64,000 nucleotides of DNA, taken from the NCBI GenBank assembly GCA_963798085.1, contig CAWCRS010000003.1, positions 864,001 through 928,000 on the forward strand, written 5' to 3'. A program made the translations under genes and the position numbers. Source of the stretch: an uncultured Gemmatimonadales bacterium. GTDB lineage: Bacteria > Gemmatimonadota > Gemmatimonadetes > Longimicrobiales > RSA9. Shown one piece after another: positions 1 to 64,000 of this stretch (position 1 is its first letter; the number at the start of each line of letters is the position of its first letter). A model generated the notes under the pieces. That model did no database searches, was not told the origin of the DNA, and saw only the letters and a program-made list of their open reading frames with translations.

Positions 1-2889
1 ATTGCATCGAAGGCGTGTCGTGTGATGAGCCAACTTGCTGTCGAAGCAGACGCCGCTGGTAATTGGGATGAGGTTGAGTACTATACTACGCGCTATCTTG
101 AGCTGAATCCAGACAACGGTGACTTTGCGACTTTGCGCGCGCAGGCGCGTGCTGCCTCTGGCGACTTGGCGGGCGCTCTTGCAAGTCTTAAAGGATTGCG
201 CGGGCGAGGAACCGGCTTCGCAAGGAAAGTTCGGCTTGCTTATCAAGCAATTGATAGAAGCAACGCACGATACGGCGTGCCGTCCGGTTCAACGAGCCAA
301 CCGCAGCACTCGCCGTTCGTGGGACGGGGGGACGAATTTCGGTTGCTGCGAAGTGCATGGGAGTCAATGTTGCGCGAAGGATCGTTTTGTGTTACGCAAC
401 TCGAAGGAGAGCCTGGTATAGGGAAGAGTCGCCTGATTGACCAGTTTGCCCGTTGGGCAGCGATTCGAGGCGGGCGCGTCATTCTGGGAGATGCCGCGAA
501 CTAGAAAGACGGGTGGTGTACAGCGGGATTGCGTCGTTGCTTGCAACTGACGGCTTGGGTCGCGATCTGGAACGACTGCCATCTTTCCTGCAGCACGTCG
601 TGCGCCAGGCGTTTCCATTTAGAGAACTTGATCCGAATCACAATCTTCGTGCGGTCCAGCACGTCAACATGTCTGCTCCCCTTGCGCTTTTTGAAGCAGT
701 GGTGGAACTCTTCATCGTATGTGCACGCACTCGACCTGTATTGATTGTGCTCGATGATATTCAATGGGCAGATGAGCAAACGCAGTCTTTCTTGCAGTAC
801 CTAGCCCGCCGCTGCCGCGCCCACTGCATCATGCTGCTGGTTGGCGGACGGATGACTGACGGATCGAGCGCTGCGACCATTCGAGGTGATGCAGCTGACG
901 GCCAATTTCAGCGGATACAACTTGGCCCGCTGCCACCGCAGGATTCCACACGGCTCATAGAACTCTGCGCAAGAAAATGGAATATTACTATCGAGGAAGC
1001 GGCCGCTCTTGCGATCAGCAAGCGGGCCGGCGGTCGGCCCCTGTTTATCGTGGAGTACATGCATGCTCTGGCGATAGGAAGGAACGAATTCAAGGCCGGC
1101 ATCAATGGCCTCGGTGAAGGTGGCGGCAGTTGTGGGCCGGATGTTCTTGTACCGGCGACTCTCCGAGAGCACACGTCTCAGCGACTGGCGCTTCTGGGCG
1201 AGATCCCACGAATGTTTGTCGAAGCGCTCGCTGTAGTGGGGGGTACGTCTAGTGTTCGCGACTTGGCCGACATTCTGTGTATACCTCAGAATGTGGCAAT
1301 TAATGCGACAGGTGACTTGGTTGGAGCCGGCCTTGTGGAGCAAGACGATGCTGGAATCCGCGTGGCGCACAATGTGCTCCGGCAGTGCGTTTATGAGTGT
1401 ATCGGTGAACACACTCGCACAGCTCTTCATGCTCGCGTTGCTCGATTTCTGGCGTGCAAGCAACCGGGGGCCGACGGCCTGCTGGCGACGCACTTTAACG
1501 CGGCTGGTTATCGCAATGCGGCCGCTATGCACTCGATAGCCGCTGCGCGCGCAAGCACTGCTGCGTATTCCTTTGCCGACGCGGAACATTACTGCGCGCT
1601 CGCGGAAGCGAATGCTGACCTCCCGGTGACCCGGCTCATGGCCAAGGACGCCAGATTCCGCCTCTTTATTGCGACACAACGGCATCGTTTAGCTGCGCCA
1701 CTCCTGGGGGAGTTGGAGCCTTGGTATGTCGGTCGTGGCGGCAGGAGAGCTGCTGCTAGTGGCCGCGACCAAACTGGAAAACGCAATGGCCAGTGAGGAA
1801 GGTTTCACTGTAGTATTGGGGCATCTCGACGACTTGAGGTGCATTGCGGAGAGCTCTGCAAGCTACAGCCTATTCGCCAATGTACTGATGACTATTGTGT
1901 CGGCATCCCATCATTCCGGGCGTCGCGATTATGTGCGCGAACTTGCGCCGCTGCTCGAGCAGAAGGTGCAACGCGCCGAGGCGACGTTGGCAACTGTTGA
2001 AGTCTGGGCCTTACTTGCGCGGATACACTGTGTTTACGGCAATGCTGCGGGCGCACGTCGAGCTGCTGATGCGGCATCCCGGCTTGCCAAAGGCCGTAAT
2101 AGTAAAGCTCTGTCCATCCTTGCCGATGCTGCACAGGCAGTTGTAGAATTAGCCTTCGGGCGGATCGACAAGGCCGCTGCCTGTTACAGCAGCGTTATAC
2201 GGGCGTGTGCGGATGATGAATGGCAGGGATATTGGGAGCGGTTCGTCGGAGATCTGGGATTTGCGCTGATGGAGAGTGGTGACATTCAGCAGGCGCAGGA
2301 TGTACTGGCCGACGCAGGCAACTCAATGTGCACCCACCGCGTGCTGTATGTTCTTGCCAACCTAGCCCTCCTGTTGTTCTCGACCGATCAATCTGATGAA
2401 TTAGCTAAGTGCTGCACGCGCATTGCCGATACAAATAGTGTGCTCGGCGCGGAATGGGCTCGGGTTGTATGCGAATCCTTCAGGGATTGGTTGAGCTTCA
2501 CAATGGACAAATTGAACGTGCATTGTCTCGGGTTGTGTTCATTCGGGATTCTTTGAGGGCGCTCGCCAACGCTCCTCGGAGATTCGTCGGTGGCCGAGAT
2601 ATTTTGCGCACGGCTCAAAGAAGCCACAGGGCGGCACGTTGAAGCGATTTGTGAGATATCAGAAGCGATCGACCATGCTGAGGCCCACAATAGAGTCGGG
2701 CGTTGGCGTATGCAGCTCACGTTGGCAGAGCTTCTGTCGGCGAGCGATCTCAATGGTAGCATAATCATCCGTGAGCGAGTTGAAGCGGAAGCGCTGGCCG
2801 TTGGGTCCAATTTGATTGCTTCGCAGGCAGGCCAGTACGCCATGCGTCGAAGCGGTGGGTTGCTCCTGGCTCCTCCGCTCACCCGCTGA
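1..2889 (+). CDS. BTAD/TPR - AAA(STAND) ATPase - TPR regulator; 5' end outside window; split over four frames (22-504, 453-1796, 1726-2556, 2590-2889)
   Basis: PFVGRGDE and Walker A GEPGIGKS in the first ORF; Walker B VLIVLDDIQWAD, GGRPLFIVE and HNVLRQCVY in the second; helical repeats follow. GC is visibly lower than in the rest of the window. Confidence 0.7.
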
Positions 2890-3656
2890 GCTCGAGAGCG
2901 CCGGACGCGCGCTCCCTTTGAAGCCACGCCTCAATGATCCACTCCCAGCCCAGCCACATGCGAACCTCCGTCGGACGATAGCCGATCAATCGCTTCATCT
3001 GATTGCTCATCGTGAAACCATCGGGATAGCCCGAACGGGTCGCAATGCGGAACACCGCGCTCCCATCGTGCTGCAGCTGAATCGCAATGTGCAGCAGCCG
3101 AGCGAACTGCAGCCAGTGCGACGGAACCGGCAACCCCGCACCCGCGAAATGCCGGCCCAGTGTGCGCCGCAATGTGTACATGCGCCGCGACAGCCGCGTC
3201 ACACTGCCTACCTCCGCCGCCAGCTCGAAAATGCGCCGCACCTCGTGCTCGACCGGCTCCGTCCGCAGGACACCGCGGCGTCTGAGATAGCGCACCGCCG
3301 CATCCGTCACCGAGCGGGGCAGCGTCGCCAGTACCTGCCGCAGATACTGCGGCGTGCCCAGATAGGGCGCCGGCAGCACAGACCGCGGCGCCAGGCCCGT
3401 TACCCGGTTGAGCAGCGGCAGCGTGCGCCGGATCTCCGCCGCTGCCGGCAGCAGCACGATCACCGGCAGACCCGGCGGCCTCGACAACAGTCGCTCGTAC
3501 TCCCCCTCCTGCTCCTCACCGTCCACCAGCCACCACACAGCACCGGCCACACGCCGGCGCGGGCGAGGCCAGCACATCGTCCACCGTCGCCTCGAAGCCG
3601 TCGTACGGCGGCGAGAACAGCTGCAGCCACTTCCCTTCCACAGCGAGCGGGTTCAT
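2879..3656 (-). CDS. AraC-type helix-turn-helix regulator (frameshift near 3555)
   Basis: C-terminal RRTLGRHF...FARLLHI...IATRSGYPDGFTMSNQMKRLIGYRP. Likely ATG at 3656 (MNPLAVEGKWLQLFSPPYD) after GGAGAAG, in a different frame from ORF 2879-3577. Confidence 0.7.
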
Positions 3657-4468
3657 CGCGCTTCTCCGCGTTGCGGGTGAGCGGTAATGCGCCCCGAACC
3701 TTTCCGCACGCCGTCATCGAAGCGTCATCGAATTGCCGGCTGAACCGCCCTATGTGGCCTCGCCACAAGAGGTTGGCATGTTGGATGAATCGCGGTGCCT
3801 GGCAGCGGAAGTGACAACGTCGGTGGCAATCGGCCGAATGGCCCGCGTCGCCTCCCGGCGCTGCACCCCACGCTTGTGCGCCGCCGCGCGGGAGCGCGGG
3901 CGCGATTGACAGCTGTGCCCACTCGACCTCCGCAAAGGCAAGTCGCGGCGCCATACGCACGAGCACGGCACCGGCTTTCGCCGAATCACGCCCGGAAGAT
4001 CTGGAACGTGCCCGCGGGCAAGTCAGACGATCGACGCACCGCCGTGTCACGCGCGGATCCCCGGCCGCATGGGCGCCATGATGATGTCCTGCGCGACGCC
4101 AGGTTGAAGCGCTTCGCTCGCGCCGCGCCGGCCGAACATCCTTGCGCACGCCTGGCCGCATGCGCTTGCCTGCAACGACAGCGTTGCGCCACCGGACGCC
4201 GCGCGCACCGCGTCGCTTCGTACGGCCGGCAGTCCGAACACCCATCGTCGCCTGCACTGTTCCTGTGGTCCGCCGCGGCAATGCGCGGACGAAGCTTGCA
4301 CGCGCGTGCACTCCGCACGACTGAATCGCGCCGCAGTGCGCCAATCGCGCGCGCCTCGTTCATGCGTTCGCGCTGCGTGCGGGAGCGTGCTTGACCGCTT
4401 CGCATTCGCGACTTACCTTGCGAATGTTCCTCGCAATCCAATGACGCATCCTGCCACGGGAGTCCATC

Positions 4469-5194
4469 ATGCTCGTAGGTTCCCGCATGACGGCACAGTT
4501 GTACACGGTCGCTCCGTCCGCCACGATCGGGCAGGCGCTCGAACTCACGCGCTCACAGCGCATCCGCCATCTGCCGGTCGTCGAGCAGGAACAACTCGTC
4601 GGCGTCGTCACCGAGCGCGAGCTCAGACTCGCCGCGCCACCCGCGTGGCATGATGACCCGCAGGCAATGCGCGCCGCGCTGGCCACGCGCACCGTGAGCG
4701 AAGTCATGATACGCGACGTCATCACGACGCAGTCGGTCGTGCCCATCGAGGAAGCCGCGAAGCAGATGTACGAGAACAGGATCGGCTGCCTGCCCGTGCT
4801 CAATGCGGAAAATCGCCTGGTCGGCATTCTCACACGCACGGATCTGCTGCGCGCGCTGGTCGAGCTCTTCGGCGCGACCAATCCGCTCGCGCGCATTGAA
4901 GTGCGCATGCCCAACCGCGCGGGTGAGCTGGCGCGCGTCGTGCGCGTCATCGGCATCGAGCACAAGGTCAACATCAGCGGCCTGATCGCACCGCCCACGG
5001 GGCACGCGCACTACTCCGAAGCCATCGTGCAGCTGCAGACACCCGATCCCCTGCCCATTATCGAGGGACTGCGCAAGCTGGGTTACAAGGTGGGCTGGCC
5101 CGCCATCGAGCTGGATCCGGATTCCGACACGGATGGCCTCGGCCACGCCACCAACGAGTTGCCCGCGCGCAATCGCGTGCCCGTGGAGATCTGA
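4469..5194 (+). CDS. CBS-pair + ACT domain protein (AcuB-like)
   Basis: Two CBS repeats (IRHLPVV...VGVVTERE; IGCLPV...VGILTRTD) followed by ACT-like NRAGELARV; GGAG RBS. Confidence 0.85.
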   Translation: MLVGSRMTAQLYTVAPSATIGQALELTRSQRIRHLPVVEQEQLVGVVTERELRLAAPPAWHDDPQAMRAALATRTVSEVMIRDVITTQSVVPIEEAAKQMYENRIGCLPVLNAENRLVGILTRTDLLRALVELFGATNPLARIEVRMPNRAGELARVVRVIGIEHKVNISGLIAPPTGHAHYSEAIVQLQTPDPLPIIEGLRKLGYKVGWPAIELDPDSDTDGLGHATNELPARNRVPVEI

Positions 5195-5263
5195 AACCGG
5201 CCGACTAACCCTCAGTTGCGAACCGCGGGGCTGGCCTGACTGCCCCGCGGCCCCGCCGGAGTC

Positions 5264-5797
5264 GTGAGCGAGAGTCCTGCGCCTTCCTGGTCCATCCGCT
5301 TCTACACATCCGCGGATCGCGCCGCGCTCGAAAGACTCTATATCGACTTCGAGCCGAAACGCGCCGCGCAGGGTCTGCCACCCGACACACCCGCTCGTGT
5401 GATCGCCTGGCTCGATGGCCTGCTCGCCCATGGCCATCATCTTGTGGCCACCGCGGGCGCAGCCATCATTGGCCACGTCATGCTCGTGCCCTTCGCTGAG
5501 CACACGGTCGAGCTGGCCGTGTTCGTCGCCGAGGTCTGGCGTGATCACGGCGTGGGCACTGCGCTGAATCGTGCCGCCGTGCAGTGCGCGCGCGACGCCG
5601 GCTGGTGGCGCGTCTGGCTCTCCGTTGCGCCCTCCAACGGCGCCGCCATCCGGTCCTACGTCCGCGCCGGTTTCCAGCTCGTGCCGTTCGCGACGCCCGC
5701 CGATTCCTGGGCGTCGGAGCTGGAAATGGAGATCGACCTGCGCGCGCCTCGCGTGGCGGACGCCGGCGCTGCACCGGGAGTCGGAACCGCGCCGTGA
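5264..5797 (+). CDS. GNAT family N-acetyltransferase
   Basis: Motif A WRDHGVGTAL and motif B NGAAIRSYVRAGF. Confidence 0.8.
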   Translation: MSESPAPSWSIRFYTSADRAALERLYIDFEPKRAAQGLPPDTPARVIAWLDGLLAHGHHLVATAGAAIIGHVMLVPFAEHTVELAVFVAEVWRDHGVGTALNRAAVQCARDAGWWRVWLSVAPSNGAAIRSYVRAGFQLVPFATPADSWASELEMEIDLRAPRVADAGAAPGVGTAP

Positions 5798-7422
5798 ACC
5801 GTGTGTGCGTCGTCGCCTGCAGCCGGGTCATTCCTGCGGCGCCGCCGTGCCCCACCCGTTTCGTGCATCGGGCCCTCGGCAACGTCCGCGTTGCGACACT
5901 GCTCTTCGCCCTCGGCCTCGCCCGGCCGTTGCAGGCGCAGCAGCGGCCGCTGCCGGCGCTCGCGCCTGGATTCCTTCCCGTGTCGCACTGGTCGCGCACT
6001 GCGCTGCAGCGGCTCACCGCCGCCGGTCTGCTGCGCGCCGCGGACGCCGCCCTGGCGTGGCCCCTCACGCCCGCGTTCGCAAACACGCTGTTCGAGCGCG
6101 CCGCTGCTGACTCGCTGTTACCGCCCGGCTCCGGGAATGCCGGGGCGCCGCCCGCCGCACGGGATGCAGACGACGACGGGACCCTCCGGATCCTGGCCCG
6201 CGTCTACCGGGATCGCCTGCGCCGCGAGTTCCTGACGTACAATGTGGGTGGATTGCGTGTGGCCGCAGCGCTGCACGCGAGCCTCGACCGCACGTCTAAC
6301 GAGCTGTTTGCAGGCCGCACCGTGCCCAGCCCTGGCGGCTACGACTATGCGGGCCCACGGGCGAGAGCCGACAGCACGAACGGCCGTTTCGGAGCGGCAC
6401 TCGGCGTGGCCGCCGGACCCGTGGCCGCAGAAGCTGATCTGCAGCAGTCACGCACCGGCGCAAGTGTCGCCGGCGCTGCCCTGACCGCCGCCATCGGCCG
6501 CGCCCGGCTCTGGGTCGGCCGCAGACCCCTCAGTCTCGGACCCTCGCCCGCTGGTGGACTCGTGCTGGGAAATGCCGTCGCGTTCGACGGCGGTGGCCTG
6601 GACGTCGTGGACGGGTTCCGGCTGCCCGGCTTCCTGCGGGCCCTCGGGCCCGTCCGCCTGGCACAGCTGCTGGCGCGCATGCAGCGCAGCGGCGACATCG
6701 TGCACCCGTGGTTCCTGGCGCAACGGTTTTCCTTCGCACCGGCCGCGCGTGTCGACATCGGCATCAACCGCGCCGCGATCTTCGGCGGCCGGGGCAATGA
6801 GGGCGTCACACCGACCCGCATCTTCTGGATGCTGCTGGGCCAGACCGACGTCGCCAGCAAGGACAGCGATTTCGAGAATCAGGTCGCTTCGGTGGACGTC
6901 GTGTGGCAGCCGCCTTCGCGAACACCGCTGTTATTGCACGCCGAATGGGGCTTCGACGACGCGGGCGCGGCATTCCTGATCGTGCCCGCCATCATCGCCG
7001 GCGTCGAGCTGGCGGAACTGCCCGGTGCCCGCGCGCTCGGGCTGGGCCTCGAGGCAACTCATTTCACCGGCAACTGCTGCGGCTACCCGCCCTGGTACTG
7101 GCATGGCGAACTTTCCGAAGGCTGGACCGACCGCGGTGTGCTGCTGGGCAGCGCACTCGCCGGTCACGGCGATGAGGCCGCAATCACCTGGAACCTCGAC
7201 ATTGCGCGCGCCACCGTAATCGCCGACGGCCGGCTGTACACCCGCCACCGCAACCGCGAGAACCTCTACGCCCCCGACCGTCTCGGCAGCAGCGCCGGCG
7301 CAGAACTGAACCTGTCGGCAGCGCTGTCCCATCGTCTCCGACTCGAAACCACCACCGACGCGGAGACCGCCCGCACATGGACCCGCTGGACTACCACCAT
7401 CACCACCAGCTTCCGGTTCTAG
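5794..7422 (+). CDS. Wzi-like outer-membrane beta-barrel protein (start uncertain)
   Basis: Signal peptide (LLFALGLARPLQAQ), WVGRRPLSLGP..GGLVLG, FENQVASVD, LLGSALAG, C-terminal Phe. Confidence 0.65.
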   Translation: MNRVCVVACSRVIPAAPPCPTRFVHRALGNVRVATLLFALGLARPLQAQQRPLPALAPGFLPVSHWSRTALQRLTAAGLLRAADAALAWPLTPAFANTLFERAAADSLLPPGSGNAGAPPAARDADDDGTLRILARVYRDRLRREFLTYNVGGLRVAAALHASLDRTSNELFAGRTVPSPGGYDYAGPRARADSTNGRFGAALGVAAGPVAAEADLQQSRTGASVAGAALTAAIGRARLWVGRRPLSLGPSPAGGLVLGNAVAFDGGGLDVVDGFRLPGFLRALGPVRLAQLLARMQRSGDIVHPWFLAQRFSFAPAARVDIGINRAAIFGGRGNEGVTPTRIFWMLLGQTDVASKDSDFENQVASVDVVWQPPSRTPLLLHAEWGFDDAGAAFLIVPAIIAGVELAELPGARALGLGLEATHFTGNCCGYPPWYWHGELSEGWTDRGVLLGSALAGHGDEAAITWNLDIARATVIADGRLYTRHRNRENLYAPDRLGSSAGAELNLSAALSHRLRLETTTDAETARTWTRWTTTITTSFRF

Positions 7423-7472
7423 CGCAGCAGCGTATCGAACCGTCCGCGCGCACTCCTTCCGGCAAGACGCTA

Positions 7473-7615
7473 TCGGACCGTCCTGGCATTCTTTCCTTCC
7501 GGCCGGCTCTCGCTATCCCGGCGGCCCGCGCCCGTATGCTGAGTGGTCAGTCGATTCAACGGTGCGCCTGCATCATGGTCAAACGTGGCACAACCCAAGT
7601 ATGCGGACGGTCCGA
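7473..7615. mobile_element. ~143-bp MITE/REPIN-like element, copy 1
   Basis: Left end TCGGACCGTCCTGGCATTCTT; right end AAGTATGC--GGACGGTCCGA; near-identical to copy 2. Confidence 0.75.
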
Positions 7616-7626
7616 TGAACGGCGCT

Positions 7627-7769
7627 TCGGACCATCCTGGCATTCTTTCCTTCCGGCCGGCTTCGCTATCCCGGCGACCCGCGCCCGTATGCTGAGTGGT
7701 AGTCGATTCAACGTTGCGCCGGCATCATGGTCAAACGTGGCACAACCCAAGTATGCCAAGACGGTCCGA
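7627..7769. mobile_element. ~143-bp MITE/REPIN-like element, copy 2 (tandem with copy 1)
   Basis: TCGGACCATCCTGGCATTCTT ... AAGTATGCCAAGACGGTCCGA terminal inverted repeats. Confidence 0.75.
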
Positions 7770-7813
7770 CAGCAGTTGCCCGACCCCGCCCGCTGCCCCA
7801 CCATTCAACCACC

Positions 7814-8881
7814 ATGACCGAACCTCAACCGAGGGACCAGCGACCCCGACTGCGCTTGTCGCAGCTGTCGCACGGCGCGGGTTGAGCCTGCAAGCTCGGC
7901 TCGGCTGAGCTCGCGCAGGTCCTGCGCGCCGTGGTCCCGTTCGCGGACCCGGACGTGCTCGTGGACACGAGCACCATGGACGACGCCGCCGTGTACCGGA
8001 TCGCTCCGGATCGCGCACTGGTGGCGACGCTGGACTTCTTCACGCCCATTGTCGACGACGCCTATGATTTCGGCCGCATTGCCGCCACTAACGCGCTGTC
8101 GGATGTCTACGCAATGGGTGGCCGTCCGCTCTTCGCGCTCAACATCGTGTGCTTCCCGCGCGACCTGCTCCACGAGGGCTGGCTCACGGAGATCGTGCGG
8201 GGCGGCGCCGACGCCGCCCGTGACGCGGGTATCGCCATCGTGGGCGGCCACTCGGTGGATGATCCCGAGCCCAAGTACGGTCTCACCGTCATCGGCGAGC
8301 TGCACCCTGATCGCGTGGTGCGCAACGCCACCGCGCGTCCCGGTGACCTGCTGGTGCTCACCAAGCCCATAGGCACCGGCGTCATCGCCACTGCAATCAA
8401 GAAGGATGCGGCGCCGCCCGACATGATCCGCACCGCCGTCGCCAGTATGACCACGCTGAATCGCGGCGCCGCCGAAAGCATGATGGCCGTGGGCGTGAGT
8501 GCCGCAACGGACATCACGGGCTTCGGTCTGCTTGGCCATCTGCGCTCCATGGCCAGGGCGAGCGGCGTGAGCGCGCGTATCCGCGCAGCCGCAGTGCCGC
8601 TGCTGCCGGGCGCGCTCGAGCTGGCGCGCGCCGGTCACATCCCTGGCGGTACGCAGCGCAATCTGACGGATACTGCAGGCGACGTTTCTTTTGCCGTTTC
8701 CGTCGATCCCGTCGTGCGCATCCTCCTGGCCGACGCCCAGACTTCCGGTGGCCTGCTCATCGCGCTCCCCGCCGAGCGCCTGGATGCGTTGCTCTCCAGA
8801 CTCCGTGAAGCGGGCACACCCGCCGCTGACACCATCGGCGAAATCATCGCCGGTCCGCCCGGCCACCTCACCGTCGACTGA
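7814..8881 (+). CDS. selD: Selenide, water dikinase, selenocysteine-containing (TGA at 7883-7885)
   Basis: ATG 7814 reads MTEPQPRDQRPRLRLSQLSHGAG-UGA-ACKLG, in frame with ORF 7931-8881 (DDAAVY, DFFTPIVDD, NALSDVYAMGG, TDITGFGLLGH, DAQTSGGLL). Confidence 0.95.
7886..7920 (+). promoter_or_regulatory. Putative bacterial SECIS hairpin
   Basis: GCCTGC-A-AGCTCGGC-TCG-GCTGAGCT-CGC-GCAGGT: two-part stem-loop immediately 3' of the UGA. Confidence 0.75.
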
Positions 8882-9344
8882 CCCCGCCCGGTTGCTGTGC
8901 AATCGCCCGGTCCGGAACTCACATCAGGACATTGTCAGTCTGGCCGATCGGCTGCCGCCACCGCCTGCAGCTCCAGACGGCGCCGCGCACCCGCCCGGCC
9001 ACGGTGCGAAACAAGTCATGATCTTCCTGTCCGACGTGGTGCAAGTCCCGACAACATCAACCCACCATCGCTGTAATACTTGGCGCTGTGGTAACGGCCC
9101 GGCGCTTCGCCAGACTCGCCGGGGCCTGACTCATTCGAGGCGGGTGTGCCAGCAGGTTCGCCGTCGTCGCAGCACCCGACATGGCCGGGCGGGTTATACT
9201 CGAGCCCGGCGCAACGCGTCCCCCGACCGCAGTGCAATTCTGCCGACCCGTACCCGCGTCACCACCTCGTAATCTTCCCGACATCACTCTGCCCGAACCG
9301 GCAGAGCTCTTCCAACCCCCTTGTCACCGCCTGAGGAGGCCATC

Positions 9345-10748
9345 ATGCTTCGTGCACTGGGTAGATCCATCGCCGTCGCGGCGTTGGCATCATCGCTCTT
9401 CGTTCTTCGCGCCAGCGCAAGCAGCACGGATCCTCCATCCTCTTCGGGCAACAGCGGCTCATTCAGGTTGTCCGCATTGCATCAGTTCTCCATTCCGAGC
9501 TTCTCGCGACAGACGAAACTGCCCTGCAGTGCGTGCCACACGCAGTTTCCTCAGCTGACGTCCTTCGGCCGGCTCTTCAAACTGAATGGGTACACACTGT
9601 CGGGAATCGAAAAGGTGGTCGTCAGCGCTGAGGCCGCGAGTTCCAGCCTGGCGCTCGATCTGATTCCGCCGCTTTCGGTCATGGCCGAGGTGTCGACCAC
9701 CACGATTTCGAAGGAGCCGTCGGGGACACAGAACAACTCGGTCGAGTTTCCCGACCAGTTGAGCCTCTTCGTCGGCGAAGCCATAACGCCTAAACTGGGC
9801 ACGTTCCTGCAATTCACCTACAGCGGCGTGGATGGCTCATTCGGTTGGGACAATGCAGACATCCGCTACGCGTCGCACGCCACGGTCGCCAGCAAGCCGA
9901 TGATCTTCGGCGTGACGGTGAATAACAGCCCCACGGTCCAGGACGTCTGGAATTCCACGCCTGTCTGGGGCTTTCCTTTCGCTTCTTCGCCGGTCGCGCC
10001 CGGACCTTCCGCGGCTCCCTCTATCAGTGATGACCTGGCTCAGCGAGTGGCGGGGATTGGTGGCTACGTTTTCTGGAACAACCTCGTGTACGCCGAACTC
10101 TCAGGGTACCGCTCCGCGCCGCAGGGCGGCCCGCACCCGGCCGACCAGAATTCCGAGGGCACCATCAAGGGTATAACACCGTATTGGCGGCTGGCACTCG
10201 CACGGGACATTGGCTCGCATTCGGTGGAGATTGGCACCTTCGGGTTGTCCACTCGCCAGTTTCCGACCGGCGTTTCCGGCGCAACCAATACCTTTACCGA
10301 TGTGGGATTCGACGGCCAGTGGCAGCGCATGCTCGGCCGCTCGAGTTTCTCGGCACATGGCAGCTACATTCATGAGGAGCAGACGCTTACGGCGTCATTC
10401 ATGGATGGCGACGCGGCCAACATCAAGAATGGGCTGCGCAGCTGGAAGCTCGACGGGCAGGTGCTTCTGCCACCGGGCGTTGGCGCTGCGCTCGCCTATT
10501 TCGGCTCGTCCGGCGACGCCGATCCGAATCTCTATGCCCCCGGCGAGGTGACGGGCAGTGCGTCGGGTCGGCCGAACAGTAACGGGCTTGTTGCCGAGCT
10601 CGACTACAATCCCTGGCTCAACACCCGCCTGTCGCTGCAGTATGTGGCCTACACGAAATTCAATGGTGGATCGACCGGCTACGACGGCTTCGGGCGCAAT
10701 GCCTCGAACAATAACACCCTGTACCTGGTAGCATGGCTCGTGTTCTGA
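9345..10748 (+). CDS. cyc2: Cyc2-type outer-membrane monoheme cytochrome c-porin fusion
   Basis: GAGGAGG RBS, signal peptide, motif IPSFSRQTKLPCSACHTQFPQLTSFGRLFKLNGY, beta-strand-rich body, C-terminal NASNNNTLYLVAWLVF. Confidence 0.85.
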   Translation: MLRALGRSIAVAALASSLFVLRASASSTDPPSSSGNSGSFRLSALHQFSIPSFSRQTKLPCSACHTQFPQLTSFGRLFKLNGYTLSGIEKVVVSAEAASSSLALDLIPPLSVMAEVSTTTISKEPSGTQNNSVEFPDQLSLFVGEAITPKLGTFLQFTYSGVDGSFGWDNADIRYASHATVASKPMIFGVTVNNSPTVQDVWNSTPVWGFPFASSPVAPGPSAAPSISDDLAQRVAGIGGYVFWNNLVYAELSGYRSAPQGGPHPADQNSEGTIKGITPYWRLALARDIGSHSVEIGTFGLSTRQFPTGVSGATNTFTDVGFDGQWQRMLGRSSFSAHGSYIHEEQTLTASFMDGDAANIKNGLRSWKLDGQVLLPPGVGAALAYFGSSGDADPNLYAPGEVTGSASGRPNSNGLVAELDYNPWLNTRLSLQYVAYTKFNGGSTGYDGFGRNASNNNTLYLVAWLVF

Positions 10749-10756
10749 ACGCATTG

Positions 10757-10787
10757 CCGGCCACCCACGCTGTGTGGCCGGTCTTGT
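10757..10787 (+). terminator. Stem-loop between cyc2 and the cytochrome c gene
   Basis: CCGGCCAC/GTGGCCGG stem followed by TCTTGT. Confidence 0.35.
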
Positions 10788-10819
10788 CCATCCTGGCCGC
10801 GCCGGAGCGCGGGAGGTGA

Positions 10820-11332
10820 ATGTTGGCAATGAACAGTCACGGCAGGCTCCTCATCCTCGCGACCCTGCTCACGACCTCGCTCGCCGCAGGGCGCCAGGGT
10901 GCGGCTGCCGCTGTCCTCGCCGCGGTGCCTCCAGCGGCCTGCCCGGCCACCTCGCCGGTCACGTTGTCGGTCGGCCGCCGCGAAACCCAGGCTGGCGCGC
11001 GCAGCCAGGATCCCTGCACGAAACCCACGGCTGCTCTGGTCGCGAGCGGCAAGAAGGTGTTCGGCGGCGCGGGGAACTGTGCCACCTGTCACGGCACGGA
11101 TGCAAAGGGAACACCTCTCGCGCCGGATCTCACCGACAAGACGTGGCTCAACATCGACGGCTCCTTCGTGGCCATCGCAGGCCTGGTGCCCAAGGGTGTG
11201 CCACAGCCCAAGAGCCACCCGGCGCCCATGCCCCCGTTCGGCGGCGCACAACTCAACAATGCTCAGGTGTGCGCCGTCGCTGCGTACGTGTACTCGCTCA
11301 GTCATCCGGACAGCATTCCGAAGGGGAAGTAG
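10820..11332 (+). CDS. Periplasmic monoheme class I cytochrome c
   Basis: GGGAGG RBS, signal peptide, GKKVF...CATCHG, APDLTD, distal Met in PAPMPPFGG. Confidence 0.88.
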   Translation: MLAMNSHGRLLILATLLTTSLAAGRQGAAAAVLAAVPPAACPATSPVTLSVGRRETQAGARSQDPCTKPTAALVASGKKVFGGAGNCATCHGTDAKGTPLAPDLTDKTWLNIDGSFVAIAGLVPKGVPQPKSHPAPMPPFGGAQLNNAQVCAVAAYVYSLSHPDSIPKGK

Positions 11333-11565
11333 CCGCGCAACGCAGCTGAGTCTGCTGTATTGAACGTTCCGGGCCGGCCTCTGCCGGCCTGGAACTGGTC
11401 CGCGCATACCCCGCTCCACTTAACGCGCGGTTACAACCCGGAAGTGTGTGTACTTTGGCGCGGAGTCACGCTCACAGCCAGGTGATCTGCCGCATTCGCA
11501 AGTCCAGCAAGAACTGCCAGGAGCCAACCGCACAGCCTTGCGTTGTGTCCAACTTCCAGACTGCC

Positions 11566-13422
11566 ATGAGATTCGTGTCACCGAGACTGTTGCACGCAGC
11601 TCTCGCCGGTTGCTGCCTGACCGCCGCGTCAGCCCGGCTGGAGGCGCAGGCCGCTTCCTCAACCGAGGGCGTAGCCACGGCGCAGGCGCTGGCCGACTCC
11701 GTCCGTGTCCGCTTCGCCCGCGGTGACACCACGCGTTTCGCCCGCATTTTCCCCTTTGCCAGAGGCGTCGCCCTGCTCACGGACGCGGTGCGCAACGCGC
11801 ATCCGGCAGTGGCTGAAGTCGCGCGCGTTACGGGCGCCACCGCTGATTCCGCCACGCTGCTGCTCACGGGATTCGTACGCTTCCGCAGCACTGGCGACGA
11901 GACGCTGGCCGCTGCCGACTTCTCCGGCCTCTATCAGGCGGGTCGCGGCCGCGATGGCCTCTGGCGTCTCGTGCACGCGCTGCCCATGGCGAAGCAGACG
12001 CGCATTCTCGCGCATCGCCTGCACGTCGTGCTGCGGCCCGGACTCGGCCTGGATGTCACGGATTCACTGGACCTCGAAGTCGAATCGTCGCACGGTGCGC
12101 TGTTCCATCTCAACCACGCGGCCATGCTCGACACGGTGCGCGTGGCCGGCCGTGACGCGCACCATCTGTTCGGCGGCGGCGTGCTCTGGCTCGATGCTCC
12201 GGCTGACCAGGACACGCCTGTCGTCCTCAACTACCGCCTGGACATCGCGCAGGACTCGAGCGCACCCGTGAATTCCGCGCGCTTCCTGCCGGACTTCGGG
12301 CACGTGCGCGGCCAGTACATGTGGCATCCCATCGTTTGGTTCGACGACGCCGCGGCCGTTCACATCAACGTGCGCGCGCCGTCCGGCGTGCGCGTCGCTA
12401 CCGACCTGCCGCAAACCGACACGATCCTGCACGGCACCCGTATCGTCACGGCCGCAGCAGCCGTGCCTGCGGGCGCGCTGTCGCTGTTCTATGACCGGGA
12501 CTGGGTTCCCAGCGAGCGGCGCGTCGGCAATTATCGCTTCACTGTGTTCGCCACGCCCGGCTTCAGGCCCCCGGCCGATACTCTCGCCGCTGCGTTCCAG
12601 CGCATCGTGCGCGTGTACAGCGCTCGCTTCGGCCCCCCGCAAGCAGACTACCTCGCCGTGGTGCAGCAGCGTGCGCGACCCGGTGAAGGCTGGCTCTTCC
12701 GCTCGAATAATGTAATCGCCGCATCGCTCAACGGCTGGCTGCTCATGTTTTCCGAGCCGCAGCCGGGCACGCCTTTCGGCCACGAGATCGCGCACGGCTG
12801 GACCCACCCTGCCGGCAGCGCGCGCCTGTTCCTGAGCGAGGGATGGGCGACGTGGGCCGCTTCCCTGATCCTGCGTGATGTGTATGGCGCCGATGTCGAG
12901 CAGAAGTACTGGGATGCGCAGCGCCACGAATATCTGACCGGAGATTACGAAGGCAAGGCCAGCCTGGCAGGCGACGCGCTCAACAGCGGCGTGTCGTATG
13001 GGAAGGGCGCATGGGTGCTCAAGATGCTCGAGGAGGAAATCGGACAGGCAGCCTTCGATGGCGGCATGCGCGCCTGGATGGCCATACCGGCCGACAGACA
13101 GCCCGACTACATCGCCTTCCTCGACCGGATGAGCAGCGCCGCAGGCAGGGACCTGCGTGACTTCATGACGCCATGGGTGGAAGCGAAGGTGATCCCGCAG
13201 CTGACCGCGTCAATCGAAGCATCGCGTCTGGTGCTGACGCAGCGGCAGGACGGCCCGGTCTTTCAGCTGCATGTCAATGTGGACCTGATCACTGCCTCGG
13301 GCAGCGTTCGCGTCACCGTCCCGCTCGCCGCGCGCACGAGCTCGTTCCCCCTGCCACCCAGCGTCTCGTCTCCCGTAACCCGCATCGTCATCGACCCCGC
13401 GCGCAAACTCCTGCTCCACTAA
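11566..13422 (+). CDS. Secreted M1-family (gluzincin) metallo-aminopeptidase
   Basis: Signal peptide; HEIAHGW...FLSEGWA (HExxH + distal E); YGKGAWVL. Confidence 0.8.
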   Translation: MRFVSPRLLHAALAGCCLTAASARLEAQAASSTEGVATAQALADSVRVRFARGDTTRFARIFPFARGVALLTDAVRNAHPAVAEVARVTGATADSATLLLTGFVRFRSTGDETLAAADFSGLYQAGRGRDGLWRLVHALPMAKQTRILAHRLHVVLRPGLGLDVTDSLDLEVESSHGALFHLNHAAMLDTVRVAGRDAHHLFGGGVLWLDAPADQDTPVVLNYRLDIAQDSSAPVNSARFLPDFGHVRGQYMWHPIVWFDDAAAVHINVRAPSGVRVATDLPQTDTILHGTRIVTAAAAVPAGALSLFYDRDWVPSERRVGNYRFTVFATPGFRPPADTLAAAFQRIVRVYSARFGPPQADYLAVVQQRARPGEGWLFRSNNVIAASLNGWLLMFSEPQPGTPFGHEIAHGWTHPAGSARLFLSEGWATWAASLILRDVYGADVEQKYWDAQRHEYLTGDYEGKASLAGDALNSGVSYGKGAWVLKMLEEEIGQAAFDGGMRAWMAIPADRQPDYIAFLDRMSSAAGRDLRDFMTPWVEAKVIPQLTASIEASRLVLTQRQDGPVFQLHVNVDLITASGSVRVTVPLAARTSSFPLPPSVSSPVTRIVIDPARKLLLH

Positions 13423-13581
13423 CACGATGTTTGCCCGTGTCGCCGGGGTGGGAAGTTGCCTCAACCCTTAACTGCCGCCGATCAATGCCGCCGGACAGGG
13501 CGCACCCCGACGATCAGCGCCCCCTTCGTCGCGCGGCTTCACATCGGAAAGGCGACCCCGCCCATGACCACGCACCACCGC

Positions 13582-13625
13582 CGTTCCCCAGCCCCAGCCC
13601 CAGCCCGAGCCCCAGACCCAGCCCC
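13582..13625. repeat. (CCCCAG)n-like tract between convergent genes
   Basis: CGTTCCCCAGCCCCAGCCCCAGCCCGAGCCCCAGACCCAGCCCC. Confidence 0.6.
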
Positions 13626-13639
13626 GCCGTTCGCCCGCT

Positions 13640-15038
13640 TCAAATGTGCAGCGCCCGCCCCATCGATCCGAGTGCCGCCTCGCCGATCGCCTCCGACATG
13701 GTCGGGTGCGGATGGATCGCGCTGTCCATTTCTTCGGCTGTCGTCTCGAGCGCGCGGCCCACGACGAATTCCGCGATCATCTCGCTCGCGTTCAAGCCCA
13801 CAATGTGCGCACCCAGGATCTCGCCGTACTTCTTGTCGCGGATCACCTTCACGAAACCGTCCGTCTCGCCGGCAGTGCGTGCGCGGCCGTTGGCGCTGAA
13901 CGGGAACGACCCGATCTCGAAGTCCAGCCCTTTTTCCTTCGCCTGCTTCTCCGTCAGCCCGACGGACGCGACTTCGGGATGGCAGTAGGTGACGTTGGGT
14001 ATGTTGTTGTAGTCGACCGTGCCGTGCCCCACGCCGGCCAGCGCTTCCACGAGGTGCACGCCCTCGTGTGAGGCCTTGTGCGCCAGCAGCGGGGGACGCG
14101 CGCAGTCGCCGATCGCGTATATGCCCGCCGCCGTGGTGCGCAGGTTGTCGTCCACCTTGATGAAGCCCCGCTCCACCTGCACGCCGGCCTTTTCCAGGCC
14201 AATGTCGTCGACGATCGGCGCGCGCCCCACCGCCATGAGCACGCGCTCCACCTCGATGGTCTTCGACTTCCCATCCTTGGTCGCGAGGGTCAGCGTCACG
14301 CCGTTCTTGCCGACATCGGCCTTCTCGAGTCGTGCACTGGTGTGCACCTCAATGCCGCGCTTCCTGTAGGCTTTCTCGACGACAGTCGCCGAATCCGTGT
14401 CCTCCAGCGGCAGCACCTGATCGAGTGCCTCAATGATCGTGACCTTCGAGCCGAACGCGCTGTAGATGTCGGCGAACTCCATGCCGATCGCGCCCGCGCC
14501 AATGATGCCCAGCGTCGCAGGCGTCGCCGAGGGAAACACCGCGGTATCGCTGCTCCACACGCGGTCGCCATCGATCTTCAGAATGGGCAGCGACTTCGGC
14601 CGCGAGCCGGTCGCCAGGATGATGTGCTGCGCGCTCAGTCGTGCGGTCGCCATCCTTGCCACTGACTGACACCTTGTTACCGCCCGCCAGCCGGGCCCAG
14701 CCCGCCACGGTCTCGATCTTGTGCTTCTTGAACAGGAAGACGACGCCGCGCATTCCCTGGTCTGCGACTTTCTTCGCCCGCTTGCCCGCGACGCCAATGT
14801 CCAGCTTCACATCGGAAACGGTGATGCCGAAGTCGGCCAGGTCCGGCAGTTTCTTCGCGTATTTGGCGCTTTCCAGCAGCGCCTTGGTCGGAATGCAGCC
14901 GATTGCGTTGCACACGCCGCCCAGCTTGTCGGCCTCGATGCAGGCCACCTTCATGCCCAGCTGTGCCGCGCGGATCGCCGCCACGTAGCCGCCCGGCCCG
15001 CCGCCGATCACGATCAGATCGTATGAGTTGTCCGCCAC
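13640..15038 (-). CDS. lpdA: Dihydrolipoyl dehydrogenase (E3); frameshift near 14640
   Basis: YDLIVIGGGPGGYVAA, GGVCNAIGCIPTK, IIGAGAIGMEF, HPHPTMSE. Confidence 0.95.
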
Positions 15039-15170
15039 CGTGTTGCCTCCCCCGTGCAGGGTCCGGTCCGTCCGTTCACGGACAGGCGAGCGCCACTGTC
15101 GCCGCCCTGCCCGTGACGGGGACCCGCCCTCTCTAACACATTGTCAGTGAAGTTGTCCGGCCTGTCCGCA

Positions 15171-16475
15171 TCACACCAGCATCATGACGGGCTCCTCCAG
15201 GAACGCGCGCACCGTCTGCAGGAAGCGCGCGCCCGTGGCGCCATCCACGACGCGATGATCGCAGCTCATCGTCGCCCGCAGCCGTGGACGCACCACCATC
15301 TGCCCGTTCTCCACCACCACCTTCTCCGTCACCTGGCCCAGCGCCAGGATGCCCGCCTCCGGCGGGTTGATGATCGCCGTGAACTCGTCGATCCCGAACA
15401 TGCCCAGGTTCGAGAGCGAGAAGGTCGAGCCCGTGTACTCCTCGGGCTTCAGCTTCTTTTCGCGCGCGCGACCCGCCAGCTCGCGCACTTCCGCCGCGAT
15501 CTGCGCCACGCCCTTGCGGTCCGCATCTCTGATGACCGGCGTGATCAGCCCGTCCTCGATGGCCACCGCCACACCCACGTGTACGCGGTGATGGCGACGG
15601 ATCACCGACTCGCCCCACGACGCGTTCACCTCCGGGTGCCGGGCCAGAGCCATGGCCACGGCCTTGAGGATGAAGTCGTTGATCGATGCCTTCGTGCCGC
15701 TCGCCTCGAGCCGCCTGTTCACCTGCTCCCTCGCCGCTAACAGGCGAGTCATATCGACCTCGATGGAGAGGTAGAACGTCGGTACCGGCCCGATCGACGT
15801 GACCAGCCGCTTCGCGATCGTCTTGCGCACCTGCGACACCGGGACATCCTCCACGTCCGGTCCCGCGGCCAGATCGAACCTCGCCGCAGCGGCCGGCGCC
15901 TGTGCGGCCGCCTCAATGTCGCGCTTGATGATGCGACCGCCCGGTCCCGATCCCTGCACAGCCTCCAGCGCTATGCCTGCCTTGGACGCAATGCGGCGAG
16001 CCAGTGGCGACGCCCGCACGCGCCCATCGTCGCCCAATGCAGCCGGCGAGGAGCCTGATGCGGTGGGTGCAGCCGCAGTGGCGGCTCGTGCCGGCGGGGT
16101 TGCGACGGCAGCCGGCGCGGCCGGCGCCGCCAGCCCGCCCGGAGCTGATGAGCCTGCCGCCGCAGCGGCCGTGGCCTTGTCCGGCGCGCCGCCGTTGCCG
16201 CTGCTCAACTCCGCCAGCGCGGCACCGATTTCCTCGTCTGGCTTTGCAATGATTGCGATCACCTGGCCGACCTTCGCGGTGCCGCCCGCGGGCAGCCCGA
16301 TGCGCCGCAGCACGCCGCCGCCGCGCGCCACCAGCTCCATCGTCGCCTTGTCCGTCTCGATCTCGGCGAGGATGTCACCCTCGTTGATGGCGTCGCCTTC
16401 CTGCTTCAGCCAGCGGACGAGCTGTCCCTCTTCCATGGTGGGGGACAGCGCCTCCATGTGGACTCTTGTCGCCAT
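15171..16475 (-). CDS. pdhC: Pyruvate dehydrogenase E2, dihydrolipoamide acetyltransferase
   Basis: Lipoyl domain ETDKA, E3-binding ASPLARRIA...GSGPGGRI, catalytic DHRVVDG. Confidence 0.95.
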   Translation of the reverse strand: MATRVHMEALSPTMEEGQLVRWLKQEGDAINEGDILAEIETDKATMELVARGGGVLRRIGLPAGGTAKVGQVIAIIAKPDEEIGAALAELSSGNGGAPDKATAAAAAGSSAPGGLAAPAAPAAVATPPARAATAAAPTASGSSPAALGDDGRVRASPLARRIASKAGIALEAVQGSGPGGRIIKRDIEAAAQAPAAAARFDLAAGPDVEDVPVSQVRKTIAKRLVTSIGPVPTFYLSIEVDMTRLLAAREQVNRRLEASGTKASINDFILKAVAMALARHPEVNASWGESVIRRHHRVHVGVAVAIEDGLITPVIRDADRKGVAQIAAEVRELAGRAREKKLKPEEYTGSTFSLSNLGMFGIDEFTAIINPPEAGILALGQVTEKVVVENGQMVVRPRLRATMSCDHRVVDGATGARFLQTVRAFLEEPVMMLV

Positions 16476-16497
16476 TCCGCCGCTCGCTTTCGTTCGC

Positions 16498-17478
16498 TCA
16501 GGCGCGGTACAGCACGTCGTTGCAGGCCGCGATGATGCGGTCGGCCGATGGCTTCGCCAGCTTCTCCAGGTTCTTGCTGTAGGGCATGGGCAGATCCAGC
16601 TGCGTCACGCGTCGCACCGGTGCGTCCAGCCAGTCGAAAGCTTCCTGCTGGATGATGTCCACGATCTGCGCACCAATGCCGATGAAGGGCCAGCCCTCCT
16701 CAATGTATACCGCCCGGTTCGTCTTGTGCACGCTGCGCAGGATCGCCTCCACATCCAGCGGCCGCAGCGAGCGCAGGTCAATGACTTCCGCGTTAACATT
16801 CTGTTTGGCCAGCTGCGCGGCCGCCTGCAGCACCACGTGCACCATCTTGCCGTGCGTGATCAGCGTGACATCGCTGCCCTCGCGCTTCACATCCGCCACA
16901 CCCAGCGGCACAATGTGCTCACCGTCCGGCACTTCGCCCTTGAGCGCATAGAGCAGCTCGCCCTCCATCACCACCACGGGATCATTGTCGCGAATGGCCG
17001 CCTTGAGCAGCCCTTTCGCATCGGCCGGTGTGGCCGGCGTGCAGATCTTGAGGCCGGGGAAATGCGCGTACGTCGATTCCAGCGCCTGCGAGTGCTGCGC
17101 CGAAAGCTGCAGTGCCGCGCCCGTCGGTCCGCGGAACACGATCGGGCAGTGGAACTGGCCGTTCGACATGTACAGCACCTTCGACGCACTGTTGAACACC
17201 TGGTCCAGCGCCAGCATCGAGAAGTTGAAGGTCATGAACTCGATGACGGGCCGCAGCCCCAGCATCGCCGCACCCACGCCAATGCCCGCGAAGCCCAGCT
17301 CGGCAATCGGTGTGTCCACCACGCGCAACGGACCGAAGCGGTCCAGCAGCCCCTTCGACACCTTGTAGGCGCCGTTGTAGAGGCCTACTTCTTCGCCCAT
17401 CACGAAAACGCTGGCGTCGCGTTCCATCTCTTCCGCCAGCGCCTGGTTCAACGCCTCGCGATACATCATCACGGCCAT
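16498..17478 (-). CDS. pdhB: Pyruvate dehydrogenase E1 beta
   Basis: YREALNQA, DTPIAELGF, AQHSQ, IDLRSLRPLD. Confidence 0.95.
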   Translation of the reverse strand: MAVMMYREALNQALAEEMERDASVFVMGEEVGLYNGAYKVSKGLLDRFGPLRVVDTPIAELGFAGIGVGAAMLGLRPVIEFMTFNFSMLALDQVFNSASKVLYMSNGQFHCPIVFRGPTGAALQLSAQHSQALESTYAHFPGLKICTPATPADAKGLLKAAIRDNDPVVVMEGELLYALKGEVPDGEHIVPLGVADVKREGSDVTLITHGKMVHVVLQAAAQLAKQNVNAEVIDLRSLRPLDVEAILRSVHKTNRAVYIEEGWPFIGIGAQIVDIIQQEAFDWLDAPVRRVTQLDLPMPYSKNLEKLAKPSADRIIAACNDVLYRA

Positions 17479-17487
17479 CGCTTCCTC

Positions 17488-18680
17488 CTACTCCTCGACT
17501 GGCCCGTGCGGGCTCCCGGATCCGGCGAGCGCATCGAAGAACAGTCGACCGTGCACGTTCATGTCCGTGTACACGTGCTCGCGCAGCCCGGCTGGATCCG
17601 GCTCCGGCGATGCTTCCGCGAAGTCCACGGCGTCCTGAACCTCATCGTGGGCGCGCGCATCGATCGACTTCAGCTCCGCTTCCGTCAGCAGACCCGCGTC
17701 CTGCAGGCGATCGATGAAAATCCGGATCGGATCGTTCGCCTTGTGCTCCTCCAGCTCCTCTTTCGTGCGATAGACGCCACTGACCGGGTCCGACATCGAG
17801 TGCCCCATGAAGCGATAGGTCTGCGCCTCGATCAGCGTCGGCTTCCCCTCCCGCCTCGCCAGCTCCACCGCTTCCAAGCACGGTCGCGCGCATGGCCAGC
17901 ACATCCATCCCATCCACCGCGGCGGACCGCATCCCGTAGGAGTCCGCCTTCTTCGCGATGCTCAGCTCCGCCGCCGCCCGGTTCCAGGCCGTGCCCATGC
18001 CGAACCAGTTGTTCTCGACAATGTCAGATGACCGGCAACTTCCAGAGTTCAGCCATGTTCAGCGATTCGTGGAAGGAACCCTGATTCACGGCCGCTTCCC
18101 CCATGAAGCACACGCAGACCTGTGCGGCCGCGTCGTTGCGCGCGTTGCGCGCAGGACCACGGCCACTCCCGTTCTCGGCCGGATTGTCCGCGTTGGCGCC
18201 AGCTTGCGCCTGCTTGTAGCGAATGGCCCAGCCGATGCCCGTCGCGAGCGGAATCTGTCCGCCCACTATGCCCCAGCCACCCATGAAATGGTGCTGAGCA
18301 CTGTAAAGGTGCATCGAGCCACCCCGGCCACCCGAGCAGCCATCCGCACGGCCGTACAGTTCGGCCATGACCGCGCGCGCGCTGATGCCCTTCAGCAGCG
18401 CCTGGACGTGCTCCCGGTACGCCGTGATCACGTAATCGTCGGGATTCAGCGCCGCCATCGTGCCGGCAGCCACTGCCTCCTGTCCAATGTAGAGGTGGCA
18501 GAACCCGCCGATCTTGCCCACGGCGTACGCTTCAGCGGCCCGCTCCTCGAAGCGTCGACCCAGCAGCATCTGATGCAGGATCTGCTGCAGCTGCTCGCGC
18601 TCGAGCCCTTCGAGCTGGGCCTTCCGCCCATTGGCCGCGCGCCCGCGCGACCGGCTCTCGGCAGTCTCCGTGCTTGCCAT
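17488..18680 (-). CDS. pdhA: Pyruvate dehydrogenase E1 alpha; frameshifts near 18025 and 17880
   Basis: GFCHLYIGQEA, GRGGSMH, VDGMDV, TYRFMGHSMSD spread over three frames. Confidence 0.92.
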
Positions 18681-18823
18681 TGTCGTTCTCCACTCCGTGC
18701 GCGATCGCCCGCGGGCACCAACGCCTCCCCGTGCGCGGACGCCGAATCAGCCGCGTTGTCGCGTCGAAATATGGTTACTGATCAAGGCTGGCAGCGACCG
18801 GCGGCGTCCTGCCACCGGCGCGC

Positions 18824-19919
18824 TCATACCGCCTGACGTTTCGATTCGATCTGAACCAGACCATCCGCCCCGGGCGGATTCCTTGATTCCGCCGGTGCGG
18901 GCACGCCGGCCTCGAGGATTTCGCGGATCTCGCCAGGACCACCCGCCCGCACCGTCCTCGCCTGCGTTTCGGCATGGTAGCTCGAACGCACCAGCGGGCC
19001 CGACTCCACGTGCTGAAAGCCCAGCTCCTGCTCGCCTGTCCGCTTCCAATCGCGCGAATTCGTCCGGGCTCACCCACCTGGCCACAGGTGCGTGGTGCAC
19101 GGAAGGCCGCAGGTACTGCCCGAGCGTCAGGATATCGACGGACGCTTTGCGCAGATCCGCCATCGCCTGGCCGATCTCCTCCCGCGCCTCGCCGAGGCCC
19201 AGGATGATCCCCGACTTGGTCAGCATCGCCGGGTCCATCCGCTTCGCCGCACCCAGCAGCGAGATGCTGCGCCAGTAGCGGCCTCCCGGCCGCGCCCACG
19301 GGTGCAGTCGCTCCACCGTCTCGAGATTGTGATTCAGGATGTCCGGCCGCGCCTCGCACCACATCCGCAACGCATCTTCGTCGCCCTTGAAATCCGGAAT
19401 CAGCACCTCAATGGTCATCCCGGGCCGGCGTACCCGGCACTGGCGGATCGTCTCCGCGAAAATCGCCGCGCCGCCATCCTGCAGCTCGTCCCGGTTCACG
19501 CTCGTGATAACAACGTGTTCGAGCTCCAGCTGGGCCACCGCATCCGCCACCCGCCGCGGCTCATCCCAATCCAGCTCGGTGGGCATGCCGTGCGCGATCG
19601 CGCAGTACTTGCACGCACGCGTACAGACATCGCCCAGGATCAGGAACGTGGCCGTGCCGGCTTCCCAGCACTCGCCAATGTTCGGGCAGCCCGCTTCCTC
19701 GCAGACCGAATGCAGACGCGCCCCGCGCATCAGCTTCTTGAGGCGCAGGTAGTTCGTGCCCCCCGGCGAGCGCACCTTCAGCCACTCCGGCTTGCGCGTA
19801 CCCAAAGGCAACGGCTCGCCTTCCAGAATCGGAAGGCGGGCCGTCCCCTTCGATTTCACAATTCCCGTATCTTTCCCCGCTGGCGCGTATCCGCTTGCGG
19901 GGACCGGAGTTGTAGCCAT
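18824..19919 (-). CDS. lipA: Lipoyl synthase; frameshift near 19050
   Basis: RKPEWLK, CEEAGCPNIGEC, CTRACKYC, GQYLRP; C-terminal SGPLVRSSYHA in ORF 18824-19009. Confidence 0.95.
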
Positions 19920-19991
19920 CAGGCTCTGCTCGTTTCCCGTCCTGGAAGAACGCTCGAAATTAGCACCACCACCAAGGGGCGGCAACGCGGC

Positions 19992-20133
19992 ACGGACCGT
20001 CCTGCTATCCCGGGTGGCGGTCGCTCAATTCATAGCTGGCGATATCGATAGTCATCGACCACGCGGCTTCGATGCGCCTTGGCGTCGTGGATCGCATCAC
20101 TCGCCGGATGGAAAGAACGCCACAATGGTCCGT
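19992..20133. mobile_element. Degenerate copy of the ~144-bp element
   Basis: ACGGACCGTCCTGCTATCCC ... AAGAACGCCACAATGGTCCGT at the same spacing as the other copies. Confidence 0.45.
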
Positions 20134-20156
20134 TCGACCCATCGCTTCATATCGCC

Positions 20157-20301
20157 TCGGACCAGCTTGGCATTCTTGCGTTATGCCACTACCAGCAATG
20201 CCCGCGACCCCCCGACCCCATCCGAATCACGGATTCGATTCGCGGATGCGTCGCCGTGATAGTCGCGTCGGCCGGAAGGAAAGAACGCCAGGACGGTCCG
20301 A
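20157..20301. mobile_element. ~145-bp MITE/REPIN-like element, inverted relative to the 7.5 kb copies
   Basis: TCGGACCAGCTTGGCATTCTT ... GGCCGGAAGGAAAGAACGCCAGGACGGTCCGA (reverse complement of the conserved left arm). Confidence 0.7.
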
Positions 20302-20374
20302 TAACAGGCGCCCACGGACCGTAAGTGAGGAAGGCCGGGAAAAGAGAATCTGCGCTCAGAGGGGCTCGACCAGA

Positions 20375-20501
20375 AGGACCGAGCCCCGAAATAGGACCGA
20401 GCCCCGAAATCCGGTCTGGCGGCTTGAGTAGGTCGTCGCGCTGCCTCGACGGAGCCGCTCGTGAGTTGACTGACCCGGACTCGGGGCTCGGGGCTCGGGG
20501 C
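20375..20501. repeat. 18-bp direct repeat x2 and a complementary (TCGGGGC)x3 tract
   Basis: AGGACCGAGCCCCGAAAT at 20375 and 20393; TCGGGGC x3 at 20481-20501. Confidence 0.65.
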
Positions 20502-20519
20502 GACCCGGGGGCTTGCCCC

Positions 20520-21256
20520 TCAGGCCGCGTGACTCTCCTGGATCGCTGGTGCGTTGATCACGAACGAGTAGCACTCGCCGTGCTCGGATGGCGAGGCGAC
20601 TTCCAGCTTCGAGCCCATCGCGGACAGCAGCTTGCGACACACCGCCAGGCGCAGGGACGCCTTCGAGCTCACCGATCGATTCGCCCCGTTTTCACGGCAT
20701 GTCATGCTGTCGGCGATTCCCGGACCGCACACCTTGAACTCGAGAATGCTGCTCGTCGATCGGCAGAACCCTGATTTCGATCACATCGTCGATTGTGTAT
20801 TCCAGCGCGGTCGTCGCGAGGTTCAGCAGCACGCGGCCGATCGCCACGGAATCGCCCAGGTATTCGTCCGTGCCCTCCACGACCGTGGACAGCCGGACCC
20901 GCTTCTCCTCCAGCATGGGGCCCAGCACGTCGCCGGTGCCCTCGAGCAGCTGCCGCACCGAGAAGCTCGTGGCCTCGGCGCTGCTGATGCCATCCGGTGC
21001 GCCCCACAGCTCGATCATGTCATCGGCCATGCTGTGCGCCTGCAGTGCGGCGCAGTAGATGAATGCGAAGTTGTCGGCGACGAATCTCCTCCTGGTCACG
21101 GCGCGTCGACGTGCGTAACACCTGGGCCAGCGTCAGAATCGCTGTCAGGGGCGCGCGCATGTCCGCCGCCGCCAGGACTATCGACTCGACCCCCGGCCCG
21201 CCATCATGGCCGCCGCTGGGTACCGTGCCGCCGCTCATTTGCGCACTCGCCCGCAT
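20520..21256 (-). pseudogene. Degenerate histidine-kinase-like gene (HisKA + HATPase remnants) in three frames
   Basis: AADMRAPLTAI (phospho-His absent), RVLLNLATTALEYT (N-box-like), LRLAVCRKLLSAMG (G2-like). Confidence 0.55.
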
Positions 21257-21465
21257 GATCTTCTCCGCCTCCCGCTGTGGGCATTGTGTCGCGCCCGATC
21301 CGGCCCGCACAGAGGCAGACATCGGGCCGAAACCGCAGGAGAAGCGTAACTATGCGCAGGTTAATGGATTACAGATTTTGGCGGGTGCCGGATCCAGGGT
21401 GGTTTGCACCACCCTGGTGCACGATCGGCGGGGTGCGTTGCTTCAGATCGTTACGACCCTCCGCG

Positions 21466-23171
21466 TCAGTAGCCCACGGCCATGCCGTCCTTGCGCGGGT
21501 CCGAACCGGCGGCCCAACCCTTCGCCAGCCGCATGATCAGCTGGGCGCCGCCGAACGCGACCAATGTCTCGTCTGCGATTTCGTGTCCCATCGCGGCGAG
21601 GGCCCGACGGACGTCGTCGCCTATCGGCGTCTCCAGCGCCACGCGCCGGCCGCTCAGGTGTCGGAACCTCGCCGCGTCCGCGGCCTGCTGCAGGTCCATC
21701 CCGAACACGAGCAGGTCGAGCAGCACCTGGACGTGCCCCTGCGGCTGCATGGATCCACCCATCACGCCGAATGACAGCCACGGCTCTTCGCCGGTCGCAT
21801 CGCGCAGCACACCCTGCGGGTGCGTCGTCTTCGTGACGAACGCGGGAATGATCGTGTGGAACGGGCGCTTGCGCGGTCCTGCTGTGTTGGCCAGACCCTC
21901 CACGAGCGTGAAGCCCGATCCGCGATCCTGCATCACGAAGCCCGTTCCGGGCACGACGATGCCTGAGCCGAACTCGTCGTAGTTGCTGTTGATGAACGAA
22001 ATCATGTTCCCCTGCGCGTCCGCTGCGGTCAGGTAGATGGTCTCGCTCGTTGTCGTCGCCTCACCCGGGTCGACGTGCTCCGCTGCGTGCGTCTCGTTCA
22101 ACTCCGCTCTGCGCGCGCGAATGAAATCGTCCGACAGGAGCCGTTCGGGCGGTATCGTCATCTGCGCGGGATCGCCCACGTAATGCTCGATGTCCGCATA
22201 GGCGATCTTCTTCGCTTCAATCAGGTGGTGCAGGTACGCCGCCGAATTGTGGCCCATGGCCTTGAGGTCGTAGGGCTCGAGGATGCGCAGCATTTCCAGT
22301 GCGGCGATGCCCTGGCCGTTCGGCGGCAGCTCCCACACGCGGTAGCCTTTGAAGGGTACGGAGATCGGCTCGACCCAGTCGGCCTTGTGCGCCGCGAAAT
22401 CCTCGGGCGTCAGGAATCCGCCCAGCGATTGCACGTGCTCCGCGATGCGCTTGCCCAGCGCGCCGCCATACAGGAGGCCCGGACCCTGCGCCGCTACTCG
22501 CGGAACGTCTTCGCCAGATCCGGATTGCGGAACCACTCACCCGCGTGCGGCGCGCGTTCGCCGTTCCGATGAGGTAGGTCGCGCGTGCGCCCGGGTCGCG
22601 CTTCAGCAGGTCGGTCTGCGCCGCCCACTCGCTCGCGATGATGGGGGACACTGGAAAGCCCTCGTCGGCCAGTCGGATCGCGGGCGCCAGCGCATCGGCG
22701 ACGGAGATCGTGCCGAAGCGCTGCAGCAGGGACACCCAGCCCGAGAGCGCGCCCGGTACCGTGATCGACTCCGCGCTGCGACCCAGCATGTGCGTGCGCC
22801 CGCGCGCCACCAGCGTGGCCCGCGTCATCAGCGAGCCCGACGCGGCCGCTCGCGTTCAGGCCGTAGAGCGTGCCGTCCTTCGCCGACCAGATCATCGCGA
22901 AAGCGTCGCCGCCCATGCCCGTCATGTGTGGCTCGACCACGGCCAGCACCGCGGCGGCCGTCACCGCGGCATCCACCGCGTTGCCGCCATGCTGCAGCAC
23001 GGCCAGCGCCGCCGTGCTCGCCAGCGGCTGGCTGGTCGCCACCATGCCGTGCGGCGCATAGACGGTCGAGCGCCCCGCCATGCTCGTCGGCCTTTGCCCG
23101 GCCGCGGCGTTCACGCCCAGCGACACTGTCCCCAGCAGCGCCATGATCGATCCACCGATTCGCGGATTCAT
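21466..23171 (-). CDS. ggt: Gamma-glutamyltransferase family protein; frameshifts (~22845 and ~22500-22560)
   Basis: [29 protein letters not shown], nucleophile [25 protein letters not shown]; signal peptide. Confidence 0.9.
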
Positions 23172-23227
23172 GATTGCAGCTCCTCGCCCCGGCCGTGGCC
23201 GCGCCGCTCCCTGATTACACCGTGTTA

Positions 23228-24127
23228 TCAGCGCTCCGCCAGCATGGCCTGCAGCGCCGCACCCAGCTCCGGCCAGTGGAAGACGAAGCCGGTCTCCAGC
23301 AGTCTTGCCGGTACCGCGCGTGCCCCGCTGAGCAGCAGCTCGTCACCCATGCCGTTGGGCGCCAGCCGCGCCGCCCACTCCGGTATGCGCAGCTGCGCAC
23401 TGCGTCCCACCGCCCGCGCCAGCGCGCTCGCAAACTCGGCGTTAGTCACGGCCCCGGGTGAGGCCATGTTCATGGGTCCGCTCAGCTCGCTGTGCTCCAT
23501 GATGTGCAGGATGGCGCGCACCATGTCGTCCAGGGCGATCCACGGCCAGGGCTGCTCGCCACTGCCGAAGGACGCGCCCAGACCCATGCGGAATACGGGA
23601 AGCATGGCTGCCAGCATGCCGCCTTCCGGCGTCAGCACAGGCGCGGTGCGCATGCGCACCACGCGAATGCCTGCCGGCTCCGCCCGCGTCGCCGCTTCTT
23701 CCCACCGCTCGCACACGTTCGCCATGAACCCGGCGCCCGGCTGCGCATCTTCGGTCACCGCCTCGGCCGCGGGACGCTTGCCGTAGTATCCCACGCCCGA
23801 GCTGGACAGCAGCATCGCTGGCTTCGCGCGCAGCGAGAGCAGCGCCTGCACGAGCACAAGCGTGCCGCGCACACGACTCTGCTCGATGCGCTGCTTCTTT
23901 CCCGATGTCCACAGCCCGGCAATGTTCTCGCCCGCCAGGTGCACGACGGCGTCGTGGCCCTCCAGCCGTTCCGTCTGGACGACGCCGCTGACCGGATCCC
24001 ACGCAGCAACGTCCGGCCCGCTCGCCGTACCGCGGACCAGCCGCGTGACTCCCCAGCCGCGTTGCGCGAACTCGCGCCGCAGCGCCGTGCCCAGCAATCC
24101 GCTGGATCCCGTGATCGCAATGCGCAT
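23228..24127 (-). CDS. TIGR01777 family NAD-dependent epimerase/oxidoreductase
   Basis: [45 protein letters not shown]. Confidence 0.9.
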
Positions 24128-24218
24128 GTCCGCAAGATACGCCACCAGGCGGCCCGGCGCGCGACCCGCGACCCAACCCGGAATCAGGCCCGGCGGATCG
24201 GCTTCAATGGATGGAGGA

Positions 24219-24723
24219 TCAGTCTCGTGGACGGGATCGAGGTGGAATCCGGAAGGGAATCACGCGCAGTGTGCCGGGAGCGGCGGCCGCTTCGGCAGGC
24301 GGATCGCCCGCCGCACGATCGGCATCGAACACGCGCGCCACGCTGTTCCCTGCAACGTCCTCGAGGGCGACGTTCACACGGAGTGCGTACGATCCCGCGG
24401 ACCATGGCGTCGCCGGAACAAGACTCCAGCCGCTGTCGCCATGGGTCCACGCGCGCTTCGCCTTCGATCCGCTGACCATTGGCCGCGTACACCGCGGTCA
24501 TGCGCGCTGCCAGCGCGTGGTCCAGCAGCTCGCCGAACCCGATGCGCAGTGGCTGGCGCGTTTCCGCCTCTGGCATTGTCAGCGACCAGCGAGCGGGATC
24601 CGGCCGGCTGCGATCGGCCGCTGTGGCCCGGAACGACTGCTCCCACGAAGATGTCAGCATTGCGCCATTGCCATCGCGCCACGCGGCGTCGATAACAAGG
24701 TGGTAGCGCCGGCCGGCCACCAG
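24219..24723 (-). pseudogene. 5'-truncated, frameshifted Ig-like-domain hypothetical gene
   Basis: Begins mid-domain (LVAGRRYHLVIDAAWRDGNG...LLDHAL) and continues in another frame (W..GSYALRVNVALEDVAGN); no credible start. Confidence 0.5.
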
Positions 24724-24727
24724 CGTT

Positions 24728-25284
24728 GTCGCGGAATGTCTGCCCGCAGTCGTGTTCGTTACGGCCTGCGACAGGTTCGCCCTGCGCGCCTTCGAGGTGC
24801 ACGCCCTCGACTACCTGCTCAAGCCGTTCACTGCCGAGCGGTTCCAATGCGCTCTCGCGCACGTGCGCCACGAAATCGCGTTCGGCAGACCGGAAGCGGC
24901 GGAGCGCATTTCCGACTGCTCAATGAGCGCGCACTGTCGGATGGCGGTGAGAGCGCCGGCGAGCTGGCGCATCAGCTGACGGTTCGGGCAGGCGATCGCT
25001 TCGTGTTGCTGCGCGTCCAGGAAATCGACTGGGTTGAGGCAGCCGCGAACTACCTGTGCATCCACGCGCACGGCGAACGCTACCTCATGCGCGGCACCAT
25101 GACCGCCCTGGCCCTACGCCTCGATCCCCGCCAGTTCGCGCGCATCCACCGCTCGGCCATCGTCAACATGGACCGCGTCCGCGAAATCCGTCCCGGCTGG
25201 CACGGTGAACACGATGTCGTCCTGCACGACGGCCAGACGCTGCGCCTGAGCCGCAGCTACCGCGCCACCCTGTTGCGCCGCTGA
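24728..25284 (+). pseudogene. 5'-truncated LytTR response regulator (frameshift near 24925)
   Basis: PAVVFVTACD...HALDYLLKPF (C-terminal half of the receiver only), then LytTR EIDWVEAAANY...FARIHRSAIVN...LSRSY. Confidence 0.8.
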
Positions 25285-25393
25285 AGGGCACCGATCCCAG
25301 GTTCCTCGGCGGCCCCCAACTAACGCGGCATTATCGAGGTCCGTCTCGTTCCCCGGCCCCAGCCCGGAAACGGCGCTCAATCCGTTCGGCCAA

Positions 25394-25434
25394 CGTTCCC
25401 CGGCAACCAGCCCGAGCAACCAGCCCCGGCAACG
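25394..25434. repeat. CGTT...CAGCCC...AACG tract between convergent genes
   Basis: CGTTCCCCGGCAACCAGCCCGAGCAACCAGCCCCGGCAACG. Confidence 0.5.
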
Positions 25435-25466
25435 CAGGTCCAGACGCACGACCCGGCGCCCACCCC

Positions 25467-26570
25467 CTACCTCCGTGCCGACGCCCGATACTCCTCCAGC
25501 AGTCGCCGCATCATGTCGGCACGCTGCGCATAAAGGCGCTTCGGCGCTCGTGGCGCATGGCGAGTCAGCGCGAACGCCGTGAGCAGCGGCATGGCAATCG
25601 TCGAATCCGTATAACACACCACCGCGTCGGGCAGCCGGTCCGGATCGACTTTGCCCCAGCTCACTGCCTCCGCCGGCGTCGCCCCGGACAGACCGCCGGT
25701 GTCGGGTCTGGCGTCCGTGAACTGCAGAAAGAAATCGTGACCCTTCTCTTCGATACCCAGCACTTCCTGGATCTGCGGTTCCGTCTGCAGCATGAAGTTC
25801 TTGGGGCTGCCACCGCCGAAGATGAGCACCGCGCTGCGGCCGCCGCTGCGCTTCGCGTGCAGTACAATGGCGGCCGTCTCGTTGACATCGGCGCTCACGT
25901 CCAGAACCAGCTGATTTCCCTGCAGCGCGCCCGCGGCCACGTTCATGCCGATCGAGGAATCGCCCGGCAATGATGTGTAGACCGGCACATCGTACTCGTG
26001 GCACGTGGCCAGCAGCGACTTGCCTTTCTGCTTCAGCGCCTTCTGTCGTTCCGCTACGTAGCGACCGCAGAGATTGTGGAACTCGGCCGTCGACATGGGC
26101 CGCTGGAATTCGGGCGCGCGAATGACCTCGCGAAAGAACGCGTCCGTGTCGAGCAGCACGGAGTAGTCGAAGAAGATGTCATAGATGCGCACCACTTCTT
26201 CGGCCCGCAGCTCAATGTCCGACGCGAAGGGGTTGCCCTGCCGCATCTCCATGCCCAGTCCAAAATGCGTGTCGTGATAGAGATTGGCCCCCGTCGACAC
26301 GATCCAGTCAATGAAGCCCGCTTCGATCAGCGGAATCAGCGAACTCATGCCCAGTCCCGCCGGCGTGAGCGCTCCCGTGAGCGACACACCAATGGTGACG
26401 TCCGCCTCCAGCATGCGCTCCACGAACAGCCGGCAGCCTTCCCGCAGGCGGCCGGCGTTGTACGCCAGGAAGGTGCGCTCAATGACGTCGGCCGCGCTCA
26501 TGTCGGCCGCAATGGGTTGCGGCGCAATGGGCCGCCCCTGCAGGTGACGGCTTTGCTTTCTCTTGGCCAT
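25467..26570 (-). CDS. Deoxyhypusine-synthase-like protein (homospermidine synthase, SpeY type)
   Basis: [51 protein letters not shown]. Confidence 0.88.
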
Positions 26571-26626
26571 GGTCCGGTTCTGCCCCGTGGCGCGCGACAG
26601 GCCGCGCACGCCACAGCGCTCGGCAA

Positions 26627-27462
26627 TCAGTTCCGGGATCGGGGCGCGCGCTTCGCCTTCACCCGCGGAATCGCGCGTCGCAATTCCGCGTCGGTCGGCT
26701 CGAGCGACGGCTCCGTGCAGTTGCGCTGATAACACTCTGTTATGATACGCACCGCCTCTTCCGGCGAGTCCGTGACGCGGCAGAAGTCGAGATCCTCGAG
26801 TGTAATGTTGCCCGCCGGCGCCATCGTGTTCCGCAGCCAGTCGTAAAGGCCGCCCCAGTACCCGCTGCCGAAGAGGACCAGCGGGAAATTGCGGACCTTG
26901 CGTGTCTGCACCAGCGTGAGCGCCTCGAACAGCTCGTCCATGGTCCCGAAGCCGCCCGGGAAAGATGATGAAGCCTTCCGCATACTTCACGAACATCGTC
27001 TTGCGGACGAAGAAGTAGTGGAAATGCATGGGCAGCCGGACATAGGCGATTGGTGCCCTGCTCGAAGGGTAACTCGATGTTAAGACCTATGGACTCGCCG
27101 CCCGCTTCCGTGGCTCCCTTGTTGGCCGCCTCCATGATGCCCGGGCCGCCGCCCGTGATCACCGCGAAGCCGTTCTCCACCAGCAGCCTCGCCATCACCT
27201 CCGCGGCCGCGTATTCCGGCTGGTCGGGCTTGGTCCGTGCACTGCCGAAAATGCTGATGGCCGGCCCCAGTCTCGCCAGCGTGTCGAACCCCTCGACGAA
27301 CTCCCCCATGATGCGGAACACCCGCCACGAATCGTCGACGACGGCATCGTGGATGCGGCGCCGCTCCTCCACCCGGCTCAGCAGTCGCTCATCTTCGGTC
27401 TGCCGCGCTCGTGGCCGCACACGAGCATCGCCTGCGGGGCGCCTGCCCGACGTTTTGCTCAT
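26627..27462 (-). CDS. TIGR00730/LOG-family protein; frameshifts near 27050 and 26960
   Basis: [55 protein letters not shown]. Confidence 0.88.
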
Positions 27463-27593
27463 TCGTTCATCCCGATCCCGTATTCGACCGGCGCCCAACA
27501 TACCCGCGTGCCTGTGGATCAGCGAGCCTTGCGGGCGCCGGACGCTGCTCCGCGGCGTGGACGCAAGCGCCTGCGCTGCGTAACTTTGCTGCC

Positions 27594-28361
27594 ATGAAAT
27601 GTCCCAGTTGCCGAACCGAATCGGATGGCCGGTACTGCCCGTCGTGCGGCACGCCGCTGGCCGGATCGAACTGCCCTTCATGCAAGGCGAAGCTGGTGCC
27701 CGGCGCCCGCTTCTGCACGCAGTGCGGACAGCCCGTGACGCCGAGAGCCGAGGCGTCGCAGCTGCCCTGGATCGTCGCCGGCGCTGCCATCCTCGTAGCC
27801 ATTGTCGCCGTAATGCTCCCGACCATCCGGGGCACCACGGGCGCTGCCACCAACGGCGCGGCGCAAATGGCGGATGCGCCCTTCGCCGGCGGCGCGACCT
27901 CGGGCAGTGACGGGACGGGTCAGCCGCCGCCGCTGGACGGCACGCCGCGGGAGCTGGCCGACCGCTTGTTCAACCGGATCATGCAGGAGCGCTCACAGGG
28001 AAACGAGGAGCGCGCGAAGTTCTTCGTGCCCATGGCTACGCAGGCCTACCAGAATGCCATGCCCCTCGATGCGGATGGGCTCTATCATCTCAGCCTGATC
28101 CAGGCCGTGGGCGGGGATTTCGCCAGTGCGCGCAAGACCGCGCAGCAGATACTCGATGCGTCGCCCACGCATCTGCTCGCCCTCGGTGCATTGGCCGAGG
28201 CCTCGCTGTCCGCCGGCGACAGCGCCGCGGCGCGCGCCGCGTGGCGCAAATTCCTCGACAACCTGAGCAGCGAGAAGGCGAAACAGCTGCCCGAGTACAA
28301 CGATCACGCGCCTATTCTCACGGAGTACGAGCAGACCGCGCGCAAGCTGCTCGGGAAGTAG
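27594..28361 (+). CDS. Double zinc-ribbon membrane protein with TPR-like C-terminus
   Basis: CPSC/CPSC/CPSC/CTQC, one transmembrane helix, helical repeats. Confidence 0.75.
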   Translation: MKCPSCRTESDGRYCPSCGTPLAGSNCPSCKAKLVPGARFCTQCGQPVTPRAEASQLPWIVAGAAILVAIVAVMLPTIRGTTGAATNGAAQMADAPFAGGATSGSDGTGQPPPLDGTPRELADRLFNRIMQERSQGNEERAKFFVPMATQAYQNAMPLDADGLYHLSLIQAVGGDFASARKTAQQILDASPTHLLALGALAEASLSAGDSAAARAAWRKFLDNLSSEKAKQLPEYNDHAPILTEYEQTARKLLGK

Positions 28362-31166
28362 TCAGCGGATCGCTTCCGCCGCGCCCGACCGTCGCGGATC
28401 GGCGGCGGCGGTGACATGGCCGTTCTGGATCAGAATCGCCGAGCCGTAGCCCATCCGCAGTTCGCCGCGCAGTGAGATGCGCCGGAACCTGTGACCCATC
28501 TGCTCGAGCCGCTCCAGCACCGCCGGCGCGAAGCCATCCTCGATCTGAATCGGCGAATCCCGGCCGCCGGGCAGGAAGCGAGGCAGCTCCAGCGCCTCCT
28601 GCGGGCCCAGACCCAGGTCGAGCACGCCGACGACGGTCTCGTAGACAGCCGACGTGATCCATGCATTGCCGGCCGCGCCCACCGCCAGCAGCGGCCGTTT
28701 CTTCACTCCGATGCCGTCGAACACGATGCTGGGCGCAATCACGGTGCCCACCCTCGCCAGCGGCGCACTGCCGCCGAAACCACCGCGCCCCGCTCGCGGC
28801 ATGGTGAACTTGTCGTTGTACAGGAAGCCCAGACCCGGCGAGACGTAGAAGTTGCCGCCCCAGGTGCCCAGCGTTTGTGTGACCGAGACCACGTCGCCCT
28901 GCGCATCCACCACCGAGAACGCGGTTGTTCCCGTGGAGCGGCAGGCCCGGCCGTTCGCTGCTGTGTCACACATTTCAGGCGACGATGCATTGTCGGCCCC
29001 GCTTCCCGATGATGTTGAAGGGTGACAGCCGGCATCCGCCCGACCCGCCGGCACACCCGCACCCGCGTGTTGCGGGTCGAAACACTGCCACCTCGCCCTG
29101 GCCGTGTCCTTGCTCTCGAAGGGCGTCACGTCGACCGGGTACATGTCCGGGTCCGAGATGCGCCCCGCCGTGGACGGCTGCAGCTTCCACGCTTCGATCA
29201 TCGCGTGCAGCTCGGTTGCGTCATTCACGGGCGAGCGGCCGGGCTGCGCCAGCTCGAGCAGGTTCAGCTTGGCCACCAGGCTCACGCCACCCGTTACCGG
29301 CGGCGGTCCCGAGTAAACCGTGTGGCCGCGATACGTCGTGGAGACAGGCCGGCGCTCCGCCGCGTAGTACTTCTCCATGTCGCTCAGTGCGATTGGATTG
29401 CCGGCCGCGCTCAGGTCCGCGACCAGGCGCCGTGCGATGTCGCCGTGGTAGAAGCCATCCGCTCCCTCCTCCGCCACCGCGCGCAGTGTCCGCGCGAGAT
29501 CCGGATTGCGCAGCGTATCACCCGGCTGCAGCGGCCGGCCGCCGCGAAAGAACAGCGCGCGACTGCCTTCGTACTTCGCGAACGACTCCCACTCCCGCCG
29601 CAGCGTCGTCGCCAGCGATTCGTCGATCACCCAGCCGTGCTCGGCAATGCGAATGGCCGGCTCGAGCAGCCGCGCCCAGGGCACACGGCCGCTGCCGTAC
29701 TTCTTCCACGCCAGGCCCATCCCGGCGACCGTGCCGGGAACGTTGACCAGCCGCGGACCATCCGAGGGCAGATCCTTTAACGCGGGATTATCAGGCGTGG
29801 CTGCCTCCGGCACGCGCGTCATGAATTCGATCGACGTCGGATCCGCCATTCCCCTGAGGAAGATCACCGCCTCACCGTAGCCGCCCATGCCGCTGGCGTC
29901 CGGCTCGACTACGCCCAGCGCGAACGAAACCGCGACCGCGGCGTCCACCGCATTGCCGCCGGCCTGCAGGATCTCGATGCCGGCCGCCGTGGCCAGCGGG
30001 TGCGCACTGGCGACGGCGGCCCGCCCTTCGGCCACACGCTTCGCCGGTGGCCGCTCGTCGAGCAGCGCCTGTATCTCCGCATCCAGCGCAGCCTGGTCCG
30101 CTGCCGCCAGCGCGCGTCCGCGGTGGCGCCGCGCCGCGTCCCGCCAGCGCCTTAACTCGTCGTTAGAGGTACTGTCGGGCGCGGCGCCGTTCCAGTGGAA
30201 GTACAGCCGGGCCACGCGTTCCCACACGCGATCGAACGCCTCGGCGTTGACCGAGGCGCGCGGTTCACTGGTGTTGATCGCCAGCACCGTCCCGTCCTCG
30301 GGCGGAAGCGGTGCACGCACGCGCCGCAGCGCTCCCTCGCCGCCCGCCATTTCCGCCGCATCCCGGAGCGGCAGGCGATCGGGATCGCCGTTGTAACCCA
30401 CGTCCTGCGGCGGACCGTCTGCCACCAGCAGCCAGGCGCCATCGAGCGACCACGCGGGACTGCCTTCCTTCTCGCTCGCCTGTGCCGTGTACCGGCCGTC
30501 GTCCGGCATTACGAAGACACCCGGGTGCCGCCCGCGCGCGCCGTAGGCCAGCCGCTGACCATCCGGAGACCAGGCCAGCCGTGTGGGCTGGCCATCCGTC
30601 GCCAGCTCGCGATCCTCCGGCTTGCCCGCCGCGGCCGCAAGCGTGGCGCGCACCCGGACGCGACCCTGACCGTTGCGCTCCGCCACCCAGGCCAGCTGTC
30701 CCTTCACCGAGACTGCTGGCGACCGGTCCGGACCAGGTTCGTCCGTCAGCCTGCGCTCCGCTCCGGCCGGATCGCGAACCCAGAGATCCGCCGCAGCCTC
30801 GGCACCGCGCACGAAAACCACGGACCCGTCCGGCGAGGGAGCCGGCTCGGTTTCCTGGTCCGGTGAAGTGGTGAGGCGTTCGGCATCGCCTTCAGCACCA
30901 CGTGCCCCAATGCGAACACGCCAGATATCGAACTGCCCCGCTCGATCGGACGCGAAGAACAGCCAGTTGCCGTCCGCCGACCAGGCGGGGTCCCGGTCCC
31001 AGGCCTGACCCCCTGTTACCCGGATCGCGTTCCCGCCCGAACTGTCCATTACGAACAGGGCGCCCCGTGCCGCCACGGCAATGCGCCCGTCGGGCGCCAC
31101 CAATGGCGTCTGCGGCGCGCCCAGCACGGGGGTCTGCAGTGCGAGCGCTAACACCAGGTGCAGCAT
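28362..31166 (-). CDS. TolB/PD40 beta-propeller - gamma-glutamyltransferase fusion
   Basis: DPAWSADG/PAPSPDG/LAWSPDG repeats, then [33 protein letters not shown]. Confidence 0.85.
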   Translation of the reverse strand: MLHLVLALALQTPVLGAPQTPLVAPDGRIAVAARGALFVMDSSGGNAIRVTGGQAWDRDPAWSADGNWLFFASDRAGQFDIWRVRIGARGAEGDAERLTTSPDQETEPAPSPDGSVVFVRGAEAAADLWVRDPAGAERRLTDEPGPDRSPAVSVKGQLAWVAERNGQGRVRVRATLAAAAGKPEDRELATDGQPTRLAWSPDGQRLAYGARGRHPGVFVMPDDGRYTAQASEKEGSPAWSLDGAWLLVADGPPQDVGYNGDPDRLPLRDAAEMAGGEGALRRVRAPLPPEDGTVLAINTSEPRASVNAEAFDRVWERVARLYFHWNGAAPDSTSNDELRRWRDAARRHRGRALAAADQAALDAEIQALLDERPPAKRVAEGRAAVASAHPLATAAGIEILQAGGNAVDAAVAVSFALGVVEPDASGMGGYGEAVIFLRGMADPTSIEFMTRVPEAATPDNPALKDLPSDGPRLVNVPGTVAGMGLAWKKYGSGRVPWARLLEPAIRIAEHGWVIDESLATTLRREWESFAKYEGSRALFFRGGRPLQPGDTLRNPDLARTLRAVAEEGADGFYHGDIARRLVADLSAAGNPIALSDMEKYYAAERRPVSTTYRGHTVYSGPPPVTGGVSLVAKLNLLELAQPGRSPVNDATELHAMIEAWKLQPSTAGRISDPDMYPVDVTPFESKDTARARWQCFDPQHAGAGVPAGRADAGCHPSTSSGSGADNASSPEMCDTAANGRACRSTGTTAFSVVDAQGDVVSVTQTLGTWGGNFYVSPGLGFLYNDKFTMPRAGRGGFGGSAPLARVGTVIAPSIVFDGIGVKKRPLLAVGAAGNAWITSAVYETVVGVLDLGLGPQEALELPRFLPGGRDSPIQIEDGFAPAVLERLEQMGHRFRRISLRGELRMGYGSAILIQNGHVTAAADPRRSGAAEAIR

Positions 31167-31178
31167 CGACCGCCTCCC

Positions 31179-31931
31179 TCAGAGACCCGTTGGAATATCA
31201 ATGAATTCCCACTCGAGCCCGAATTTCTGCGCCACATGCTCCGCCAGTGCGCGCACACCCCACACCTCGGTCGCGTAGTGGCCGCCGTAATAGACGTTGA
31301 TGCCGGATTCCATCGCGTCGAAGTACGTGTAATGCGACCCTTCGCCGGTCACGAACGCATCGAGTCCCAGCGCCGCTGCCTGCCCGATCATGTCGGCGGC
31401 CGCTCCCGTGATCACGCCCACACGCTCGATCCGCGGCGGCCCGCCCGGAATCAGGCGCACGGCGCCACCCAGCAGATCGTCGAGTCGGGCGGCCAGCGCC
31501 TCGCGCAGCAGCGAGAGCCGGCCGTAACACCCGATCTCGACGCCGCGGTACGCGCCGAACGTGCCTTCGATCTGTACGCCCAGCGCGCGCGCCAGCAGGA
31601 CCGAGTTCCCCACTTCGCCGTGCAGATCGAGCGGAATGTGCGCGGCATAGAGGGCCATCCCCGATTCGATCAGGCGACGCAGCTTTCGATAGCGCCGGCC
31701 CGTGATGGGCGCGCTGCCATCCCAGAACAACCCGTGGTGGACCAGCAGCACGTCGCAGCCGTGTTCGACCGCCGCCGCCAGCGCCTGCTCGCTGGCATCG
31801 ACCGCCGCCGCCACTCGACGTACAGGCCGCCGGCCCTCGACCTGCAGCCCATTCACCGCACGCTCGCTGTCCGGAATGGTCGCGATCCGCAGATAGCCGT
31901 TCAGGTACTCGACCAGCTCGCTCAGCTCCAT
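31179..31931 (-). CDS. NIF3/YbgI dinuclear metal-centre protein
   Basis: NGLQV, LVHHGLFW, AHIPLD, VTGE, GHYATE. Confidence 0.92.
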   Translation of the reverse strand: MELSELVEYLNGYLRIATIPDSERAVNGLQVEGRRPVRRVAAAVDASEQALAAAVEHGCDVLLVHHGLFWDGSAPITGRRYRKLRRLIESGMALYAAHIPLDLHGEVGNSVLLARALGVQIEGTFGAYRGVEIGCYGRLSLLREALAARLDDLLGGAVRLIPGGPPRIERVGVITGAAADMIGQAAALGLDAFVTGEGSHYTYFDAMESGINVYYGGHYATEVWGVRALAEHVAQKFGLEWEFIDIPTGL

Positions 31932-31943
31932 CGGTTTCTCGCC

Positions 31944-32078
31944 TGTGGAAAACCGGCCCGATGCTTGTCAACAACCTGCTGTGGAGAAAGCTGCCCATGC
32001 GGTAAAGGGCGTATTGCCAACGCGTTACCGAATACTTAACACGGTGTTGAAAGATGGCGTCGAACCGGCTTTTCAACC
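31944..32078. promoter_or_regulatory. Cluster of DnaA-box-like 9-mers
   Basis: TGTGGAAAA 31944, TTGTCAACA 31965, TGTGGAGAA 31980; weaker TGTTGAAAG 32045 and TTTTCAACC 32070. Confidence 0.5.
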
Positions 32079-32126
32079 GGAATCGTGAGGTGCGCCGAAG
32101 CCCGCACCGGGCGCGTTCGCGGATGG

Positions 32127-32168
32127 AAAGAAACCGGGCCGGGATCGCATCGCTGCCGATCCCGGCCC
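32127..32168 (-). terminator. Intrinsic terminator after bactofilin
   Basis: 12-bp stem GGGCCGGGATCG/CGATCCCGGCCC followed by GGTTTCTTT on the minus strand. Confidence 0.7.
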
Positions 32169-32185
32169 GCATGATGGCGTGCGCG

Positions 32186-32665
32186 TCAGTTGCGCGCTAC
32201 CTGAACTGCGGGTGTCGACGACAATGAACCGGAAGTCGACGACAATGAACCGGAAGTCGACGGCGTGCTGGTCTGGAGCTTCGGCGCCGACGTCGGCATG
32301 CTCGCCTTGATCTCGCCGACGTATACAGAGCCGTTCACCTGACCGCCCTCGTCCAGCTTGATGCGGCGGGCGCGGATCTCGCCCTCGACCGAGCAGGTGG
32401 CCTGCAGCTCGAGGCGACTCTCCGCGATCACCTTGCCATTGACGCGGCCTCCGACGATCGCATCCTGGGTGATCAGGTCCCCTTCCACGGACCCGTCCTT
32501 CCCCACGACGACCGCCTTCCCCGCCCGCACCGTGCCTTCGACCTTCCCTTCGATCCGCAACGTACCGTCGGTCTCGCAGTCGCCTACTACGCGCATGCCG
32601 GGGCCGATGATCGAGATTACGCTCTCCCGTGGCTGCGGTGTGATGATGTCGTCGGTCTTGGCCAT
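32186..32665 (-). CDS. Bactofilin (polymer-forming cytoskeletal protein)
   Basis: SIIGPGMRVVGD...LRIEGKVEG...VVGKDGSVEGD...; 21-bp tandem repeat (STSGSLS x2) in the tail. Confidence 0.9.
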   Translation of the reverse strand: MAKTDDIITPQPRESVISIIGPGMRVVGDCETDGTLRIEGKVEGTVRAGKAVVVGKDGSVEGDLITQDAIVGGRVNGKVIAESRLELQATCSVEGEIRARRIKLDEGGQVNGSVYVGEIKASMPTSAPKLQTSTPSTSGSLSSTSGSLSSTPAVQVARN

Positions 32666-32712
32666 GGTCTCGTTCCTCTCCGGAGTTCCTCGGTTGATGA
32701 TCGCCATTGCGC

Positions 32713-33462
32713 TCACGGTTGGTGGATGAACTGCAGAGGATCGACCCCTCGGCCGTCCTTGCGAATCTCGAAATGTAGGTTTGGTGCCGACGAGCGGCCG
32801 GTCGATCCGGCCAGGGCTACGAGCTGCCCGCGTCCCACGCGGTCGCCTTCGCGCACCAGCACGCGAGAGGCGTGCCCGTAAAGCGATTCCATGCCTCCAC
32901 TGTGATCGATGACCAGATAGTTACCATACACGTCATCGCGGCGCACCTCCTTGACCACACCCGCCGCCATCGCACGAACTTGCGTCTCGGCTGGCACCGC
33001 AATGTCGATGCCCGGATCACTGCCTTTGCCCGCCGCATTCACGTCGCTCCGCGCCACGAAGCCCGGCACGGGCAGCGGCCACGCGAACGCCGGCGGATCC
33101 CCGTCAGCATTGTTGGCGTTGCGCAGTGGCGGGAGCACGAGACCGCTGTCGAGCACGGTGCCACCTGTCCCCAGCATCTGGCGCACGCGCTCGTACTGAG
33201 CCTCGACATCTGCCAGCGTTTGGGCAAGCTCGACGACGCGAGTCCGCTCCCCTTCCAGCTCTTCCAGTTCCCGCACCAGCGCCGGGACCCGACTGGCTTG
33301 TGCCGCGACGGGAAACCAGGACGCGATCACGACGCCGACGAACAGCACGACCACCGCACTCACACCGAGGGCGAGCTTGAGCTTGCCGTACGGTATTTCA
33401 TACGTGCGGGTCTCCAGATCTCCGTGTGGAACAACAATGAGCGTGAGCCGGCGATCATCCAT
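32713..33462 (-). CDS. Membrane-anchored M23/LytM-domain protein with degenerate zinc ligands
   Basis: Transmembrane helix and coiled coil, then WPL, DPGIDIA, YGNYLVIDH, GSTGRSSAPNLHFE. Confidence 0.85.
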   Translation of the reverse strand: MDDRRLTLIVVPHGDLETRTYEIPYGKLKLALGVSAVVVLFVGVVIASWFPVAAQASRVPALVRELEELEGERTRVVELAQTLADVEAQYERVRQMLGTGGTVLDSGLVLPPLRNANNADGDPPAFAWPLPVPGFVARSDVNAAGKGSDPGIDIAVPAETQVRAMAAGVVKEVRRDDVYGNYLVIDHSGGMESLYGHASRVLVREGDRVGRGQLVALAGSTGRSSAPNLHFEIRKDGRGVDPLQFIHQP

Positions 33463-33496
33463 GCTGCTTCCTCTGGCGGCCAGGTGGGGTGTGGCT

Positions 33497-34396
33497 TCAG
33501 GAGACCACGTCGACCGCGGACTTCCCGGCAACGAGTTCGAAGACCCGCTCAAAATCTTCGGCACCGTAGAATGGGATCTCAATGCAGCCACCCGGTCCAC
33601 GGCCCCTGCGGATGCGCACGGGTGTCCCTAACACGCGTTGCAACTCGTCCTCGAGCATCCGCTCCGTCGGATCTCGCACCTTCTTTTCCTTGCGCGGCTT
33701 GCGCTGCGGTGAGCGCTGCTTCTGGACGTGTGCCTCCAGCTCGCGCACACTCCAGCCCTCGTCCGCTGCCGACAGCGCCACTTCGGCCATGCGTCGTTCA
33801 TCGGCCAGGCTGAGCAGCGCCCGCGCGTGTCCGGCCGTCAGCCGTCCGTCCGCCAGCAGCTGCCGCACGGATGCTGGCAAACTCAATAGTCGCAACGAAT
33901 TAGCTACAGTGGACCGATCTTTCCCCACGAGCTCGGCAATCTGTTGCTGGGATAGCGAGAACTCGTCCCCCAGCCGGCGATAGCCCTCGGCCTCTTCGAG
34001 CGGCGCGAGCTCAGACCGCTGGAGGTTCTCAACCATGGCCAGAACCAGCAGCGTGCGGTCGTCGACGTCCCGGACAATCGCCGGTATCTCCTTCCATCCC
34101 AACCGCATAGCGGATCGCCAGCGGCGCTCTCCTGCCACCAGCTCGTACTGCACCACACCCTGCCCTGGCTTCGACCGCACCACAATGGGCTGGAGCAGCC
34201 CGTTCTCGCGTATCAATGCGGTGAGATCGGCCAGTTCCTGCTCGGAGAACTCGCGTCTTGGCTGATAGGGGTTAGGGGCGATAGCGGACACGGGGATCAT
34301 TCGCGCCTGGATCGTCGACGGCGCGCCGCTCTCCCCGAGATACTCGCCGAGGAGAGCTCCGAGGCCGCGGCCGAGGCGGTCCCGTTTCGTGCTCAT
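33497..34396 (-). CDS. parB: Chromosome partitioning protein ParB
   Basis: NPYQPRREF, GLLQPIVV, VAGERRWR, ENLQRSEL, HTH GKDRSTVANSLRLL. Confidence 0.97.
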   Translation of the reverse strand: MSTKRDRLGRGLGALLGEYLGESGAPSTIQARMIPVSAIAPNPYQPRREFSEQELADLTALIRENGLLQPIVVRSKPGQGVVQYELVAGERRWRSAMRLGWKEIPAIVRDVDDRTLLVLAMVENLQRSELAPLEEAEGYRRLGDEFSLSQQQIAELVGKDRSTVANSLRLLSLPASVRQLLADGRLTAGHARALLSLADERRMAEVALSAADEGWSVRELEAHVQKQRSPQRKPRKEKKVRDPTERMLEDELQRVLGTPVRIRRGRGPGGCIEIPFYGAEDFERVFELVAGKSAVDVVS

Positions 34397-35208
34397 CGCG
34401 CGGCCTGCCCTTCGGTCCTGCGGGCCGGCTTCTCTGCTTGCTCTTTCTCTCGATCAATGATCTCGCGCGCGAGGGCGAGGTAGGCCTGGGCACCCGCGGA
34501 GACAACGTCGTAGAGCAGGATGGGCTTGCCGAAGCTGGGCGCTTCCGCCAGGCGAACATTGCGGGGAATGACGCTGCGAAAAACGCTGCTGCCGAAATAC
34601 TCCTTGGCCTCTTCCGAGACCTGGCGCGAGAGGTTGAGGCGCTGGTCGAACATGGTCAGCAGGACGCCCTCGATCTGCAGCGTCGGATTGAGGTTCTGCT
34701 GGACCAGGCGGACCGTGTTGAGCAACTGGGAAAGTCCTTCCAGCGCATAGAATTCGCACTGGATGGGAATGAGCACTGCATCGGCGGCAGTGAGTGTGTT
34801 CAGCGTCAGCAGCCCGAGAGACGGCGGGCAGTCGACGAGGACGTACTCGTACCGGCCGCGCGTCTCGGCGAGGGCGCGCCGAAGCACCTGTTCGCGTTGC
34901 GGCTGGTTGACGAGTTCGACCTCGGCACCGACCAGGTCCTGATTGGCGGGCGCCACGTCCAGGTACGGGAAGTGCACGCCGTGCTTGATGATACGCTCGA
35001 TGGGCACGCCATCGACCAGGGCGTCGTAAATGGACAGCTCGATGGAGCCGCGGGTAATGCCGAGCCCGCTTGTGGCATTGGCCTGCGGGTCCATATCGAC
35101 CACCAGCACCTTGCGCTCGGCGACGGCGAGCGCCGCGCCGAGGTTGATGGCGGTAGTGGTCTTTCCCACGCCGCCCTTCTGGTTGGCAATGGCGATGACG
35201 CGGGGCAT
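34393..35208 (-). CDS. parA: Chromosome partitioning ATPase ParA/Soj
   Basis: NQKGGVGKTT, DMDPQAN, DCPPSLG, QCEFYALEG, IPRNVRLAEAPSFG. Confidence 0.97.
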   Translation of the reverse strand: MPRVIAIANQKGGVGKTTTAINLGAALAVAERKVLVVDMDPQANATSGLGITRGSIELSIYDALVDGVPIERIIKHGVHFPYLDVAPANQDLVGAEVELVNQPQREQVLRRALAETRGRYEYVLVDCPPSLGLLTLNTLTAADAVLIPIQCEFYALEGLSQLLNTVRLVQQNLNPTLQIEGVLLTMFDQRLNLSRQVSEEAKEYFGSSVFRSVIPRNVRLAEAPSFGKPILLYDVVSAGAQAYLALAREIIDREKEQAEKPARRTEGQAAR

Positions 35209-35280
35209 CCAGCTCCTGGCAGCCAGCGGTTGCATGTGAAGGGGGTCGCAATATATCCGGCATGCTCGTGCCCGGAAAGC

Positions 35281-35296
35281 TGTTTCACGTGAAACG
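35281..35296. promoter_or_regulatory. parS site
   Basis: TGTTTCACGTGAAACG, 15/16 match to TGTTTCACGTGAAACA, 72 bp upstream of parA. Confidence 0.9.
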
Positions 35297-37029
35297 CAGG
35301 TTCGTACCGCTTCGCGTTGGTCCAGAGCTCACGCGAAGGGCGGCAACCCTGCGGCGGAGCCCGGTTGACCCCAACCTGCTCTGACCAATGGCTCCGTCTT
35401 GGACACCTTTGCGGTTTCGAGGGATGCACACACGCACCCGCGAAGCGGCGAATGGCCGAGCGCGTCGCCGCAACGCGGTCGACCGGCCCGTGGCGAGCCG
35501 ATTTCCCTCGAGGCAGTGCGTCTCAGGGGAGTCTGGGCATACCAGACCCAAGCTGCCGCCAGCTGTCAGCTGCTGCGGTCCGGGTTCACGAGACGGGATG
35601 GCGGGCTGATAACTCGCAGAGGCACGACCTGATAAGTCGCAGAAGCACGCCCGGCACCACGCGCCTCGTGCTCCAAGGCGCGGAACGCCTCCCGGCTGCA
35701 GCCTGCCTGCGATTCGCGGCCGCCACCCTGGGTTGCGGGTGGATCGTTGGCGACGTCGTGTCCGACCCATCCGGCCCGAACCATTGGCTCTCCCTTCGGA
35801 CGCCTGCGTCGTTCCATTTCGGCTTCCTGGATTGGCAGAGGCGAGCTTGGAGAGGGCTGATGGCGAAGGGAGCACCTCGATAGCGACGGCGTGGTCAGAC
35901 CGCCGGAGCTCGTGCCCAGGCCAATGTCCCCGTCACGCGCGCGCCCAGGAATGGCTGACGCAGCTCAATGGCACCGTTCGAGATGCCGGCTGGTCCTGCT
36001 GCCGGAGCCGGCGTGCGCTGGCACCTGAGCATTTCGCAGAGGCTTCCCCGAGCGCTGTGGTCGGTCGGGAGCGCCGGAAACGGCATTGCGCTAACTCATT
36101 GACACGCATTGCAATGGCCTCTCCGCCCAGTCGCGTGCAATCCTGAGACCTTGTGAGTCAGGGCTGGCTGTGGAACAGGCACCGTTTATCTGGGCGTACC
36201 TTGCCTCACTGATTCATCACGCAGGAGGAGAATCGCCCGCCTCCGACTTCAAGGCCTCCACTTTCTATGACCGCGGACAATGTCGTCCAGTCTGCGGCAC
36301 GGCCTCTTGCTGATGGGCACCTGTGCGCTTGCGCGGTGACGGAGGTGCGCAACGATCCCGGAGCGCGCGCAGGGGTGACGGGACTTGCGACCGCCTGCTG
36401 GGCTGCGAAGACCGGAGCGGCGCCGCCGGGGGGATCACCACCGAAGACGGCCACATGAAACGGGCTGCATCCGCGGCGGCCTCATGGCTGTGGCTGCCCC
36501 CCCATCATTATCGACGACCGTACAGGGACGAGCGGGAGCGACGGGGAACCGCAGGGCCGGTGATCAGCTGGAGCGTTGCTGGATCGACGCCGGTGCTGGG
36601 CGCGTTCGCGGCCGTGGGTAACACGGAGTTGAGTGAGCCCAGCATCGAGGAGCGCGGCCGGGAACAGTCCGTTGGACAGAATTGGCGACCGCACCTGGGC
36701 CCGAAACGTCAGCAACCAAAGGAGTTCCCGCTGCTCCAGGGCGCTTTGCCGCCACAATCGCGGGCGATCCCGGGCTTCCCAGAATCGGCGTTTGCTTGCT
36801 CCGCGGCAGGCGCGACCGTTGGCATCCGGCCCGGCGCTGGGCACGCCCACGCACGCACTGCCTGCCGAGCGGAAGCGGGAACTGCACCCACGGGCGAAGG
36901 GCAGCTCTGGGCACGAGGACAGACAGCCGGGGTGCTGGCCTTCACGCCGGCCGGCAGGCAGACGGAACAGGCCACGCGCTCGGTGCCCGCCTGCGGCCGG
37001 TGAGCGAGCGCGCCCGGCTGAGGCGCGGA

Positions 37030-37045
37030 CGTTTCACGTGAAACA
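37030..37045. promoter_or_regulatory. parS site
   Basis: CGTTTCACGTGAAACA, 15/16 match to the consensus. Confidence 0.9.
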
Positions 37046-37810
37046 TCTCCCCTGGATCGATGGCAGCCGGTCCTCCCGTTCGCTGCCGCTGCCGCAGGTG
37101 CCCGGCTACAGCCGCCTTTGCAGTCCCGCTCAGCGCCCTTGCGTGCAGCCGAAGCCGGTGATGGGAGCACATCGCGCCGCCGCCGGTGACTCGAAGCGGC
37201 GCCGCCGGACGAGTCATAGGCAGATCCGCTGCGATTCGCTTAAGTGACTGTGATATATTGCGATACGCCATAAATGACAGCCGCAGGGGTTGCTCTCTGA
37301 CACCCATTCACGTGCTCGCCTGCGGGTGCAACCACGCAAGTGTCCGAGAGATCAGCGACCCCGACCGACGTCGATGCAACGCGCGTACTGGATCTGCCGC
37401 CCTGCCACTGAGCGCATTCGGTGGCTCGTCCAGGACTGACCGAGCGCGGGTAGGCCGGGTCCTCCGGTCAAGCCCACGGAGAAAAACGAGCGGCTACCGC
37501 GCGGGCTCGCGCCCGACAAGCAGAGCACATCGACTGCAGAATCCCGGAACCGCTCCGCTCCTCGAGCTGTGGGTACCCCGACGGCGACCGGACGGTCGGC
37601 ACGCAACGCCATACCGTACAACACGTTGCAGGTCGGCGATCAGAAGAGGTGCGGCCCGGCGAGCGCTGCGAGCAGGCACGCACTCGCCTCCTCGCGGCCG
37701 TGCCGAGGGCGTCCGCTCGCGCCGGTTGCGCATCCGCTCGAGTTCACGGAGTCTTCAGGAAGGTGCCCGGGTCGACCGGGGTCCGGAGCCACTGCATCGC
37801 AGGTAAGTCT

Positions 37811-38104
37811 ATGCAGCAGCACGACATGGAAGCCGTGCGGCGGAAATTCCTGGTGTTCGGCAGGGTGCAGGGTGTGGGCTTTCGGGCCTGGACGATCCGG
37901 CGGGCAACCGAGCTGCAGCTCCGAGGCACCGTACGAAACCGGCCGGATGGCGCGGTCGAGGTTGAGGCGCTGGGAAGTGGCCCGGCCGTGGCACGGCTGC
38001 GTGAACTGCTGGCGCGCGGTCCCGCATCTTCGCAGGTGCGTGATGTGCGCGAGCTGGCGGCGGGCGCCGACCCGCTGCCGGCGGGCTTCGATGTGGCGTG
38101 GTGA
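37811..38104 (+). CDS. acyP: Acylphosphatase
   Basis: GRVQGVGFR, GTVRNRPDGAVEV. Confidence 0.9.
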   Translation: MQQHDMEAVRRKFLVFGRVQGVGFRAWTIRRATELQLRGTVRNRPDGAVEVEALGSGPAVARLRELLARGPASSQVRDVRELAAGADPLPAGFDVAW

Positions 38105-38644
38105 GGCAGGTATCTCCCGCACGCAGGAGCGCACGCGAGCGCGGCACGCACCTTCTAACACACAATTGCGAACCGAGGCAGCGCGAGCCTGCGCTCGTCG
38201 CACCGCAGCACCCAGCACCAACAGCGCGGGCGCGAGAAGCACTGTTCCCTTCCGCTTCATCGGCTCCCACATCAGCAGGTCACGTCGCTGGTGGCGACCA
38301 TGGCAGACGCGTTCGTTGCGCGGCGCTGTCATGAAGTGAGCGTGGTGGCTGATCGTTATCCGTTACGACCCCAACGCACGGCGCCGCGAGACCCGCAGCC
38401 GGACGGTTGGAAGGCCGCGCTTCGGTGAAGGCGCACTGAAGGCTGGAATTGCGACCGCTTCCGGACAGCCCGCAGATTCCTAACACGACATTGGCAGACG
38501 CCAAAAAACACGTCCGGTCGTGGACCGCGCCCGACTGCTCGCGGTGCCGGCCGCCGTGCGCCGACAGCCGGCGTTGCCATCCGGATCGAGCGGTTTGACT
38601 TGGGCCGGAGCGCCGTTCGGGCGATTCGCGCGCCGCTAATGTGT

Positions 38645-38676
38645 AGTTAGGAAGCCCCGGCACCCCGTGCCGGGGC
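38645..38676 (-). terminator. Hairpin downstream of yidC
   Basis: GCCCCGGCAC-CCC-GTGCCGGGGC perfect stem with a weak T tract. Confidence 0.5.
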
Positions 38677-38762
38677 GCGGCCCGCGGCGCGTGGGGCGCC
38701 GATTCGTGCGGGCTGCAGGATCGCTTCGTGGGGCCGGCGCCGGGGACGCGGCTCCGCCGGGG

Positions 38763-40430
38763 CTATGACTTGGGTTTCGGCGTTCCCATGCGCCGCTGGC
38801 GTTCCTTCATGATCTGCAGCTGCTGCGGCACCGACGCGATGTTCATGGACGCGTAATAGAGGTTGAGGCCGGAGGCGAAATTGAGGAACAGGAACGTCAG
38901 GAATGCCGGCATGAAGTAGGTCATGTACTTCATCTGCGCGGGAGCGTCCTTGGTCGTGCGCATGTTGAGCCACTGCTGCACGAACATGCTGAGGCCCAGC
39001 GCGACGGGCAGGATGTAGAACGGGTCTTTGCGCGCCAGGTCGGGCAGCCAGAGGAACGGTACGCCGCGGAATTCGATCGTGCTCTGGAATACGAAGAAGA
39101 GCGTGATCAGCACGGGCAGTGGCAGCAGCATGGGCAGGCAGCCGCCCGCCGGGTTGAAGCCCTCTTCCTTGTAGAGCTTGAGCATCTCCTGCTGCAGTCG
39201 CTGCGGGTCCTGCTTGTACCGGGTCTGGATGTCCTTGATGCGCGGCTGCAGTTCCATGTTCTTGAGCTGCGAGCGCATGGCCTTGGCGTTGAGCGGCCAG
39301 AGCACGAAGCGGATGAGGAAGCCGAACAGGATGAGCACCCAGCCATAGCTCAGGCCGAGCGCGCGATGCATCTGGAGCAGGGCCCAGGTGATGGCGTGGC
39401 CCAGCGGCCGCAGCACGGGCTGCAGGAAGCGCCAGCCGAAAACGCTCACGTCCTGCAGCTGGTTGTTGAGCGCCGCCATGCGGTCGAATTCCTGCGGCCC
39501 GACGTAAATGCGGTAGGCGAGCCGGCCGCTCTGGTCGGCGAGCAGTGTGGCGGTCAGGTGTGCGGTACCCGGGAGGCCGGTCGTGTCCGCAATCAGACCG
39601 CCGAACGGCATGGGTGACGAGTCCGCCTGCATCGCGGCAACCAGGAAGTACTTGTTCTTGAGCGCCCACCAGTTGAGCGGTCCGTTGTCGACGCGCGACG
39701 CGTGGAAGCGGGCCAGTGAAACGCTCTGGATTCCGGTCTGCGGGTTGTTGATGACGTACGCGGCAGCCCGCTGGTCCTCGGTGGGCACGGCTTCATTGGA
39801 GCGAAGCGCGGGGCCGGCATCGATCAGGAGCTGAGGCGTCGTCGTGGTTCCGACGACCTGGGCGGTGACATCCACGACATAGCTGTCGGGCCGGAACGTG
39901 TACGTCAGGACCATGCCCACGCCGGTGGCAGGATCCGACCAGGTGAGTCGCAGGGGTGTGGGCTGTTGTCCTTCGGCCAGGCGCAGGCCGGCGGCCGGCG
40001 AGACGGTGAACGTGGCGCCGCTGAGCTCCACGGTACGCTCGCCGATGCGCAGGCGGTGTCGAATGAGGCCCGGCCCGGCCGGCGGCTCGAGCTGGACCGG
40101 CTGTCCCTCCAGTCCGGGCGCGAACGACTCGTAGCGGAGCAGCTCTTCGGAGACCAGCGCGCCACCCAGCGTGGAAATGCCGAAGCGGTAGAGCGGTGAC
40201 TCGACGCGCACCGTGTCGGCGTGGGCGGTCGCCGGCGTCGGCGCTGGTGGAGTTACCGCTCCCAGTGCGGGCGCGGGGACCGCGGGCGGCTGCGCGGGAG
40301 TCGTCTGCGCAGCCGTATCGACATCGACCGTCGCCGGCGGCGGCCGGCGCACCGGTGGCAGCAGGATATTGGTGAGGATGACGACGGCGATCATCAGGAT
40401 CACCGCCAGCAGGAATCGTCCGCTCTCCAT
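38763..40430 (-). CDS. yidC: Membrane protein insertase YidC
   Basis: YVGPQEF, YGWVLILF, MELQPRIKDIQ, GGCLPMLL, FLWLPDL..DPFYILP, SGLNLYY. Confidence 0.95.
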   Translation of the reverse strand: MESGRFLLAVILMIAVVILTNILLPPVRRPPPATVDVDTAAQTTPAQPPAVPAPALGAVTPPAPTPATAHADTVRVESPLYRFGISTLGGALVSEELLRYESFAPGLEGQPVQLEPPAGPGLIRHRLRIGERTVELSGATFTVSPAAGLRLAEGQQPTPLRLTWSDPATGVGMVLTYTFRPDSYVVDVTAQVVGTTTTPQLLIDAGPALRSNEAVPTEDQRAAAYVINNPQTGIQSVSLARFHASRVDNGPLNWWALKNKYFLVAAMQADSSPMPFGGLIADTTGLPGTAHLTATLLADQSGRLAYRIYVGPQEFDRMAALNNQLQDVSVFGWRFLQPVLRPLGHAITWALLQMHRALGLSYGWVLILFGFLIRFVLWPLNAKAMRSQLKNMELQPRIKDIQTRYKQDPQRLQQEMLKLYKEEGFNPAGGCLPMLLPLPVLITLFFVFQSTIEFRGVPFLWLPDLARKDPFYILPVALGLSMFVQQWLNMRTTKDAPAQMKYMTYFMPAFLTFLFLNFASGLNLYYASMNIASVPQQLQIMKERQRRMGTPKPKS

Positions 40431-40457
40431 TGAATCGTGCTCCCCAGGGACCGCGCT

Positions 40458-40670
40458 TCAGGGCACTGGATCGTAGCCGCTTCCGCCCCACGGGTGGCAC
40501 CGCAGGAGGCGACGCATTGCCAGCCAACCGCCGCGTGCGGCGCCATGCTTGCGCACGGCCTCTTCAGCATAGGCCGAACAGGTCGGCGTGTAGCGGCATG
40601 CGGGTCCGAGCCAGGGCGACACTCCCGATCGGTAACCGCGAATCATGATCAGGAGAAACCGCGCAGCCAT
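40458..40670 (-). CDS. yidD: Membrane protein insertion efficiency factor
   Basis: [27 protein letters not shown]. Confidence 0.95.
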
Positions 40671-41041
40671 TGTTGTTCCAGCCAATCCACCAACTCCGTA
40701 CGCAACTCGGCGAACGTAGCTTCGTATGCCGTTCGCCGCGCTCGCACCAGCACGTCGCGTCGGGTGTCCCGGGATTGCATCCGGGGCAGGATCTCGACGC
40801 GGAGGATCTCCCGCAGGCGGCGTTTCACCCGGTTCCGATCCACCGCTGTGCGGCCATGGCGAGGTACGACTACCCCCGCCCGTGTAGAAGCGAAAGGGGA
40901 AGCGGAGTCGTAGACGTCCAGGTGGGCCGTCCGGCTCCTCTTCCCCCGTGTCATCAGTGCGCGGATCTCAGTACCGCGCGTCAACCGCCGCGAACGTGGA
41001 AGCCTTCGATCGTGCTCGCGGCCGTCCCCCGCCGCGATCAC
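40649..41041 (-). CDS. rnpA: Ribonuclease P protein component
   Basis: [21 protein letters not shown] (RNR motif); position between rpmH and yidD. Confidence 0.9.
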
Positions 41042-41049
41042 GGGGACCG

Positions 41050-41202
41050 TTACTTCGAACCCACGGACACGACGAGGTGCTTCCGGCCCTTCCGGCGCCG
41101 CCGGTTGAGCGTCTCGCGTCCGGCCTTTGTCGACATCCGTGCGCGGAACCCGTGCTTGTTCTTGCGCTTGCGGTTGCGCGGATTGAACGTCGGCTTGCCC
41201 AT
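41050..41202 (-). CDS. rpmH: 50S ribosomal protein L34 (50 aa; absent from the ORF track)
   Basis: [50 protein letters not shown]. Confidence 0.97.
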
Positions 41203-41322
41203 TCCTCAGCACTCCAGATCGAGATCGCGTCCAGCGGAGCTTGGAAGTATAAGTCTGCCGCGTCGGGTGGGTCAACGCCGCATGGAGGATTCCGGGCTGA
41301 GTCGAGGACTCCCGCGATTGAC

Positions 41323-41331
41323 TTATCCACA
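41323..41331 (+). promoter_or_regulatory. DnaA box in the dnaA/rpmH promoter region
   Basis: Perfect TTATCCACA. Confidence 0.85.
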
Positions 41332-41390
41332 TCTGCGGCCTACCTTGGCGCGCCTCGAATTCGTGACCCGCCCTTCCGAAACGAAAGCCA

Positions 41391-42770
41391 ATGGAACTGA
41401 CGGCGTCGGAGGCATGGACCCGCATACTGGAGCGGGCCCGGCCTCTTCTTCCCGACCACACGTTCCGCATCTGGCTCGAGCAGACCGAGCCCATCGCGCT
41501 GACGGATGAGCAGCTGGCCGTGGGAGCGAAGGACGCCTTCGCAGCAGAGTGGATCCAGGACAAGTACGGTGTACTGCTGGCGGACGTGGCGGAACGTGTA
41601 TTCGGACGACGCCTGAACCTCGCGTTCAAGGCCCATCCGCGCGGTGCTGGCGACCGCCGGCCATCGCCGTTCGCGGGCAGCGAGCAGTCGTCGCCGGCGC
41701 CGATGGCGGCGGCGGCCGCGCCATCGCGCACACCGGTGGCAGTGGGAGCGGCGCTCAACGAGCGCTACTCGTTCAGCCGCTTCGTGCGCGCGCCGAACAA
41801 CGAGCTGGCGGCAGCCGCGTGCCTTGCGGTGGCGGAGGCTCCCGCCCGCATGTACAATCCACTCTTCATTTACGGTGGTGTCGGGCTGGGCAAGACGCAT
41901 CTCATGCACGCGATCGGACACGCGATCGCGGCGAGGGATCCGGCGAAGCGCATCGCCTATGTATCCAGCGAGCGCTTCACCAATGACATGATTGCATCGA
42001 TCCAGGAAGGTCGCATGCCGGATTTCCGCCGCCGGTATCGCGAGATCGATCTGCTGCTGATCGATGACGTGCACTTCCTGGGTGAGAAGGAGCGAACGCA
42101 GGAGGAGTTCTTCCACACGTTCAATACGCTGCACGAAGCGCAGCGGCAGCTGGTGATGACCAGCGATCGTCCGCCCAAGGACATACCCGGGCTGGAGGAG
42201 CGGCTGGTGTCGCGCTTCGAATGGGGTCTGGTGGCCGACATCAAGGCACCCGATCTGGAGACCCGTGTGGCGATCCTGCGCAAGAAGGCGGAAGACGACA
42301 AGATCGCGCTGGACGATGAGGTCCTGGAGTTCATTGCCAGAAACTGCCGGTCCAATGTTCGTGAGCTGGAAGGCGCGATCATCAAGCTGCTCGCCTATTC
42401 CTCGCTCACGCGTCGTGACGTCACGACGGAATTGGCCCGTGAAGCGCTGGGCGGCGTGCTCAAGGAGCTGGACGCGACGCCCGAAGTCACGGCGCAGCTC
42501 ATACGGCAACGGGTCGCCGAGCAGTGGGGTGTGACGGTCGATGGTCTGACGTCGAAACGACGCACGCGGGAACTGACCGTGCCTCGCCAGGTGGCGATGT
42601 TCCTGATCCGCGAGCTGCTCGATGTGCCGCTCGTGGAGATCGGCAAGCTGTTCGGTGGACGCGATCACTCGACCGTGATTCACTCCGTCGGCAAGGTGGA
42701 AGAGGATCTGCGTGCCGACACGGAGCTGCGTACGCGCGTGGAGCTCGTGCGCGGGCTGCTGCGCGGGTGA
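41391..42770 (+). CDS. dnaA: Replication initiator DnaA
   Basis: YNPLFIYGGVGLGKTHL, LIDDVHFL, QEEFFHTFN, RDHSTVIHS. Confidence 0.99.
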   Translation: MELTASEAWTRILERARPLLPDHTFRIWLEQTEPIALTDEQLAVGAKDAFAAEWIQDKYGVLLADVAERVFGRRLNLAFKAHPRGAGDRRPSPFAGSEQSSPAPMAAAAAPSRTPVAVGAALNERYSFSRFVRAPNNELAAAACLAVAEAPARMYNPLFIYGGVGLGKTHLMHAIGHAIAARDPAKRIAYVSSERFTNDMIASIQEGRMPDFRRRYREIDLLLIDDVHFLGEKERTQEEFFHTFNTLHEAQRQLVMTSDRPPKDIPGLEERLVSRFEWGLVADIKAPDLETRVAILRKKAEDDKIALDDEVLEFIARNCRSNVRELEGAIIKLLAYSSLTRRDVTTELAREALGGVLKELDATPEVTAQLIRQRVAEQWGVTVDGLTSKRRTRELTVPRQVAMFLIRELLDVPLVEIGKLFGGRDHSTVIHSVGKVEEDLRADTELRTRVELVRGLLRG

Positions 42771-43072
42771 TGGAGTGAGGATAGCGCGTGGAAGCAATGT
42801 GTATTTGCGCCACGCTCTCCACAGCGAGGGGACGGGACTGTGGGAACGGTGGACAGCATGGCAGATCCGTACAGGTCGAATGAACACGAGGCATGAGGGT
42901 GCATTGGCGCATGATCGACGAATATCGGAGGTGTCGCATTGGCTTATCCACGGTTCCACATTGCCTATTACTATGACTGAGAAATATCTCTTATTTACTG
43001 GAAGATCTGTTCTGTGTGGGAACCTGACCGGAATGGCGCCGGCAGGACGACGCGTCTGATCGGGGTGAGCGC
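42771..43072. other. Putative oriC (dnaA-dnaN intergenic region)
   Basis: Tandem boxes TTATCCACG/GTTCCACA at 42944-42960, TTGCC spacer, TAT-TAC-TAT-GAC trio-like run, AT-rich tract; further box-like CTCTCCACA and TGTGGGAAC x2. Confidence 0.85.
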
Positions 43073-44188
43073 ATGCGATTCAAGATCACACGAGACAATC
43101 TGCAGCAGGGTCTGGCGGCGGTAGCGGCGAGCATACCGACACGCACGACGTTACCCGTTCTCTCGAACATCCTGGTGCAGGCCGGATCCGGATCTGTTTC
43201 CATGAGTGGCACGGACCTCGACATTGCGGTGGCTGTGAGTGTGCCTGCGGAGGTCGAGGAGGAAGGCGCCATCACGGTTCCCGCGAAGAAGCTGCAGGAG
43301 CTGGCGCGCGAGCTGCCGGAGCATCCCGTGCGCGTACAGTCGAAGGGTGATCGTTTCGAGTTGAACTGCGGACGCGCATTGTTCAAGCTGAACGGCATGC
43401 CGCGTGACGAGTTCCCGACCTTTCCCGCAGTGAACTTCGACACCAGCTGGAAACTCAAGGGGCAGACGCTGCACGATCTGATCCGGCAGACTTCCTTTGC
43501 GGTATCGACAGAAGAGAGCCGGCCGATTCTTAACGGCGTGTTATGGCAGCTCGATGGCGCCACCATGCGCATGGTGGCCACGAATGGACACCGGCTGGCA
43601 CGCATGACGGTGCCGGTTTCAGCGGCGGCGACACCGCGCGAGGATCTGATCGTACCGCCCAAGGCACTGCAGCAGGTGGAACGGCTTTTCGGTCCGGAAG
43701 ATGAAGTCGAGGTTGCGCGCAACGAGAACCATTCGGGATTCCGGCGCAATGGAACACAGGTGTTCACACGGCTGATCGAGGGACCGTACCCGAACTACGA
43801 GCAGGTCATTCCGCGTGACAACGACAAGATCGTCATCGCGGATCGGAATCTGCTGACGCAGGCGCTGCGTCGCATGGCGGTGGTGGCTAGCGACCAGACG
43901 CACCGCGTGCGCCTCAGCTTCACCAGCGGCTCACTGCGCTTCTCGGTAGAGACGCCGGATCTCGGCGAAGCACACGAAGAGCTGGAAGTGGATTACCAGG
44001 GCGAGCCCCTCGAGATCGGCTTCAACGCCAGCTATCTCCTGGAAGTGCTGAAGTACATGCCGACGGAGGAAGTGAAACTGGCGTTCAAGGCGCCCGAGCG
44101 TGCGGCAACGATCGAGCCGGCAGCGAGCGGTGATGCCGAGACGCCGGATTACTTCTGCCTCGTGATGCCGCTGCGGTTGCTCGAGTAG
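43073..44188 (+). CDS. dnaN: DNA polymerase III beta clamp
   Basis: TLPVLSNIL, GTDLDI, ESRPILNG, ATNGHRLA, RLIEGPYPNY, VMPLRL. Confidence 0.98.
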   Translation: MRFKITRDNLQQGLAAVAASIPTRTTLPVLSNILVQAGSGSVSMSGTDLDIAVAVSVPAEVEEEGAITVPAKKLQELARELPEHPVRVQSKGDRFELNCGRALFKLNGMPRDEFPTFPAVNFDTSWKLKGQTLHDLIRQTSFAVSTEESRPILNGVLWQLDGATMRMVATNGHRLARMTVPVSAAATPREDLIVPPKALQQVERLFGPEDEVEVARNENHSGFRRNGTQVFTRLIEGPYPNYEQVIPRDNDKIVIADRNLLTQALRRMAVVASDQTHRVRLSFTSGSLRFSVETPDLGEAHEELEVDYQGEPLEIGFNASYLLEVLKYMPTEEVKLAFKAPERAATIEPAASGDAETPDYFCLVMPLRLLE

Positions 44189-44194
44189 CAGGGG

Positions 44195-44783
44195 TCAGTC
44201 GGCGAGCAGCTCCGCGGTCGTGTACAGCGTTGTCAGCGGCAGCGCAGCATCACGGATGCGCTCGGCACCGCCTTCCTGCCGGTCGACAATGGCGAAGACG
44301 CCGAGCACGGTAGCGGTGGTTTCGCGCAATGCCGCGACAGCGTTGAGTGCGCTCTCCCCGGTGGTGATCACGTCCTCTATTACAACAACGCGCCCAGCAT
44401 TCGGGGAAGGCCCCCTCGATGCGGCGACCGGCGCCATGCGCCTTGGCTTCTTTGCGCACGGTGAAGGCATCCAGCGTCCGGCCGGCTGACGCCGCGGCAT
44501 GCGCAATCGCGTAGGAAACCGGGTCCGCGCCGAGCGTGAGACCGCCCACCGCATCCGGGGCCCAGCCCTGCTCATCGAGCGTCGCGAGTCCCAGACGTCC
44601 GATCAGCAGCTGCCCCTGCCCCGACATCGTGGTGATGCGCGCATCGATGTAGTACGTCGAACGACGCCCGCTGGAGAGCACGAAGTCACCACGACGCAGT
44701 GATTTCGCGCGCAACAACTCGAGCAGCGCCGTGCGTTCCTCCGTGAGTGCCTTCAGCGAGCCCCGGCCACGAATCTCACTCAT
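44195..44783 (-). CDS. pyrE: Orotate phosphoribosyltransferase; frameshift near 44400
   Basis: GDFVLSSGRRSTYYID, VRKEAKAHG, VVVIEDVITTGES, IVDRQEGG. Confidence 0.93.
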
Positions 44784-45061
44784 GTACTCTGCTCCGCAGC
44801 CTCGTTCCACAGCTCACTGCTGCCGGGCGCAATCGCATCGACATCCAGCCTGCGGCGAGCAATCGGTTCCGCATTGGCAAAGTCGCTGCCTCCCTTCCAT
44901 TCGATGAACTCCAGGAACTGATCCTGCCGCTCGGCGCCCTGGTAGCGCCATGCCCTGCCACTGGCGGTCGCAACGGCGTCCCGCAACCGCTGCCACGCGT
45001 GGTCGTACCCATCGCTCCGGTCCAGCGCCATTTGCCGCCTCGTGACCAGCAATCGCCTCAT
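44780..45061 (-). CDS. Small hypothetical protein (possibly ABM-like fold)
   Basis: GGAG RBS; stop overlaps the pyrE start; DQFLEFIEW motif. Confidence 0.55.
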   Translation of the reverse strand: MRRLLVTRRQMALDRSDGYDHAWQRLRDAVATASGRAWRYQGAERQDQFLEFIEWKGGSDFANAEPIARRRLDVDAIAPGSSELWNEAAEQST

Positions 45062-45170
45062 CTTCACTCCTCCGGCGCAGGGGGCGGGTCGGACGCGAAG
45101 AAACTCCAGTAAGCGAGGCTCAATGGCAACGGTCTCTGCGCGAAGCAGCGACCGGCCGAGCAATCCGATG

Positions 45171-45349
45171 GCGGACCGTCTTGGCATTCTTTCCTTTCGG
45201 CCTGAGCCGCTATCCCACCGACGCAGTCAGCCATGGAAACTGGTCACTCGATGTGCGCCTGCGACGCCTGCATTGCGATGTGCGCCGGAACGCAAGAACG
45301 CCAAGACGGTCCGATGCATCCGTTGCGCAAGAACGCCAAGACGGTCCGA
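45171..45349. mobile_element. ~144-bp MITE/REPIN-like element (45171-45314) plus a duplicated right end (45329-45349)
   Basis: GCGGACCGTCTTGGCATTCTTTCCTTTCGGCC ... AAGAACGCCAAGACGGTCCGA twice. Confidence 0.75.
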
Positions 45350-45353
45350 TGGA

Positions 45354-46976
45354 TCAGTTGCGCGGACGAAGAGTGCTCTCGGTGAGGGCGAGGAGTGCGT
45401 CGACGAGGAGGGCGAGGAGGGCGGCGGGGATGGCGCCGGAGAGGATCATGTGGGTGTCGGAAAGGGCGAGGCCCGCGACGATGGGATCGCCGAGGCCGCC
45501 GGCACCTACGAACGCGGCGAGTGTGGCGGTGCCGACGTCGATTACCGCGGCTGTGCGGATGCCTGCCATGATGATGGGCGCGGCCAGCGGCAGTCTCACG
45601 TAGCGCAGGACCTGGCCGGGCGTCATGCCGAGGGCTTCGGCGGTGCTGGCGGCTTCGGGGCTCGCGTCGCGGACACCGCTGTAGGTGTTGCGCACGATGG
45701 GGTAGAGCGAATAGAGCAGGAGTGCGGCGAGGGCGGGTTTCACGCCGATGCCGAGCAGCGGGATCATGAACGCGAGCAGCGCGATGCTCGGAATCACCTG
45801 CAGCAGGCCGACGGCGCGGATGACGGATTCGGCGCCTCGCCGGTTGCGTTCGAGGGCGAGGCCGAGGGGCACGGCGATGAGGAGGCCGAGGACCAGCGAG
45901 ACCGCCACGAGCAGCAGGTGACGGAGCGTGAGGCGGGCGAGGACGCGGCGGCGGGACCACAGGTACGAGGGCAGTGTCGTCGCCTGCAATGTGTCCCGGC
46001 TGACGGACGCGGCCGCGCGCTGGGTGAGGCCAAGCGAATCGAGGGCGGCGCGCGCGACATTGGCGATGGCGGTGCCATCCACTTCGACGCGGCGATTGAG
46101 GGAGCGCATGAGGGCCACGTCGAGCCGGCCGCTCAGCGCAGTGAGCGCGGCCACGGCGTCCGGGCGGTTCTCCGCGACGCGGCGGCTGACGATTGCGGCG
46201 GCCTGGTACGCAGGGAAGAAACCGCGCACATCGGTGAGCGTGACGAGGTCGTAGCGATCGATGAAGCCATCGGTCGAGTAGCCATCGATCACATCGACCG
46301 CGCCGCTCGCGAGCGCCTGATACTTCACGGCCTGGAGCAGCGCGCGCACATCGCGGAATCCGAGATCGTAGGCGCGCGTGAGTCCGGGCAGGCCGTCCTG
46401 GCGGCCGATGAAGTCGGGTGTGAAGCCGGCGATCAGGCGGGGTCCGACGCGCGCGAGGTCCTCGAGGGTGCGCAGGCCGAGGCTGTCCGCGGTGCGGCGG
46501 CGCACGGCGATCGCGTACGTATTCTCGAAACCGAGCGGCGGCAGCCAGCGCACACCCCAGCGCTGCGCGAATTCGCGCGAAACCGTGTCGAACACGCGCA
46601 GCGCGTCCGACTGCGGGGGCTGGTGCAGCACGGCGACGAGGCCGGTCCCGGTGTATTCGGGATACACGTCGATGGCGCCATTGCGCAGCGCGCCGAAGGC
46701 GATCTCCGTGGCACCGAGGCCGGGGCGCCGGTCCACGCGGATGCCGCGCGCCTCGAGCAGCTGCGCGAACATTTCGGCGAGCACGTAGGACTCACCGAAC
46801 GGCTTGGAGGCGACGATGATCGGCCCCCGTTCGGTCGTCTGCGCGGCGTTCGAGGCGGGGTCAGCGCCCGGACCGCGTGTGCCCGCCGTATCCTGCCTGG
46901 CGAATCCCGGCGATCCGCGGAAGAAGAGCAGGAATGCGAGTCCGGCAGTGGCCCGCGCGAGGCGAATCCGCTTCAT
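45354..46976 (-). CDS. Betaine/ergothioneine-type ABC importer, substrate-binding + permease fusion
   Basis: VASKPFGES, DVYPEYTGTG, GFENTYAI, YSTDG, FPAYQ; then IPSIALL, EAA loop ALGMT, GAGGLGDPI. Confidence 0.9.
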   Translation of the reverse strand: MKRIRLARATAGLAFLLFFRGSPGFARQDTAGTRGPGADPASNAAQTTERGPIIVASKPFGESYVLAEMFAQLLEARGIRVDRRPGLGATEIAFGALRNGAIDVYPEYTGTGLVAVLHQPPQSDALRVFDTVSREFAQRWGVRWLPPLGFENTYAIAVRRRTADSLGLRTLEDLARVGPRLIAGFTPDFIGRQDGLPGLTRAYDLGFRDVRALLQAVKYQALASGAVDVIDGYSTDGFIDRYDLVTLTDVRGFFPAYQAAAIVSRRVAENRPDAVAALTALSGRLDVALMRSLNRRVEVDGTAIANVARAALDSLGLTQRAAASVSRDTLQATTLPSYLWSRRRVLARLTLRHLLLVAVSLVLGLLIAVPLGLALERNRRGAESVIRAVGLLQVIPSIALLAFMIPLLGIGVKPALAALLLYSLYPIVRNTYSGVRDASPEAASTAEALGMTPGQVLRYVRLPLAAPIIMAGIRTAAVIDVGTATLAAFVGAGGLGDPIVAGLALSDTHMILSGAIPAALLALLVDALLALTESTLRPRN

Positions 46977-47719
46977 GCGGCGCTGAGCCGGGCGCGCTGC
47001 AGCAGAGCGCGCACGTAATCGTTGGCGGGTTCTGCGACGAGTGTGTCTGGTGGCGCGATCTGTTCAATGCGACCGGCCCGCATCACGGCAATGCGATCGG
47101 CGAGGCGCGCGGCCTCGTGCAGGTCGTGCGTGACCAGGACGGCGGCCACGGACAGCTCGCGGCGCAGCGCGAGAAAGGAATCCTGCAATTCCGCGCGGGT
47201 GATGGCATCGAGCGCGCCGAACGGTTCATCGAGCAGGATGATCGCGGGCCTCGCGGCGAGCGCGCGCGCAATGGCGACGCGCTGGCGCTGGCCGCCGGAC
47301 AGCTGCGAGGGCATGCGGTCGGCGAACGTGCCGGCGGGCATGCCCACGAGATCGAGTGCGCGACGCGCGAGTGCGTCTGTATCGGCGGAGCGCTGGAGCC
47401 AGGGCACGAGCCCGACGTTGCGCAGGACGGGCCAGTGCGGCAGCAGGCCGCCCTCCTGCGGGACGTAACCGATGCCGCGGCGCAGCGCGATGACGTCGAC
47501 GGAACCGATGTCGCGGCCGGCGACTCGGATCGTGCCTGCGTCCGGCTCGACCATGCGATTGAAGCAGCGTAGCAGCGTACTCTTGCCGGCGCCGCTCTCA
47601 CCGACCAGAGCGACACATTCGCCAGCCGCGACAGAAAGCGAGACGTCGTCCAGCGCGTGGCCCTCGCCGTAACGCTTGCGGATGTGCTCGGCCTCGAGGG
47701 CCGGGTTGGATTGCGTCAT
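46973..47719 (-). CDS. ABC transporter ATP-binding subunit (OpuA/ProV-like)
   Basis: GESGAGKS, LRRGIGYVPQ, LSGGQRQRV, LLDEPFGALD, VTHD. Confidence 0.92.
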   Translation of the reverse strand: MTQSNPALEAEHIRKRYGEGHALDDVSLSVAAGECVALVGESGAGKSTLLRCFNRMVEPDAGTIRVAGRDIGSVDVIALRRGIGYVPQEGGLLPHWPVLRNVGLVPWLQRSADTDALARRALDLVGMPAGTFADRMPSQLSGGQRQRVAIARALAARPAIILLDEPFGALDAITRAELQDSFLALRRELSVAAVLVTHDLHEAARLADRIAVMRAGRIEQIAPPDTLVAEPANDYVRALLQRARLSAA

Positions 47720-47923
47720 GGCCCCGATAGTACAGGCGGCCGGAGGCGGGCGGAACGGGCGGGCGGAACGGGCCCAGAGCGGGTCGGACCTGGTCGGGCA
47801 CCAAATTCGCGATCCGGGCATTACACGTGAGCGCGTTGGTCGAGAGCGGCCTCGCCTGCTAGCTTGCGGCAAGCGGGCTCGTCTCCGCTTCTCGCCGCTG
47901 TTTTTCGTGAACTCCGGAGGACC

Positions 47924-49232
47924 ATGCAAGGCACCACTGTCTCCGTGCACGACATCGCGCGCAAGCTGGCGGAGGCGCGAGCGCGCACGCTGCTGCTGGT
48001 TTCGCCGCTGAGCGAGGATGATCTGCGGCGGCAGCACGATCCACTGATGGGCCCGATCATTCTGGGACCTGGGTCACATTGCGCATTTCGAGGAACTCTG
48101 GCTGCTCGACAACACGCGCGGCGAGATCCGTTTCGGCGAGATGCCCGGCATGTTCAATCCCTTCGAGAATCCGCGCGCGGTGCGTGGGAAGCTGGAGCTG
48201 CCCACGCTGTGTGCTTCGCTCGAGGTGATGGCGGAAGTGCGAGAGCGCGTGCTCGAGCAGCTCGAGCAGACGGACTTCGTGAACGCGCCGGCGCTGCTGC
48301 GTGATGGCTACGTCTACAACATGGTTCTGCAGCACGAGTATCAGCACGACGAGACGGTGCTGCAGACGCTCCAGCTGAAGCAGGGTTCGCCCTATGCGGC
48401 GCCGCGGGCGGCGCCGGTACCGGCGGCGAGACTGACGCTGGAATCAGGCGCCATGGTGCGTTTTCCAGGCAGCCGTGTGAGCATTGGCACGACCGACCGC
48501 AGCGCGGCCTACGACAACGAGCGGCCGGTCCACGAGGTCGAGCTGTCGTCGTTCTGGATCGACGTCGCACCCGTGACGAATCGCGAGTACCTGGAGTTCA
48601 TGGAAGCGGGCGGTTATCGCAAGCGTGAGTTCTGGTCGGACGCCGGTTGGGCGTGGCTGCAGGAAGCGGGCGTCGAGGCGCCGAAGTACTGGTCGCGCGA
48701 GAGCGGGGCCTGGCAGGTGCGCACGATGGACCGCGTGACGAGTGCGGAAGCGCGCGTGCCGGTGTGCCACGTGGGCTGGCACGAGGCGGAAGCGTACGCG
48801 CGCTGGGCCGGCAAGCGCCTGCCGACGGAATTCGAGTGGGAGGCGGCCGCCACGTGGGATCCAGCCGCGCGCGCTGCGCGTAGCTATCCATGGGGCGACG
48901 ACGCGCCCGGACCGTTGCACGCGAATCTCGACCAGCTCGCGTTCGGCACGGCACCGGTGGGTGCGTACCCACGCAACGTCTCGCCCATCGGGTGTTACGG
49001 CATGATCGGCGATGTGTGGGAGTGGACGTCGAGCGATTTCCGCGCCTATCCGGGCTACGAGACGTTCCCGTACAAGGAGTACTCGGAGGTGTTCTTCGGC
49101 AGTGACTACAAGGTGCTGCGCGGCGGCTCATGGGCGACGCGGCCGGGAGCGATCCGCGGCACATTCCGGAACTGGGACTATCCCATCCGGCGGCAGATCT
49201 TCAGCGGATTCCGGTGTGCCCGTGATGCGTGA
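47924..49232 (+). CDS. egtB: Ergothioneine sulfoxide synthase; frameshift near 48061
   Basis: QHDPLMGPI(I)WDLGHIAHFEELWL, QHEYQHDET iron ligands, FGE-type domain, RNWDYPIRRQIFSGFRCA. Confidence 0.9.
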
Positions 49233-50182
49233 TGACGGTGTGCTGACAACCACCGGCGAGGGGATGCTCGCCGAGGTATGGGAAGGGCTCCACCGCGCGC
49301 AGAAGGAGCTTTCCCCGAAGTACTTCTACGACGAACGCGGCTCGCGGCTGTTCGACGAGATCACGAGCCTGACAGAGTATTATCCGACTCGCCTGGAGCG
49401 CATCCTGCTGCACAAGCACGCGCACGAGTGGTTGAGCCGCAAGCGGCCGCGCGCGCTGATCGAGCTGGGCGCGGGCAGCGCCGACAAGACGCGCATCCTG
49501 CTGGACGCGATGCCGCAGGAAGGCGGCTGGTACATCCCCATCGACATCAGCGCGACGTACCTGGAGGAAGTGGCGTCGCGGATTGGTGCCGAGTATCCGC
49601 ACCTGCGCATCCTGCCGGTGGAGTCGGACATTTCGCGCGGTCCCGTGGTGCCGCCGGACATGCCCAAACCGGCTGTTATCGCGTTCCTGGGCAGCACGAT
49701 CGGCAATTTCGAGCCGCGCGCATCGGCAGCGGCTGCTGGGCCGCGTGCGCCGTGCCATGAGCCTGCACGATCGTTTTCTCATTGGCGCGGACCTGGTGAA
49801 GGACATCCAGGTGCTGGAGGCGGCGTACAATGATGCCAGGGGCGTGACCGCGGAGTTCAACCTGAACGTGCTGCACGTGGTGAATCGCGAGCTGGGTGCG
49901 GATTTCGACGTGGACGCGTTCCAGCACGTCGCCTTCTACAACGTGGCGGCGTCGCGCATCGAGATGCACCTGCGTTCGCGTAGTGGCGCAGGCAGTCACG
50001 ATTCCGGGTGCGGGCACCGTGCGCTTCGAGGAAGGCGAGACGATCCGCACGGAGATCAGCTGCAAGTACACCCGGCGCAGCCTGGAGCGGAATGTTCGCC
50101 GCGGTGCGGCCTGGAGCTGGAGAGCTGGACCACGGACGCGGCCGGCTGGTATGCCCTGGCGACGGCGAAGGTACGCGCGTGA
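49225..50182 (+). CDS. egtD: L-histidine N-alpha-trimethyltransferase; frameshifted
   Basis: KELSPKYFYDERGSRLFDEI, EYYPTR, ELGAGSADKT, FLGSTIGNF, AYNDARGVTAEFNLN, TEISCKY. Confidence 0.92.
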
Positions 50183-51431
50183 CACGCGGGCCCGTCCTTG
50201 ATCTCGCGGGTGTGACCCGCAGCATCGCCGCGGCGAGTTTCGGCGCCGCGCTGCGGCTGCGGGCGCCAGGCGCATGGGCATCGAGGCCGAGCTGATCCCG
50301 CTGGATGCGACGACGCATCGTGTTGCACCGCTCGCGCAGCGCGTGCTGCCGGTGGTGCAGCGATTCGCGAAGGCGGCGGGCTGGGAAGTCTCGCCATCGG
50401 CCAAGGGTGCGCCGAAGCTGCTGGTGCCGGGGGGCGGCAGTCTCACGTTCGAGCCCGGCGGCCAGATCGAGTATGCGACGCCGCCCGTCACGTCGCCGTC
50501 CGTTCTCCTGCGACACGCGCGCGCCGTGCTCGCACCGCTGGTGGGGTTCGCCGCCGACGCGGGCATCGAGCTGCTGGGGGCAGGCCTCGATCCGTACAAC
50601 GGCATCGAGGCGGTGCCGCTGCAGATCGAGGCGGACCGCTACCGCTGCATGGATGCGTATTTCGCGAGCATTGGCCGCGCGGGTGCGCGCATGATGCGGC
50701 AGACCGCATCGATCCAGATCAACGTCGACCCGGGCGAGGATGCGGCGCTCACCTGGCGCGTGCTCAACGCCGCTTCGCCCGTGCTGACCGCAATGTTCGC
50801 AAACTCGCGGCGCTACGCAGGCGCTGACACGGGGTATGCGAGCTACCGCGCGCAAACGTGGCGCGAGCTGGATCCGTCGCGGACCGGGCTGGCATGGCGG
50901 GAAGGCGATGCGGTGAGCGGCTACGTGGATTTCGCGCTCGGTGCCGCGGCCATGTTCGTGCGGTCGGAGGATGGCGCGTATCTTCCCTTCCGCGAATGGG
51001 TGGCGCGAGGCGCAGCCACGGCCGAGAGCACGGCCGCGCATATGACCACGCTGTTTCCCGATGTGCGGGCGCGCGGCTATTTCGAGGTACGTGCGATCGA
51101 TGCGCTGCCGCTGGAGTGGTACGCCTCACCTGTGCTGCTCCTGGCAGGGCTGGCGCTCGATGCGCGTGCGACGCGCGAAGCGGCCGAGCTGCTGGGAGCA
51201 CCGGATGCTTCCCTGCCGGCGGTGGCCGCGACGCGAGGCATGCGAGACGACACCATGGCGGTCACGGCGGCGACGCTCGTTGACATTGCGCTGGCGGGCT
51301 GCAGCAGACTGGGCGAGCTCTGCAGTGACCAAGACATAGAGCTGGCGGCTGACTGGTTCGCGCGCTTCACGCGTCGCGGGCGTTCCCCCGCGGACGAGCC
51401 GGCGCCGGCCAGCATTGCGAGCGCCGCGTAA
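50179..51431 (+). CDS. egtA: Glutamate-cysteine ligase (GCS2/EgtA type); frameshift near 50260
   Basis: GIEAE, TFEPGGQIE, MMRQTASIQIN, AMFANS, HMTTLFPDVRARGYFEVRAID. Confidence 0.85.
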
Positions 51432-51446
51432 CACACACCGGTCCGG

Positions 51447-52283
51447 GTGCACGAACTTCTCAAGGCACTGATCCTGGGCGTGGTCGAGGGCGTGACGGAG
51501 TTCATTCCCGTCTCGTCCACGGGCCATCTCATCATTGCGGGCCACTGGCTGGGCTTCGAAGGCGATTTCGAGACGCTCTTCGAGATCTTCATCCAGCTGG
51601 GCGCGATCCTGGCGATCGTGTGGCTCTATCGCGCGAAGCTGTTCGGCGCGCTATTCAACGCTGCCCCATTGAAGGTGTCTTCGGAGGAACATTGGCGTTC
51701 GCAACCGGCCGCGCGGCGCCTGATCGTGAACCTCATCGTCGCGTTCATTCCTGCCGCCGCTGTGGGCTTCCTGATCCACCACTGGATCGAGGACCACCTG
51801 TTCAGCACGGCCACCGTGGCGGGCGCGCTGCTGGTCGGCGGCGTGGGCATTCTCGCTGTGGAGAAGTGGAAACCGGCCGCGCGCGTGGCCACCGTCGACG
51901 ACATACCCACGCGCTCGGCACTGGGTGTGGGACTGGCGCAGGTGCTCTCGCTGTTTCCCGGCGTCTCGCGCTCCGCCGCGACGATCATGGGCGGAATGGC
52001 GATCGGCCTGTCGCGCGAAGCCGCGACCGAGTTCTCCTTCTTCGTTGCCGTGCCCATCATGTTCGCCGCGACACTCTTCGAGCTGGTCAGCAAGCGCGCG
52101 CTGCTATCCGGAGCGAATGTGCCTGTGCTCGCGGTGGGCTTCGTCACCGCATTCCTGTCCGCAGCAGTGGTGGTGAAGGCATTCGTGCGGTATGTGGCGG
52201 GGCACAGTTTTGCGGTGTTTGCGTGGTACCGGATTCTGCTCGGGGCGCTCCTCCTGGTTCTGTTGTATTTCCTGCCGCGTTGA
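51447..52283 (+). CDS. uppP: Undecaprenyl-diphosphatase
   Basis: VEGVTEFIPVSSTGHL, IQLGAILA, PGVSRSAATI, FAWYRI. Confidence 0.96.
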   Translation: MHELLKALILGVVEGVTEFIPVSSTGHLIIAGHWLGFEGDFETLFEIFIQLGAILAIVWLYRAKLFGALFNAAPLKVSSEEHWRSQPAARRLIVNLIVAFIPAAAVGFLIHHWIEDHLFSTATVAGALLVGGVGILAVEKWKPAARVATVDDIPTRSALGVGLAQVLSLFPGVSRSAATIMGGMAIGLSREAATEFSFFVAVPIMFAATLFELVSKRALLSGANVPVLAVGFVTAFLSAAVVVKAFVRYVAGHSFAVFAWYRILLGALLLVLLYFLPR

Positions 52284-52286
52284 ACG

Positions 52287-52316
52287 GCGTTGCCCCAGCC
52301 CGAGCCCCAGCAACGC
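52287..52316. repeat. GCGTTG-(CCCCAG-like)-CAACGC hairpin between convergent genes
   Basis: GCGTTGCCCCAGCCCGAGCCCCAGCAACGC. Confidence 0.5.
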
Positions 52317-52326
52317 GGTCCCCAAC

Positions 52327-53112
52327 CTACTTGGAACCCCGACGTGTCCAGACGAGGATGACGCCGCAATCCGTCCGACTCTTGTACTGGATGGGGATGT
52401 TGGCGCCGACGTAGATCTCCATGCCTTCCATGGTGGCGGGGCGGACGACGTCGAAGTTGGTGTTATCACCGGACACGCCATCGATGTAGAGCATGGGCGT
52501 GCAGCCCTGGTTGCGATTGATGAAGACGCGGCGGACGCCGGCGCCGCCGTAGTCGATCTTGATGCCGGGCTGATCATAGAGCAGGTCGGTCAGCTCCTGC
52601 GGGTTCTTGTGTTCGATGTAGGCGCGGTCCATGAAGCGTGCCTGTCTGCCGTACTCGGTGCGCCGGTCGTAGAAGCCAACCGACTGGAGCTTGGCGGAGC
52701 GCACGGTCACTTCAATGGGTGGCAGCTCGAGGGGTTTGGTGGAGAGCTGCACCTCGGTTTCCTGCAGTTCGCGCGGCTGGATGCGCACAGGCGCGGAGCG
52801 ACTCTCGTAGCCGATCAGCTCGACCTCGAGCAGCTGCAGGCCCGAGGGCACATCCTTGAGCGAGAACTCGCCGTTGTTGTCCGTGATGGCATTGAGTTGC
52901 GTGTCCTTGATGGAAACGCGCGCACCGGCGAGTGGTTTCTTCGCGTTGTGGTCGACCACAGTGCCGATCAGCTGGCCGGGCGGGTCCTGCGCGCGCGCGG
53001 GCATGGCGAGGCAGAAAAAGGCGAGTGGGCCCAGGATGATTCGGGCGACGCGGCCGGCGTGGGCGGTGTGGGCGGTGTGGGCGGTGTGGGCGACGAACGT
53101 TCGCGAGTGCAT
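52327..53112 (-). CDS. Secreted carboxypeptidase-regulatory-like + TonB-plug-like protein without a barrel
   Basis: GTVVD..PLAGARV..TDNNGEFSL..IGY; GFYDRR, CTPMLYIDG, EGMEIY, CGVILVWTR; 9-bp repeat (TAH)x3 near the N-terminus. Confidence 0.75.
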   Translation of the reverse strand: MHSRTFVAHTAHTAHTAHAGRVARIILGPLAFFCLAMPARAQDPPGQLIGTVVDHNAKKPLAGARVSIKDTQLNAITDNNGEFSLKDVPSGLQLLEVELIGYESRSAPVRIQPRELQETEVQLSTKPLELPPIEVTVRSAKLQSVGFYDRRTEYGRQARFMDRAYIEHKNPQELTDLLYDQPGIKIDYGGAGVRRVFINRNQGCTPMLYIDGVSGDNTNFDVVRPATMEGMEIYVGANIPIQYKSRTDCGVILVWTRRGSK

Positions 53113-53577
53113 TGGGAAACCTCCAGCAGCTTCGAGCAGATCGGATTCGGTGCAATGTACACCCCGCGGGGCGGGCATGGTTCGCGGGGCTGCGAGCTTC
53201 CGTTGGTGCGGCGGGTGTCAGATAGCCCTGCGTAAGGACCGGCCCGGTGCTTCGCAACCCTTTAGCCCAGCGTCAGGAAAGGCCCACTGCTCATGACCTG
53301 CCGGTGTCGTGGTAGTTGCGGCGCCCGAGGCTCGCTGGTCACTCATGCTCTGGCAATCTGGAGGCATGGCCGGGGGGCCCCTGAGCCCGTGGGAAAAGTG
53401 TGGCTGCGAAGCCGTGCCGATGGGGGCTGAGCTACGTCTGGCTCACGGCGTGACTGCGCCTCCTCGAGCGCGTGGCCATATCTCATTGCACGACATACGT
53501 CTCGGCTGGCGGTGCGGCACGCTGGAGGAACGGTGGCGCTGGCGAGGCCAGGCCGAGCGAAAGCCTGCGCCTGCGCG

Positions 53578-53853
53578 CTACGCCTCGACTGACGACGGCG
53601 GATCGAGAAGTGCCTCCAGGCGGAGGCGGATCCGGTTCAGCGTGCGACGCGCTTCGAGATCGGTGGGGAGGAGATCCCAGGCCTGACTGGCCTGCTCCCG
53701 GACCCAGATCAGCTCTTCCCGAATGGTCTGCACCTCCCGAAGCAGACCCTGCACATCGACCACGACATGCCCCTTCTGCGTCAACTCGGTGACGGAGGCG
53801 AGGCCACGACGGGTGTCTACGTTCTGCGGCATTACGAGAATCCTGCGCGTCAT
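53578..53853 (-). CDS. Small hypothetical coiled-coil protein
   Basis: 91-aa ORF with protein-like composition and GC-rich third positions. Confidence 0.45.
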   Translation of the reverse strand: MTRRILVMPQNVDTRRGLASVTELTQKGHVVVDVQGLLREVQTIREELIWVREQASQAWDLLPTDLEARRTLNRIRLRLEALLDPPSSVEA

Positions 53854-54142
53854 TGGCGGCCAACCTGTCACGGTTTTCTTGTCCGGGGGTCTAACGACAA
53901 TGTTAGAGGCCCTGCTCAATTCCGAGTCTCGCGCGGGGCGGGTCCGTTTGTGTCGGGGATTCCTCGCCAGATCTGTGAGGCATCGCACCAGAGCGGCCGG
54001 GGGACGACACCGGCTGGCGTTGGCGCACGCCCGTGCGGGGCTGCTGCGAAGCATCGCGGCGACCATCCGGCGGCACTGCGTTGTTCAGGGTCCCGCGGGC
54101 GCTCGCTGGCACCACGCGGTTGGCCGACTGCCGCGCCGCGCT

Positions 54143-55285
54143 TCAGGCGGCGTCGACCAGCTGACGAACCAGGTCCGCGTTGGTATCCGTGCGCTTCATG
54201 CGCGTGAGCAGGATGTTCATGGCATCGTGCGCGGGCAGCCCTGACAATTCGCGGCGCAACGCGTGCGAGGCGCGCAGCATGCCTTCATTCAGCAGCAGCT
54301 CCTCGCGGCGAGTGGCGCTGGCGTTGAGGTCGATGGCCGGGAAGATGCGACGGTCCGCCAGCTCGCGGCTCAGCACCAGCTCGCTGTTGCCCGTGCCCTT
54401 GAACTCCTCGAAGATCACGTCATCCATGCGCGAGCCCGTGTCGACCAGCGCGGTGGCGATGATGGTGAGCGCGCCGCCGCCCTGCGTCGGATCAATGTTG
54501 CGCGCACTGCCCAGAAAGCGCTTCGGCTTCTCCAGTGAATTCGCGTCCAGTCCGCCGGTCAGCGTCTTGCCACTGCCACGCTCGACCGTGTTGTAGGCGC
54601 GGGCAAGGCGGGTGATGGAGTCGAGGATCACGACCACATCGCGACCCATCTCGACGCGGCGGCGCGCGCGCTCGAGCGTGATCTCGGCGACCGCGACGTG
54701 ACGCTCGGCCGGATGGTCGAAGCTGGATGCGATGACTTCACCGAATCCGCACATCTCCATCTCGGTCACTTCTTCCGGACGCTCATCCACGAGCAGAATG
54801 AAGAGCGCGCAGTCCGGGTAGTTTTTCACCACGCCTTCCGCGACCGACTGCAGCACCGTGGTCTTACCGGCCTTGGAAGGCGAGACGATCATGGCGCGCT
54901 GGCCGCGGCCGAACGGGCACAGCAGATCGATCACGCGATTCGTGAAGTCAGGCTGGTTGCGACGCTTGATGCCGCATTCGAGCACGATCTGCTGATTGGG
55001 GTGCTGCGCGCTGAGGCGATTGAAGTCGGGGCGGCGGCCGATCTGCTCGGGCGGCAGCCCGTTGAGCAGATCCACGCTGGTGAGGGGTGGATTCTTGCCG
55101 CGTCCCGGCGATGGACCCGCTTCGCCTTGCAATTCGTCACCGGCACGCAGGCCGTAACGCTGAACAATGCGGGGCGGCACATACACATCGCCATCCATGG
55201 GCAGGTAACTCGCCTCACGTGAGCGCAGGAACCCCGCGCCACCCGACGTAAGGTCGAGCACGCCGAATGCAGGTCGGCTACTCAA
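54143..55285 (-). CDS. rho: Transcription termination factor Rho, short form (380 aa)
   Basis: GFLR, DVYV, GRGQR, SPSKAGKT, LVDERPEEVT, DSITRLARAYN, FEEFKGTGNSE, RRIFPAID. Confidence 0.93.
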   Translation of the reverse strand: MSSRPAFGVLDLTSGGAGFLRSREASYLPMDGDVYVPPRIVQRYGLRAGDELQGEAGPSPGRGKNPPLTSVDLLNGLPPEQIGRRPDFNRLSAQHPNQQIVLECGIKRRNQPDFTNRVIDLLCPFGRGQRAMIVSPSKAGKTTVLQSVAEGVVKNYPDCALFILLVDERPEEVTEMEMCGFGEVIASSFDHPAERHVAVAEITLERARRRVEMGRDVVVILDSITRLARAYNTVERGSGKTLTGGLDANSLEKPKRFLGSARNIDPTQGGGALTIIATALVDTGSRMDDVIFEEFKGTGNSELVLSRELADRRIFPAIDLNASATRREELLLNEGMLRASHALRRELSGLPAHDAMNILLTRMKRTDTNADLVRQLVDAA

Positions 55286-55791
55286 TCCGTTTTCTTCCGA
55301 TTCTGTTCTACGGGATCACTCGCGATGCGCACGTACTCACACGCGTGCACCGCACCAGCATCATGCGGGGTGCAAACCGAGGGCCGCTGTCGTAACACGC
55401 ATCAGAACACGAATGTTCCACCGCTGCGCGTGCTGCGCGGTGACACCCGGCACTGCAACGCGGGTGTACCAGCATTTGCGTTGCAGGCATCCGTAAGTCT
55501 TCGGAGAACGCGCAGTTCGAGCATCGCGCGAGCATGTGTGCACGTTTTGTGAACCGGCTCTACCGTCCCGGTTTCCGCGCGCCTCACACCAAGCACGAAC
55601 CGTCTGCGTATCCATCCTTGAGCGCATCCGTCCGCAATGCGACCTTCCTGCGCGACGGGCCTCACGGTTCGTCACCCCTCGCCGCCGCAGCCTCTTGCGC
55701 ACGTTGGACCCCCAGGCTGCGGCGGCACCCCTCCTCTTCGCGACCGTCCGCACACTCGTGTTTCCGATCGGGTCGCGCTCTCTGCTGAAAA

Positions 55792-55834
55792 GCGTTGCTG
55801 GTTTCTGGGGCTGGGGCTGGTTGCTGGGGTAACG
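55792..55834. repeat. G-rich CTGGGG tract, reverse orientation of the 25.4 kb tract type
   Basis: GCGTTGCTGGTTTCTGGGGCTGGGGCTGGTTGCTGGGGTAACG. Confidence 0.5.
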
Positions 55835-56125
55835 GATCCTGCTGCTGATCCGCACCCGGTTGCCCAACACCGCATGCTGCTCGGCGGGACTGCTGCTGGG
55901 CTGACCCAGAAACGTTGCGAGTCAAGGCGGGTTGGGCTGCGAACAGCCGTGTTCCACGCTGGCCCGCGTGACCGGGAAAGCGGCCGGATCGTTGGATTCC
56001 GGAACCGTCATTCCCGCGTCACAACCCATCTGACGAACGAGGGTCCCGAAACGTTGGGTTGCTCCGGGCGAGGTGATCGGGTAGCGGGGGAACAGGCGCC
56101 AGCCGGGTGCAGCCGTCGACGCGGG

Positions 56126-59011
56126 TCAGCCCACTTGTGCGTACTCCTCGATGGGCGGGCAGGAGCACATGAGGTTGCGATCGCCGGCGGCGTTGTCGAC
56201 GAGGCCGACGGCGGGCCAGAACTTGTGCTCGCGGGTCCAGGGCGCGGGGAAGGCTGCGCGCTCGCGGGAGTAGGGGCGGTCCCAGTCGTCCGATATCACG
56301 GTATCCGCGGTGTGGGGCGCGTTCTTGAGCGCGTTGTTGCGGCGGTCGGCCACGCCGATCTCGATCTCGCGGATCTCCTCGCGGATGCCGATCAGCGCAT
56401 CACAGAAGCGGTCCAGCTCGGCCTTCGACTCGCTCTCCGTGGGCTCGATCATGAGCGTACCGGCCACGGGGAAGGAGACCGTGGGTGCATGGAAGCCATA
56501 GTCCATGAGGCGCTTGGCGATGTCGACGGCCTCGACGCCCGCGCTGTTCTTGAGGGCGCGCGGGTCGATGATGCACTCGTGTGCGACGGTGCCATCGCGG
56601 CCGGCGTAGAGCACGGGGTACTGCGCGGCGAGGCGGTGGGCGACGTAATTCGCGTTGAGGATCGCGACCTTCGTGGCCAGCGCGAGGCCATCGGAGCCCA
56701 TCATGCGGATGTAGGCCCAGGAGATGGGCAGGATGCTGGGGCTGCCCCAGGGCGCGGAGGCGACCGCGCCAATGGCCTGCGCGCCGCCTGTGGGAATCAC
56801 GGGATGGCCGGGCAGGAAGGGCGCGAGGGCCGCGGTCACGCCGATCGGACCCATGCCCGGGCCGCCGCCGCCGTGGGGAATGCAGAAGGTCTTGTGCAGG
56901 TTGAGGTGGCAGACGTCGGCGCCGATGTCGCCGGGGCGGCAGAGGCCCACCATGGCGTTCATGTTGGCGCCATCCATGTAGACCAGGCCGCCGTGCTCGT
57001 GCACGATGGCGCAAATGGTGCGAATGCCCTCCTCGAAGATGCCGTGCGTCGAGGGATACGTGACCATGAGCGCTGCCAGCGAGCCCGCGTGCTCGGCCGC
57101 CTTGGCGCGCAGGTCGTCAATGTCGATGTTGCCGTGATCGTCGGAGCGTACGACGACGACGCGCAAACCCGCCATTACCGCGCTCGCCGGATTGGTACCG
57201 TGCGCGGACTGCGGGATGAGGCACACGTCGCGGTGCGCTTCGCCCCTTGCTTCGTGGTACGCGCGGATCACGAGCAGGCCGGTGAACTCGCCCTGTGAGC
57301 CCGCGTTAGGCTGGAGTGACACGGCGTTGAAGCCGGTGATGTCCGCGAGCCAGCCTTCGAGCTGCTGGAAGAGCTGCGTGTAGCCGGCGGCCTGCGCCGT
57401 AGGCGCGAAGGGGTGCAGCCTGGAGAAGCCCGCGTACGTGATGGGCAGCATCTCGGCGGCCGCATTCAGCTTCATGGTGCAGGAGCCGAGCGGGATCATC
57501 GAGGTGGTGAGCGAGAGATCGCGCGACTCGAGCCGCTGGATATAACGCAGCATTTCGGTCTCCGACCGGTAGCGGTGGAAGACCGGGTGCGTCATGAAGT
57601 CAGAGGCTCGACGGAAAGCCGGATCGACATCGTCGCCTGCATCCTGGATGAGGCGCGCGACATCCGGCTGCTTGCCGCCTGCGGGCTGGAACGCGGCCAG
57701 CACGTCCGCCAGGTCCTGCTCGCTGACGGTTTCGTCGAAAGCCACGGACAGAGAGTCGTCGCCCAGGGAACGGAGGTTGATGCGACGACGCTCGGCCGCC
57801 GCGATCACCGCGTGCTTCGCCTGCGCACCGCCCGCCACCTTCACGGCGACCGTGTCGAAGAAAGGCGAGGCGCCGGGCGAGTGGCCCTGCTCGCGCAGCC
57901 CTGCGGCCAGCGCGCGTGCCAGCTGGTGCACGCGACGGGCAATGCGCGTGAGGCCGTCCGGCCCGTGATAGACGGCGTAGAAGCTGGCGACCACGGCCAG
58001 CAGCACCTGCGCCGTGCAGACGTTGCTGGTGGCCTTCTCACGGCGGATGTGCTGTTCGCGCGTCTGCAGCGCCATGCGCAGGGCAGGCTTGCCGCGCGAG
58101 TCGTGCGACACGCCGATGATGCGGCCGGGGATCTGGCGCTTGTAGTCGTCACGCGTGGAGAAGAAGGCGGCGTGCGGGCCGCCGTAGCCGAGCGGCACAC
58201 CAAAGCGCTGCGAGTTGCCGACGACGGCGTCCGCGCCCCATTCGCCGGGCGGCGTCAGCAGTGTCAGCGCGAGCAGGTCCGACGCGACCGTGACCAGGCC
58301 GCCGGCGGCGTGCACGAGGTCGACGAAACCGCGATAGTCGTGCACCGAGCCATCGGTTGCGGGATACTGGATGAGCGCGCCGAACACGCGCGCGTCCGGC
58401 TGGTAGCTGCGATGGTCGCCCACCACCACGGTCCAGCCCCTCGCCTTCGCGCGCGTGCGCACGACATTGATCGTCTGCGGATGACACAGCTGGGAGACGA
58501 AGAAGGTGTCACGCGCATCGTCGCCTTTCACCGCATGGCACATGGAGAGCGCCTCGGCGGCGGCGGTGCCCTCGTCCAGTAACGAAGCGTTAGCCACGGG
58601 CAGTCCGGTCAGGTCGATGACGGCGGTCTGGAAGTTGAGCAGCGCCTCGAGCCGGCCCTGCGCGATCTCCGCCTGGTAGGGCGTGTAGGCGGTGTACCAG
58701 CCGGGGTTCTCGATGATCTTCCGCAGAATGACGGGCGGCGTGATGGTGTCGTGGTAGCCGAGCCCGAGGTAGGAGCGGAAGACCTGGTTGCGACCGGCGA
58801 GGTCGGACAGCTCGCGCAGCGCCTCGTACTCGCTCACGGCCTCGCCCACGGCGAGGCGGCCGCGGTAGCGGATGGTCTCGGGGATGGTGGTGTCGATGAG
58901 CGCGTCCAGCGAGTCGTAGCCGAGCGCGTCCAGCATTTCCCGGGTCTCGGTCTCACCCGGACCGATGTGGCGGCGTACGAACGGGTGGGCCGAGGCGGGC
59001 GACGTGTTCAT
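56126..59011 (-). CDS. gcvP: Glycine dehydrogenase (decarboxylating), P protein
   Basis: [56 protein letters not shown]. Confidence 0.98.
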
Positions 59012-59361
59012 CACGATTCTTCCGGTGCCGGTTTTCAGGGCCCGGGCCTGCCAACAGAGGCGGGCCTTCAGCGGCGGCGCACGATCTGTGGGCGGGCTGG
59101 GCCGCAGTGAGAGCGCAGTGAAACGGCATAAACCTATTGCGCGCGTCAAGCGGATTGAACGGGCGCAGCCGAATGCGCATCGGCTCATCGCACGCGATCC
59201 GACCTGCGGAACGTAACTCCGGCAGCTCGCCCGCGTCTGATATCCGGCTCATGCGGCTGCCGGCATGCTCCAATCCGTCACGTGGGCGGGCCGGGTATCA
59301 CACTTGTCGGCGCGGGGTGCTGCTCCGAAGTTGCCATCACCGTAAGGAGGTCGCCGTACCC

Positions 59362-61134
59362 ATGCAGTGGGCCGCTATTGCGGCGTTCGCCATTCTGGTC
59401 GCGTTCCTCGTGGGCCATCGGCTGCGGCATCGTCGCGGTGGCAGAGTCGTACGCCAGGGCGAGGCCGGGACAGGCGCCGGGGCGGCGGGAGCCGGGCCGG
59501 ACGGCGAGGTGAGCGCGCCGCCGGAGGAGCGCACGGCATCGGTTCCCGTGGTCCGGTCCAGGCCTGCCGCAGCGCCGACGGCGGCGATCGCGACAATGGC
59601 CGGACCTGATCCGCGCGCCGAGGATGTGCGGTTCACGGTCTATCGGCCGGCCGCGGTTCAGCCGGAGCGGTGGAGTCCGCTGCTGGTATTCGCGCATCGC
59701 ACGGACACGCCCCCTGATGCGCCGCCGGGTACGCCTTCACCGGCGGAGCAGGTGCGCGACGAGGCGGAGCGCGTCCTCGGAGCGAAAGCCCGGTCCTACG
59801 CCCGGCTGTCCGAGGACAGCGCGTCGCCGATCCTGAGCGGCTCCCGGCTGCTGTTCCTGCCGCACATGAACGGCGTCGAGTTCAACCCGCCGCACGCGTC
59901 GGTCGACTGGAACGATGACGTGCAGATGGTCTACTTCCAGCTCCGCGCTGATGCCGCACTCGAAGGAACGAAGGCACGCGGCAGCCTGTCGGTCTACTGC
60001 GGGCCGCTGCTGCTCGCGGAGATGGCGCTCGTGCTGCGAGTCAGCGCGACCGCCGATGCCGAAGCGCAGAGTGACGTGGGCGAGAGCGTGGCGCCGTATC
60101 GGAAAGTGTTCGCGTCGTACTCGCACCGTGACGAATCCATCGTCCGGCAAATGGAGACGTATGCCAGTGCTTTCGGCGATGAGTACCTGCGCGATGTCAC
60201 CAAACTGCGCGCGGGCGAGGCGTGGAATGCGCGTATTGCCGGGCTGATCGAGGAAGCCGACGTGTTCCAGCTGTTCTGGTCGTGGAACGCGATCGAATCG
60301 GAGTACGTACGGCGCGAGATCGAGCACGCCATCGGCCTCGGCCGGCCGCACTTCATCCGCCCGGTCTTCTGGGAAGATCCGCTGCCCTCAGCGCCGGACC
60401 GCGACCTGCCGCCGCCGCGGCTGAGTGTACTCCACTTCCAGCGTCTCCCGATCACGGGCGGCGGGCCCGCGAGCACGGGGGCCACAGCACAGAATCCAGG
60501 CGAGGCGGTGGCGGGCCGGGCCGGTCGACGGCGGCTGCTGCCGAACGTCGCGGTGATAATGGTCGCCCTCGCGGGTGTGGCGATCATCGGGCGCATGAGC
60601 CCGGGATTGCTCCCGCGTGCAGGCGACCACGGCACGCCAGTCGAGGTGCGGCCCGCAGCGGATTCCGCTTCCACAACACAGGCGCAGCCGTCGTCTGGAC
60701 GGGGAAGACCATCGAGACCGCCGGACCCGCGGATGCCGGACACGGACCCCCCGCCCCAGCCTTCCGATATGAAACCTCCGGCGCAAATGCAGGGCGACCC
60801 GCTTTCGCGCGACGCGATCCGATCGGCGATCGTCGCGTTCGTCGCGGCACTGAATGCGCGGGACATGGCGCGCGTCGCGCCCGTGATGTCATCCGAGATG
60901 CGGCCGCATTGGCGCGATCTGCTCACCGACCACTCGGCCGTCACGGATTTCAGCGCCACGCTGGGGCCGGTCGACGAACCCACCCTTCGAGGCGACAGCG
61001 GCATGGTGTCGTTCTCAATGCGCGTCAGAATCGTCTCCCGCGGCGGCGACACGCTGCGCCAGACCCTGCGCTTTACCGGCCACGTGGAGCGCGACGTCAC
61101 GGGCTGGAAGCTGCGGTCGCTGGTCAGCCACTAA
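59362..61134 (+). CDS. Membrane-anchored TIR-domain protein (TM - unknown beta domain - TIR - TM - Pro-rich linker - NTF2-like domain)
   Basis: AAGGAGG RBS; TIR KVFASYSHRD...LRAGEAW...IEEADVFQLFWS..AIESEYVRREIEHA; two hydrophobic helices. Confidence 0.8.
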   Translation: MQWAAIAAFAILVAFLVGHRLRHRRGGRVVRQGEAGTGAGAAGAGPDGEVSAPPEERTASVPVVRSRPAAAPTAAIATMAGPDPRAEDVRFTVYRPAAVQPERWSPLLVFAHRTDTPPDAPPGTPSPAEQVRDEAERVLGAKARSYARLSEDSASPILSGSRLLFLPHMNGVEFNPPHASVDWNDDVQMVYFQLRADAALEGTKARGSLSVYCGPLLLAEMALVLRVSATADAEAQSDVGESVAPYRKVFASYSHRDESIVRQMETYASAFGDEYLRDVTKLRAGEAWNARIAGLIEEADVFQLFWSWNAIESEYVRREIEHAIGLGRPHFIRPVFWEDPLPSAPDRDLPPPRLSVLHFQRLPITGGGPASTGATAQNPGEAVAGRAGRRRLLPNVAVIMVALAGVAIIGRMSPGLLPRAGDHGTPVEVRPAADSASTTQAQPSSGRGRPSRPPDPRMPDTDPPPQPSDMKPPAQMQGDPLSRDAIRSAIVAFVAALNARDMARVAPVMSSEMRPHWRDLLTDHSAVTDFSATLGPVDEPTLRGDSGMVSFSMRVRIVSRGGDTLRQTLRFTGHVERDVTGWKLRSLVSH

Positions 61135-61233
61135 CAGCGCATTCGCGCTCGCAGGGAAGGCGTCCATCCTGCCGGGCATTGGAGCAGCAGCCGGCTTCGA
61201 AGGCGAGTGCGGCAGGGACCGCTGTGTGGTCGG

Positions 61234-64000
61234 TCAGCTGCTGAATCTGACGACCATTTCCTCGAACTGGCGCAGTGTGCGGCCGCCAAAGGCCTGCTGC
61301 GAGCGGCCGCGCTCGAGGATGCCCAGGGCCTCGCGCGCGAGTGCGAGCGCGTCCGCATTCCGGCCCAGCCTGTCGCCGAGCAGGGCGGCGAGGTTGCCGA
61401 GCGTGCCCGCGAGTGTGCGCGGGTTGTCGATCATGCGGACCACGCGGAGTGCTTCCTCGAGCCGCTCGCGCGCCGCATCGATCTGGCCCATGCCCTCGTA
61501 CGCGAGCCCCTGGTAGTTGAGCGCCCAGCATTCGGTGACGCGGTTCTCGACCTCGCGTGAGATCTCGAGGCAGCGTGTGGCCAGGTCGAGAGCGGACGGG
61601 AACTGGCGGAGTCCGACATCGACGGATGCGATGTTGGACAGGGTGAGGCCTTCGAGCCCGCGATTGCCCATCTCGCGATGGATGTCGAGGGCCGCGAGCA
61701 GGTCCAGCTTTGCCTCATCGAGCCGGCCCATGTAGCGGCGGGAGATGCCCATGTCGTTCAGGTCTTCCGCCTCGCCGGTGCGGTTCCCGGTCTGGCGGTG
61801 CAGCCGCAGCGCTTCGGTGAAGTGCTCGATGGCAGTGGTGAGCATGCCCCGCTCGAATGCGACGGAGCCGATCTTGTTGAGGAGGTCGGCTTCCACGGCG
61901 CGGTCCGGCACGGCGCGGGCAATGCGAATGGCTTCGTCGTAGCAGCGCATGGCGCGGTCGTAACGCGTCATCCGCCAGAAGGTCTCGCCCAGGTACTTCA
62001 GCGTGATGGCGACATTGCGCTGATCGCCCAGCTGCTTCTGCCGGTCGAGCGCGCGCTCGAGCATCTCGCGTGCCTGGGGGAAGCGGCTGCGCGTGCGCTC
62101 CAGCTCACCCAGGTCGCTCAGCGTCGCAGCCTCGGTCGCGACATCCCTCGCCGCCGCGAGGGCGTCGGTGAGGTAGTCGTGCGCGGCGGCCGGGTCGCGG
62201 CGGGAGAACCACCTGCCCAGCAGGTGCAGGAAGAGACGCTCGTGATCGGCGTGGTCGAGTGCGCGCGCACAGGCGAGGCCGAGGCGGAGCACCGCCAGGC
62301 CGCGGTCGCCGGTGCCGTAGCGGCGCAGTACGAAGTCGGCCGTGGCCACGCAGTAGTCGAGCGCGGTCTGCAGCAGCGGCCGATCGGCGTCCGCCGGCGG
62401 CCTTCTAACAGCGAGTTTGGGCGCCGTCCAGGCCGCGAGGTCACCGAGCAGCGGGGTGGCGCGGCCCAGCAGCTCGAGCCCGCAGGTGCGGATGTGCGGG
62501 AACAGCAGCGCCAGCTGGTTCCACTCCTGGATGGGGCGGGCGAAGCCGGCGCGCGCGCGACCGATCACAAGCTGATACCAGCGCTGGCGCGCGGCTTCCA
62601 TTTCCGCGGGATTCCCGGCCAGCAGCTGGCGGGCGTACGCGCGCAGCAGCGGGTGCAGCGCGTACCCGCTGTCAGGATCGCCGTCGATGAGCGAGCGGTT
62701 GTCGAGGCCATCCAGCGCGTCGCGCGCGGCGAGTGCTCCCGGCTCATCGCCCCAGACGCTGTGAATCATGGCGGCATCCATGCGGCCGCCATTGGGGAAT
62801 ACGCCCAGATCGAGAAAGCGACGCGTCCAGTCCGTATGCAGCGCGCGATCCAGCGCTTCCAGCTCGTCCACGCTGATGGCGAGGCTGGCGGCGACGCTCT
62901 CGTCCTTGGTGACCGTGCGGGCGACGCGCAGGCGGAAGCCGCCCAGCCCGCGCTCGAGGCTGTCGCTCAGCTCGGAGACCAGCCCGGGCAGATCGGCGGC
63001 GCGCGTGAGGCGCGCGGACGCGAGCACGAGCGCGAGGGCGTGTCCGTCGACGCGCTCGATGAGCTGCTCCACCGCGGCCGACTGCTTCCGGAATTCGTCC
63101 TCACTGAAGCGGGCACTGAGACGCAGCTGGAGGCGGTCGTGAATGAGGGAAGTGGCGTCGTCGTCCGAAAGCGGACCCAGTGAATAGACGCGGGCGCCGA
63201 GTTCCGCGGCGACCTGTGCGGAGCGCGTCGTAATGATGCGCGTGGCGTCGGGCGGCAGCGCGGAGAGCAGCGTGCGCGTCTGCGGCACATCCGCTTCGCT
63301 CACGTCATCGATCAGCACGAGCAGCTCGCCGAAGCCCGCGAGCAGCGCGCGCACATCATTGGGCCCGTACTCGCGGGTGGGCTGCTGGCCCAGCGCGCGC
63401 AGCGCATCATCGGCCCAGCGGTTGAGCACGAACGTGTCCGCCGACGGAATCTCGCCGCGCGTCTCGAGCAGCACGCCGCCCGGATAACGCGGTGCCAGGC
63501 GGCGGACGAGCTCCTGCGCCAGCACCGTCTTGCCCTGCCCGCCCAGGCCCTGGATCGCGATGGTCGTGCGGCCGCTGGACACGCTGCCGGACTCGTCGTC
63601 GATCAGCGCGGCGAGCGCGGCGAGATCCTTCTCGCGGCCGACGAACGGGTTGTCCAGCGGCGGCGTCTGATCCGAGAGTCGGCGTCCCGGCCGCAGCGCG
63701 AAGCGGCCAATGCAGTCGCGCAGTGCAACGAGCGCCTGGTCACGATCGCTGGTGAAATCGATGCCCTGGAAGCGCGCGAGATGCGCCGGCGGCGGCGGTG
63801 GCACGAACAGCAGCGGGATCATGCGACGCAGCAGCCGCTCGCCTTCGAGCTGCTCCCAGAGGATCCAGGTCCGGTCACGGGCCGGGTCCGTGGCGTGCGC
63901 CGTGACCAGCGCGACCACGATGTTGCACTGCAGCAGGGCGCGCTTCAGGTCCTGCTTCCACGGATCGCCGCCCTCGATGTCGATGCGATCCACCCAGACG
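61234..64000 (-). CDS. TIR - NB-ARC/STAND NTPase - TPR protein; 5' end outside window
   Basis: WVDRIDIEGGDPW...WILWE (TIR); FVGREKDL, Walker A GLGGQGKT, Walker B LVLIDDV, IITTR, GHALAL, LHPLLR; multiple TPRs. Confidence 0.88.
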   Translation of the reverse strand, partial: VWVDRIDIEGGDPWKQDLKRALLQCNIVVALVTAHATDPARDRTWILWEQLEGERLLRRMIPLLFVPPPPPAHLARFQGIDFTSDRDQALVALRDCIGRFALRPGRRLSDQTPPLDNPFVGREKDLAALAALIDDESGSVSSGRTTIAIQGLGGQGKTVLAQELVRRLAPRYPGGVLLETRGEIPSADTFVLNRWADDALRALGQQPTREYGPNDVRALLAGFGELLVLIDDVSEADVPQTRTLLSALPPDATRIITTRSAQVAAELGARVYSLGPLSDDDATSLIHDRLQLRLSARFSEDEFRKQSAAVEQLIERVDGHALALVLASARLTRAADLPGLVSELSDSLERGLGGFRLRVARTVTKDESVAASLAISVDELEALDRALHTDWTRRFLDLGVFPNGGRMDAAMIHSVWGDEPGALAARDALDGLDNRSLIDGDPDSGYALHPLLRAYARQLLAGNPAEMEAARQRWYQLVIGRARAGFARPIQEWNQLALLFPHIRTCGLELLGRATPLLGDLAAWTAPKLAVRRPPADADRPLLQTALDYCVATADFVLRRYGTGDRGLAVLRLGLACARALDHADHERLFLHLLGRWFSRRDPAAAHDYLTDALAAARDVATEAATLSDLGELERTRSRFPQAREMLERALDRQKQLGDQRNVAITLKYLGETFWRMTRYDRAMRCYDEAIRIARAVPDRAVEADLLNKIGSVAFERGMLTTAIEHFTEALRLHRQTGNRTGEAEDLNDMGISRRYMGRLDEAKLDLLAALDIHREMGNRGLEGLTLSNIASVDVGLRQFPSALDLATRCLEISREVENRVTECWALNYQGLAYEGMGQIDAARERLEEALRVVRMIDNPRTLAGTLGNLAALLGDRLGRNADALALAREALGILERGRSQQAFGGRTLRQFEEMVVRFSS

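Follow-up and report, generated by a model that had tools for sequence, protein, structure and literature searches.

A Cyc2-family cytochrome-porin of Gemmatimonadota with an N-terminal extension apparently in place of the direct signal-peptidase site

The cyc2 gene is used as a marker for microbial iron oxidation. In the definition of Keffer et al. from 2021, a Cyc2 protein has a signal peptide, a single CxxCH motif with PxL four residues downstream, a length of at least 365 residues, and 16 strands with OprO/OprP as the nearest structures (PMC8406198), while in the model of Abriata the pore is plugged by the haem domain (bioRxiv 262287). The family is divided into clusters according to the scheme of McAllister et al. 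(PMC7029218), and Fe(II) oxidation has been demonstrated for one member of each cluster (PMC8406198, PMC7029218). A large share of clusters 2 and 3 is described by Keffer et al. as unverified; their Figure S7 gives identities of 27–35% within cluster 2 and 15–23% between clusters (PMC8406198). Cyc2-like proteins may also take part in electron transfer of kinds unrelated to Fe(II) oxidation, as pointed out by He et al. (PMC5566968). The published midpoint potentials extend from −130 mV (PMC13692758) to +560 mV (PMC13741234), a span of about 700 mV, so that the direction of electron flow cannot be read from membership of the family. In Gemmatimonadota, the presence of Cyc2 is already in print (PMC11316326), and rus-like oxidase clusters are known from Gemmatimonadetes (bioRxiv 2020.03.01.968255).

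The window analysed here, a stretch of 64,000 nucleotides from an uncultured Gemmatimonadales bacterium, contains a gene for a fused monohaem cytochrome-porin, P0001, followed by one for a small cytochrome c, P0002 (Table 1). The initial annotation had described P0001 as a protein of Cyc2-type architecture, with a signal peptide, a single CxxCH within its motif, and a β-barrel-like body ending in Phe, and had proposed structure prediction as a check; all of these elements were recovered. The chain starts with basic and hydrophobic parts followed by A23-S24-A25, after which the cleavage site was placed by eye. The only CxxCH (C61/C64/H65) is invariant across 150 homologs, and the PxL element (P69-Q70-L71) lies four residues after it. 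An AF2 model calculated from an alignment of 150 sequences (mean pLDDT 90.1, pTM 0.85) predicts 16 long strands spanning residues 110 to 466, with Met113 located in strand 1, and the C-terminal residue is Phe. The top structural match of this model among 48,161 chains is OprP (2o4v; Z 22.0, rmsd 3.8, 319 residues aligned), tied with other 16-strand porins, and Foldseek likewise returns 16-strand porins that include OprO/OprP. Seven acidic residues (D169, D172, D200, E251, D319, D323, and E344) are 81–100% kept in close and distant homologs alike. Searches of Pfam, NCBIfam, and the PDB with the sequence of P0001 gave no matches.

Table 1. Coordinates of the features of the cytochrome-porin gene and of the cytochrome c gene that follows it.
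Feature	Position	Strand	Basis
Shine-Dalgarno-like GAGGAGG of the cytochrome-porin gene	9333..9339	+	5 nt ahead of the ATG (sequence)
Cyc2-family fused monohaem cytochrome-porin, 467 aa (P0001)	9345..10748	+	homologs, predicted fold
Signal-peptide-like region, P0001 residues 1–25, ending A-S-A	9345..9419	+	by eye; AF2 helix 4–26
24-residue Ser-rich extension of P0001 (26–49); His46 at 9480–9482	9420..9491	+	alignments, AF2, tree
Haem mini-domain of P0001: Ile50 (= canonical mature residue 1), upstream motif, CxxCH, PxL	9492..9605	+	
CxxCH of P0001, residues 61–65	9525–9539	+	within haem mini-domain
Predicted 16-strand β-barrel (110–467) with terminal Phe	9672..10745	+	AF2, structure matches
Exported class I monohaem cytochrome c, 170 aa (P0002), likely periplasmic partner	10820..11332	+	CxxCH 87–91, Met137, Pfam

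With 467 residues against the minimum of 365, P0001 also agrees with the published definition in length. Its upstream motif retains five of the seven fixed positions of the Keffer consensus (P51, F53, R55, Q56, and T57), in the register kept by the homologs, and departs from the strict consensus at both Ala positions, namely S49, just before mature residue 1, and S54, after the Phe. It was therefore filed as a Cyc2-family variant nested among consensus-bearing homologs, and not as a canonical member. Homologs from Burkholderiaceae, Acidiphilium, and Methylocystis, whose own cluster is assumed, are 31–41% identical to P0001 over 88–91% of its length; since these values can be set against the ranges of Keffer Figure S7, cluster 2 is plausible for P0001, an indirect placement made with these plasmid-type homologs, rather than with a reference Cyc2, as the standard. 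Replicons that carry the homologs at 31–41% identity belong to Ralstonia, Caballeronia, Paraburkholderia, Acidiphilium, and Methylocystis. The plasmid match in A. ferrooxidans is an Acidiphilium-type copy and not the Cyc2 of the rus operon.

The Cyc2-family gene is present in a single copy in the genome and gives no sign of foreign origin, its GC3 of 0.75 corresponding to the 36th percentile of long ORFs. No family reached its gathering score in an Rfam search over positions 7000–13000. Neither a sigma-70-like promoter nor a convincing regulator box was found at the locus, nor was an upstream element conserved in relatives of the gene. In two DNA runs, short contigs align without gaps to portions of the gene at 99–100% identity, none of them spanning the extension described below; an assembly error at that place is argued against by the open frame and the relatives alone.

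The most distinctive part of P0001 is the spacer between the signal-like region and the haem mini-domain (residues 26–49), in which nine of the 24 residues are Ser and pLDDT falls below 50 in the AF2 model. A strict Ala-x-Ala that ends exactly 11 residues ahead of the first Cys is found in 104 of 126 distant full-length homologs, compared with only nine of the 120 close homologs, a set that includes P0001. The median distance from the hydrophobic core to the junction is 31 residues in the close set versus 8 in the distant one. The initial annotation had called the spacer atypical, which holds with respect to the Cyc2 family but not within Gemmatimonadota, where it is normal across a clade. What is new here is this clade, which, judging from its sequences, has no direct signal-peptidase site and carries an extension instead.

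The extent of the clade was outlined with a FastTree phylogeny of 192 rows, comprising one in three of the close and one in two of the distant proteins, as well as proteins from the loci compared; four truncated rows were dropped and six ambiguous extension labels were set by eye. The branch that contains P0001 has 75 rows, 74 of them extended, with an SH-like support of 98. Outside it, extended forms are limited to a separate group of three rows and to two proteins of the distant subfamily, and two further "extended" labels were errors of the heuristic, with Ala-x-Ala sites visible in both. Among proteins from named genomes, the extension is present in 33 of Gemmatimonadota and in one labelled Bacillota that groups with them, whereas the direct site is found in three proteins of Gemmatimonadota and 37 of other phyla. 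The subclasses of the extension each carry conserved motifs of their own. In P0055, a relative with a conserved His-rich extension, a second fold gave pLDDT below 50 for residues 21–44, and in P0194, a single sequence with an upstream membrane domain fused to it, the signal-like stretch still ends with Ala-x-Ala at the same spot. A control for phylum-wide N-terminal trimming that utilized CopC was ambiguous, with 14 of 29 junctions direct and 15 of 29 short and non-canonical.

Two other positions differ along the same division. Glu145 is present in 106 of the 120 close homologs and in none of the 126 distant ones, and the residue following the motif Phe is Ser or Thr in 47 of 57 non-redundant extended proteins, while it is Ala in 40 of 43 relatives of the direct type. 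A phylogenetically independent test of the extension against Ser/Thr after Phe could draw on two pairs only and had no power, so the association is descriptive. The extension, Glu145, and Ser/Thr after Phe share ancestry, which does not imply that they are coupled. Since Glu145 is located on the outward-facing register of strand 2, as judged from the alternation of the strand, it and the extension could have to do with contacts between subunits of an oligomer instead of with haem ligation; modelling has led to the suggestion that Cyc2 forms a trimer (bioRxiv 2026.01.22.701106). For the extension of P0001 itself, we propose two possible fates, removal by a second trimming step or retention in the mature protein.

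The largely fixed distance between the cleavage site and CxxCH in canonical Cyc2 raises the question of the sixth ligand of the haem. The signal peptide of A. ferrooxidans Cyc2 has 31 residues and its haem ligand is His47, and Edman sequencing of Cyt572 placed the mature start exactly at the motif, after Ala-x-Ala (PMC13741234). The AlphaFold3 models of Cyc2, Cyt572, and Cyc2PV-1 presented in the same paper have a single axial His only, and the ligand scoring described in its supplement left out backbone nitrogen atoms (PMC13741234). In cytochrome f, the sixth ligand is the α-amino group of the N-terminal residue (PMC6616624). We can speculate, tentatively and with more doubt than confidence, that canonical Cyc2 may similarly use the free α-amino group of mature residue 1, which would explain why, across phyla, the cleavage site is fixed 11 residues before CxxCH, and that the extended clade might have escaped this constraint through a second trimming or through a swap to His or Met, yielding a differently tuned haem and perhaps another donor. 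This proposal follows from the fixed cleavage register, the one axial His in the models, the small number of other conserved His and Met residues, and the precedent of cytochrome f. If amine ligation is indeed canonical, the extended clade needs either a second cleavage or another ligand, and with the extension kept, the candidates in P0001 are His46 and Met113.

Several observations weigh against amine ligation. The fixed N terminus could simply be a matter of limited space inside the pore, and the extension is tolerated throughout a large clade. Signals at g 2.94 and 2.25 are typical of bis-His coordination. The EPR spectra of Ghiorsea Cyc2 indicate two axial ligands, neither of them named, and the authors read g 2.94/2.25 as originating from His or Met (PMC13692758), so that these data favour ligands of the His/Met type. 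Similarity to cytochrome f was not listed in searches of the PDB and Pfam with a motif of 35–36 residues and a profile of 39 sequences, a query so short that it has little power. In the full-text literature searched, where subscription journals are thinly covered and published alignments may show the extension, no paper describing the extended clade or proposing amine ligation was found.

The distribution of possible ligands also bears on a different reading of the extended form. With its N terminus blocked, it might hold a five-coordinate haem and be non-respiratory, acting as a haem-gated channel, a ligand sensor, or a metal-detoxifying redox protein. Across the family, the candidates for the sixth ligand are limited to the mature N terminus, together with Met113 in the subfamily of P0001, and the extension removes the direct cleavage site. 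Met113 is the only other widely kept His or Met; 92 of the 126 distant homologs have it, and members of the K-Y motif subfamily have another residue in its place, yet it is present in 41 of 41 close homologs, which counts against a haem lacking a second ligand. Of 57 non-redundant extended proteins, 26 have a His one to five residues ahead of the junction (9, 8, and 9 in the next windows), P0001 with its His46 among them; gains and losses of this His on the tree number at least 15, a turnover in line with a non-respiratory role. An independent test of this His against the absence of Pro at the junction (nine pairs, median p 0.5) had no power, and that association is descriptive as well. The patchy distribution of the family, with no fixed respiratory context, would also agree with such a role; however, the haem motif and the residues of the lumen are conserved as strongly as in canonical members, and a cytochrome partner is still linked to the gene at many loci of the extended type. 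On balance, we consider a non-respiratory function unlikely.

The partner gene starts 71 nt downstream of the cytochrome-porin gene on the same strand. P0002 has the haem-binding residues C87/C90/H91 and the Met ligand M137, aligned with the Met of CcoP, and it matches the Pfam family Cytochrom_C (PF00034) with 43.5 bits against a cut-off of 21.3, in full agreement with the initial annotation, which had seen an adjacent, co-oriented His/Met monohaem cytochrome c. Synteny in relatives, suggested there as a further check, is found in 14 of 29 loci of the phylum, where the Cyc2 gene has a P0002 homolog no more than 1.5 kb away: next downstream and co-oriented in seven, upstream in one, convergent in two, and divergent in four. 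In the other 15 of 29, some of them cut by contig ends, no partner homolog is present within 1.5 kb, and this was counted against the main reading presented below. In a wider comparison, genes of a very distant Cyc2 subfamily are followed by a P0002-type cytochrome gene in six of ten family-level loci, two other monohaem families adjoin the Cyc2 gene in Bacteroidota and Ignavibacteriota (15 of 83 loci each), and plasmid copies of Cyc2 have a c-type cytochrome next downstream. The pairing of Cyc2 with a small cytochrome is an ordinary, already known kind of module.

How exclusive this pairing might be is a separate matter. The cytochrome-porin could be a conduit while P0002 is just a member of a set of general carriers in the periplasm, with no dedicated two-gene module. 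Two paralogs of P0002 (64% and 62% identical) are indeed encoded at genomic sites separate from the Cyc2 gene, and the orientation among relatives varies (eight co-oriented, two convergent, and four divergent). In turn, cytochromes of the P0002 type accompany two Cyc2 subfamilies that are very distant from each other, the two genes here are only 71 nt apart, and the + strand showed no terminator-like site. We consider the absence of any dedicated module very improbable. The module claimed by the initial annotation stands insofar as the pairing recurs, but it is not obligatory, and P0002 has its two further copies. A complex of the Cyc2 homolog (residues 26–467), the cytochrome c, and two haems was predicted with a score of 0.17, where the mark is 0.32, which speaks neither for nor against binding.

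The pair is flanked in the window by selD and a gene for an M1 peptidase. Apart from the partner, no gene of the window neighbourhood is recurrent beside Cyc2 homologs. The M1 peptidase, which lies downstream, was considered as the trimming enzyme, but a neighbourhood link to the Cyc2 gene was rejected, as it clustered with no protein of the other 82 loci; such a link was rejected for selD as well.

The genome provides possible outlets for electrons. It contains three COX1 (haem-copper oxidase) loci elsewhere and genes for cytochrome c maturation, as well as, by our own reading of the ORFs, an ACIII-like and a bc-like cluster. RuBisCO and acetyl-CoA synthase were searched for in this genome, which is 90% complete, and neither was found, so that within the routes searched the heterotrophic setting assumed in the initial annotation is upheld. 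Our main reading, for which we see about even chances, is that the Cyc2-family protein takes electrons from a dissolved external donor, probably Fe(II), and passes them via P0002 to the oxygen reductases as a supplementary source of energy. By analogy with the family, the 16-strand barrel would reside in the outer membrane, its pore closed on the periplasmic side by the haem domain, and the donor cation would be guided by acidic residues of the lumen. The external donor, in the likeliest case Fe(II), would reduce the single haem, from which the neighbouring P0002 would accept the electron and deliver it to the oxygen reductases. The gain that we propose for this heterotroph would be extra energy and not carbon fixation. 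Counted against this reading were also the negative result for linked oxidase, rusticyanin, or dihaem Cyc1 genes at the locus, the homologs at 31–41% identity on Burkholderiaceae and Methylocystis replicons, and the departure of P0001 from the strict consensus at both Ala positions.

The same genome can also be read in the opposite direction. At low O2 the pair might send electrons out of the cell, or carry them both ways, with humic quinones or chelated Fe(III) as acceptors; alternatively, reduced humics, and not Fe(II), might be the donor. Multihaem ORFs are abundant in the genome, the richest with 27 CxxCH motifs, and some of them lie, by our own reading of the ORFs, beside genes for barrel-like proteins; Cyc2 homologs are reported from heterotrophs of humic lakes and from relatives of Fe(III) reducers (PMC6344600), and the midpoint of −130 mV belongs to one Cyc2 (PMC13692758). 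A survey of Gemmatimonadota states that annotation cannot separate oxidation from reduction (PMC11316326). In spite of this, the characterised Cyc2 proteins in the papers cited here all take electrons from Fe(II), and the resemblance of P0002 to the His/Met domains of CcoP would suggest a high potential and flow towards the oxidases. An outward or humic-linked conduit therefore appears improbable to us, about as much so as a non-respiratory function.

Homologs of P0001 are numerous, although the close form is sparse near the source organism. Among 8000 scored candidates 3394 are homologs, and 2712 cluster representatives match P0001 at E ≤ 0.001; among named genomes Gemmatimonadota come first, followed by Bacteroidota and Ignavibacteriota. 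A profile match is present in 124 of 301 Gemmatimonadota genomes, and a close homolog (E < 1e-100) in 53 of 301 by our own count of the table, which takes in the source genome and the unpublished genome G185 (52 without G185). The close form occurs in only three of 40 near relatives, at 54–65% identity, and the sole genome of the same genus, 91% complete, has no match to P0001, which was also counted against uptake of electrons from an external donor.

With a close homolog in about one in six of the sampled Gemmatimonadota genomes, the function of these proteins bears on soil iron cycling as inferred from metagenomes, and a strict motif filter would exclude the extended clade from reference sets. 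The clade amounts to a natural experiment on the N terminus of Cyc2. Should the sixth ligand be the mature amine, a false picture of the haem would result from N-terminal tags, from swapped signal peptides, and from models that include the signal peptide, and the identity of the ligand could help to sort Cyc2 homologs by function. The interest of the locus lies in the clade-wide extension and in a ligand question that has become testable, and not in the two-gene module.

Compared by published description with the Cyc2 of A. ferrooxidans, a cluster 2 protein encoded by the first gene of the rus operon, P0001 shares the signal peptide, the one CxxCH, and the predicted 16-strand barrel resembling OprO/OprP. 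The haem His of that protein is mature residue 16, and the same register extends from Ile50 to His65 in P0001. P0001 differs in having 24 residues between the signal peptide and the position of the mature start, and in the replacement of both consensus Ala residues by Ser. In contrast to the rus operon, the partner here is monohaem; no dihaem Cyc1, rusticyanin or other cupredoxin, or oxidase genes linked to the Cyc2 gene were found at the locus, the oxidase loci being elsewhere, and, unlike in A. ferrooxidans, no RuBisCO was found in the host. The Cyc2 proteins of Mariprofundus PV-1 and Ghiorsea TAG-1 (cluster 1), as well as Cyt572 of Leptospirillum (cluster 3), have the same fused cytochrome-porin plan, again by description. 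The N terminus of Cyt572 is free at the motif, as determined by Edman sequencing, with Ala-x-Ala before it (PMC13741234), whereas the motif of P0001 is preceded by the extension. K-Y motif proteins of the same bacterial family, with an N terminus like that of Cyt572, are 23–28% identical to P0001 over approximately the first 130 residues, and one shorter match reaches 38%. Cytochrome f and Cyc2 both have a Pro directly after residue 1. Cytochrome f (PetA), an exported c-type cytochrome with an N-terminal amine ligand (PMC6616624), is comparable in haem ligation only, as its fold differs. The uncharacterised Cyc2 homologs of heterotrophs (Gemmatimonadota, Bacteroidota, Ignavibacteriota, Burkholderiaceae, and Acidiphilium) match P0001 over their full length at 31–65% identity and usually have a small cytochrome as a neighbour.

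The gene for the Cyc2 cytochrome-porin is directly preceded by selD, with a gene for a Wzi-like outer-membrane barrel two genes 5′ of the Cyc2 gene, and is followed, beyond the partner cytochrome c gene, by a gene for a secreted M1-family peptidase (Table). In the neighbourhood comparison of the window locus with 82 other Cyc2 homolog loci, the linkage between selD and Cyc2 was not found in relatives, the Wzi-like gene is not kept next to Cyc2, and no M1 peptidase homolog adjoins Cyc2 in the other loci. The selD product is probably a selenocysteine-containing SelD, since an in-frame TGA lies within the N-terminal catalytic motif.

Table. Coordinates of features in the window and in the host's own genome (G000; C, contig)
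Feature	Location	Strand
Wzi-like barrel gene	window 5584-7422	+
selD	window 7814-8881	+
In-frame TGA of selD	window 7883-7885	
M1-family peptidase gene	window 11446-13422	+
Frame-split regions	window 13640-15038, 17488-18680, 21466-23171	
Frame-split regions	G000:C3:435-436 kb, C9:138-139 kb	
Host CopC (L161)	G000:C5:828343-828633	
Multihaem clusters	G000:C7:484-491 kb and 619-625 kb; C4:37-47 kb; C10:103-111 kb; C8:33-35 kb	

Cyc2 paralogs occur as tandem or neighbouring pairs at loci L022, L035, L043, and L088, as well as on contig C36 of G211, another genome; the members of the L035 pair belong to two different subfamilies. The database protein P0194 (641 aa) carries a complete Cyc2 homolog, its own signal-like stretch retained, behind a fused upstream membrane domain that we read as cytochrome-b-like, and represents either a true fusion or a gene-calling artefact.

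The host genome includes several multihaem clusters, with 8 to 27 CxxCH motifs per ORF, some of which adjoin barrel-like or Rieske/cytochrome b genes, making these clusters candidate porin-cytochrome conduits. Frame breaks, probably due to assembly indels, interrupt housekeeping-like genes as well as two genes for oxidase subunit I; gene counts for this genome should be handled with care.

Among the CopC loci compared (L135-L164), 1-10 extra residues precede the metal-binding His1 in 15 of 29 Gemmatimonadota proteins, that of the host included, with the small-x-Ala site not directly before it. These residues could create X-X-His metal sites or be a sign of N-terminal trimming.

In the M1 peptidase, HExxH is found at residue 446 and the spacing to the downstream Glu is only 14 residues, shorter than the 18 that are usual.
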